Shown: positions 1 through 64,000 of the stretch, piece after piece
Numbering within the stretch: the stretch's first letter is position 1
Layout: the number at the start of each line of letters is the position of its first letter
NCBI GenBank assembly: GCA_951406725.2
Contig: OX597828.1
Span: forward strand, 51,212,001-51,276,000
Direction: 5' to 3'
Origin: Octopus vulgaris
Taxonomy: Eukaryota
Length of the DNA stretch: 64,000 nucleotides
Position numbers and translations under genes: made by a program
Notes under the pieces: model-generated
What the model was told of the DNA's origin: nothing
Databases searched by the model: none
Seen by the model: the letters and a program-made list of their open reading frames with translations, nothing else

Positions 1-171
1 TTGAAACTAAGAAGGCTCGAACATTCATGCATCTACTTTACGCCTTTTCAGATAAGTCTTGGAAAGAACGCCCTACCATGGTGTCCTTAAACATTAAGCT
101 GATGTGGAATACAGAAACGTAATGTCGGATGCACTATTAAAGCCTGTTAAGTTCCATCCTCGTGTTATACG

Positions 172-197
172 TGTATGTATGTATGTATGTATGTATG

Positions 198-231
<34 letters not shown>

Positions 232-258
232 TGTATGTATGTATTATGTATGTATATG
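172..258. repeat. (TATG)n microsatellite
   Basis: Direct reading of tandem tatg units. Confidence 0.95.
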
Positions 259-414
259 TGAGTGCATGCGTGCGTGTGTTTAGCGTATTTCGAGTAGAAA
301 CTCGTGACAGGCGTTCAAGAGCACATACGCCGTTGTGTGGATATCGAATATTATTATACCTCTGAATATTTTCATGTATGGATATACATGCGGAAATCTT
401 TCTCCGTAAGATTA

Positions 415-758
<344 letters not shown>

Positions 759-935
759 GTACATGGAACAAATAAGGCTACAATAAGAGTGGAGCACTTG
801 CAGAAAACGGTACAGCTTGGAATCGCTCGAATATTCCGGATGTTGCTCGAAAAATACGGAGCGTTACCTTAGTTCACTCGTAATGAACAGCTGACACCGT
901 AGTACATCTCCAGTGTTAGTAGCTGTGCAAACATA
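759..935 (+). mobile_element. 5'-truncated R4/Dong-type non-LTR retrotransposon 3' end embedded in (TAA)n
   Basis: Translates as IRVEHLQKTVQLGIARIFRMLLEK, like the QK.VLLGTARILR C-terminus of R4/Dong restriction-like endonuclease ORFs; (TAA)n on both sides. Confidence 0.75.
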
Positions 936-952
936 ATAAAATAATAATAATA

Positions 953-1342
953 ATCCATTCTACTAAAGGCACAAGGCCTGAAAATTGTGGGGAGGGGACT
1001 AGTCAACCCGAATGCGTGACTAGTACTTAATTTATCGACCCCGAATGGATGAAAGGCGAAGTCGACCGCGGCAACATTTGAACTCAGAACGTAACGGCAG
1101 ACGAAATGCCTATTTCTTTACTACCCACAAGGGGCTAAACACAGAGGGGGCAAACAAGGACAGACAAACGGATTAAGTCGATTACATCGACTCCAGTGTG
1201 TAACTGGTACTTATTTCATCGACCCCGCAAAGATAAAAGGCAAAGTCGACCTCGGCGGAATTGGAACTCAGAACTTAGCGGCAGACGAAACATTGCTAAG
1301 CATTTCGCCCGGCGTGCTATCGATTTGGCCAGAACCGCCGTC
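953..1342 (-). mobile_element. tRNA-derived SINE family A, composite or tandem copy
   Basis: Reverse complement of the recurrent core gtcgactttgcctttcatcctttcggggtcgataaattaagtaccag, present twice; two different 3' tails. Confidence 0.9.
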
Positions 1343-1720
1343 TTTTGATAATAATGATAATATTAGTGATAATAATTTTTGGTTTGTTAATCGTTAGCAC
1401 CACACAACACAGGAGTGTACTTATTGGAATGATGGGAGGCATTGAGATGGTAAAATCAGAAATAATAAGCAGTTTCTAATAGTACTTCATCCGATGAAGC
1501 ACACGCAGGCAGCTGCCGTTGAACAATATTCAAATACATACTAATTATTCAGAGTAATCCTTCATAACGTTCAGTGAATATGAACCGGGCAACTTAAAGC
1601 TGATGTGGGGTGCAGAAACATAGTGCCGTGATGCATTATTAAAGCTTGTTTAACTTCCATCCGCGTGTTATACATGTATGTATATGTATATATATATATA
1701 TATCTATATATATATATATG

Positions 1721-1945
1721 TACTTTATTAAAAGCAGCAGAAAATTCAACAAAACCTGTTACTCTGAGTTTCACATTGCCGTTCGTCGGACAGTTTTTAG
1801 CAAAAACTGTCCGACGAACGGCAACGTGAAACTCAGAGTAACAAGTTTTGTTGAATTTTCTGCTGCTTTAAATAAAGCATATTACTCTACCACTGGTATT
1901 GAGTACTCTGTTTTCCACCTTGTTTCACATTTATGTGTTTACTCC

Positions 1946-1948
<3 letters not shown>
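1721..1948 (+). mobile_element. (TA)n-flanked fold-back element with hammerhead motif (PLE-like family H1, copy 1)
   Basis: Near-perfect palindrome 1723-1877 (3-nt loop agc at 1799-1801) plus a unique 3' tail ending ttactccgg-(TA)n; homologous to 4376-4606 and 48826-48977. Confidence 0.85.
1803..1849 (+). ncRNA. Type I hammerhead ribozyme variant (U4C), mirrored on the minus strand
   Basis: aaaactgt-CCGACGA-acg/gcaa/cgt-GAAA-ctc/a/gag-TA-acaagtttt; stems I, II and III all pair; GUA cleavage triplet. Confidence 0.7.
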
Positions 1949-1996
<48 letters not shown>

Positions 1997-2000
<4 letters not shown>

Positions 2001-2975
2001 ACGTGTAGAGAAACGTATACTCAATACATTGACGAACTGAAAACACAGAAGGTCGACCAGAGAGTCAAGCGCAATTTCACCCATTATCAATAATATTGAT
2101 TCCACTCTGGAGGCACCGGCAAAAAACTTGCTGGGAATGGGACCAAAATATAACGAATCAATAAACAGAATGACGGCTTAGGGCCATTCAAAGACGACAA
2201 TTAAAATGATAATAATACATATACAGCCAAAAAAGCTTTAGAGCTGCAAGACAAAAATAGGTAACGTGAAGGAGAAATGATAAACTGTTTGAAAGGACAA
2301 TAAAAACGGGAGGGTTAGATCGAGGAGCTCAGAAATTCAGGACCAGTCCGATCGAAGGCATCGTAAAAAATAATGACACCGCCTTAGGCCGTCGCGGATC
2401 AGGGGATAGTGGGAGGAGGGTAAGAGAGAAAGACGGACAGCGAGGGAGAGAGAGGGAGAGAAAGGAAGGAAATTAAGATAAGCGAGGACCTCGTCTTTCT
2501 CTGTTACCATCCTCCTACTATCAGCCGATCCGCGACGGCCGAAGGCGGTGTCATTATTATTCGCGCTGCCTTCGACCGGACAGTTTACGATTTTCTGAGC
2601 TCCTCGCTCTAACCCTACCGTGTGTATAGTCATTTAGGACAGTTTTTCATTTCTCCTTCGCGTTACCCATTTTTGTCTAGTCTTACATTCCTAAAGCTTT
2701 TTTTTTTTGCTGTATATGTATTATTATTCTTATTTTAATTGTTGTCATCGTGTGGCCCTAAGCCTTTATTCTGTTTATTGTTTTGTCATGTTTTGTCTCA
2801 TTCCCGGCAAGTTTCTTGCCGGTGCCTCCAGACTGGGAGCAATATTATCGATAATGGCCGAAATTGCGCTTGATCTTCAGGCCGATACCTGAAGGGGATT
2901 TTGGTGACCTTCTGTGCTTTCCGTTCGTCTGTGTATTTAGTAAATGTTTGTATGTTTATTTTCTACACGTTTTAA
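1997..2975. mobile_element. (TA)n-flanked element with diverged inverted arms (1997-2290 / 2640-2975), family P
   Basis: Ends aaaacgtgtagagaaac ... ttttctacacgtttt; arms are alignable reverse complements around a ~350 bp spacer; carries GAGCAAT..GCCGAAATTGC..CTGAAG. Confidence 0.75.
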
Positions 2976-2993
2976 AAAAATTATATATATATA

Positions 2994-3200
2994 GAGGCGC
3001 AATGGCCTAGTGGTTAGGGCAGCGGACTCGCGGTCGCAGGATCGCGGTTTCGATTCTCAGACCGGGCGTTGTGTGTGTTTATTGAGCGAAAACACCTAAA
3101 AAGCTCTACGAGGCTCCGGCAGGGGGTGGTGATCCCTGCTGTACTCTTTCACCACAATGGCGGTGCCCCAGCATGGCCACAGCTCAAGAGCTGAAACTGG
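2994..3200 (+). mobile_element. tRNA-derived SINE family B (tRNA-Arg-like head, OR-type)
   Basis: gaggcgcaatggcctagtggttagggcagcggactcgcgg...ggtttcgattc with A/B-box-like motifs; homologous to 5125-5474, 31482-31775 and 55455-55750. Confidence 0.85.
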
Positions 3201-3229
3201 AAAAACAAAAAAACAAAAACAAAAAAAAA

Positions 3230-3269
<40 letters not shown>

Positions 3270-3337
3270 TATCTTCTGCTGTCCTTTTATTTAACCCTGA
3301 AAATATTATCAATGTAACACACGCATTCATTAATCTT

Positions 3338-3339
<2 letters not shown>

Positions 3340-3420
<81 letters not shown>

Positions 3421-3482
3421 GATAGATAGATAGATAGCTATTTATCTCTCTGTCTATCTATCTACCTGTCTCTCTCTCTCTC

Positions 3483-3576
<94 letters not shown>

Positions 3577-3620
3577 GTATGTATATATGTATGTATGTAT
3601 GTATCTATCTATATACATAC
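3340..3620. repeat. Compound (TATC)n/(GATA)n/(TA)n/(TATG)n microsatellite
   Basis: Direct reading; the (tatc)n tract flips to (gata)n at ~3420. Confidence 0.95.
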
Positions 3621-4157
3621 ATACACATGCGTGTGTTTGTGTGGGGACAGAACAATTGGATATAAAATATTGTACGCTTAAGAATCTAAAACCCGAAAAC
3701 GTAAAGAAGCCTAGAAAATGCAAAGAGGAAATATATAACAAATATCAGTAATTCACAGCAGTCTCATATATTCAAGACGGTAGGTTGATACACTTCGATT
3801 CATTCAATTAATAATTTCTACCTCTCTGAATGTTTCAAATCCTACGCGAAGAATAACACTGAAATTGCGAAACTATAGAAAATATATGGAATCATATCTC
3901 CATCATAGAAAATCTATGATAGATTTCTGTATGAAATGAAGAAACAGAGTACGGTAAGTACAATCATGATTTATATGGCTTTGACGTTGAGAAGCTCATT
4001 TCCCAAGTATGCATAATGCTTTTAACACTTTTAGTATTCTATGATTTTGTGTCTTTCAAAACCCTATCAATGACACTTAATGTGTTTATACATACATACA
4101 TACAGACATACATAAATATACACACATATATATGTGTGTGTATATATATATATATAT

Positions 4158-4357
4158 GTTGTCCTTACCTTCGGAACGCGAAGTAGATGAAACAGGGACA
4201 ACTGATGAAGGGGAATATTCTTTATGTTGCATGTCTCATTTCTCTGTTTCTTTTTTCGTTGATCCCCCAAAAAGTTCATTTTCTAAGTTTTTTTATTTTG
4301 TTTTCGTTTCCTATTGTGTTCAAAGGATTTTTGATGTCCTCTACCCATCTATGCATG
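4158..4357 (+). mobile_element. (TA)n-flanked short element with partial hammerhead-like motif
   Basis: Starts at gttgtcctt, whose ttgtcctt pairs 8/8 (one G-U) with agggacaa immediately before CTGATGA (4202-4208); (TA)n on both sides. Confidence 0.5.
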
Positions 4358-4375
4358 TATATATATATATATATA

Positions 4376-4603
4376 CCGGAGTAAACACATAAATGTGAAA
4401 CAAGGTGGAAAAAAGAGTACTCAAATACCAGTGGTAGAGTAATATGCTTTATTTAAAGCAGCAGAAAATTCAACAAAACCCGTTACTCTGAGTTTCCCGT
4501 TGCCGTTCATCGGAAAGTTTTTTCTAGCAAAAACTGTCCGATGAACGGCAACGGGAAACTCAGAGTAACAGGTTTTGTTGAATTTTCTGCTGCTTTAAAT
4601 AAA

Positions 4604-4606
<3 letters not shown>
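4376..4606 (-). mobile_element. Fold-back hammerhead element family H1, copy 2
   Basis: Tail ccggagtaaacac... then palindrome ~4446-4606; HHR aaaactgt-CCGATGA-acggcaacgg-GAAA-ctcagag-TA-acaggtttt at 4530-4576 and its mirror; (TA)n on both sides. Confidence 0.85.
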
Positions 4607-4673
<67 letters not shown>

Positions 4674-5124
4674 GTATGTATGTACATATATGTGTATATA
4701 TATGCATATATTTATGTATAATTCATATTATATATATATATATATATATATACATATATCTGTGTGTGTGTGTGTTGAATGTTTAGAAGTGTTTAAGTTG
4801 GTGCTGAGAAAACACGTTTTATCGATCTACTCGCAAATGCTTTATATTATCGTTGTTGCTTAATGTTGCTGATTCTTTAAAATCGAAATGAGCTCTGATG
4901 GTCTGGTGGTGGAGTTCTGTCACTAGAGAATGAGGATTCGGTTGTTTAATTAACTGAATTACTTGTTCTTTAATTAACACCTTAAGTGTCAGCTTCTCTC
5001 GATCCAATTTTACTCACAGAAAAATGCCATTTGCTCAAGACTTTTCCCAAAGAGATAGAGAGCGGAATCTAGTTGTTCCCTAGTGAACTACTGCGATTAT
5101 TCTGATATGGATACTGCAGCTTGT

Positions 5125-5474
5125 TTGTTTGTTGAGCGAAGCGGTCTTCGTCCACTTGGGAGAAGTCCGAAACGTGGTCCTTTGCTATTCGTAAGACCCG
5201 CAGAAGAGAAAGCAGGTCAACCCCCGACACCGAGAGCATCGACGGATGGATGAATGCGCATCCAGGCTCAGCGGTTGCGCAGGAATTCGGGGACAAGAGA
5301 CAGGAAGAAAGAGTGAGAGAAATTTGGAGGGAAAGAGTACAACAGGGGTGGCCCCCCCTCCTGCCGGAGCATCGTGGAGCTTTTGGTGTTTTCGCTCAAT
5401 AAACACACATAACGCCCGGTCTGGGAATTGAAACCGCGAGTCCGCTGCCCTAACCATTGGGCCATTGCGCCTCC
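5125..5474 (-). mobile_element. SINE family B, long copy with 3' tail
   Basis: tRNA-like head at ~5400-5474; tail 5130-5280 matches 59273-59432 in the opposite orientation. Confidence 0.85.
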
Positions 5475-7756
5475 ATTGAAACTGCAGCTGAAATAATCCC
5501 TTCTTATTCTCATCATGACATTGTAGTTATGACTACAATTTCCAATGTGTCCTTTGTTTTTTCAAAAAAATACAATGTCACAAGAGGAGGGTTTTTATTT
5601 TTTAGCTGTGCCTGATCGACCGACTCCGTAGAAGATTCTGTGCTTTATATTTTTGTTTGCTGAAAATATGCCTTTGGGTAAGACTATTGAACTTAAAGTA
5701 GCGAGAGATACGTCATACTTCGAAAATCTATTGACAGACATTGGCGCCAACTTCTACCTCGGCAACCCTGCTATTCTAACAAAATGTTAAAGAAACAAAA
5801 TGTTAAAGAAACAAAATGCTTCACTTCAACCTTCATGTTTACTCACACGACGCAGAGAAAGTTTTAAACTACAGTGAATGGATTCTTTCTAAACTATTAT
5901 CTCTATTCTTTATTGTATTGATAATATTTCTTCATAAGACGCAAAGATCACACATCAAAGACAGAAATGCACTAACAAATCCCAGAATTTAACAGAAGGT
6001 TTTTTCCTTTACGCTTATTTACTTTAAAAAGATAATGAAAAGAAAAACGAAATCCATCAAATAAAGTGATTTCAACGTCATTTCTTTTAACTCCACAAAG
6101 GCTCAGCCAAGAGAAATATAATTTCTTAATAGCAACAATAACGCTAAAATACATTCAAAAATATAATTAAACGATGTAGGAATTGCGTGTCAAAAAAGTT
6201 TTTAAAATGCAAAATCAAAAAAATGCGGCGGAAAAGTATTCGATTTTTATTTTAATTAGCTGAAAATACAAGAGAACTATATAATTACTTGAAGAGGCAT
6301 TTCCAGTTTAAGAAGTAATTAATCAGACATGTAGCCAATTAAATACGCGTTGGTCATTCTCAAAGTATCCCACACCTATTTTTGAAATTTCTATCTCTGA
6401 GATAACTATTCCCGTAGTAGAACCCAAACAATTAACCTGCAAAATATATAGTTTATCTCCCATCTTACAGGATCGTTGGAATTGTTGAGCATTATTAAAT
6501 TTGATATTACAAGTTAAGGTGTGTATCGAAGTTTGTGCAAGCGCTAGTTTCACCATCATATGACGGTGGTTTCAATTCGTTGAGCAAGCGGCGCGTTCTA
6601 CTCTTGAGAAAATCATTTCATTTCACAGATCTAAGATTTATGAACAATCAACTCAGTTTATTCAGCTGAGTTCATTGCCATCCCAAGTACTGGAATAATC
6701 CACTTTCCCCTCGACAATCACTTCCTGCTATGGTGTCTCAATCATTTTGCAGCTACTTGGGCACCGAAAATGATTGGAAAAAGCATGGTACATGCAAACA
6801 CGTCAAACTCAGACAGAAGTGACGCATATAGATTTTATTTTCAATATAATCTGTATTTATTTAGACCCTAGATCAGCAGATCTCAAAGCGTCTCTCAGCG
6901 CCTTATGCAACCCTCAATCGTCCTTTCAGCCCCCTCGGCGATTTTCCCTCAAAAAATATTTTTACTTACTTTATTTTACTTAATTGTATTTTATTTTTTG
7001 TGCCCCTATCTTCAGAAATCCAGGTTTTAAATTTGGTCTGGATATTAAAAACGATCGAGAACCACAGTTTTAGAGGATTGAGTTCAGACAACGTGCGACA
7101 GTAGGAGAGATATTTTTGAAAATAATAATTAATACGACATTAGAGTTGAAATATGGAGACAAATAATTTTATGAGAGCTGGGAATCCTATGAGTCAAGGA
7201 AAAGCCTTGCACTGCTCATGTTAAAACTAAATGAGTTGAAAGCTATCGTCATAAGTATTTCTATTCGTTAGATTGATAAAAAAACAAAACAAAGTACAAA
7301 TAACTCCACAGAATAATTGGGGTGACTGAATCTGCTTGTTAATTGCTGAATGATATAGGTTGTGTAGTAATTGTCGAACGTGATATCTGTTCGGTAAGAG
7401 TTTCGGCGAAAGGTGAGAGCTAAATGCGCAAGAGAAGACAGAAAAAGAAATAATCACAGCTCGTGAGATGGTAATGGTGAACTGGGTCACCATTACCGTA
7501 TCTCGGTTCAAAGGCTCTTTGTTCTTTGGTGCACATTACTAGTGGATCGGCAATGCTTTACACAGTAAAACCCAAAGCAAAAATGACACGATCAGGCTCA
7601 AACTTCGATCACGTGACCAAAAGAGTACCAACTATAAGCATGCATGCACAGAAGGCTGTGTGACAATAATAAAGATATGTTATGGCAAAAGTGCGTATAC
7701 GTTTTGACTCCAGCTCGTATATATATTATATAATGTAATATATATACATATATACA

Positions 7757-8085
7757 CCACTTGTTATGTCCCATTATTTGTATTTGTGTAACATTCTCCG
7801 TTTTATTCCGTCCTTGTTTTCGTATGCGTTCGGTGCTTTCTTCCAAGAAAATTAATGCTCTGAGATTAGTTTTTCCTTGGGGCTGGCTAGATAGGAGCAA
7901 TCATGAGTATAACCAGCCGAAATTGCAAAGATAATCTGAAACTCGACTGTGGATAGAAAACTCCAAATGACCCTTCCGTGTTTTCTTTGTATAGTATGTC
8001 TGGATGTGTTGTTGACCGTTTTTTGTATCACCTAACTGTCTGGATGTTTTGCGTTCTTGTCCCATTTTTGTATTTTTTATATATA
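7757..8085 (+). mobile_element. (TA)n-associated element, family P
   Basis: Direct repeat of ~8780-9040; contains ggctgg..GCAATC..ccagcc-GAAATTGC..actcga-CTGTGGA. Confidence 0.75.
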
Positions 8086-8093
8086 AAAAAAAT

Positions 8094-8327
8094 AAGGCGG
8101 CGAGCTGGCAGAATCGTTAGCACGCCGGGCGAAATTCTTAGCGGTATTTCGTCTGCCGCTTCGTTCTGAGTTCAAATTCCGCCGAGGTCGACTTTGCCTT
8201 TCATCCTTTCGGGGGTCGATAAATTAAGTACCAGTTACGCACTGGGGTCGATGCAATCGACTTAATACCTATGTCTGTCCTTGTTTGTCCCCTCTGTGTT
8301 TGGCCCCTTGTGGGTAGTAAAGAAATT
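8094..8327 (+). mobile_element. SINE family A, full-length
   Basis: aaggcggcgagctggcagaatcgttagcacgccgggcgaaa...gagttcaaattcc (B box)...core...gtagtaaagaaat. Confidence 0.93.
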
Positions 8328-8779
8328 GGTGTACGCTCTTTTTGGTCTCTTATATGTAAGTATATATTTATCTAAATTTTGTACGACTCTATTCTTTCTA
8401 TTCTTTCATTATTTCCTTCTTGCTATCAACCCTTTCCCGCTTACTTCGTTCATTCCACTCTCCGTTCATTTGTTCTCCCTCTCTCACATTTCCTGGTTTT
8501 CTCTTCATGCTCACTTTCCTTCGTCATTTAACTTCAATGTGTTCCTTTCATTTTCCCGCCCCTCCTTAATTCTCCTATCTCTCTGCCTCGACCTCTCTCT
8601 CTCTTCTCTCTCCACGTGACCGGTGTTCGGCCAAAACTTACCTTTCTTACTTGGTTCGACTACCATCTATATTTCTCCCTGCGCATGTGAAATCTTATGT
8701 CCTTGCCGTAAGGCGTTACATCCACATACGCCAGCTTAATTTAATTCGTCATTAATCGAAAGACACTTGTTGTTAATGT

Positions 8780-9040
8780 CTTGTTATTTGTATTTATGTA
8801 ACATTCTCCGCTTTATTACGTCCTAGTTTTCGTATACATTCGCTGCTTTCTTCGAAGAAATCTAATGCTCTTAGAATAGTTTTTCCTTGGGGCTGGCTAG
8901 ATAGGAGCAATCTCGAGTATAACCAGCCAAAATTGCAAAGACAATCTGGAACTCGATTGAGGATAAAAAACTCCGAATGAGCCATTCTTGTTTTCTTTGC
9001 ATCTTCTGTCTGTATGTTTTGTTCTCCCTTTTTTGTGTTT
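8780..9040 (+). mobile_element. Family P copy (3' end abuts (TA)n)
   Basis: Homologous to 7757-8085; tail-to-tail with 9085-9400 across a (TA)n tract. Confidence 0.75.
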
Positions 9041-9084
9041 TATATATATATATGTGTTTTATATATATATATATATATATATGT

Positions 9085-9400
9085 AAAAGTAACAAAATAC
9101 ACAAACTGGGACAAGAACGTGAAACATTTAGAAGACGACACAAACAACACGGACGGGACTTTCGAAGCTCTCAGTCATCAGTCAAGAACCGTATCATCTT
9201 CGCAATTTCGGCTGATTAATCTTGAGATTGCTCCGATCTGGGCAGCCCCAAGGGAAATCTAAGCCAAGCGCATTAGATTCCTTGGAAGAAAGCCTCGAAA
9301 GTATACAACACAGGGACGGAAAACGGACGATGTTACACGAATAAAAATACAAAAATACGTAAAATCAATAATGATAGCACGAATAAGAATACAAAATACG
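9085..9400 (-). mobile_element. Family P diverged copy with intact permuted hammerhead core motifs
   Basis: Minus strand reads GCAATC-tcaaga..cagcc-GAAATTGC..tcttga-CTGATGA (9231-9175). Confidence 0.7.
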
Positions 9401-9624
9401 TAAAAACAATAATAACAAAACCAGGACGTCAGGACAAGCGTCTTTTCGACAGGACGAGTTAAGTTTAGTTTAGGGCTGGCTATGGAAGAGTGCCTTAAGG
9501 CCACAGGAGAACAAACAAATACGTGTTGCCACATTGACTACTGGATGCGAAAAGGCAGTAGTCGCTGGCTGGTCATATATATATATGTGTGTGTGTGTGT
9601 GTATATATATATGTACATACATAA

Positions 9625-9689
<65 letters not shown>

Positions 9690-9743
9690 TACATATATAG
9701 ATATTCATATACATATATATACATATACATACATACATACATA

Positions 9744-9797
<54 letters not shown>

Positions 9798-10359
9798 AAT
9801 ATATATATATATATGCGTGTGTGTGTGTATACATATAGGCCCTTAAGTACTTCACTTTAAAAGTACAGTGAGTGTTGTCTAAGCCAGATTTATGTACGTA
9901 GGGTCTTTCTATATCCTGATACATAGCGGCTGGACAAATCGCTAGCGATAAAATGATTAAAAATATGAAAGAAAGCAATCAAAATCCATTCAATGTCTTG
10001 CTCAAGAATGGGTGTATTCCAGTGATTGAATATACAGAAAAAAAAAGAAATATAGAAAAAGAAAATAAGAATGTAGCAAAAATGGAATATGCGTGTATAA
10101 AAATGCAGACACTGCTTTAATAAACATACTTAACATTGGACTGGCTCGATCAAGGATAACCTGCGGCTACACTACCAATACCAGCACCACCACACCAAGC
10201 AAAAACATCAACAAAAATAGCAATAACAACAGCAACAACAACAACAATAGCAGCAGGAACAACAAAAACAAAAAGCACATTAATTATTTGCCAATTCTCA
10301 AAATGGTGTTTATACAACCGAAGGTAATGAATAAACGTAAATGGAGACACAAAATGGAG

Positions 10360-10697
10360 AGATGATGATGATGGTGGTGGTGGTGGTGGTGATGATGAGG
10401 TTGATGATGATGATGATGATGATGATGGTGGTGGTGATAATGATGATGATGATGATGATGATGTTGGTGGTGATGATGAAGAGGATGATGTTGATGTTGG
10501 TGGTGATGATGGTGATAATGATGATGATGATAATGATGATGATAATGATGATGATGATGATGATGATGATGTTGGTGGTGATGATGAAGATGATGATGTT
10601 GATGTTGGTGGTGATGATGGTGATAATGATGATGATGATAATGATGATGATAATGATGATGATGATGATGATGACGACGTCGAAGATGTCGATGACG

Positions 10698-10735
<38 letters not shown>

Positions 10736-11089
10736 TACAATGATGGTGATGGCTGTGGCATATATGTCGGGCTGGGGCAGCGTTAGGGCCACAGTTAGTG
10801 TTTGTGTTGATGTTGAAGCGATGATGTGATGATACTGCTGCTTTTGTTGATGTTAGATGTGGTTGACAGTAACAGCAATGAGGATGATGATGATGATGAT
10901 GATCATGTTGATGACGTCGTTGAAGATGACGATGATGAAGTTGCTGCTGCTGCTGAAGAAGAAGAAGAAGAAGAAGAAGTAGAAGAAGAAGAAGAAGAAG
11001 AAGGAGAAGAAGAAGAAGAAGAAGAAGGAGAAGAAGAAGAAGAAGAAGAAGAAGAAGAAGGAGAAGAAGAAGAAGAAGAAGAAGAAGAA

Positions 11090-11121
<32 letters not shown>

Positions 11122-11640
11122 AAAGGAGGAGGAAAAAAATGAAGAAAAAAAGACGGAAGAACAGGAAGACAAATTTGATGAGGATGGTGTTAGTGGTGGT
11201 GGTGATGATGGTGTTGATGCTGAAGGTGGTGGTAGGGGTGATGGTAGTAAAGATGAACATGACAACGACGATGTTGTTGATATTAGCGTTGATAATCATC
11301 ATCATCATCAACATCATCGTCGTATTCGTCGTCGTCGTCATTCTCCTCCTCCCCCTCCTCCTCATCATCATCATCCCCATCATCATCATCATCATCATCA
11401 TCATCCCCATCATATCATCCTCCTCCTCATCACCATCATCATCATCATCACCATCATATCATCCTCCTCCTCATCACCATCATCATCATCATCACCATCA
11501 TATCATCCTCCTCCTCATCACCATCATCATCATTCCCATCATCATCATCATCATCATAATCCCCATCATCATCATCATCATCATCATCCCCATCATCATC
11601 ATCATCATCATCATCATCGTCGTCGTCATCGTCATGAACA
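10360..11640. repeat. Compound trinucleotide repeat region (GAT/GGT)n-(GAA)n-(CAT/CCT)n with internal higher-order duplication
   Basis: Direct reading; a ~108 bp unit is repeated at ~10436-10650. Confidence 0.95.
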
Positions 11641-11969
11641 CGATGCTAATGATAATTAAACGTCACGTGCATAGGTTATTTTCTTGTCTTGTAACAACTT
11701 TAGAGAGAAGCGATAAGACGGTTAGAGGTTAGCAAAGCTTCCTGTAGCAGAAGCTTAAACTATTATCAGTACAGTCACGTTCAGATTGTAATTTCTCTGT
11801 ATGTATTATATGGACGTGTGCTTGTGTTTGTGTGTGTGGTGTGTGTGTGTGTGTGTGCATGAATGTATGCATGTTATGTATGTATGTGTGTGTGTTTACG
11901 TACGCATTTGTGTATCTGTGTTATGAATACATATGTACGAATGTACTCATACATACATAAATAGACATA

Positions 11970-12006
<37 letters not shown>

Positions 12007-12146
12007 ATGCATATATATATTTGCATAAGTGTGTATACATGATTATATTTTTCAAAATTTTTCGCGGATGGAGAAAAGGTCGTTTCTATCCGAGAAACCA
12101 GATTCCTTTATTGGAATTTAGACAATATGAAACACAACAACTATAT

Positions 12147-12260
12147 TTCTTCTTCTTCTTCTTCTTCTTCTTCTTCTTCTTCTTCTTCTTCTTCTTCTTC
12201 TTCTTCTTCTTCTTCTTCTTCTTCTTCTTCTTCTTCTTCTTCTTCTTCTTCTTCTTCTTC
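12147..12260. repeat. (TTC)n microsatellite
   Basis: Pure ttc tract. Confidence 0.97.
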
Positions 12261-12482
12261 AAGGCCGCGAGCTGGCAGAATCGTTAGCACACCGGGCAAC
12301 ATGTTTAGCAGTATTTCGCCCGTCTTTACGTTCAAATCCTGACGAGGCCGACTTTGGCTTTCATGCTTTTTTAGGGGGGGAGGGGGTCGATAAATGAAGT
12401 ACCAGTGAAACACTGAGGTCGATGTAATCAATTAATTCCCTCCCTTCATATTCCACGCGTTGTGCCTTTTGTAAAAAGGATT
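12261..12482 (+). mobile_element. SINE family A, short-tail variant ending in (TTA)n
   Basis: aaggccgcgagctggcagaatcgttagc...gtgccttttgtaaaaagga(tta)n. Confidence 0.85.
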
Positions 12483-12486
12483 ATTA

Positions 12487-12545
<59 letters not shown>

Positions 12546-12548
<3 letters not shown>

Positions 12549-12862
12549 TAGTTTTATTTTTATAGTGTGCTTTCACTTCACTACCGAGCGCAGCTCTGTG
12601 TGCCTTGGGTATGTGCTGTGATTTGTTGTGATGCTCTGATGGTTATTGTATGGAAAGTGTTCTGCGTAGGATGTGTGCAGTGCCTAGTAGTGCAATTTTC
12701 TGTATGTTATATATATTTGTTAGTCCTGGTGTTTTTGTTATGTATTTGTCTGAATATTTTTTTATCATGCCTAATGCACCTACTATGATAGGAATTGTTT
12801 CTGATTACTTCTATTTCCAGGTCTTTGTATCTTGAAAGTTTCTCCATTTCTTTTAGAGACAC
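12546..12862 (-). mobile_element. 5'-truncated R4/Dong 3' end between (TTA)n and (TTC)n
   Basis: Minus translation KEMEKLSRYKDLEIE..ETIPIIVGALGMIKK..IQKIALLGTAHILRRTL (frameshifted), typical of the R4/Dong RLE C-terminus; the 3' UTR runs into (TAA)n. Confidence 0.85.
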
Positions 12863-12922
12863 ATTCTTCTTCTTCTTCTTCTTCTTCTTCTTCTTCTTCT
12901 TCTTCTTCTTCTTCTTCTTCTT

Positions 12923-12993
<71 letters not shown>

Positions 12994-12994
12994 G

Positions 12995-13238
12995 AAAGCG
13001 GCGAGCTGACAGAATCATCAGCACGCTAGATCAAATGTTTACCAGTATCTCGCCAGTCGCTCCGTTTTGAGTTCAAATTCTGCCGAGGTCGACATTGCCT
13101 TTTATCCTTTCGGGGTCGATAAATTAAGCTCCAGCGAAACACTAGGATCGATGTAATCGACTAGTCCCCTCTCCCAGAATTTCACACCTTGTGCCAATTG
13201 TAGAAAGGATCATATTATTATTATTATTATTATTATTA

Positions 13239-13272
<34 letters not shown>

Positions 13273-14075
13273 GAAAGCAGCGAGTTGGCTCAGTCGTTGG
13301 TTTTTACGTATTTAGTTCATAGGCCTCCCAGGTCAACTTTGCCCTTCATCCTTTCAGGTTCGATGAAATTAGTACCAGTGAAGTACTGGTGTCGATGTAA
13401 TCGACTTGCCTCTTCACCCAAATTCCAATCCTTGTAAAAGTATACTTTTTATTATTTTTATTGTTGTTGTTGAAATTCCTATAATAACATTTTTACACGT
13501 TGTGCGACTGTTTCTTTTGCGATTAAAAATTCAATTGCTAAAACAGAATAAAAGACTAAATATGTTCAGAGAATAATTGAAACCGGAAGTACAGGAATTA
13601 TTTTCCCCTGTTTTAACCTTGACTTACAATTGTCTGTTAATCAGCTCTTGGAATTTCCGTGGCTTTCATTGTCTGCAATATTACGGTAAATATTTATAAC
13701 ATCATTAAGGTGCCAAGCTGTCAGAATCGTTACATGTTCAGAGTTCAAGTTCCGCTGAGACCCACCTTGTCTTTCATCCTATCAGGGTCGATAAAATAAG
13801 TAGCAGTTGTGTACTAGTATCGATGTAACCTACTTACGTCTTCTCCCGTATTGCTGGCCTTGTGCCAAAATGTGAAGCCAATATGTGTAACATCAATAAC
13901 GATAATATTTATAGCATGACGTCGAGCTGGCAGAACCATTAGCACTCTGGACAATATGCTTAGCTGTATTTCACCCGTTTTTACGTTCTAGTTTCAAATT
14001 CTGGGTGGTCGAATTTTGCCTTTCATACGTTCGGGGTTGATTAAAAATAATAGGGTTTGTGTCTATACTAGGAAG
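12995..14075 (+). mobile_element. Cluster of four family A SINE copies (~12995-13210, 13273-13440, 13707-13882, 13915-14075)
   Basis: Each has the cctttcatcc..gtcgataaa..gtaccag core; progressively degenerate. Confidence 0.8.
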
Positions 14076-14647
14076 GAATATATAAAATATTTCATAATGT
14101 TGGTTTGAAATTATCGCTCGAACAAGCATTTTGTATCTTTATTGTTGGGACGAATTTGATAGCCTTTCCTGAATTTATGATCCATGACCTACATTTTGAA
14201 TTTGAACCCATAATAGTCACTCCTAATGATGCTCAATACTCGTAAAAAAGTATTCCAGATGGTATTGAAAAACTACAAAAAGGTTTCCCAAACGTTGGAA
14301 TCGATGGGTGAAGATGCTTGATTAAATTGATTAAAACAAGGGATTTGGCTGTTAAAAATAAATTTAAGACTGATTTTTGAGAAGTCACATTATCGTAACC
14401 ATTTACATACACACATAGAGAAACGCAGACGAAAGCAAGCACTTTAAGGTGTGTGTATGTATATGTGTCAGTGTGTGTGTGTGTCAGTTGGTGTGTGTGT
14501 GTATATATACGTGTGTGTGAGAGTGTATGAAGATGGGTATATATCTAAATCTATGTATGTATGTATGTATGTATGTATGTATGTATGTATGTATCTGTGA
14601 AGTATCTTGAAGGCGAGCAAGCCGAAACATTCCCCTTGTTAACGTTA

Positions 14648-14682
<35 letters not shown>

Positions 14683-14748
14683 GTCAAGCATTTTCTATGT
14701 TGACTTTTTTTTCCATATATATCAACCCGTGTGTTCCTTTTCATCGTT

Positions 14749-14852
<104 letters not shown>

Positions 14853-14871
14853 GTATAAATTTATATACGAT

Positions 14872-14910
<39 letters not shown>

Positions 14911-15649
14911 GGATAGAAAGATATTGGAGGATGCCAAACTTCCCGACATATTGATGGTTCAAGTCGTAAGTACACAGAACGTCCATCAATCATATATCTC
15001 GTTAGTTAAATGATGGGTACCGACATGTCTGACAAGCAATTTGAATGATGGATACAGAAGCAGAAAAAAAAAAAAGAAATGTATGAAAGCGAATCTAGAT
15101 GGAGACTCCGGCAAACAGAGATAGAGAGAGGGAGACAGACAGAGTACATAGTGGAAAGCAAATAGAGGGAGTCGGTAGGGGGAAACAAAGAATTGTTAGT
15201 TATCTGGATCTATAGATAAACTTGGAATAGTCATATACCAACATAAGCATACGGCATTGAAGCTTACGCATATATAAGAAAGAAATTCCGTTCTACTTCG
15301 GAAAAGTTCTTTGACAACGTCTTCATAAATAATTGATTTTGGTAAACTCCTTATCGGCAAGTCACCGTTGATAGAGACCTCTATGACAATTCCCTTTTTA
15401 TTCGGCATTAGAGACAGGATTTGTCAGTTTTAGAAGTATTTTCCAGATATATCCTGCTATAGACACATATATTCTGAAAATATGTATAGTTTTTGAGAGA
15501 ATGGGAGATATGCATAGAGATATATAATATAATTATATGCAACGAAGTTTTACACACAGATTATGCCTTCGTATGAGTTTTTATATATCCATATTTATAT
15601 ACAAATTCATATATATATATATATAGTTATATATATGCATACACACACA

Positions 15650-15694
<45 letters not shown>

Positions 15695-15711
15695 TTGCAC
15701 ATATATATAAG

Positions 15712-15742
<31 letters not shown>

Positions 15743-16089
15743 CATGGAGGCTTATGCGTGTGTGTTTATGTATGAATGTATAATGAAGCTGGCTGCAGAA
15801 GAAGCCGACACACTATTCTCTCTCTTCAGTGTGGTGTACTTTTAGCTGTGAAATCGTTGATAATGATGCGAGCGGCGGTTTTAACATTAGAAGAACAACT
15901 ATCAATACTAAAGCGAACCCCCCCCTCTCTCTCTCTCTCACACACACAGGCACATTTACTTATAGTGCAGAAATCCTTTAAGCGGTTGTTTATGAGAGAA
16001 AATTAGAAAATATCTTGGCAAAAAACTGGAAAGATTCTGCAAATCCGCAAACGTTTCCTATGGAAGATCGTCAAAGTTACCTGGTCAGT

Positions 16090-16330
16090 TATTATTACAG
16101 ATTAGAATACCTTTATGCCAGGTGCATCTGAAACCGTTGCAAAAATTTTCGATGCTGTTTGCTAGGTCAGGTCCAGTGAGATTTTACGACTGCTTGCCAC
16201 ATATCATGAAAAATCTGTTGTGGCCTGCTCACCAGATTTACAGAAACAGGGAAAGGTGGGCAGACAAATTAAACCTACTACTGACCATGCCAGAAGGACC
16301 TAAAGTCCACGCGGACTAGTTTTTCGAAGG
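16090..16330 (+). mobile_element. Decayed CR1/L2-group LINE 3' ORF end
   Basis: SGPVRFYDCLPHIMKNL...LNLLLTMPEGP resembles the GP.LFN.LP..IRNL...LD.FL..VPDEP end of CR1-group ORF2. Confidence 0.45.
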
Positions 16331-17435
16331 GAAAACTTTTTGTTAGGCGACTAGCGCCGAAGGAATCTTGTTGCCTTATTCACTACGTGATGCGGGAGGA
16401 ACACCTAAACGTAGAACAGAGTCTCTTTGCGATAGGCAATCGCACTGACAACGGCATTTTAATAATGTATTTAGTAATAAAATGTCGTGTTTATATTATA
16501 CATGTATAAGAAATAATAATCATATTTGTAAATTTCGGCACAAGGCCAGCTATTTTAAGTACAGTGTAATAGTGGAGGCGATTAACCACTGTATTTAACA
16601 GGAACATTATATTATTGATAACATTTCACGTCGGAGGGATTTGAATTCAAAAGTTAAAGAGCAGGAACATATACTGCCAAGCATTTCCCAACATTCCGAC
16701 AATTCTGTCAAACAACCAGAACTGGTGCAGGGGCGTAGGTCATGTTATGTTGAGGTGAACACCTCAAACAAGTGAAAGATGGTGCTTTTGCCGCTCTAGT
16801 TTAAATTATTTTGAGGTTTCTTTTGTTCGAATGTCATCAAAGTATGCAACGATGTTTTAAGAATGTCCTTGCACCTCAGCTTAGGAGTTGATTCGGAGTT
16901 CTGCAGTCCACCATTTTCACTAAGTATCACACCCATCGGAGTATGCAAAATGATGCACTCAGTCCTACGGGCAGTAACTTCTTCTAAGGACCTCAACATC
17001 ACAAATATACAAAAAGGAGGATAACACACAAATTATATAAATCTCCGCTTTAGCCTAAGAGAGATATCATGATGAGACCACAGGTGTTTTTACAACTTAC
17101 TGATTGTATCACTGGCTCTTTGATATTTTGCAAGATTTTATTGTCAAGTGTTTATGATATTCTAAGGGTTCTGCCAAGATACACAAACCTGCATCAAAGT
17201 TGCAGCTTCTGAGCATACATTCGAGTATCTGGTTTCAGGTATGCCATTTCTATGCACAGCTATGCGCAGTCTGATATAAGAAACCACATACATATGAACA
17301 TGCATGCATACGTACGAACGTGCGAACATACATATGTAGACACATGCACGCATACACGCAAACATACTCACGTACGCACATACATACACACATACGTACA
17401 CGCATGCATATATACATGCATACATATCCAAGCAT

Positions 17436-17474
<39 letters not shown>

Positions 17475-17500
17475 CATATTTATTTATATATATATATATA

Positions 17501-17550
<50 letters not shown>

Positions 17551-17630
17551 TTATTATATTGTGTGAAATTTGTTTTAGTATTTCTAAATTGAATTTTTTT
17601 CCCTGTAAGTTAGGATTAATATTTCCACAG

Positions 17631-17698
<68 letters not shown>

Positions 17699-17704
17699 TA
17701 TCAT

Positions 17705-17739
<35 letters not shown>

Positions 17740-17922
17740 TATGTATGTATATATATATATGTGTGTCTGTGTGTGGGTATAAATACGTTTGAGTACATGC
17801 TTATATATAATGTTCATGTATATATATATATATATATAGCTGCACACACACATATAAATATGTATGTATGCATGTACGATTATGCACACAAATCAGCTTA
17901 TCACATGTGTATACACACACAT

Positions 17923-17995
<73 letters not shown>

Positions 17996-18416
17996 CGTAT
18001 TATTATAATTATATATATATATTTAAAACAAGCACATGCGTAAAAAACTTGTGAATGTTATATTTGGGTTTGTTGCTCTCATTGTATATATGCTGACACA
18101 TTATCTGAGCGTATACGTGCAAAATGGCGGAAAAAAAATGAACTAAAAGTGAGAGAAAAATAATCTAAGTAAACACTTCAATACTGAGATATTACTGTAT
18201 AAGAGGTAAATAATTTCCAGATTGATATATTCATAGGTTCCGCTGTTTATCTTCAACAAGAACTTAAAATGGAATGAAAGAACACTCCTGCTACTATGGC
18301 CATAGTCTTTTGTTTATATAAGGCATTCCATTTAAAAAAAAGAACATTCTGCTATGATTAAAACATTTTGAGATTCTCCAGCACTGCTTTTGTGTATATA
18401 TTAAATGGATGTATAC

Positions 18417-18468
<52 letters not shown>

Positions 18469-18962
18469 CCGGCACATATACCGACACGCGCATAAACAGC
18501 TTCTACACCTCCCTAAGTGTCTATATAGAAATGCTCCAAAATTGTTGTATATACAGAGCATATACGCATACGTAGATAGATGCATACATACATACATACA
18601 TATATAGATGCATACAAATAAGCATAAACGCGCACATACGCACAAAACGCACGCACACACATGGACGGAAAAGCATGCACGTGTGTGGATATGTACGTAT
18701 ATTCAGGAAAAGTGTATATATAAAGATACACAGAAACACACACACACACATGTATATATATAAATAAATATGCATATAACAGTGCATGCACACTTACCTT
18801 CTTACATATGTGTGTGTGTTGTGTGTGTGTGCGTGTGTGTGTGTGTGTGCATGTGTGTATGTATGCGCGTGCGTGTGTGTTTGTGTGCATGTGTGTGTAC
18901 GCGTGAAAGGGGAAATGAACAGGTGGAAAAATTACCAAATATGATGATGCTGATGAAACTAA

Positions 18963-18969
18963 GAATAAT

Positions 18970-19000
<31 letters not shown>

Positions 19001-19021
19001 ATAATAATAATAATAATAATG

Positions 19022-19084
<63 letters not shown>

Positions 19085-19205
19085 TTAATAATAATAATAA
19101 TGATAATGATAATAATAATGATAATAATAATAATAATAATAATGATAATAATAATAATAAATAATAACAACAACAACAATAATAATAATAATAATAACAA
19201 TAATA

Positions 19206-19275
<70 letters not shown>

Positions 19276-19335
19276 TAATAATAATAATAACAATAATAAT
19301 AATAGTAACGAAAATAATAAAAATAAAATAATAAT
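18963..19335. repeat. (TAA)n microsatellite
   Basis: Direct reading. Confidence 0.97.
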
Positions 19336-19859
19336 AAGCTGTTTAGGAATTGCTGATAGAATTCATATTGAGAATATCCTGTTGTTATTAACTGATTTAG
19401 TTGAAGTAGTTGATAACATTAACAGGAAGAAATCTCATTAGCTGAAAAAGGAATTCCATGTACGGAGTAAAGCTTGCTGAAACGATAGAGAGAAAGATTG
19501 CGAAGCAATACCTAGGCATGGGAAATATATACAAAGAGTGTGGGATGAAAATATGATCGTCACTAAGATTGATGTATTAGTCATTATTTCCTCTGGGAAT
19601 AAGAAGAGATGAGGTTTTAGAGGGGGAAAAATACCCAGCGAGAAGTTATCATATGCAGGGTGTTTTGTTCTGTTCTTGGATGGGTATTAAGGGGTAAATT
19701 AAAGGGTTTGGCGGATAGCTTTATTCGATTTGATTTGTGCTGTAGACCTGCCAAAATAAAGAATACGATCGGAATACAGAAGTATTCATTATTCCCTATT
19801 CCAGATTACCGTTGCAGTCCAATGGTGATTATTGAACGATGTGACTAAAAACGATTGTG

Positions 19860-20026
19860 GTAATGATGATGATGATGATGATGATGTTGACGACGAAGAT
19901 GATGATGGTGAGGATGACAACGACGATGAAGATGATGATGATGATGAAGATGATGATGATGAGGATGACAACGACGAAGACGATGATGATGATGAAGATG
20001 ATGATGACGACGACGACGACGACGAC

Positions 20027-20077
<51 letters not shown>

Positions 20078-20085
20078 AATGATGC
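19860..20085. repeat. (GAT/GAC)n microsatellite
   Basis: Direct reading. Confidence 0.95.
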
Positions 20086-21708
20086 TGATGCAACGAAAAT
20101 GCTAATAACGTTGATAGTCTTTTTTTTTCCTTTTGTATAGCTTTCTGTATTTGCATCTAATCATTTTTAATTGCTAACGAAGAATAATTACAAACCTTAA
20201 TCAAAACAAATAACAAAGAATTCAATTTGGAAAAGTACTCCTGTGTCTGACTAATAAATCTCCTGCACTGACAGGAACTATTCCAGGAAAATTCCAAACG
20301 TAAATTGACAAAGTCATTATTCGTTCCTGGTGGTGGCCTGGCCTGCCTTTTTAACAGGAAATGTGAATTGGTTTTGATAAATTAATTGGAATTCTGAGTG
20401 AATAAAATGTTTAAAAGTGCTAGCGAGTGTATTTAGTATACAAATGACATTATTTACAGTACCATCACAAGCAATGACACCACTGACAGCTACTACCATA
20501 ACAAATCTCATGTCCTCCTATAGCATGAAATGTCATCATGATCACTAACAAATTTGAATATGGAATTATACTGATGCAAAAATCAAAACGCATTTGGTTA
20601 CTATTCCAAAGTGGATGAAATCTTTAATCAAACGTAATACACGGATTTAAAACGTAATCCACTGTTTTAAATCGTCCATAAATTTCTTCTTCTCGTGACA
20701 TTTCCTCTTAATTTACCATTCTTACAGGAACCAGGGATCAAGTAGTTCAGCCCCAGTCTTTTCCACTCACAGAACGTTTCTAGGCTGGTCTATTTCGTAG
20801 AAAGCTGCCAAGGCCGTTGGATATAATTCTTCTCGATCATGATTTCTTCTACCGTTCACATATCAGTTTCCGGGGTTTCAAATTAGTTTCAAGTTAGTTT
20901 GAAGCTTACAAGCTAGTTTCGGTTATGTGTATGTATAATTAATGAAACCAACCAAATCCTGTACACGATTGTTATTTATTTTGTCGACCTCAGAAGAATA
21001 AAAGCAAAGTCTACGTTGCCATAGAACGTAAAAGAGACGCAAGTAGATATCATACCAAGGCATTCTGTTTGATGTGTCATTAAATCTCGTATTTTGTCCA
21101 AATCACCTACTTACTTGTCAGAGAAATACCTTGGGAGATATTGTTACTGGTCTGTAACCAATAGAAACGGTATTTACTGTAGGTGCTATTCAGAAATTGT
21201 ACCTGTCGCTCTTCTGAAGTTAATCTACGCAGTAAGATTATTCACAACGCTGAAAATCAAAATAACTGAAGTATGATTATGGCTGCTCTCAGAGGTTATA
21301 CAATAGTGAAAAAACTTATTGTGGCTCGAAGCTCATACCTTATCTGATGCCGACAAAACCGTTACAACAATAACACATTGCCAGGAATAACATCAACATT
21401 ATCAAATGGCGAGTAATATCACCAACGCTATCACACAAGCTAACAAGGTTGTTCCTACGATCTGCAAGAAATAGCAGTTAAATGTCGCTGAAGATCACAT
21501 ACTTCCTGAAATAAGGAAAGGGCGTAATAGATATTGTGGTGTAAAATATTTCCAAACGGATGAAGTCAGTACGGCTGGGATGTCTTTGGTAATAACTCTG
21601 TCGGACCAGTGTTGCTCCGCGGTTGATCTGTGGTCGAACCTCCCCTCTCCCTCTTCTCCCTCCCCTCCCCCTCCACCCATCCTCCTCCTCAATGTCCCCA
21701 CCACCACC

Positions 21709-21742
<34 letters not shown>

Positions 21743-21981
21743 TCATCAACATAACCCATCTTCATCACATGAGGTAGTGTAATCGCTAATATATCAAATA
21801 TCATTGCAACAATGTAAATGCAAATTATTCGGTAATGGTTCGATGAGAGTTGAAACTGAGGTAAACTGAGATTTTCAATGCTTAACAGCAAATATCTAAT
21901 ACAGGAAGTTTAGTGAGACCAAAATTTGGTGGTGGTGGTGATGGGGGGGGTCATTCTAATAGGTTTAATTGATCAAAATAC

Positions 21982-22213
21982 CTATTTCTTTACTACCCAC
22001 AAGAGGCTAAACACAGAGAGGACAAACAAGGACAGACAAACGGGTTAAGTCGTTTATATCAACACCAGTGCGTAACTGGTACTTAATTTATCGACCCGGA
22101 AAGGACGAAAGGCAAAGTTGACCTCGGCGGAATGTGAACTCAGAACGTAACCGTAGACGAAATACCGCTAAGCATTTCGCCCGGCGTGCTAGCGTTTCTG
22201 CCAGCTCGTCGCC
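21982..22213 (-). mobile_element. SINE family A with 13-bp TSD
   Basis: ttgatcaaaatac at 21969-21981 and 22214-22226 flanks a full copy. Confidence 0.93.
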
Positions 22214-22286
22214 TTGATCAAAATACATTCTGTCGTGTTACTACACGATACCTTAGAAGTGGTACACTTACAAAAATCAAATTATA

Positions 22287-22848
22287 TGTTTATTTATTAA
22301 CCACGGACAAATTACAAAGTAGGGCTTTTCTTTTTGGGGAGAAAAAATAAAATAAAAATGAAAATAAGAGATAAAAAGTGGGTAGGTTTTCGATCAAAAG
22401 GGATCGTAAAGAGAGAGAGAGAGAGAAACAGAAAAAAAATAACGAACAATAGGGATCGTTATCACAGAAATGTCATGATGTAAAGTGTAAAGGGGGAAGC
22501 AGATAGGGTTTATCCGTGGAAAGAAAAGCTTACGGTAAAGAGTAATCTCGGTCAATAATGTCACATGTTAACACATTTATTTGCAAGTAAGTAACTCTCT
22601 GTTTTAAATTTTTCCGGGTTCATAGGATTATGCTCAAGGTGGCTTCGTCATTCATACGTGCCATCCTTGCTACATACACCCATCTTTTTTTAAAACATTC
22701 GCTAGACAAAACTTGTCTCTCTACTCTCACTTTCCTTTTCAAGTGATACGTGAAGAAGTTGATGAGAGATTGACCAGAGAGGAAAGTGTTTGTCTTTAAT
22801 CCTTTCAGACGCGTCCACCAGATACATTCTTTCGCCATAGCCACAAGT
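22287..22848 (-). mobile_element. 5'-truncated Tx1/L1-clade LINE 3' end
   Basis: ORF 22620-22844 (AMAKECIWWTR...FFTYHLKRKVRVER...FKKRW) fits the AK..IW..R...F...W C-terminus of Tx1-like ORF2; pyrimidine-rich 3' UTR ending aataaataa. Confidence 0.65.
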
Positions 22849-24550
22849 AGATTTGATTTCTTAGTTAAGTAGATAATGCAACGTGTTTATTTAAGAAGGG
22901 TTTCGCTCGTGTAATATCGTTTCGATCAATCAGAAAGGCATAATTATCAGTTTACATTTTCTATTTCCCATCTATACCTTCATATTCTATTATAGGAGCG
23001 AATTGGTAGCGGCCATGATATGTGCACGTCAATCTAGACTAGTGAATTTGAATTTAGTTTTATTCCGAATTTTTATATGGAAACATCACATTCAAAGTGA
23101 TATGAATGTTTTGAAGTCCTATCACTCGTACATTTCCTAGGGTTAAAATGCCTTTACTTTAAGTGAAACTTCTCCGTGTAGAATTTGGAAGAAGAATGCT
23201 ATTTCGTGTTATGGTGAATCTATTTGTCTGATGTCATCCCCTGTTATAATAGTCAATAAAATCTGAGTCTTTCATTAACATGGTTTCAGTTTTGATGAAG
23301 ATAGTCACTTAAGAACAGCAATTATTACAGTCATGTACTTAACCACGCAATCTTCTAATCAATCAACATATTAAATTACACAATAATTGAAATTTAATTG
23401 GAATTTATTGAAACGAGGTTCTATTGTTGAACAACAAAGAAATCTAAATAAAGGAGGAAAAGAACGCTAAAAACTTCAGACAATAAACTTTGATTGAGAA
23501 AATGATATTGTCGCTGTAATTTACATATTAAACTGCCATAGGCTCTAGTGCAAACGATTTGATTTATTAAACTGACTTCGGTTACATCCGAAGCCGATTC
23601 GATTCCTCTAAAACTACTGGGAAAGGTAGTTTAGCATCGGTCTCGTTTATTCAGTTGTGTGATAAACTAAATTCTAAACTAAACTAAATATGTAAACGAA
23701 TTACTGTTCTCTTGGCATACGAACAGTTAGAGTGATTCTAAAGCCAAATCAGTGACACAAAGCGACAAGGTTTAATCTTGAAATTGCAGGTACGCTCCTG
23801 GGGAAAAGCAGCGAAAGAAAGAAAGAGGGAATGATTGATTGATAGAAAAAGAGAGAGAAGAATGAAAGATAAATGTGAGCAAGTTAGATTTGAACTCAGA
23901 ATGCTGGGTATCTAAATGATTATCTCGAGGTTGTTACTTGCCCCTACATCACAGATTTGATATTCAAATTCAAACAATAACCAAATATATTCAATTTACT
24001 GAATGAAGAAACTTTCTATACCTCTACGAAAAAAAAAAAAATTAAAATATAATGCATTTTAACTCTCATGTAATTCCAAACTGATAAGCGTATTATAGAA
24101 TGAAGCAGGTGTTTTGAAAAGAAAATCAGCTTCTAGATAGTGTATAACATTTTTAAATACCCCCCATACACACACACAGACACGCATATGAAGACAGGAT
24201 GCATAGAACTTATGCTTCAATGACAGTGCAGTTGAAATAATTTACTTTGAACTGGTTAGAGGAAGCAATGTACAGTGGTGTCTCACTGGAACCACAATAA
24301 ACTAATTGAACTTGTAACGATTTCCCAAGACTGAGCATTGGTAAATCTTTTAATGGGATGAGTCTAGAATTATTTAAATGTCATTCAATATGTTACAGGT
24401 ACTATTATATTGAAGGCAAAACATAAAACACACAGCGTATGACACAAAGATTGGAAGAATAAAAGCAAAGACCATAAGACATCGAATCTTTCAGTTTACT
24501 GTAAAAAGTATAAAATAGAAAAAATTTAAAATATTTCCGTTTTAAATAAT

Positions 24551-25387
<837 letters not shown>

Positions 25388-25402
25388 TACTTGAATGATT
25401 TT

Positions 25403-25646
25403 AAAGGCGAAGCTGACCCCAGCGGAATCTGAACTCAGAACGTAACACGTGTCCTATATTAATAGTTATAAAGTGCTTTGCTTTACTGATGACTAACAGT
25501 AACATATAATTATACAGAGTTCAAACAAGCATTTGTTAATATAGCTATAGTTTAGCAGAATTATATATGTGTGTGTTGATATATATTTATATGCATATAT
25601 GTAGATATCAATTATTTATACACACACACTCAAATATACATATTTG

Positions 25647-25714
<68 letters not shown>

Positions 25715-26470
25715 TAGACATGTGTGTGTGTGTGTGTGTGTGCGCGCGCGCGCGCGCGTGTGTGTGTGTATATAGATTTTTGTATTTTTCTTTTGTTAAC
25801 AATTAAGATGGAAACAATAGATAAATAGTTACCAGGGTAACAAAAATCACACCAAGTTAATAGGTTGTAACTCCTTGATGTTAAAGGTAGAAACTCTTGG
25901 TTTACGTGAAATATTTTGTATAATATATATAAATATATAAATGAAGTTAAACGTAGGTGTTATTCAAATATTAGCCAGTTGCTTAAGGAAAGTACTCTTT
26001 GGGCGAATGGTTTTATACTTCAGAGATGCGTCAATATTAAATAACTCCATATACTGTAACTATTTTGCTAGCATAATCTAAGGACACCTGGTTGAAGTAC
26101 ATATAAATAGATGTGATTATATTTACCTCTTTTTTCCGTGTTAATTGTTAACAGGGGACAAATACACACATCTATTTATATATAGTTCAACCAGATTTGA
26201 ATAACACCTGCGTTTAACTCCATTTATATATATGTATATTTGAGTGTGTGTGTATAAATAATCGATATCTACATATATGCATATAAATATATATCAACAC
26301 ACACATATATAATTCTGCTAAACTATAGCTATATTAACAAATGCTTGTTTGAACTCTGTATAATTATATGTTACTGTTAGTCAGCAGAAAAGCAAGGCAC
26401 TTAAAATCTATTAATATATGACACGTGTTACGTTCTGAGTTCAGATTCCGCCGAGGTCAACTTCGCCTTT
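25403..26470. repeat. Second inverted repeat pair 25403-25643 / 26230-26470
   Basis: Arms align as reverse complements with few mismatches; the first arm begins at the end of the preceding palindrome. Confidence 0.93.
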
Positions 26471-26730
26471 CATCCTTCAGGGGTCGATAAATTAAGTAAC
26501 ATTGAAACACTGGGATTTATCATATCGACCAATCGACTCATCCTTTCCCTGGAGTCACCGTACTTGTTTCAAAACTTAAGAGCAACATACGACACGTGCT
26601 ACGTGAGTTCAAATTCCGCTGAGGTTAACCTTGCCTTTCTTTCTTTCAGGTCGACAAAATAGGAATATGTTGAATAAGTAACTAACCCTTTCCAACAAAC
26701 ATAATGGCATTGTGCCAAAATCTGAAACCA
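26428..26730 (+). mobile_element. Two 5'-truncated family A SINE fragments
   Basis: gttctgagttcagattccgccgaggtcaac... and gagttcaaattccgctgaggttaacc... cores. Confidence 0.75.
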
Positions 26731-26880
26731 ACATGTGTCATGCGTATGTGTTTGAGCGTGCGTGCACACACGCACTCACGAACACACACGTACACACACA
26801 TATACACGCATACATAAACATATATATACTTACACACGCACACATATATAGATACATTGATACAGCCAGAAGACATGTTG

Positions 26881-26935
<55 letters not shown>

Positions 26936-26996
26936 ATCGCCATGACTGATCTTAAATCCACAACTCTTTATATTCTCTGTTTATTTCCTCTTATTC

Positions 26997-27032
26997 CTTT
27001 CTGTTGATGAGCGTAGGCGCGAAACATAAAAG
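26997..27032 (+). ncRNA. Minimal hammerhead-like motif in a (TA)n-flanked element (~26934-27122)
   Basis: cttt-ctg-TTGATGA-gcg/tagg/cgc-GAAAC-ata-aaag; C3U variant; stem III degenerate (possibly ACGT>ACAT). Confidence 0.5.
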
Positions 27033-27158
27033 ACTTTCTCACTTTTCCGATCGTTAAATTAGTACACATGCTTGCTGTTCATACACCTGTCTTCGTCTTA
27101 TGTCTTTTGTAAATTTCAACTTTATATATATGTATATATATATATATATATATCTTTA

Positions 27159-27198
<40 letters not shown>

Positions 27199-27221
27199 CA
27201 TACATACATACACACACACAC

Positions 27222-27283
<62 letters not shown>

Positions 27284-28184
27284 ATCACCAAGCTGTAAGG
27301 CAAACTCTGTCTGGAGGATTCCAAAGAAAATGTCGGCGAAACTCGAATTCAGAACAAAATATGATAATCAATTATTTTAAGAAGTTAATCTGCAAAACAT
27401 TTTCTTGCATTATACTGCACTCTATATTAAAATTTGCGTAGATATTAGCATTTACGATGGCCAGTTGCCTCACAATCTTTTCCGATTCTTGCACTGAAAT
27501 ACAAAAGGAAATTTAAAAAAACAAATAACAAAAAGGAAAATCTAATTGGCTGTGGCCTTCAGGCTTTGCAAGAAATTATCTTGGCTTTCTTCTTAAATCA
27601 ATGAATATTTTGGTGAGAAACAAATACTTTATACGAATAAAAATTGTACTAAAATGTCAAAAATGTATAACTTCCTGTTACTGACCTGTGGTACTTTATA
27701 ATTGAAGTTGATAGATAAGACAAAAATATCATATTCGAAATGAATGCCCCCGAGTTAGTCTAAAACAACCTTCATCAATCAGGAAGGAAAAATTTCTGCA
27801 GGCCACTATTATATACGTGCAACCACACAACAGCAGCAGCAGCAGCAGCAGCAGCATCAGCAACAGCAGCAACAGCAGCAGCAACAACAAGGACAAGAAA
27901 CAGAATCAACGCCATCGATAACGATACCGACGACGATGACGACATTAATGACGACGATCAGAGGGAACGTATGAAAACAGCAAAGAGTTTTATAAAAGTA
28001 GTATTTACTTGCTTCATTTATCGCGGCATGTGAGTGCCGGGAGATTTCCTTATAGCAAGTAAAGGAAATAAAAGTTGAAGGGGTCGGTTAAACTAAGGAC
28101 AGAAAGAAAAAAGGCTGGCGTAAATATGCGAATATACGCGGACGCACAGACACAGAGAGGAACATATGTACACACTCAAACACG

Positions 28185-28285
<101 letters not shown>

Positions 28286-28989
28286 ATATATATACACGCA
28301 CACACACACACACACATATATATATATTTGTATGTATATGTATGTATATATATATATATATATATATGTATGCATCTATATATACGTAGATATATGAACG
28401 ATTACATGTGTTTGTATATGTATCTCTCTTTCTGTCTGTCTATAACTACACACACATGCACCAACACACACACACACACACTCACGCATGTGTTTGTTGG
28501 AAGAAGTATCTTGTTGTAAAGTACTTAGTTCCCCCTAATGACCATCATGTGTTAACGAAGTCGTTTTATTTCAATTCTAGACCTGAAACATGCGAGTCTT
28601 GAGAGATAAATGGGATTTTGTTGTGACAAACATAGGACTGACATGCAAAAAGCGCATTGATCGATGGGTTCACATTCCTATTTACGAAGGAAATTTCAGT
28701 TTTGTCACACAAACTCATCAACAAATAAACGCAATAGCAAACCCAGAATGACCACTATTGATCGTTGATCGCTAGAAAGTACTCCGAGAGGATGCAGAAA
28801 CTGAGTGCGGCGGTGATTAGGTTTACGGTTGTTACCAATATCAACTACGAATTCTAGAACACAAGATAAAAATCAACGTTTCTGCGTAAGTGATAAACAC
28901 GCGCGGGCATACACGCCCGCACACTCACACACACACGCATACACACGCACATATATGTATATCTATGTATATAAATATGTATGTATATG

Positions 28990-29041
<52 letters not shown>

Positions 29042-29879
29042 GTGAGTATATGTGTGTAGTATATGTACATCTGTGTGGATATACATGCATCTACGTGAAA
29101 AAATACGAAGTGCACATACATGTAGAGATATACTTCAACATTTTTACAAGCAAATGCATTAAGCAGTTTTGAGATTTATGTATAGAAATCACGTGGCTGT
29201 AATAGGCGATGAAGTGGTAGATTCATTCGGATGCGATTTTATTTTATCACGTGTGTTCAAATCTCGCATTTCATTGCCTTTCTGTCAGTGCCGATACCAA
29301 GGACATTTTTCTCCAACGGCTACTGCGAATCAGTCTCTTTACACAAAAAGGCGAAATACCTGTCTGTGACTGGGCTCTACAGACCCCTCAAGCACCCATA
29401 AACTATTTCCAAGAGTGCTTTGAGAAGATGAAATCTTTCCTCCTGCAATGTAACCCAGGAAATATTTTGATGAATAAAATTTTAACATTCAGAGAGAACT
29501 CAGCCCACACTTCCTTCTTCAATAACTCTATTGATGTCTGCCATTCGAGCAGTTTTCCTTCGTCCTTTTTGAAAGTTCAGTGATTGTAAAGTGCTTTCTT
29601 ACGATTGTTTTAGTTTGCCGTGGTTTCATTTGTTTCTGGATGTAGTTGAAATGGTGTATGTGGTTGTTGAAAACTTCTTTGAGTACCCTCCTATGCATGT
29701 TTTTTTTGCAGCTATTTCTGTTTCTGAGAGTGCTACTGGTTATAGCTCCTGGTGGCCTTTGCAGTTATACTGAGAGCAGTGTAATGATCTACAATTATGC
29801 AAAATGGGACAGAACAGACTTGAAGTAACACGTTTTGTCACATGTATAGCTCCTTAGTGTTTTACCTACCACAATTACT

Positions 29880-30350
29880 AACGTTTATTTACAGCCTGCC
29901 CCCGAATACGAATGGTCGGAAATGCCTGGCAAGTTTCCATGTATAACTAACATCTGATACTCGATCGATATTCCGCTTCAATTTTGGCAGAGAATGGATT
30001 TTAAATTAACCACCTTACTGAGTTCCATAACTTTTATCACACTTAGTTGTTGCATGTGATGTGATACATCACCAGCTTTCTTTTCGTAAATATGTGCAAT
30101 GCGCAAGTGTTTTTTTTTGTTACATGTCTGGCTTCCAAGCAGATTTTGCACATATCATATTTTTCTCATTCCACATACCTTAGTGCCTACCACATGTCTT
30201 GAAAACATAGTTCAATTCGTGCCACACGTAAGTGCTATGGCCTTACGTCAACCGTCTATATATGCATTTATGAGGGAGTTTTTTCGTTTCATGTTTCAAA
30301 GAAAATTATGCTCCAGGCCGTGTTACATCACGTTTCAACTGTCCTATGTA
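29880..30350 (-). mobile_element. Highly decayed RTE-clade LINE 3' fragment
   Basis: Minus strand gives TVDVRP*/ALTCGTN*TM..VCGMRK, like the RTE VRP.LTYG.ETW...EMR motif; many stops. Confidence 0.35.
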
Positions 30351-31404
30351 TAACTTCTTTCTATGAAGCGATTGTATCGTCAACTCAAGTGTTATTAACG
30401 CAAAGGAAATTCTTTGTTTGCTTTTTTCGATGTTGTTGTTGTCGTCCATGTTATCGTTGATGTTCTCGTTTTAGATATTCCATCAGTGAATATAAACACT
30501 ATCAGGAGCAGATGACATACCCTGAACTGAAACGCCGCCATTTGTTACCATGAGTGCCCGTTGTGATAAAACGGGCACCCGCGCTGGTCATATTTTCTCG
30601 CTCTTATCGTGTTTCTAATTTGGCTTCTTTCACTCCCACATCGTTACATTCTTCACCAGTAAGCAATATCATTCTCCACACGGATTCATACATTTTCGTA
30701 CAAAATGTTAAATTTTATGAAAATGAAATATTATGCAGGTGATTCGCTTGAGGTGGGATCGAGCAAATGTAGCTAATTTCTTTGTGCAACTGACAGAAGT
30801 TTTCAAGAAAAACATCCAATTTTGAATGGAATCAGAAAATTATTGAAATTTTCCTAATCTGAGATCTTTTTCGTCAATGCCCAAAGTAACTACAACAACA
30901 GCTATTACTCACATCAATGATTTTTTTTCTTCATTCGGTACAATTGCAGCTATTTTAGAAAACAAGAGTTGGTAAATTTCATTGCCTACACTGCTTGTTC
31001 GACACTCAATTTTATCGATCTCAAAACAACGAAAGTCAAAGTTGACCTCAGATAGATTTGAAAACGGAAAGCAAACAAGCGGAAGATATGTCACTGAACA
31101 TTTTGGCCAATACGACACTAATCACTATGCCAGCACACAGCTTAATGATAATATATTTGATATCGGTCGGATTTGAAGGTGGAACGTAACGAAAACGAAT
31201 GATGATAATGATAAGCTGACATATATATATTCTTTTTTTTAAAATTTTTATTTGTTTCAGTTATTTGAGTACGGCCTCAGGACTTATTCCTTATAAATCT
31301 AGTACTTATTCTATCGGCCTCTTTTGCGGAACCGCTAAGTGACGGGTACGTAAACACACCAACATCGGTTGTCAACCGATGGTGGGAGGAAAAACAGAGA
31401 CCCA

Positions 31405-31481
<77 letters not shown>

Positions 31482-31775
31482 TGGCCCAGTAGTTAGGGCA
31501 GCGGACTTGCGGTTGTAGGATCGCGGTTTCGATTCGCAGACCGTGAGTGTTTATTGAACGAAAATACTCTAAAGCTCCACGAGGCTCCGACAGTGGGTGG
31601 TGGTGATCCCTGCTGTACTCTTTCGCCACAACTTTCTCTCACGCTTTCTTCTGTTGGCCTGCTCGCTTAGCCAGCGGGTTGGCGTCATTTGAAGGGTACA
31701 ACAATGCGAAGAGCATTGTTTCCAAGGATATGTAGCAACATCTGATAGCCTGGTCGGTCACGGTGATCAGGGTGA
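31482..31775 (+). mobile_element. SINE family B
   Basis: tggcccagtagttagggcagcggacttgcggttgtaggatcgcggtttcgattc head and the shared central region. Confidence 0.85.
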
Positions 31776-31783
31776 TATATAAT

Positions 31784-31835
<52 letters not shown>

Positions 31836-32495
31836 CACACACACACACACGCACACACACATATATATATAGTATATATATGCATGTATATATTTATGTA
31901 TATGAATATATATATATATATATGTATATATATGCATGGATACATACATACATTCATACATACATACATACATACATACATACATACATACATACATACA
32001 TACATACATTCATACATACATACATACATACATACATAACATATCAAGTATCAAATTAGTTATAATTGATAACATTTCTAAATTTCTTTCTTTAATAAGG
32101 GATCTGGAAAGGATGCAAATAAAATGTTTGACGAAGAAACAAATTTTTTTCTTTATGCAGTTATAAATGTATATTAATTTACATTCGCTGTATTTCGGAT
32201 GTAAAATAAAAAAGAAAATAAGTAAATTAAAACTAATAAAATACTTGTTATGTAGAAAATAGAGAATTAGAAAAAAATAATGGGAAGATATAGCGAAGTA
32301 CAAATAGAAAAACATACTCCAACTTCAATTTCATACGCAAAATTTGTTTCAAAACGATGAGTGCAAATGGAAAATTATTGATACGTACGTTTTTTCCCCT
32401 TTCCTCCTTTATATATATCGCTGCAAATGTCCATTTGCATTCCTCCTAGAAATCCACTGAACAATCTCTTGTTCAGCTCATTCAAATTTCATTAA

Positions 32496-32558
<63 letters not shown>

Positions 32559-32621
32559 CACCACTAAATACAAACACACCACACACACGTACACAAACAC
32601 ACAGTCACCCACACAAACAGA

Positions 32622-32686
<65 letters not shown>

Positions 32687-32725
32687 GTCTGTCTGTCTGT
32701 CTGTCTGTCTGACTGTCTATCTGCC

Positions 32726-32779
32726 TGTCTGCCTCTCCCTCTATCTACCTCTCCCCCTCTCTCTTTCAGTCTGTCTTTT

Positions 32780-32847
<68 letters not shown>

Positions 32848-33140
32848 GACAAAACCACTATTTTGCAAAACAAACAAGGAAAGACTTAATCAATACATAA
32901 ACATTTTTAATATAAAGAAATAAACCGCCACTACAATCGTTTCATGTCTTCAATGACATTCGTCACGTGGATTTTCGATCTCCTAATTAAAACAGATTAG
33001 GAGATCGAAAATCCACGTGACGAATGTCATTGAAGACATGAAACGATTGTAGTGGCGGTTTATTTCTTTATATTAAAAATTTTTATGTATTGATTAAGTC
33101 TTTCCTTGTTTGTTTTGCAAAATAGTGGTTTTGTCTCGAA

Positions 33141-33203
<63 letters not shown>

Positions 33204-33276
33204 TTATATATATATAGAGAGAAAAAGACAGACTGAAAGAGAGAGGGGGAGAGGTAGATAGAGAGAGAGGCAGACA
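32726..33276. repeat. ~550 bp palindrome including a (TA)n-flanked element (32844-33139) and its host flank
   Basis: Inner arms near-perfect around an 8-nt loop (32988-32995); outer (CT)-rich and (AG)-rich flanks are also mirrored. Confidence 0.95.
33013..33055 (+). ncRNA. Minimal type I hammerhead (C3G), mirrored at 32928-32970 on the minus strand
   Basis: ccac-GTGACGA-atgtc/attgaa/gacat-GAAA-c/gatt/g-TA-gtgg. Confidence 0.7.
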
Positions 33277-33340
33277 AATTGGATTTAATCCTAAATCTGA
33301 TTTTCCCTGTAAATTTGGATTTATTCCCTAATATTTATTA

Positions 33341-33385
<45 letters not shown>

Positions 33386-33711
33386 CTTATATAGGAGGGT
33401 GGGGAGACTACGATGGAAGTGGTGGTAGAGGTTTAGAAGAATTTGGAAAGGTATGAGAAAGAATTAAACTATATATGTGTGTGCACACACTTGTATACAT
33501 ACGCCTACATATATATATATATATATATAAGAAAATGGTGAGGATACAAAATCGACATACATCAGCTGGGATACATTCTAGTATGTCTATTTATTCCAAT
33601 GTATTAGAATGCATAAGATGAATACATACACATGCATTAACCATGCATTACATACACATTTACTAATATTACAAAAAAGAGCAAAATATCAGATTATCAG
33701 TAGGTGCTAGT

Positions 33712-33839
33712 TCCTTACGGCCGTTTCTGCCAAGAAGTAACGAAATCCTCCATGCCACCTCCACCTATTCAGTATTCTGTTGTAGGGATGGGCAAATAAA
33801 GTTTGGATGATGAATGTGCATCTAGGCTTCTTCAGTGGG
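33712..33839 (-). ncRNA. Type I hammerhead with long stem II insertion, in (TA)n-flanked element ~33527-34476
   Basis: CTGAAGA-agcctaga..~90 nt..tcttggca-GAAA-c/ggcc/g-TA; palindrome ACGGCCGT; stem I weak. Confidence 0.6.
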
Positions 33840-34473
33840 TCTAAGTGGTTGGGATGATCAATACATATAAGAAATATTTAACAATAGGTACAGTGTGTTT
33901 GTCTTTTTTTTAATGGCGGAAAAAGAATAGGAGAAAGAACAAGAATAATCATGTTGATGTGAGTGTAGTTCAACTTAGTATAAAATTTAGGTATAGCAAG
34001 AGGAATAAGATACAGACTTCCCGTGGTGTATTCTAATATCCATGTTATTTCGTCCAATGGTGGATAGATAAATATAGTTGTTCTCAGGAAGAGTTTTTTC
34101 AGGAAGGGTGAATTTAGTCAGTAGTTTGCATTGTTTACATAAAAATTCCCACTATTTTTACATACAATTACAGTGGTGGATTTGAAGGTATAGACCGTGT
34201 TACAGAAGTGAAAGTTTATATCTAAAGTGCCAGCCAGTAGGTGCAACGTTGCGGAAGGTATGGCATAAGCAGCCTATGATGGTGAACCTATCATAGAAAA
34301 ATTTGGTGTATGACTGTACTAATGAGAGTAAGGAACCAGGTGGGACCAACGTGTGGTGTTGGTGTTCGTTACTTTTTGCCGAGCAACAAGTTTCGGAATC
34401 CCTGTGTGTTGTGGGGTAGTGGTCATGGCCAGTCCTACAACCTAATTGGTCAGCTATTTCTTTTGAAAACCAT

Positions 34474-34558
<85 letters not shown>

Positions 34559-34636
34559 ATGTATGTATATATGTATATATATATATATATTTATATATAT
34601 ACATATATATATTATATATATATATATATATACACT

Positions 34637-34691
<55 letters not shown>

Positions 34692-35581
34692 TGTAAATGC
34701 ATATACATACATGTGTACTCACAAGCACACGTACACACATCTATATATAAATAAATATGAGGAAACATGTTCATGGTAACAAGCATGCATATTTGCATAT
34801 TTATCAAATGTATCTATATTGCTATGGACACTGTATTTTTAACGGTATTTATCACCTTAATTTGGAAAACAACACCTGATTTCTCTTTAATAGAATTTGG
34901 AGCCTACTTAATAAGGCGTTATTTGCGAGACATAATTTCAGCATCTTTATAAAAACCAGAACTCTAACATATTGAATACTTGAAAATGAATTAGAATTAT
35001 AATTTTGTTAATAGAGTGGAAAAATATCTGAAAAGTAGTATTTAAAACTTATTTTATATAGTTGTTTATCTTACAATTATTTTCTTTCTGATTAAGTTGT
35101 AATGATCTTTACGCGAAATATAATACTATCCAGGTTTTCCCAGTTTTCCAATTTATTTGTATTACCTCCATTTTAATTGGTAGGGCTTACACATGATTTA
35201 GAAACATGTGTGACATTACAAACAGTGTTATGTTACAAACCTGATAATTTAGTGTTCGATGTATAGATGATGACTGCATTAATTTATGATTATTTCATTT
35301 ATCCTTGTCAGTAAAGACCATTAACTTTACATTTCAAGTAAATTTACATCAAAATATTCAGACATTTTGGGACATTAAATCAACATTTGAACCTAATTTT
35401 CTCTCTCGTTATTGCCCCTCTTCTTTGTCAATACACTATTTGATTTGGTTTCAACAGATTCATATATTGATTAATTGTTCCTCCTTAGACTACGTTTTAG
35501 GATTTAGTAAATATAAAACTAAACAAAATATAAAACAAAATGAATGTTAATACAATAATTACTACAATAGTTAATTAATAG

Positions 35582-35734
35582 CCGTAGGAGTGGCTGTGTG
35601 GTAAGTAGCTTCCTTACGAACCACATGGTTCCGGGTTCAGTTCCACTGCATGGCACCTTGGGCAAGTGTTTTCTATATAGCCTCGGGCCGACGAAAGCCT
35701 TGTGAGTAGATTTGGTAGACGGAAACTGAAAGAA

Positions 35735-35828
<94 letters not shown>

Positions 35829-36030
35829 TTATGCGTCTGTGTTTGTCCCCCTAGCATCGCTTGAGAACCGATGCTGGTGTGTTTATGTCCCCGTTACTTA
35901 GCGGTTCGGCAAAAGATACCGATAGAATGAGTACTAGCGTTACAAAGAATAAGTGCTGGGTCGATTTGCTCGATCGACTAAAGGCGGTGCTCTAGTATGG
36001 TCACAGTCAAATGACAGAAACAAGTAAAAT
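35582..36030 (+). mobile_element. tRNA-derived SINE family C (CORE-like ccttgggcaagtg) with internal (TA)n(TG)n
   Basis: ggagtggctgtgtggtaag..ccgggttcagttcc head and gcaccttgggcaagtg; related pieces at ~31245-31410, 36385-36995 and 51050-51860. Confidence 0.8.
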
Positions 36031-36149
36031 ATTTAAAGAGTAATACTAAAATAGTTATGGTTTATCATGTCCGGAATGGTGTTATACGTACAGCTGAGGA
36101 GATGTAACAAAACTATTGCAAACTCCTATTCTGAAACAACTAAATATAT

Positions 36150-36995
<846 letters not shown>

Positions 36996-37302
36996 ACCCA
37001 TATGTACCTGTGCATGTGTCTACGTGTTGTCCCCTCGCAAACCTGTTGACAATAGTCGTTGTTTGTATACCATACAAACCAGTGCAAGGTCATGGTCGCA
37101 GTCCGAACACTGTAACGAGTAAAGCCTAAAGAATATTAACACTGATCCTTTCAATTGTCAGCATGTGAAGAGATGGATAAAACATGTGGTGGTTCTGCCG
37201 AAGTACAATATTCCAGAGTAGATCCGTTGTATTCTACAGGGTGATAACACTTTGTACTATAGTTAAAAGGTCTGAAATTTGGAGAACGGGCATTTTCAGT
37301 GA

Positions 37303-37603
37303 TTCACTGGTACGTAATTTATCGACCTCGAAAGGATGAAAGGTAAATGCGACCTCGGCATAATCTGAACTCAGAACATAGCGGCAAACGAAATACCTAT
37401 TTCTACTTCTTTCCTGCCCGACAGACAAACGGTTTAAGTCGATTATATCGACTCCAGTGCGTAACTGGTACTTATTTAATCGACCCCGAAATGATGAAAG
37501 GTAAAGTCGACCTCGGCAGAATTTGAACTCAGAACGTAGCGGCAAACGAAATACCGCTAAGCATTTCGCCCGGCATGCTAAGGTTTCTGCCAGCTCGCCA
37601 CCT
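37303..37603 (-). mobile_element. SINE family A tandem copy
   Basis: Two cores joined at gaaatacctatttc. Confidence 0.88.
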
Positions 37604-37825
37604 TATTTTACAAGGTAATGATTAACAGTTACAATAAAACACAGGAAGATATAAGAAAAGTTTCACTCCCATTAGATTTCATTGTAATAACAAGATTTAG
37701 AAATACTTAGTAGTAAATATTTGTCACGATATTACAAATATCTCATTGAATATCGCTTTTGATATCTTCGTATGCGTAGGCAGGCATATGTATGTATGTA
37801 TGCATGTTTCTATGTATGTATGTAC

Positions 37826-37891
<66 letters not shown>

Positions 37892-38279
37892 ACTATTATC
37901 AATATGTGTGCTTCCATACTTGTATGTGTATAAACAGGGAGAGAAGGAGGTATATATGTGTGTATGTATATATATATATATATATATACACGCATGTATG
38001 TCTGTCCGTATCACAGTTATATATCCTCACGCATTTACTTATGCAAATATATTCAGATGATAGTATGGAATTATGCATTTTCTGAAACAATAAATAAGAT
38101 GCTTGAAAATGTATTTATCTTTGGGATAATCACATGAAATACATCTTTTAATCTTTAAAGCTATTTTCGATATCCCAATATTCTGATATTCTACGTATAC
38201 ATACATGCATGTATTTATATATATATATATATATACTCTGTGTGTGTATGTGTATATATGTATTTATGTGTGTACGTAC

Positions 38280-38770
38280 TGTTTCTCTTCTGTTTCGGAT
38301 AGAGGTGAAAAGACCCATTGTATTTGTTTTGGGGATTATCACATCATATTTTTGGAATTGTTGCAAATGCTGTTTCCCTGTTGCGCTTGTGTCTTTAAGC
38401 ATAGTGTTTTTTCCCACCACATCTTTTTTAATGCCTTACTCGGTCTTAGCTTTATGGACGAAATATTCCTTTACTTTCTGTTCCAAAACATTCATCTTCT
38501 ACCCGCTTATCTCAACAGAAACGTTCAGATATGTTCCGTTTATGAACATCAGCGCATCTCGGACACATTTATTGCTATTTTTACTGTTTGTTAGAAACGT
38601 ATGTTCTTCAAATTGTCGTTGGTTATTGCAATCTTCGGATATCTATTGCAGCTAGATTCCCTTCGGTGACAGATAGATTTCGGAAAGTTTATTCATGTTT
38701 CATCTCTATAATGGTAAACAACTGCCAGTTGATAAAACGCCCGCTCATTTTATGGTCACCCTCTGTTTGG
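38280..38770 (-). mobile_element. Possible very old RTE 3' fragment
   Basis: Weak motif order QL..IIEMKHE..R...P..KV.EYF..GLFTSIR resembles the RTE C-terminus; many stops. Confidence 0.3.
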
Positions 38771-38944
38771 TAGAGTAGTCTTTTGTGTGTTTGTTTGTTT
38801 TTTTAGCTGTTATAGTTGCGTCTTTCGTTGCTGCCTGTTTGCAACCCGATGCGGAGAATTCAGAACAGTTGTCTGTTTTATAACGCACTTAATCATTTGT
38901 GACGTTAGCACCCAAACACAACACACACAGACACATACACCTAC

Positions 38945-39033
<89 letters not shown>

Positions 39034-39301
39034 TATATGTATGTATACATATATATATATATATATATATAATTATAAATAAGGGTTAAATGCAACAAGT
39101 TGCTCAAAACCGCATACCGAAAATATTAGAAATAGCAGCCAAAATTGGTCACCATTTCCTCTACTAGTAAAAAGTCTCCACAAACAAACAGAATTTGTAA
39201 GCTGTATATGGCAAAAAAGGCAGAAAATAACGAAATCCCAGCCTATGGATTAATTATAGACGACTCGTTTCTGGATTAGAACCGAAGGTTCATTTCCTTG
39301 T

Positions 39302-39417
<116 letters not shown>

Positions 39418-39430
39418 ACATATATATAGT

Positions 39431-39703
39431 GGAGGCGCTTGGCTTAGTGGTTAGGGCATTCGGCTCACGATTGTAAGGTCGTGAGTACGATTCCCAGCGA
39501 CACGATGTGTCCTTGAGTTGTACCTGTATTTCATAGGGCCAGCCTTGTCACACTCTGTGTCACGCTGAATCTATCTCCCTGAGAACTACGTTAGGGGCAA
39601 GCGTGTTTGTGGATTGCTCAGTCACTTGCTCGTTAATTTCACGAGCAGGCTGTTCCGTTGATGGTATCAGCTGGGACCCTCGTCGTCGTAACCGACGGAG
39701 TAC
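39431..39703 (+). mobile_element. tRNA-derived SINE (family B relative)
   Basis: ggaggcgcttggcttagtggttagggcattcggctcacg..gagtacgattccc head followed by gtgtccttgag. Confidence 0.75.
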
Positions 39704-40383
39704 TCCTTTATACACAGATAGACAGATAGACAGATAGATATAGATAGATAGATAGATAGATACACATGCATCGATATATACGTAGATGCACACACGTAGA
39801 TAAATATTTTTTTATATATACATACATGCATACATCATATACATACACACACACACAGATATGTAAGCATTGTATGAATTCAGGGAATAAAAATATCAAG
39901 TATCTTTGTTAAATATATTTTGTTCTTCGTTGGACTCTAGAAACATCTGTTCTTTATATCGACATCTCACAATGGAATAGTGTAGATAAGTACAGAAATA
40001 TAATCGATATAAGCAAAATTGTAATACAGTTTTAATGTTGATTTAGGTAAATATTGATTGAAGGCCAGAGTATTATCGTTCACATGGTGTTTCGCAAAGA
40101 CTTTAAGATCTATAAATAGGAATATATGTGGTTTACATTTTAAAGAGAAATACGTGCGCTGTTCAAAGGGTTGAGATTGACAGGAAATCAGCGTTATAAT
40201 AAAATCATAACAACATTGATTTGGTCTAAAAGCTGCAGGGGTTCTTCATTGTTTATGAAGTGTTATAAAATATTAATGACATTTACTCTACGGAATGTGG
40301 TATGAGGATTCCCAGTTTGATGCCAGCGGGCGAGGAATACACAAGTCTGACTTCAAATTCCATTATCATTATCGTCATTGTTT

Positions 40384-40780
40384 AAGGCTTCCAGCTGGCA
40401 GAATCGTTAGCACGCCGGGCGAAGTGCGTAGCCGTATTTCGTCTGCCGTTACGTTCAGAGTTCAAATTCCGCCGAGGTCGACTTTGCCGTTCATCCTTTC
40501 GGCGTCGATTAAATAAGTACCAGTTACGCACTGGTGTCTATGTAATCCACTTAATCCGTTTGTCTGTCCTTGTTTGTCCTCTCTGTGTTTAGCCCCTTGT
40601 GGGTAGTAAAAAAATAGGTAATTCGTCTGTCTTTACATTCTGAGTTCAAATTCCGCCGAGGTCGACTTTGTCTTTCATCCTTTCTCGTCGATAAATTAAG
40701 TACCAGCGAAATATTGGGGTCGATCTAATCGATTTATCTTCACTATCAAAATTTCTGGCTTGTGTCTTTATTAGAAAAGA
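40384..40780 (+). mobile_element. SINE family A tandem copy
   Basis: Full copy, then a second core starting after aaataggta. Confidence 0.9.
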
Positions 40781-40799
40781 TTAGTATTATCATTGTTCA

Positions 40800-42075
40800 A
40801 TATTTGGTTGTTTCAGGCAAGTTTCTCCTGCTACACCTTCGTGTTACTGGGGTGTATACAGCACTCTCAGTTCTTTGTCGTTGTTGGGAGTGTGCAAACA
40901 CTTCCCGGTATTGTATTGCATCAATTTCTGTGTTTTTTTTTATGAGGTGTGGTGCAGTCGTTTGTAGTATTAGTGTTTGTATTGTGTGTTCTGTGTATGA
41001 TGTGTTAGGTAATCGACTGCTGGTGGTAATTTATTTCATTGGATATTTGCTCTATATAGAAGTTGCCTTGTGTTTGTCGATTCTTTTGTTTAGGTTGCGT
41101 TATTGAATTCATAGTCTCTTGCCTAGGATGTGGGCTGTTCTTAGCAAGGCTATTTTTTAAGTAGCGTCTAGTGTTGAAGATCCAGGTATAGTTCTACGTT
41201 TTAGTTCAATTTTTTCTTTTGTCATTCGCAATGCTCTAATTATTACTGGTACTGTTTTCACCTTCTTGCCCCACATGTTGAATATTTCAATTTTGAGGTC
41301 TTTGGACTTTCGATAATTTCGTTACTTCTTTTTGTACAATATTTTGGTCAGAAGGGACTGCAATGTATATCAGTAAGTAGGTGCTTTTTTCCAATCCTTG
41401 ATTATCATCAGGGATTTTAAGTATTATTATTTTTTTGTCATATTCCAGATGATTGTGGGCTGACCATGGTTATGTACCTTGTTTGGCACATGTTTATACC
41501 ATGTATTGTCAGTTTTTATGTTGGAGTGTTGGAATAACGGCCAGTGGATATAACTGCTTACGCAGTCATGTCTGTATATATTTTCAGATTTGGCCTGGAC
41601 CGGACAACTAGGGATGATGTGGTCAACTATCTCATTGTGTTTGATTGCACATTCTGCACTCGGTGTTTGGACAAATTTTCATTATTTTGCTTTTATAGGG
41701 ATTCGTAGTAAGACGTTGGTCTTGAGCAGCGAGAATCAGCCCTTCCGTTTCAGCTTCTAGTCCAGAGCATTTGAGCCATAGTTGACTTTTACTAGGCTCA
41801 AATTTTCTCTGTCAAGCCTTGCAAAGTAATGGCCATGGATCGATTTCTCCCTCCATTTCAGTATGTTTTTTAATTCTGTTTCCATATTATTTTTTGTCTC
41901 TTTGACCATGCTGTCATCTGAGGTTGTGTATCAGTGTAATTTGTTTCTGTTTTGTATTTCCTCGCCTTCCTGTGTATAGAGAAAAGGGTTTACTTTTTCT
42001 CGTGATGCTTTATTACAAGTAGTAGTCTTCCACTTTTTGTTTCTAATTATTTTTCTAGTCCAACTGTTCTTATTT
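40800..42075 (-). mobile_element. Decayed R4/Dong retrotransposon 3' part
   Basis: Minus translation includes WREKSIHG, WLKCSGLEAETEGLILAAQDQ, CRMC..EIVDHIIPSC, RHDCV..IHW, DLKIEI..VPVII.AL and KIALLRTAHIL, with stops and frameshifts. Confidence 0.88.
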
Positions 42076-42119
42076 TATAATACGAGGGTGAGTCAAAAAG
42101 TAGCGCCACCAGGAAGCAT

Positions 42120-42830
42120 CATAGAAGTGGCTCAGCAAGGCTGACCTAAAAAAGAATACTGAAAGCATAATCATCGCTGTCTAGATATTAAATACCAACT
42201 CAGAGAAAACGGATATATACGACAGAATTCCACTGAACCTCTGCAGAATGTGTGGGAAGAGGGTCGAAAGTATGACTCATATTGTTAGTGCCTGTGAAAG
42301 TCTTACAGAGAAAGAGTACAAGCCCAGACACGACAAGGTAGCCCAAAACATTCACTGGTTACTATACAGGAAACATGGATACGAGGGAACAGGTGCTTGG
42401 TATCAACATACATCGGAAAAGCAATGGACGAAAAGTGGAAGGCAAAAATCCTCTGTAAATTTGACATCCAGACAGACAAAGTGTTAGAGCACTGAAGGCC
42501 GAATATACTAACGTTTAGGAGGGACAAACAAGAGGGCCTAATTATTGATGAGACAATCTCAGGAGTTCAACATATTATTATGAAAAGTAGAGAAAATATT
42601 GATAACTATAGACACCTGAGAATTGACATCGCTAAGACGTTAGAGCTACGTGAGTCAAACATTAAGGTTGTCCCTATTGTCATCGGAGCATTGAGTTCAA
42701 TACCACCAAACCTGAAAAACAAGGTATCTGGAAACTTTAGAAATACCCTACGATCTAGGTGTATTGCAAAATCGGTACTACTTGGAATCGCACGCATATT
42801 ACGTAAAGTACTATCTGTCTGAAGTATTTG
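42120..42830 (+). mobile_element. Decayed R4/Dong retrotransposon CCHC knuckle and restriction-like endonuclease
   Basis: CRMCGKRVESMTHIVSAC, RHDKVA..IHW, DIQTDK..RPNI, VVPIVIGAL, KSVLLGIARILRKVL; in-frame stops. The segment to ~43335 ending in (TAA)n may be its 3' UTR or a separate repeat. Confidence 0.9.
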
Positions 42831-43335
42831 TTGTAACTTCTAATCTTAACTGATTGGAAGTGATATCATGTACATTGTTTTGTCTTGGTATAAAAGATCG
42901 GCCACAGCAAATATTCTGCTCCATACCAGAGATTTGCTTATTAGTTGTTTGACCATAACCAATTAAGCATTTCCTTGTTGGCTGACGATGTGTGCCTCTC
43001 TGATCACGAGCAAAAGTAGTAGGAGAGCATCATAGCCATTTGTAGAGAGAAATTCTTTGTGATTTGAATAATTCACCTTTGGAAACATGAGTATTTTGTT
43101 CAACATCCTTAAACAAACTTTATTCAGGGTTCTTTTGAGCAGGGTGGATTACTCGACCAGAAGAAAATTCTAACTGGACACCACCTGGAAGTTTATGCGC
43201 TGTTTATCTTGATATAAGATCACCATGTCGCGCACATGCGGTTGTGATGCATTTACCCGGTGTACCCCTATCAGACGGGTAGTCATGATGGCTATATTGG
43301 ACTTCATATAATTGTACCCCAGTGTCACTTTGATG

Positions 43336-43768
<433 letters not shown>

Positions 43769-44446
43769 CTTTACTATTATTTTCTAAAACCCAGAATAAA
43801 GCAAGGCAAAATCTATCTCGGCAGAGTCAATGGTGTGTTACTAATGGGTGGTGGTCCTCATCGGATTCAATGTTTACTTATATTTGGCAATCGATTTAGA
43901 AAAGTATTGACGAAGTGGTGCTCTCTGGCATTTCGAGTGCCTTAAATGGCAGTACTATTGAAAGGACAGCCTCAGCAAACGGTCATTTTATTTGTTGTTT
44001 TCGGTTTTCCATAAGCCTTACTTTTTCTGTTATTCCAGCCTCTGAGTACTGAAGTAGATTTGTATGGGGAAACTCTTGTGTTCTAACCCTTTTTGCCATT
44101 ATTAATGTCAGTTATAACAATCACTTTGTTTTAGAGACGTTTCCTTCAAAATGTTAATACTTGAATACACAATATTATTCTTCATTTTCTTTATTTCTGT
44201 GTGCTTTCTGTGCAGCTGTCTTTGCTACGGAGGCGGTTCACACCGACATAAAGTATTGAAAATAGGTAGTTCAGAAGAATTCAAATGTTATCCTGAACCT
44301 AAAGGCAATTGAAAAATATCTTCTCATTTTTATAATAAATAATTTTCCTTAAAATGTTATTAAAACACATCATACAAATTGTCGTCGTCCTCTTCAACAA
44401 CAATGACATTAACATATGCTCTAACGTCCTCTACAGCAAGAAGAGC

Positions 44447-44477
<31 letters not shown>

Positions 44478-44604
44478 TATATTCATATAGCTGTTGTTAT
44501 GATTGGACAACAAATTTGGTAGCATACGTGCAGTTCCAAGCAATTCTGATTTTTCCATAGCTTTTTAATCCAGTCTAAAACCTTGCAGTATTTTATTATC
44601 CGCC

Positions 44605-44785
44605 GAAGGTAGCAAGCTGGCAGAATGGTTAGCACGCCGGGCTAATACTTAGTGGCCTTTCGTCCACTTTGCCTGTCATCAATCGGGATTGATAAAATAA
44701 GAACCAATTGAACACTGGCGTCGATGTAATCACCTTACCCGTTTCCCTGAAATTACTGGCCTTGTGCCAAAATTTGAAACCATTA
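44605..44785 (+). mobile_element. Internally deleted SINE family A copy
   Basis: aaggtagcaagctggcagaatggttagcacgccggg head and ggccttgtgccaaaatttgaaacc tail. Confidence 0.75.
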
Positions 44786-45465
44786 TTTTATTATCTCCTT
44801 TTAATTTAACACTCCAATTTCGGTGAGGTGAACTTTGGCTTTCATCTTTCTATGGACGAAATGTAAATAGGATTCATCTCTTAGTGTCAGCGTACTCGAT
44901 TCCCACTGCCTTGTAAATAAATGTCTGCAGGCATTATTATTATTTATTATAATACTGTGATAACGTTATTAATCACATAATTAGAGTGGATTTGCAATGC
45001 CGGTAAAGAGCACGGGAAATTTCTAAATAGATTACAATTAACTACATCCGACATTCTAAAAGTTCGGACTAATTCCAACATTAAATTAATATTGTTGATA
45101 TTAATATCAATGCGAAACGCTATGAATTTCCTCTTGTAATTTGCCGATTTCCTTTACTCTAGTTGCTAATCTCTCCGAGAAAGATATTTTTATTTCGAAA
45201 TTAAAAATCTATAACATTTCTATATAATGGAACAGAGGCAACTTTATCCTTACTGTCGAAAACTTCCAGGAGAAACAATCACTAAAACTCGGCTGTTCAC
45301 TCTCATACTGTTCTACACACACACACACACACACACACAAACAGACACACATACATATACTAACGGATGTTTCTGTGTGTGTATATATATATATATTATA
45401 GATAAATTTCCTCTATTTACACAATATTGAGGTCTCTTTCTTTCTTTTGTTATTTTACCGTTTTA

Positions 45466-45539
<74 letters not shown>

Positions 45540-45726
45540 TGCAGATAAACTTCTTGGCGCTATCACCGATGTATTAACTCTCTCGAAATTGATACAATTA
45601 ATTAATTGATCTAATTAAATGAGCTAATTAAAGAAAGATATTTAACAAACTAGTCTCATTCCTACAACTAGTCTGCTTGAATGTTAAATGTTCATTTCAA
45701 TTTCCATTAATAGTATCTTCAGGTCC

Positions 45727-45727
<1 letters not shown>

Positions 45728-45803
<76 letters not shown>

Positions 45804-45913
45804 TGATGATGATGATGATGATAAAAATTATAATAATTACAATAATAATAAAAGTAATTATAATAGCAATAATAATGATGATGATAATGTTGATGATGAT
45901 GACGATGAAGATA

Positions 45914-45964
<51 letters not shown>

Positions 45965-45970
45965 TTGATG
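45728..45970. repeat. (TAA)n/(GAT)n microsatellite
   Basis: Direct reading. Confidence 0.95.
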
Positions 45971-47412
45971 AAAGAGGAGTATTTAGAGCACCATTCAACG
46001 AATATTATACTGGAAAATGATCACGGTATCTGACTTGATCGTGAGTAGAACATTGTTAGATTATACAAATCGATTGTCACTTGCGATTCATCTTCCTGCA
46101 TATCTCGAAACCAAATAGTACATACTATTTACAAGATGACTGCGTGTTATCTGCTAGTTAAATGTATGATAAATGGCTTCTACTAAAACGGAGCTGGATC
46201 CAGCAACCATAAATAACGTCTAATACATGGCGACAACAAATACAATTTAACAACACAGACATTTTACACAGCTTCATCTGCACTTTCATACATATGTTTT
46301 CTTCCGTTTGTTTTCGTGTTTTTCTGATGCTTCATTTTTGATATAATGGGTATTACCTACGTTTATCAGTCTGTTATGGCTTACTAGCTGTAAACATGCG
46401 CTTACATTGATTAAATATATAATATGTATTGTAATTCGCTCCATGTATTGCAACAGGAGCAAGTGATATGAATGTGTGAGAAAAAAAAACAAAAACAAAA
46501 GGAAAAGAAAATAAAACAATGAAAAACTCTGCTCGAAAAATTAGCCAATGATTGTAAGATGCTGTCAATAATTGAAACTGAATATGAAATATTCTGTATT
46601 ATTTTATATTGTTATTTACTGATCCTATAATATTTCCGGAAATATTTTCCTTTTTAAATTGGAGAAAATATTAATTCTCTTTACAAAGGGGAATCTTAAG
46701 TCGAATACTATAAAGATATTATTTTAACTTAAATATGTTCTTTACGGATGCTAGATTATTTCAGAAAGAAAGAGCCCTATACAATTAAAACATATTCAAA
46801 AACTTCGAAGACAATTATTTTATTTCTTCTCTTTGAAAATGAAAATCTTTTCCCGAACGCTATAGGTTTATTAAATAAAAGATGTATCTTTATCCTGTGA
46901 TTTTGTTTATTGATTTTATCTTACATTTTTACCTAAATTCTTAACGGTATCGCTTAAGAGTAATTTCAAATATTTATGTTATTCATATAATAAATTATTT
47001 CCCAATACCGTATAGCTGATATATGATAAGATGTCCTGTACAACGTGCACTGTGGTGTTAACTGATTGTATATGTATAACAGATACGTACGAATACAATG
47101 TATGTACAGGCTTTCGAAAACTAGTTTAAATTAGTACCTTATGTTACTTTAATGCAGGGAATCTTCGATGACTCAGATGCTTCGAATATATTATACAATA
47201 TCTGAAGGACAAACATATGTGATATTTCAGGTGTTGCTTTTCCATTATCATTTATATTTCCCGGTAATGAGGTATCAAACACGGTACATGATACAGGCTT
47301 CCTATATTGTTCAGAAATGACGTGAAAGTGTGATACAGATATCATTGCAACAAAGGTGGCCAATTAAATATCAACTCTATCGACTGCTTTCAGACAAGAT
47401 TCGGCCATGTTT

Positions 47413-47800
<388 letters not shown>

Positions 47801-48106
47801 GATTTTAGTGCTAGACGCAATATATTTCCAACTCCGATTATCTGCTTTAATCATTCAAAACCCTTCAACTGCCTAACTTATGCCACACAACATTCTAATT
47901 AATTGGACACACCAATTCCACTGTGAAAGACACTGACAGAATACTTAGAGTTACAGGTCTTCTTGATAAGGGCTAAACAATAGCGACAACGTCAACAATG
48001 ACAACAATAAGAATAAACAAGGTGACTATAGCAAACCCATGGCAAACCGGTTCTTATCAAAAGCTTAAACACATTGGCCAGGTAGTCAGTGATTCAAATT
48101 AACCAC

Positions 48107-48139
<33 letters not shown>

Positions 48140-48307
48140 AAGTGAGATAGGGGTTATGGGTGTAACCCACTATGGGATACTATTTATCCAATTTACTGTT
48201 GGTAAAGTACTCAGATTCTTAATACATAAATGTTTTTAATTGCAATGCAATTAACTCATTTATTGTATTAAACAATTGAAGGTAAAGAAATATTTTACCG
48301 TAAATTT

Positions 48308-48512
48308 ATAATACAAATAAGAAAATGGAGAAACAAATTTAGTTTGTTCATCAACTTATGGATATCGGAATGTTGGATTGGGTTATTCATTCAGATATAT
48401 ATGTACGTAATAGATGTTCTCATTTTGTTAAATGAATAAATTACCCAATCCAACATTCTAATATCCGAAAGTTGATGAACAAACAAAATTTGTTTCTACA
48501 TTTTCTTATTTG

Positions 48513-48518
<6 letters not shown>
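48308..48518. repeat. Inverted repeat (~85 bp arms) ending at (TA)n
   Basis: ataatacaaataagaaaatggagaaacaaattt... versus ...aaatttgtttctacattttcttatttgtattat. Confidence 0.85.
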
Positions 48519-48565
<47 letters not shown>

Positions 48566-48825
48566 TGAGTGTATTTTACCTTGTTAACAATTAACACGGA
48601 TAAATGAATGAATAGTTACCAGGGCAGCAAAATCTCACAAGTAAAGATGTTGTAACTCCTTGTTTATAAAGGTTGAAACTTCGTGTTTACGTTGAATATT
48701 TGAATAATAGGAATGAAAAATGGAGTCAACGCAGGTTTAAACAAGTATTTTTTCTTTCTACATATGTTTCAAAAATTCCACTGAAGGTATAAACAAAGCA
48801 GCAGAATTGTCATCTCGGTTCCATT

Positions 48826-48977
48826 TTAACAAAATTGTCCGACGAATGGGAACGTGAAACTCCAAGTAACAGATTTTGTTAAATTTCTGCTGCTTTTAAA
48901 TAAAGCATATTACTCTACCTCTGGTATTTGAGTGCTCTTTTTCCACCTTGTTTCACAATTATGTGTTTACTCCGGTA
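48826..48977 (+). mobile_element. Family H1 copy 3 (no intact inverted arm)
   Basis: tgtCCGACGAatgggaacgtGAAActccaagTAacaga plus the tail ending ttactccggtata. Confidence 0.8.
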
Positions 48978-49030
48978 TATAAATATATATATTTATATAT
49001 ATATTTATGTACAGGGTTAATACAATATAT

Positions 49031-49138
49031 ATAGAGGGCTTTATTTGAGTCTCACTTTTAAATAGATGATAATATGGACGATATATATCGTCCATATTAT
49101 CATCTATTTAAAAGTGAGGCTCAAATAAAGCCCTCTAT
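49031..49138. repeat. 108 bp near-perfect palindrome centred on atatatat
   Basis: atagagggctttatttgag...ggacg-atatatat-cgtcc...ctcaaataaagccctctat; one mismatch. Confidence 0.95.
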
Positions 49139-49898
49139 TAATCTAGTATGTGATTAATTTGCTTTTATGGTTGTTATATTTATACAATGTCCATTTGGCA
49201 TGAATACTCTTGCGAAAATATGGACCCCATTCTCCTTACTTGAACTAAATTAATATATTCAATATCTAAGCATGAGCAGAAATTTCACAATCAATATGAC
49301 ATCAGCATTGAATGTCCGTCACCTGTAAATAACTGCTCTGTATTTCAAAAATCACTTCAATGTAACAGCCAAGTATTAGTTAATGTCATAACATATAAAT
49401 GATGAAGCATAAAATACGTAGAGACAGTTGATATTTACATCGGTCTGACTAGTAGAGACGAGGGTCACGGTATCAACCTCATACATCAAGTGAGCCAACA
49501 ACCAGAAAGGTGTATGGAAGAGTGGTAGCAAGAAGACCCACCACCCAGAAGGAATCAACCATATGAGATGGCAGTGTAAAGTGTACAAATTCACGTGGGT
49601 CCTCCGTGATGACTACAACCGTATGGCTGAAACACAGAAAATAAGAGAAAAATAATTTACATACGGACACAAACAGGCACACACACATACACATAAAAGT
49701 TAATCAGAGGATATTTAACCTCTTAAAGTATGAGTACATCCAAGGAAAAACTTGTTCTAAACCTTATGTATTCGGGAAATAAAATCTCCTTAAATCAATA
49801 GGTATATATTAAGTATACAATCCGTGTAAAATTACGAGAAGAAAATGGAGAAAAATGAAGAGTGGTTAATATTTATTCATTTATAAATTGATAATCAT

Positions 49899-49998
49899 TT
49901 CTTCCTACAGCTGTTTCCATTTATACTCATTGAATAAATTACAAATTCATGCATTAATTTTGCATTTATAAGTTATGGCAGAATATCATCAGGGAAAA
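49899..49998 (-). ncRNA. Canonical-core type I hammerhead with long stem II loop
   Basis: ttttcc-CTGATGA-tatt..~60 nt..aatg-GAAA-c/agct/g-TA-ggaaga; palindrome ACAGCTGT. Confidence 0.75.
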
Positions 49999-50097
49999 GT
50001 TGGACATTAAAAATTTGCATGTTGACCTGAACAGATAGATCAACATGTAATTTTGACTAACTCTCTACCCCTATTTTCTTCTCTTAATTTAATACGG

Positions 50098-50138
<41 letters not shown>

Positions 50139-50142
50139 ATAT

Positions 50143-50700
50143 ATACGAGCAAAACGCCACCCCCCTTCCAATCGACGGTACTGAGTTGTCAAAACATTTA
50201 AACCAAATTTAATCAGTGCTTTCTTTTCATTAAAAAACAATTAAGCATGCCTTTATGTCAAAAAATATTTGGTTTTGTTAAACGAAGGAAGAAAAACACT
50301 TCTTGAGAAACCAAATAGCCTTTCCTTCATCCATGCCAAGATTGAAGAAAATAGCTCTTTTTCATCTTTCTTTTTTTGTCTCTTAAATATACTGCATTTT
50401 GTGGCGTTATTTCGAGCCAGACGGCTTTTTTGCGCAAACTCCACGTGCATTTATCTCGTGTACGCGTAGTATCCATCGCAACAGCAGATGTACTTGCGCG
50501 TACAAATGCACGTTCCCACGGCTTTATCGATCACATTTTCACCTGGAATCGATTTTCGTAATTTTTTCAAGACATACACGCCCTGACACCGTCGGTATCT
50601 ACATATCAAATTTGAGCGCAATCGGATGGAGGATGCCCGAGATCATAGAAGACACAAACACAGACAAACAGAACGGATTTTATTTAATATATATATATAT
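50143..50700 (-). mobile_element. Non-autonomous Helitron-like element
   Basis: Minus strand starts tatat..aaaatccgttctgtttgtctgtg..ccgattgcgctcaaatttg and ends in GC-rich sequence plus ctcgt (degenerate CTAGT). Confidence 0.55.
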
Positions 50701-50873
50701 ATATATATAAGATGAAATTTTCCTGCACTTATTTTATAATATAATATATAATCGGTCTTATTAAATGTTTAAATACTTTAATCTTTTAGACATTTCCCTA
50801 TCAAGAAAACGTATTAAAAAATACCGTATATTGCATTCACATTGAATATATTTAATTAACGATATATATATGC

Positions 50874-51029
<156 letters not shown>

Positions 51030-51049
51030 ATATATATATATATTTTTTA

Positions 51050-51479
51050 AAAAATTCTTTTACTTGTTCCAGACATTTGACAGCGTCTTGAAGGGCTCTG
51101 AGTCGAACAAATCGAACCGAGGATTATATCGTAAGCCTATTACGTATTCTACCAGAGTATTTTAACGAATTCTAGATTACAGGGACGTAATCACATCAGC
51201 GCCGGTTGTTAAGTTGTGATGGGGCGGCCAAAGACAGACACAAAGATGTACTTTCACACACACACATAAATGTGTGTATGTATATATATATATATGTGTG
51301 TGTGTATATATATATACATACATACATAGATGCATATATATATGTGTGTGTGTGTGTGTATGTATATATATATATATATAATACAATATTTACCAAGAAA
51401 CGCGAAAGGTTTTGTAAGTTACAGAGAGAAAGCTACACTGGAAGGTTCATAGTAAAATAATTTGTTTGTATTTAAAACT

Positions 51480-51519
<40 letters not shown>

Positions 51520-51860
51520 CGTGTGTTTACGACCTCGTAACCGAGCGGTTCGGCATAAGTGACCGATAGTATAAGTACTAGACTTGCAATGAGTAAGTCC
51601 TGGGGTCGATTTGTTCGACTAAACGTGGTGATCCAGCATGATCACTGTGAAATGACTGAAAAAAATAAAAGAATATATATATAGATAGATGGATAGATAG
51701 ATATACACGACGAGCTTCTTTCAGTTTCCGTCTAACAAATCCACTCACAAGTCATTGATTGACCCGATGCTCTAGTAGAAGACACCTGCCCAGAGGGCTA
51801 CCCAGTGGGACTGAACTCCGAACCATGTAGTTGGGAAGCAAGCTTCTTGCCATACACACT
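51050..51860. mobile_element. Cluster of family C SINE fragments in both orientations
   Basis: agcggttcggc..accgatag..gtcgatttgttcgact tail (+), ttcagtttccgtctaacaaatccactcacaag head (-), and a degenerate tail (-) at ~51050-51245. Confidence 0.7.
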
Positions 51861-52271
51861 TATATATGTAAGTGCATGTGTTTGTATTAAAGATACAAAA
51901 ATGTACGAATCACGAAGGCCTAAAGAGAGTGCATGTGGTTTATAATAATATTTATATAACTTAAAATATCACGAACGCAAAAATACCACGATCACTTTAA
52001 CATTTGTTTGAAAAGATTATTTTTAAATAGCAATTTCCTGGCATGTTTTTATGGTTTACACTAAAAAGAACATTAGTTTCTAATTTGAAATCGAAAGGCA
52101 GTATGATTAGGGTAAATCTGACATTCAGGTTATTAAGTCTCTTTGACTGACATTTGTCAGTAATTTGGCTCCAAGTCCTCACATTTGTGTCTGTTGTTCT
52201 GCCCGTCAGCTTATTTCTACTTTACAAATTCTCGCTTTCTACTTTTCACTCTTCAGTGGTGGGTTTCTGTT

Positions 52272-52331
<60 letters not shown>

Positions 52332-53528
52332 TGGGTGTATTGTAGTAATATTATGCTTATTTCAGGAAGCCATTAGAGAACGACTATTAAAATATTTTAT
52401 ATTGTGCATCAAGTGGTGGAAATTGTGAACTGCCCTGATTTTATATACAGTATTAAATACAAAAAAGAAGGAATATGAGATCACGATAATACTTAGAATG
52501 AGACAGAGTTGCCCCTTAGAATTTGCTACAAAACTTTCGATATGTTTGCAGACTGATATGGCGCTATAAAGTTATTATTGTAATTAAGTAGTCAATACAT
52601 TCTGTAACATATCATCGTTGTTTACCAGAATAAATTGTAACGAAAATGGTATAAGAATTTACAGATAATTAATTGTCGTTATTATTAAAAAATGCAGCAA
52701 ATATGCAAGTTATAAACTATTTCCGCGATCCATTGTGAAATAACCATTATTTTGGTGCTTAATTAATATTAATTTATTATTTCAATGTTTAACAGACAAT
52801 GGCGAAGGAAACTGGAACTTTAAAATCAAACGTGGAAACATAATTTTATATCCAAATGAATTCCGCTCATTATCACCCGACATTTTTCTTCTTCCTTTTG
52901 ACTAATCAAAGAAAACGCCGCAAGCAAATTTTATTTGTTGGTATTTCAGAGGATGGGTTTTTAACATATTCTCATACAATGTACACAAACTAGTTGCAGC
53001 AGTAGCAGTAGTAGCTGCAGCAGCAGAAGTAGTAGCAGCAATGACATTAATAGTTTTATCCTTTCAAACTTGACTCTTTGTGTCTGTGAGTGCAATACAA
53101 CGTCAGACGAATCAATATAGTTTGTGTTTACGTGCAATAGATATTTTCTTATATAATAACACTATTTCATTCTTATAATAACTTGTAGACGTTTAAAGGA
53201 ATAGATGCAGCATAGATTATTGAAAATCGATCTCAGACACAAGACAACCTATGGATTAGATTATTGTAAATATTTAAAGATACTTAAATTAATATTTCAC
53301 GATCATTCAAAACAATGGATTTATGTTCCTTAGTTATTAACGTCATTTCTATATTTCGTTAGTAGCAGAAAATATCACCGTCTCCATATTACATTTTGTT
53401 GCGACTGCCTAAGTTAAGTAATACTAGCTAGAAATATTAATTAAGATCCATATGAATTTAATAACAATATGAATAAAATCACTTATTTATTTGCACGCTT
53501 TTCTTAATGTCATTTGTATAATAAACAG

Positions 53529-53710
53529 AGGGAACTATTATTACTTCGTCTAGACAAACATATTTGGATTCTATCTTTACTAAATGGCATATTGACAGAT
53601 GGGATGATAACAGCTGGCATAATATCGCTCCATATAATGGCTACCATTACGAGACACTGTGTGGTTCTGTCATCATTGTTGATTGTACTACATATCATCG
53701 ATATACTTAA
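53529..53710 (+). other. Candidate terminal coding exon (unidentified)
   Basis: After aaacag, frame from 53531 reads GTIITSSRQTYLDSIFTKWHIDRWDDNSWHNIAPYNGYHYETLCGSVIIVDCTTYHRYT*; unique non-repeat sequence, weak acceptor, no recognised homology. Confidence 0.2.
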
Positions 53711-54223
53711 TGTCAGATCATGTTAGAATTATGATCGTATCTTCCATTAATATATCGTGAATGAGTTGTATGTCTGTCCTAAAGGAAATATAGTTACAAC
53801 AACTATAAATGTGCAGTCGTGTATATTAGGTTTTCAGTTCTTGAATGATTGCATTTACGGAGCAAGGTGAAGGTTAAATTTCGCTGATGAGATCAGAATA
53901 AGACCAAAACCTGTCCGGCAATTTCTGCCGTATCTACTGGAGAAATGTAAATATTTGTTTTTTGATTAATATTAAATTTTTCCTCGTCCTACATCTATAT
54001 TGGATTAGCTATGAATTATCCATCCCTTAATATAAATACACTCATTATTCCACAGGTTGTTAATCATGTCTATCACTTATGTATTAATTCACAGAAAACT
54101 GTGTAACCATACATGGCTTTAGCTAAAACAGTGGTTTCCTCTATAATCGGCGCCATGGTATTTTTTCTTGGCATATAAATTTACCTGTATTTTTGTGCAT
54201 TTGTCTGTATACATATCTATCCA

Positions 54224-54290
<67 letters not shown>

Positions 54291-54554
54291 CCTACCTATC
54301 CTCCCTCTCTCTTCTCCGTATATATATATATATATATATATACAAAATAAGAAAATGGAGAAATACACCTTAATCAATAATCAACTACTAGATAATACCC
54401 AATCACATAATTTATTAACCCACTACATATGAACACCAAGGTCAAACATAATAGTACAGAACAAAACAATGCACGTCAATGAGTAATAAGATACAATAAG
54501 TACAATATGTATAAGTGAATATAAATAAATATAAATATAAATATAAATATAAAC

Positions 54555-54688
54555 TACATCTTACAGCTCTTTCAGCCATGTAGATATGGGTATCTCATTA
54601 TGCTCATATTAGCCAGGTGTGATAAGTTAATATGTGGTTATAAATGAGACACTTACCAAAATATCCCAAGGCCTCGTCAGAGATTATA
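54555..54688 (-). ncRNA. Type I hammerhead with long stem II, in (TA)n-associated element starting ~54342
   Basis: atct-CTGACGA-ggcc..ggatat..atatct..ggct-GAAA-g/agct/g-TA-agat; C15.2>G substitution. Confidence 0.72.
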
Positions 54689-55068
54689 AAGTACAGTCTA
54701 AATATGAATATCAGAGGAGGTACACCCATACAAGAGTGGGTACATACCCATAATATATAATATACACATACATATGAGTGCATATACCCATGCTCCTATA
54801 TATATATACACATATACGTAATAATATACAACATTATACATACATATATTCTCTATTCAAGATTACAGTTGGTAACTTTCAATTGCAACAATTTCGGTAA
54901 TATCGCTAAGCAGCAGAACTTGTACGCCACCACGTACACCGCCTCCACCACTACTACCACCACTATCACCTCCACCACCACTAACACCGCCGTCACCACC
55001 ACGTCTTTTGGTGCTTCACTGGAGTGTTTTGTGTTGCAAGCTTTTGAACCACATTTTCTGTGTAGAGA

Positions 55069-55132
55069 TCTGAGGATCAGACGACCTGAGCATCTGACGA
55101 TCTGAAGATCTGAAGATCTGACGAACTGAAAA
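55069..55132 (+). repeat. 8-bp tandem repeat (T)CTGANGA x8
   Basis: tctgagga tcagacga cctgagca tctgacga tctgaaga tctgaaga tctgacga actgaaaa. Confidence 0.85.
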
Positions 55133-55454
55133 TTTTTCGTCTTCTTTTCCCAGTTTCGATGTGCTTGAAAAGCTTCATGAGGGGTGTTTTTTTTCTTGTT
55201 TTCATAACTCATTTAAACTGAAATAAAATTAAGTAGACAGACGACACAAAAAATATTGAATAAATTAATATTGAAGATATTAGGCGTGATTGTGTGGTAA
55301 GAAAATCACTATCATACTCTTGGCTGGGGTGCTTGCACCTAAGATTCCAGTTGGTAGCAAGATTTGAATTCCATACCTAAAGAGCCGATACAAATACTAG
55401 AAATTATCCGTTTCTATGTTGGTAATTTTCATCAGGCCTCCTAAGGATAAGTTG

Positions 55455-55750
55455 TTTTTTGTTCCTGCTCGAGCCACACCTGGTTCATTAGGGCCGGTTT
55501 CCTTGGTGTATAGGTTCCCTACCTGGACGGAACGCCGGTCCGTCACGGGTGAGCTGCAAGATGCAGGAGGAAAGAGTGAGAGAAAGTTTTGGCGAAAGAG
55601 TCAGCGGAGGTTCGCCATTACCTTCTCCCGGAGCCGGGTGGCACTTAGGTCTTTCGCTCATAAACACACACATCACCCAATCTGAGATTCGAAATCGCGA
55701 TCCCCCGACCGCGAGTCCGCTGCTCTAACCACTAGGCCATGTGCCTCCAC
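55455..55750 (-). mobile_element. SINE family B
   Basis: Reverse of ggaggcacatggcctagtggttagagcagcggactcgcgg..gatttcgaatc. Confidence 0.85.
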
Positions 55751-55829
55751 TCTTAAGGATAAGAAACAAAGATAAACTCTGTGGGATTTGAACACAGGAG
55801 TCGGTGATTTGAAACAGATACCGAGTACC

Positions 55830-56064
55830 TATTTCTTTACGACCTACAAGGGACTAAACACAGAGAGGACAAACAAGGACAGACGAACGGATTAAGTCGA
55901 TTATATCGACCCAGTGCGTAACTAGTACTTAATTTATCGACCCCGAAAGGATGAAAGGCAAAGTCGACCTCGGCGGAATTCGAACTCAGAACGTAGCAGC
56001 AGATGAAACAACGATAAGTATTTCGCCCGGCGTGCTAACGTTTCTGCCTGCTCGCCGCCTTAAT
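55830..56064 (-). mobile_element. SINE family A with 14-bp TSD
   Basis: agataccgagtacc at 55816-55829 and 56065-56078. Confidence 0.93.
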
Positions 56065-56896
56065 AGATACCGAGTACCATTCCTCCCGACGCCCCTAACC
56101 AAACTACTAATTCGCCATCTTGTATATAAGACAAAGAAAATTACTGGACATGAATATCTACTTTAACATATTAATCGTTTATTTGACACACCTTAATGTT
56201 GAGAATATATTTCTATACTAAAGTTAATTCATTTTTCTGTTTTTCGTTTTCAATAATTTCACCTTCACCATTTCTTAATGAAATTTTAATTTTGTTTACA
56301 CTGAATAATTCAGAACTATTTTGTTTTTAATCCATTTAATTAATAAATTTATTTATTTATTCTATTTAGAATTATTTGTTTCGCTATGTTTTCTTCTGGC
56401 TAGTTCAGCCATAGAACGCATAGATTTATAAAAAACGAAATCGAAATTGTGTAAGCAATGTTTTCAAATGTTAATTAGGGCAGAGTAAATATGCTAAATT
56501 TTATTTCATTAACTTTCATTTTTTCTATGAGCTTACATGGAACTTCACCCGTTTATTTCGTTTTTCAATATTAAAGCGTCTATTCCGTTATTACATTTTT
56601 ACACATTTTCACGAATATTTTCCGTATTTCATGAATATCTTATATTTTTTTATCACGTCCTATTCTTTCAAATAACGATTTTTCAGCGTAAGTCGATATT
56701 GAAAGAGACGAGCTAACTGAATTTAATTAAAGATACAAATGTATGAGTATTTACAAAATTACAATAATGATGTTTCTCTACTTTACTTAATATGCTCAGG
56801 TCAAGGCATAGAATGCAACTTGTAATACCAGCAGCGGAATCCGACAGTATCATGATGATTCTGTACCCCTTGAGCAACATCAAAATTCACTCAACC

Positions 56897-57129
56897 TATT
56901 TCTTTACTACCCACAAGGGGCTAAACATAGAGGGGACAAACAAGGACAGACATAGGTATTAAGTCGATTACATCGACCCCAGTGCGTAACTGGTACTTAA
57001 TTTATCGACCCCGAGAGGATGAAAGGCAAAGTCGACCTCGGCGGAATTTGAACTAACAACGTAACGGCAGCCGAAATACCGCTAAGCATTTCGCCCGACG
57101 TGCTAACGTTTCTGCCAGCTCGCCGCCTT
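56897..57129 (-). mobile_element. SINE family A with 12-bp TSD
   Basis: attcactcaacc at 56885-56896 and 57130-57141. Confidence 0.93.
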
Positions 57130-57139
57130 ATTCACTCAA

Positions 57140-57450
57140 CCGTCCACAAATACTCTCCAAGCTTTCCTATCATTTATAAACTCTCTTGCATCTTTCACTC
57201 CAACACCTCTAATTACCGAAGCTGTCCTCACTCCATCCGTCCATCCACACAAACCGAGGTCTGCCTCTGGTCCTGTTGCTTACCACCTCAGCATTCCTCA
57301 CCCTCCCTAAAATTTCCACACACATTTATCCCCTTTTCCCTTTACAATAGCACTGTACAGGCACTGCACCAGTCCTTTCGTACTCTTCCAGCCATATTAA
57401 CAATCATTCATAAGCCTCATTAACCGTTCAATCTCTGTCACACTCCTTTC
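57140..57450 (-). mobile_element. Internally deleted RTE-clade LINE fragment
   Basis: A DWCSA..KGKGDKCV segment (RT N-terminal region) is fused directly to the C-terminal RTRGRPRFVWMDG...DRKAWR motif. Confidence 0.7.
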
Positions 57451-57648
57451 TTTAGGCATTCCATGGTACACCTAATATAAAATTCCATATGTGGCGTATG
57501 TTTCTGTAATGCTGAACTTTACCTATACATGGTAGAAATATTAGATTACGTCGGTACACATTGAAATAGAATATTTCAAGGTTGTAGATATCTCAATTTA
57601 TTTAAGTCACAATGTGCTTGAAAACATTCTTTCATATTGGCTAATCGT

Positions 57649-58047
57649 AAGGCGGCAAGCTGGCAGAACGTTAGCACGTCGGGCGAAATGCTTAGCGGTA
57701 TTTCGCCTGCCGCTACGTTCAGAGTTCAAATTCCGCCGAGGTTGACTTTGCCTTTCACCCTTTCGGGGTCGATTATATAAGTACCAGTTGCGCACTGGGG
57801 GTCGATATAATCAACTTAATCCGTTTATCTGTCCTTGTTTGTCCTCTCTGTGTTTAGCCCCTTGTGGGTAGTAAAGAAATAGGTATTTCGCCTGCCGCTA
57901 CGTTCTGAGTTCAAATTTCCGCCGAGATCGACTTTGCCTTTCACCCTTTTGAGATCGATTAAATAAGTACCAGTTACGCACTGGGGTCGATGTAATCGAC
58001 TTAATCCCTTTGTCTGTCCTTGTTTGTCCCCTCTATGTTTAGCCCAT
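57649..58047 (+). mobile_element. SINE family A dimer
   Basis: Full copy, then aaataggtatttcgcctgccgctacg starts a second core plus tail. Confidence 0.92.
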
Positions 58048-59272
58048 TGTGGGCAACAAAAGAAATTAGAAAGAAGAAACGGAAGCTCACCGAGTAAAGG
58101 GCTTAAACGGCATTTCGGTTGTCTTTACGTTGTGAGTTCAAATTCCACCGAAGTCGATAAATGAAGTAACATTTGAGAACTGAGTTAGTGCAAAAGTTTG
58201 AAACCAATATTGAATAATTGTTATTAGATTCTCCTGCAAATTTCTACAATCTGGATGAATCAAGAAATTTAACTCGAAATTTCTGATATTCTGCCGCTAT
58301 ATATTAAACATAATCCGGTTTATCACAAGAATTAACGTAAATCTTTCTCTCTTCAGAGAAACAAAGATATATTATTCCTCGATTAGAAATAAGATTATAA
58401 AACCACTTTTAATTTTTGCATAAGATCAGGAATTTCGAGGAGGTGGGGGAGGGATGGACTGTTATTTTATCAACTTAGAAAGTATGAGGGGCAAAGATAA
58501 CAGCGACAGCATTTGAAATCAAAGGCGTAAAAAGCCTGAAAAAAATCAATAACATCTGATGCGTTAATGATTCATTCGCGTGCTTGATCAATATGGATGT
58601 ATCCACAGATTCATCACTGTCATCGTTGCATAAAGGAGCATGTGCGATTTAAAGTGACCAAATCTGAAAGGTTCTGACTGATCGAGTGATCGCTGATTTA
58701 TAACCATCATACTGAATATCTCTTGTTTACCGATAATACGGTCAGACGAACCCACGCTGTGATTGGATAGGCCCTTATGCCTTGATTGCCCGTTGTAATA
58801 GATTTGATGCCTTTCTTTGTAAATGAGAATCCAATCTCCAACACAAGTTACATACATTTTGGTATGTATTGCTCAATTTGCACAAAAGTAATATCACGGA
58901 AATTCTGAGGAAATCAATCAATTACGGGATAAAGAATTCATTTAAAAAATTCAGAACATATGAAGAATAATATTGCAAATGAAAAACCTAGCATAACACA
59001 GGGAATTTTTGGCAGCAGAACCAGAAGAGACAGAAGCAGCAGCAGTAGCCGTTCAAGAATGTGGACCTGGAGATCTCCATTTCCAGCGACTTCGCGGGCC
59101 ACCTCCCAGTAGTGTCGGGCGTCAATGAATATCCCTCGACTACAACGAGACGACCAAAGTTTTTTTTTTTCCCAAGGTCTGGGGTCTTCCGGCCCTAAGT
59201 CCGAGACCATCACCTAATCACCCTTACACCTCTTGCTGCTTAACAACAACAGAAGCAGCACCCCGACTTCCT

Positions 59273-59432
59273 ACGCAACCGCTGAGCCTGGATGCGCATT
59301 CATCCATCCGTCGATGCTCTCCGTATCGGGGGTTGACCTGCTTTCTCTTCTGCGGGTCTTACAAATAGCAAAGGACCGCGTTTCGGACTTCTCCCATCTT
59401 GCGAGCTCTGGGGCGAAGACCGTTCGCTCAAC
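59273..59432 (+). mobile_element. Family B 3' tail fragment
   Basis: Reverse complement of 5130-5280. Confidence 0.8.
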
Positions 59433-59864
59433 AGCAACAGCAGCAGAAGTAGCCGTAGCAGCATCACCATCACCATCAACAAACATAACAAGAACATTAT
59501 ACATACACGTAGTGCACTAAACGAGACTCAGTATAACTAAATACGTTTTTAAATAAATATTATAACAAAAAGAAAATAAACGATAGCAGAGGCGTTCGAG
59601 AGAAAGAAATTAAACTAGATATATTTTGGCATCTCCACTGGAGCTTTCCTTGTTCCATCGGAGCAAGTTTTGAAGATGACCTTGTAAAACACTTTCAGTA
59701 AAACCTTCTTCATTGAAAAGGACTCGTGTATGTCTCTATATGTGTATACTTTAAAAGGGAACACAACACTAAAGCACAAGCAGAAATTGTACCTGCCGCA
59801 ACTACCCATATACCGGTTCGGCAGTCTTTGCGAACAAAATGATATCCTTCTGAGACATCAGTGA

Positions 59865-60235
59865 TTATATCCCTCTCTGGGTAGTAGTCCTAGTCCTCTT
59901 GTTTTCAGTCGTATTTGTTGTTTTGGTTAGTTTGTTTGTCCGTGGACAAGATGCCTCAAGAACCGCTGGATGGATTCGTATGAAACTTTCACAGATGTTT
60001 GACTTCGTAACTGGCACGAACCGATTAGATTTGGAGATCGATCCGATACCGGACAAGGATTCTGGATTATTTTACAGGTTATTTTTTTACCTAATTTTCG
60101 AGAGCGTTCGGGTTCATTATTCGTATTCTCGTTTGTGAGAACAGTTGATAGATATAAATTTCAGATATTCTCATTTTAGAAAGAGGACTTTGGTGTTGTC
60201 TTGGCGAAGATTTTCGCTCTCTGAGTGCTCTTGTT
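59865..60235 (+). mobile_element. Helentron/HINE-like non-autonomous element
   Basis: ttgttttcagtcgtatttgtt..gtttgtttgtc..ggatggatt..atgaaacttt..ttggcgaag..cgctctctgagtgc 3' hairpin then ttgtt; layout resembles Helentron-associated elements. Confidence 0.55.
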
Positions 60236-61264
60236 TTATTTTAGTTTTCAATTTCAATAAATCATCTTCCAACAAACGTGCTATCTATTTTTGTTAGTTT
60301 CAAGCTGTTACATTTAGAAGTTCTTATTAGTTTCCTCATGTTTCTGTCAAACATTTTTTTATCAAATTTAAGTCGCAGTTTATTTTATAGCTAGTATAAT
60401 TATAACTGTCATCTTTTTTCTAGCATTGAGGTAAAATTTTAAAATTAAATAGATTCTTCCGAAATATCTTTTCTGAAGTTTGTCTTCATTTTGTGAATTA
60501 CATTTTATCATTTTTATCTGCTCCGAAATATTTGTATCGGTAGTTCTTGTATAATACTCTATTTTTGGTACCTGCATCCAATTTAATGAGCACTCTTTTA
60601 GATAATTAACCTTTTAGTTCTCTAATCACAATCTAATCATGTTAAGAAAGCATTTATAATTAACTTTTACTAAACTTTTCAACTGAATATTGATGGATAC
60701 AAATGTTTTTATATCACTTATATAAAGTGACATCTCATGGCCTGTCTGTATTATTTCTAAGCATTAGCGGTTTTATCTGGCACATATAGTAACGGACTTA
60801 GAGCGAGGTGAATCTGATTCGTTGTAAGATTATTATTCTCACAAATATCGAGTGTAGCTTTTCTGTTGTTCGTGGTCCCTTGTGAAAATACAAGTTGTGG
60901 ATATAGTTTATAGGGGATCCATGTCATCACATTGCAAATTTAACTCAGCATATATTGTTTGATAGTCAGTGTTATGTAGGCATTCTTCTTCTAATAGATA
61001 TAAGACTTGATTTAATTGTATTCCCTTTGCCTTATGCTGCGTTGGGACCGACATGTCAAAGAATAGGCCCAACGTTTACTCGCATGGTGTGGATGGCGAC
61101 TAAAAGAGGTTGAGGAAAGATTTGCACTTGGTCCTGGTAAAGTCTCACCAGGAATAACTACCCAAACTGATCCTTGGAGATTTGTCGCCTGAGTGGAGCA
61201 AAGGTGCCATACACCAGCAGCAGGAATAATTGATGCAGCGACGCGATATTACAGTGCATACCCC

Positions 61265-61265
<1 letters not shown>

Positions 61266-61307
<42 letters not shown>

Positions 61308-61490
61308 AACTGCTACTACTACTACTACTACGACGACGACGACCACCACCACCACCATCACAACCACCACCAACACCACAACCACAACCACCACGACCAC
61401 GACCACCACCACCAACACCACCACCACAACCACCACCACCACCAAAACCACCACCACCATCATCACCACCACCACCACCAACACCACCTC
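61266..61490. repeat. (ACT)n-(ACG)n-(ACC)n microsatellite
   Basis: Direct reading. Confidence 0.95.
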
Positions 61491-62374
61491 CATTGCTCTG
61501 CATTACATCGTTGGTGTACATCTTGCCGTAGCACGGTTAAGAGTAACTAACTGTCCTACTGTAGCGATTTTAATTGTTGTAGTCTGTCACACAGAAACCG
61601 TTAGGTTCGCTTTAAGCAGTTATATTGATATTCATTCTAGTCCTTCTACAAGCTTCTTCTTCAGGTGAATGTTAGGTGCATTACGAAGAAACTGAAGCTA
61701 TGGAATGTCAAATACACTTCCTAGTTCCTTTTTGTTTTTAATGTTTGCGAGAGTCCTTTCCAGCATTCATCAATTTCCATTGATATCTATGTATTTCCCT
61801 TTGCTTCGTAACTTTTTCTTGATATTCTCTATAAAAATCCTTTGGTTTTTTTATTAAAATACTTTGTTTCTCTGGAAGAAGTTTGCATGCATTTTCGAAG
61901 CGGATTATTCTGCTTACTTTTCACTAATATAGTTTTTATTTTCACTACTGTGGTGTTTTCTTAATAGTCATTATTCTTTTTCAGAGATCTGGATTTCGTT
62001 TTTCCGCCTCTTCTTTGCTAAAATGATAAGTAAGAATAGGAAATATATTTTTCTTCCGACTATATTTAGTATATTGTTTTCCCATTATATTTACAGTCAA
62101 TATCGACTCTAATAGGATCAAAACCGATTTTGCTCAGTATTACAATTGCTGATGAATAGATTAAACCTTTCAGTTTGTTGATATCTTTGCAGTTTCTACT
62201 ATCGAATAAAATTGTTCCAATGGCCTATATATCTTTCTTTGTTCGTCGATCTATTTGTGTGTAGCAATAGCAGTTGTCTATTCTGCTTCACGTTTCATCG
62301 ACCATGTTATATTATCTTCTTGCGCTGCTTCATTTATTGTTTTTGTTTTGTCCCCTACAACATACTTTTCTTCT

Positions 62375-62985
62375 CGGCCGAATTTGAATTCAGAACATAA
62401 AGACAGACGAAATACCTATTTCTTTACTACCCACGAGGGGCTAAGCACAGAGAGGACAAACAAGGACAGACAAAGCGTTAAGTCGATTATATCGACCCCA
62501 GTGCGTAACTGGTACTTACTTAATCAACCCCGAAAGGGTGAAATGCAAAGTCGATCTCGGCGGAATTCGAACTCAGCGTTGCGACAGGTGAAATACCACT
62601 AAGCATTTAGCCTGGCGTGCTAACGACTATGCCAGCTCGCCGCATTTTGTTTCCCAAAATATTGTTTTCTACTCTAGGTACAACGCCCGAAATTTTGGGG
62701 GAGGGGACAGTCGACTTGCTCGACTCCAGTAGGCAACAGGTACTAAATTTATCGAACCAAAAATGATGAAAGGTAAAGTCGACCCCAGCGGAATTTGAAC
62801 TCAGAACGTAAAGACAGACGAAATACCTATTTCTTTACTACCCACAAGGGGCTAAACAAAGAGGAGACAAACAAGGACAGACAAATGGATTAAGCCGATT
62901 ATATCGACCCCCAGTACGTAACTGGTACTTATATAATCGACCCCGAAAGATGAAAGGCAAAATCGACCTCGGCGGAATTTGAACG
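62375..62985 (-). mobile_element. SINE family A multimer (three to four partial units)
   Basis: Repeated gaaatacctatttctttactacccac junctions. Confidence 0.88.
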
Positions 62986-63129
62986 TTTTATTGTCATTAT
63001 TTGTGTTATAACTGTTGCAATAACTGTTATCCGAATTGCTGTTGCTGCTATAGCTTGCACGTATATATATATATATATATATATAAATGAAAGAATGAAG
63101 TCGAACGACGATTTAACAAAATTCCTTTA

Positions 63130-63212
63130 TTCTCGACATATGTTTCGAAGACTGCATATTCCTAATTCCGAAGGAATAAGGGGTGCATTATGCCGCCTTC
63201 TCATCAGGAAAG
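63130..63212 (-). ncRNA. Canonical type I hammerhead in a ~297 bp element between (TA)n tracts (63086-63382)
   Basis: tttc-CTGATGA-gaaggcggcata/../tatgcagtcttc-GAAA-c/atat/g-TC-gaga; stem II 11 of 12 pairs; palindrome ACATATGT; GUC triplet. Confidence 0.85.
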
Positions 63213-63379
63213 ACAAGGAACTTATGTCGGCATCATTAAAAAAAACACACAAATTTCCACACGAAAGCACGTGATCTCTGCCCCTGGCATGTAGCTTCAA
63301 CCGTGTTTTCTGACGTGAATTTGCTACCCAGGTATCGGTTAACCGAATTATCCATACTAGGATAATTCATTCAACTACT

Positions 63380-63435
<56 letters not shown>

Positions 63436-64000
63436 TCATCGTCTGTCCGTTTATTCCGAAATTTTTATTCGTTACTTCATTCTTCTATCGCTTCATTCGA
63501 TTAATTTATACTTAATTTATTGATAGATTTTTGAACTTTGTATCACTGTTTCGTTTCTGCATGTATTTCTTTATAAATATTTTTTATCTTCCCGTCGTAA
63601 ACTTTTCAACTCCAGTCCACTGATCGCTCTTACTAATAACAACCGTAGCTCACGTTTATCATTTCTCCGTGGAATATGTAACAATATAATGGAAAATGTC
63701 ACGCATTTCGTGATCTTTGCATTCATGCTATTCTCACTCGACAGGAAGGTCAATTGAAAGCTCTATGGCATGAATTAACACTCATACCAAATAATCATTA
63801 AAACATAAGTCATTCCCGAAAATATCTAGCATCCATATGAATATAAAGAACAACAAACTGGAGCCCTTAAGTACACCACTCTCTTCTAACTAATTATGTA
63901 TGAATAACCTTCAAACGGCTATAAACAACATCGTAGTGATGAAAATATAGTGTATTTGGACAGGGTATATTTACATATTTGTACATATTGCCCTGACTAA

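Follow-up and report, generated by a model that had tools for sequence, protein, structure and literature searches.

Penelope-like elements (PLEs) are the described systems closest to the repeat analysed here. In the passages of the sources compared, Adineta elements carry an inverted pLTR that overlaps the direct one, with a tail on one side (PMC3846280). The 5' end of the Adineta pLTR holds palindromes of 18 and 38 bp, which were best interpreted in 2013 as devices for self-priming; that idea concerned antisense RNA and does not necessarily imply snap-back of the cDNA (PMC3846280). The Penelope-like layout is otherwise the same, with a (TA)n bias in some clades, a tail usually of 30–40 bp and a cycle described as undefined (PMC8557442). 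The Poseidon protein of the anole nicks and extends both target strands and has been modelled as a dimer, and the ends of the Poseidon tail are reverse-transcription start sites, of which there are two (PMC11167929). The formation of Penelope-like inverted repeats is still called undefined in the parts of these texts considered (PMC8557442; PMC11167929).

Related motifs and reactions are described in other elements. Pairs of hammerhead motifs on opposite strands, 100–700 bp apart, are already known (PMC4209133). In metazoan non-LTR retrozymes, units that each carry a type I hammerhead follow one another head to tail (PMC7229834; bioRxiv 10.64898/2026.07.22.740005). With the R2 protein, cDNA snap-back has been seen at 5' junctions (PMC11371274). 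A 2026 repeat annotation of octopus gives 190 Penelope-like families (PMC13282606). The fold-back structure of the octopus repeat described here, H1, is itself not new; its fixed limits match a signature already in the literature, and the idea of fold-back priming dates from 2013 (PMC3846280).

Position and limits of the H1 fold-backs

The window, that is, the whole 64-kb stretch of Octopus vulgaris DNA that was analysed, is eukaryotic DNA rich in microsatellites. BLAST of both fold-back copies against the window gave three H1 loci: the two fold-backs, at 1723–1947 (copy 1) and 4376–4604 (copy 2), and one copy with a single arm (copy 3; Table 1). Copy 2 lies in the opposite orientation to copy 1 and is 93.6% identical to it. 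A motif search of the window recovered five H1 arms exactly, and two further matches with two mismatches are compatible with chance. Each fold-back consists of two 75-bp arms and a tail of 70–71 nt on one arm only, the tails lying on opposite sides. The palindromes are 94% (copy 1, 1723–1877) and 96% (copy 2, 4447–4604) self-complementary. The limits, junctions, variant pattern, centres and mirrored flanks reported below are direct observations.

The preliminary description of this DNA held that both copies share the same palindrome limits, and this is borne out. In both fold-backs the short arm ends at AATAAAG/TA (the stroke marks the junction), the same base at which the long arm enters the tail, and the tail ends at CCGG/TATA in all three copies. 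A G/TATA junction is found at both ends of the fold-backs. Copies 1 and 2 are bordered by (TA)n at both ends and copy 3 at its tail end; the microsatellite masks any target-site duplication, and none is readable. Because alignments between the flanks of the two fold-backs are weak, gapped and AT-rich, with no convincing homology, the two copies are regarded as separate insertions, and a local duplication of copy 1 is ruled out as the source of copy 2.

Self-overlapping fold-backs number six in the masked window, versus none in each of 10 shuffles. It is very unlikely that the H1 palindromes are an assembly or library artefact, arising from fold-back reads or from polishing that homogenised the arms. 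Palindromes within microsatellites are indeed hard to assemble, a difficulty noted for Penelope-like insertions (PMC8557442). However, the two fold-backs keep three and two single-arm differences, their centres are imperfect, and at two unrelated loci their limits fall on identical bases of the element; in addition, older fold-backs with 68–92% arm identity occur in the same window.

Table 1. Coordinates of the H1 copies and of the neighbouring loci in the window
Feature	Position	Strand	Remarks
Copy 1 short (inverted) arm	1723..1798	-	Putative hammerhead sense on minus strand; ends AATAAAG at (TA)n
Copy 1 centre	1794..1806		T5-AGC-A5 micro-hairpin; 3-nt loop 1799-1801
Copy 1 long arm	1802..1877	+	Stem I, core, stem II, helix III (putative hammerhead), AATAAA
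Copy 1 unique tail, 70 nt	1878..1947	+	Ends CCGG at (TA)24
Copy 2 unique tail, 71 nt	4376..4446	-	Ends CCGG at (TA)n
Copy 2 long arm	4447..4522	-	Putative hammerhead sense minus; derived T (4509), G (4497)
Copy 2 centre TCTAGC (plus strand)	4523..4528	.	Most simply read as loop-less GCTAGC palindrome with one substitution
Copy 2 short (inverted) arm	4529..4604	+	Core CCGATGA 4538-4544; derived T (4542), G (4554); AATAAAG end at (TA)n
Supporting locus, truncated F copy	26088..26194	.	Inverted own end at 5' junction
Supporting locus, second hammerhead family	32726..33276	.	Folded back at 32845-33138
Repeat family F, head-to-head with copy 3	48564..48817	-	No (TA)n between; boundary approximate
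Copy 3, single H1 arm and tail	48824..48975	+	89% identical; outgroup for the two arm-shared sites

The hammerhead motif and the placement of H1

The H1 repeat contains a putative minimal type I hammerhead, as judged from the layout of its sequence. Each arm has a stem I, the core CCGA(C/T)GA, a 3-bp stem II, GAAA, a quasi-palindromic helix III and a GUA site. In the long arm of copy 1 the core CCGACGA lies at 1811–1817, GAAA at 1828–1831 and GUA at 1838–1840, and stem I has a single-arm mismatch at 1844. The H1 core is the U4C variant of the hammerhead, a weak natural variant with considerably lowered activity in vitro (PMC3088659), and the T-to-G change of copy 2 disrupts the closing pair of stem II. 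The preliminary description reported hammerheads on both strands. The motif is indeed in each arm, but its occurrence on both strands is automatic because the element is a palindrome, and Rfam returned no hammerhead at the gathering score or at E values up to 10. The miRNA-type matches in Rfam, below the gathering score, only mirror the hairpin.

A minimal hammerhead descriptor of our own, with one core change allowed, was passed by one of the four fold-back arms (the short arm of copy 1), by copy 3 and by both arms of the second hammerhead family in the window. The three other fold-back arms fail it through single changes, and shuffled sequences gave 0–1 matches per run in 12 runs. When single arms are folded freely the ribozyme form is not clearly favoured (z from -0.7 to 1.4). 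An RNA across the whole fold-back is predicted to form a hairpin of -126 to -138 kcal/mol in which the hammerhead would be buried.

The minimal type I hammerheads of metazoan PLE pLTRs are like H1 in their type I layout and GUA site, as well as in a one-pair helix III and a palindromic loop suited to dimers (PMC4209133). Unlike the hammerheads described there, H1 has U4C, lacks an extra base between 9 and 10.1, and closes its 3-bp stem II with A-U (A-G in copy 2) in place of G10.1-C11.1. The opposite-strand motifs of H1 are also only about 20–25 nt apart, compared with the 100–700 bp given in the same source (PMC4209133).

By its anatomy, H1 is filed as a non-coding, non-autonomous remnant of a pLTR of the PLE type, and not as the proven partner of a known element. 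A head-to-head inverted arm with a junction palindrome is present in two of the three copies, and the one-armed tail of 70–71 nt has the same fixed limits in both fold-backs. The H1 copies contain no long ORF. A Pfam scan of 150 of the 233 filtered stop-to-stop frames of the window found neither a reverse transcriptase nor a GIY-YIG domain and gave two weak matches below the cut-off. Because no reverse transcriptase was found, the link to the Penelope family is one that we infer from the anatomy. H1 is therefore not filed as an autonomous Penelope-like element, for which an ORF with a telomerase-like reverse transcriptase and a GIY-YIG endonuclease would be expected. H1 is not a MITE or another TA-targeting DNA transposon, because its left end is unrelated to its reverse-complemented right end and terminal inverted repeats are lacking, nor is it a metazoan non-LTR retrozyme, because the window holds no head-to-tail tandem H1 units.

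Searches for relatives gave little. Searches with translated frames for H1 copies outside the window yielded no candidate at 41–132 aa, and none of eight was significant at longer lengths; an HMMER search of representatives gave two matches, at 32% and 37% identity, too distant for H1 translations. For the frame at 42496–42819 of the window, none of 173 candidates was significant. Exact H1 patterns had no match in bacterial and archaeal genomes. In the literature covered, mostly papers outside subscription, no paper was found that deals with the H1 family or with mutations common to both arms of an inverted pLTR. None of the papers searched contains a 15-nt H1 motif; Repbase, Dfam, the O. vulgaris library or bioRxiv supplements may already include H1.

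Pen2, Pen2a and Pen3a of Adineta vaga resemble H1 in having an inverted terminal repeat that overlaps the direct one (PMC3846280; PMC8557442, Fig. 2 legend). The A. vaga PLEs and H1 also have in common a junction palindrome, a one-arm tail and an AT-rich or microsatellite target, self-priming having been proposed for the PLEs. Unlike them, H1 has no ORF, a 70-nt tail in place of one of 30–40 bp, and no readable target duplication. Anolis carolinensis Poseidon, as studied in vitro, is like H1 in its AT-rich target and fixed tail ends, and both strands are nicked and extended (PMC11167929). The Poseidon ORF starts at stem II of the hammerhead, whereas H1 has no recognisable ORF start, and in the parts compared the Poseidon text does not address inverted products (PMC11167929).

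Arm-shared changes and the centre of the palindrome

As first described, both arms of copy 1 read ccgaCga...gTgaaac (1815 and 1827, mirrored at 1785 and 1773), and both arms of copy 2 read ccgaTga...gGgaaac (4542 and 4554, mirrored at 4509 and 4497). Seven of the 75 columns vary among these four arms; two are arm-shared and five are single-arm differences. Clustering of the arms by side, which had been posed as evidence against pairing by locus, was not seen in these two fold-backs, with no column sorting in this manner. Copy 3 carries the copy 1 base at both arm-shared sites, which makes copy 2 the only one with derived states there; no derived arm-shared change is seen in copy 1. The earlier claim that arms are most alike within a copy agrees with the pattern of columns, but the derived changes are confined to one copy, and one of the two is a C-to-T transition at a CpG. 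Two other CpG transitions are found in the H1 family, in the short arm of copy 1 and in copy 3.

The two sites in copy 2 are 12 nt apart and adjoin the centre. When nine independent changes were placed on four arms (150,000 simulation runs per setting), the probability of at least two shared changes was 0.0009, 0.005, 0.017 and 0.043 at CpG rates of 1x, 5x, 10x and 20x, respectively. Given two derived shared changes, none by side and these low probabilities, a single template, copied after the split from the copy 1 lineage, most likely gave rise to both arms of copy 2. This copying may have occurred at insertion or later, as both fit the data. The proposal that the inverted arm is re-synthesised by fold-back therefore gains from copy 2, but its extension to each insertion draws on a single informative locus. 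The copy 2 tail has no clear derived substitution, where weak arithmetic would expect about three if the template had diverged. RNA editing is ruled out as the source of the differences: A-to-G accounts for neither of the shared changes and, with the copy 2 centre counted in, for one of six single-arm changes on the element strand. Arm-shared mutations are present in H1 copy 2 and are not reported in the Adineta PLE passages compared (PMC3846280, PMC8557442).

Later copying belongs to a rather unlikely alternative, in which a palindromic master arose by folding back once and was retrotransposed whole, and one arm of copy 2 was afterwards recopied from its partner arm by template switching or conversion. 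The identical limits would then simply be inherited, and a single event would supply copy 2 with both shared mutations and with three extra bases at its centre (GCT+AGC), leaving copy 1 without a derived shared change, as observed. Correction of quasi-palindromes by template switching is an established process, and inverted duplications independent of elements occur nearby. However, the five single-arm differences persist, which implies that conversion is infrequent, and side-specific columns of the kind that an ageing master would leave number 0 of 75, in two copies. An RNA of the whole palindrome would also be the predicted hairpin described above, with its hammerhead buried.

In element orientation, the centre of copy 1 reads CAG-T5-AGC-A5-CTG (19 nt) and that of copy 2 CAG-T5-GCTAGA-A5-CTT (22 nt), and copy 3 has T4-AAC-A4 at the fold-centre position. 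The right half of the copy 2 centre is a mirror of the left half except at two positions, both of which lie in the long arm. The simplest reading of this sequence is that the copy 2 short arm copied three more bases, which would give a loop-less GCTAGC. The preliminary description reported a flipped loop. In each copy the plus strand does contain the letters tagc, but the centres are of unequal length; GCTAGC contains TAGC on both strands, and the long arm starts T-A-G in both fold-backs.

In true flip/flop the loops have equal lengths and, relative to the unique side, are exact reverse complements, which for H1 would be T5-GCT-A5. Hairpin isomers of this type are not supported by the two copies, as 19 and 22 nt lie between the same anchors and four edits are left after flipping. 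From an unflipped copy 1 the number of edits is five, and by edit count alone the copy 2 centre may be compatible with a flip and a 3-nt insertion. Flip/flop hairpin termini are known from parvovirus and poxvirus. Like H1 they are palindromes with a small asymmetric centre; H1, however, is inserted internally in the genome, and its centres are unequal by 3 nt. The new programmed hairpin step suggested earlier is not needed; a fixed tail boundary and junction palindromes are published Penelope features (PMC3846280; PMC11167929).

Neighbouring fold-backs and the origin of the mirror arm

The explanation favoured here, for which we consider the chances evenly balanced, is that the mirror arm was made at the insertion site by self-priming, with the cDNA snapping back at the T4-AGC-A4 micro-hairpin. 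We infer retrotransposition, the priming route and its timing. An element-encoded endonuclease would nick (TA)n, and reverse transcription would start at the tail end; the part of this priming step that can be observed is the fixed CCGG/TATA end in all three copies. The cDNA would halt or be trimmed just past stem I, at the T4-AGC-A4 micro inverted repeat of the template, a sequence that is present and that copy 3 suggests to be native. The 3' end of the cDNA would then fold back and extend itself, placing template variants in both arms, as may have happened with the derived changes of copy 2. The new arm would be joined to (TA)n at the tail boundary, an observed site that would serve as the second fixed one. 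Shifts of the fold register by a few bases could give the differing centres, and later point mutations would let the arms drift apart. The copy 1 centre is reproduced exactly when the copy 1 minus strand is folded at T5-GCT-A4, as a DNA fold with a 3-nt loop, and then extended.

The anatomy of H1 is consistent with snap-back, as a minimal hammerhead with palindromic helix III, an inverted arm, a tail and (TA)n occur together in PLEs. Further support comes from two neighbouring loci. In the second hammerhead family the mirror does not stop at the element: with one mismatch, it takes in a TA run and roughly 60 nt of host flank. The left side continues into a compound microsatellite, which makes the right side the probable copy. 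At the 5' junction of the truncated family F copy, its own end recurs in inverted form along with a TA run and some 8 nt of flank; the match covers 32 of 37 columns, and TATTT lies where the strand switches. By analogy, both loci look like the snap-back junctions of the R2 protein, in which the 3' end of the cDNA self-primes before the 5' junction forms, as in the model for H1, and leaves antisense sequence beside target DNA (PMC11371274). R2 differs from H1 in belonging to another retroelement class and in showing engineered insertions with variable fold positions and no second fixed end (PMC11371274). Two neighbours that mirror their own end and the host flank support copying at the level of the locus, and mirrored host flank is not easily explained by an inherited master.

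Several observations stand against snap-back. Derived shared changes are found at one locus only, and one of the two is at a CpG. A simple intramolecular snap-back does not yield the GCTAGC of copy 2, for which an extra base, another cDNA or template switching at a later time would have to be invoked. Snap-back also leaves the same short-arm stop of both fold-backs unexplained, the supporting loci having run into the flank instead, and the fixed short-arm end must come from the tail mechanism. In addition, 24551–25387 has its mirror axis in a bare TA run, and another inverted duplication lies within 25403–26470, with no clear central element. Generic repair or replication can therefore yield mirrors in this region.

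Copy 3 and family F form a head-to-head block between two TA runs. Family F has a partial hammerhead-like motif near 48759–48817, and its three copies in the window all have the same terminus beside TA-rich DNA. The head-to-head join would fit priming on two RNAs, but the block could also have arisen by a deletion that fused two insertions, or represent one composite element or a fold-back that has decayed. Of 5000 shuffles, 6 reached a 12-nt match like that of copy 3 to its own arm, and 3236 reached the rest of the match.

An origin of the H1 fold-backs by priming on both target strands is unlikely. Both strands of (TA)n would be nicked, one cDNA starting from the tail end and another from a second fixed start at AATAAAG, on the same or a sister RNA, and the cDNA ends would anneal through T4/A4 in copy 1 or TA in copy 2. 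Annealing through TA would yield the copy 2 centre directly, the G/TATA junction is the same at both ends, the block of copy 3 and family F is as expected from two RNAs, and Poseidon both nicks and extends the two strands and has two start sites that define its tail (PMC11167929). This is also the one model that predicts true flip/flop isomers. Nevertheless, arm-shared mutations would require both cDNAs to come from one source locus, the 70-nt tail of H1 exceeds the usual 30–40 bp, and twin priming cannot yield the mirrored host flanks of the two supporting loci (32726–33276 and 26088–26194). The other origins of the copy 3 block given above also weaken its bearing on this model.

A more general form of this idea, which we hold to be doubtful, is that Penelope-type integration is a two-primer reaction: each target strand would prime cDNA, at two fixed sites in all, and the two cDNA ends would anneal through a native micro-palindrome beside the hammerhead. 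If true, the reaction would fix both limits and make the arms share the mutations of their source. It would predict centres of AGC, the true flip GCT and the loop-less GCTAGC, and now and then a chimera formed from two families, of which the block at 48564–48975 would be an example. In that case the fold-backs would document, in genomic DNA, the second-strand step of these elements, which is unsolved.

Whichever route was taken, snap-back, twin priming and later conversion can be told apart by arm-shared mutations, by the types of centre and by mirrored flanks. By extrapolation from three H1 copies and six fold-backs per 64 kb, the genome probably has enough loci for a statistical test. Finally, near-perfect hairpins of this type are ready-made double-stranded RNA, and they may add to the high load of double-stranded RNA and hyper-editing reported for octopus (PMC5625713).

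Possible arm-shared changes in other repeat families

Fold-back elements, whose arms mirror each other about a centre, are not confined to H1, the putative Penelope-type terminal-repeat remnant with a hammerhead-like motif (Table). Core position 3 is G in both arms of the fold-back of a second hammerhead family. Judged from the sequence, in a window that holds no outgroup copy, this G is possibly another arm-shared change, a variant carried by both arms of one element. The mirror of this fold-back takes in approximately 60 nt of host flank. In the three-copy family, the inverted neighbour is 78% identical to its partner, whereas the direct copies are 86% identical to each other; therefore, arm-sharing is absent from these copies.

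Repeat families and inverted features in the window
Feature	Position	Details
Second hammerhead family, fold-back	32726-33276	inserted in (TA)n
SINE-like family	1003-1332, 8088-8330, 21976-22215, 36141-36831, 40378-40778, 55826-58066, 62372-62984	abundant
Separate family, three copies	7761-8026, 8770-9036, 9138-9349	
Inverted element	2011-2949	large, old; arms 2065-2435 and 2492-2873, 82%
Fold-backs flanking H1 copy 3, one per side	48311-48515, 49020-49149	80%, 92%
Inverted duplication	24551-25387	about TA run; arms 297 bp, 97%
Further inverted duplication	25403-25633 and 26240-26470	231 bp, 95%
Family F and H1 copy 3	48564-48975	head-to-head, between two TA runs
Truncated family F copy	26088-26194	snap-back junction, run-through into flank
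Two frames with LINE-like motifs	42185-42822	

Dispersed repeats and inverted duplications

Copies of the SINE-like family in the window have identities of 80-94%, contain an internally repeated unit of approximately 185 nt, and frequently form close inverted pairs. The LINE-like motifs are reminiscent of the part of an R4/Dong-type LINE where the zinc-knuckle and the restriction-like endonuclease lie, at one end of the element; neither Pfam nor a homologue search yielded a match.

The internal variants of the TA run at the centre of the 297-bp duplication are mirrored as well, and a 17-bp tandem duplication marks its right end. The 231-bp duplication sits in a rearranged 2-kb block. The large inverted element is located between H1 fold-back copies 1 and 2 and is bordered by A and TA runs.

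Family F and H1 copy 3

The right-hand fold-back beside copy 3, a single H1 arm with its tail, has ATATAT at its centre and ends close to an AATAAA. The 3' half of family F, a different repeat family, is hammerhead-like, with a palindromic helix III and a stem II of 9-10 bp; an intact hammerhead core is absent. It is possible that the block of F and H1 copy 3 is a two-family chimera.
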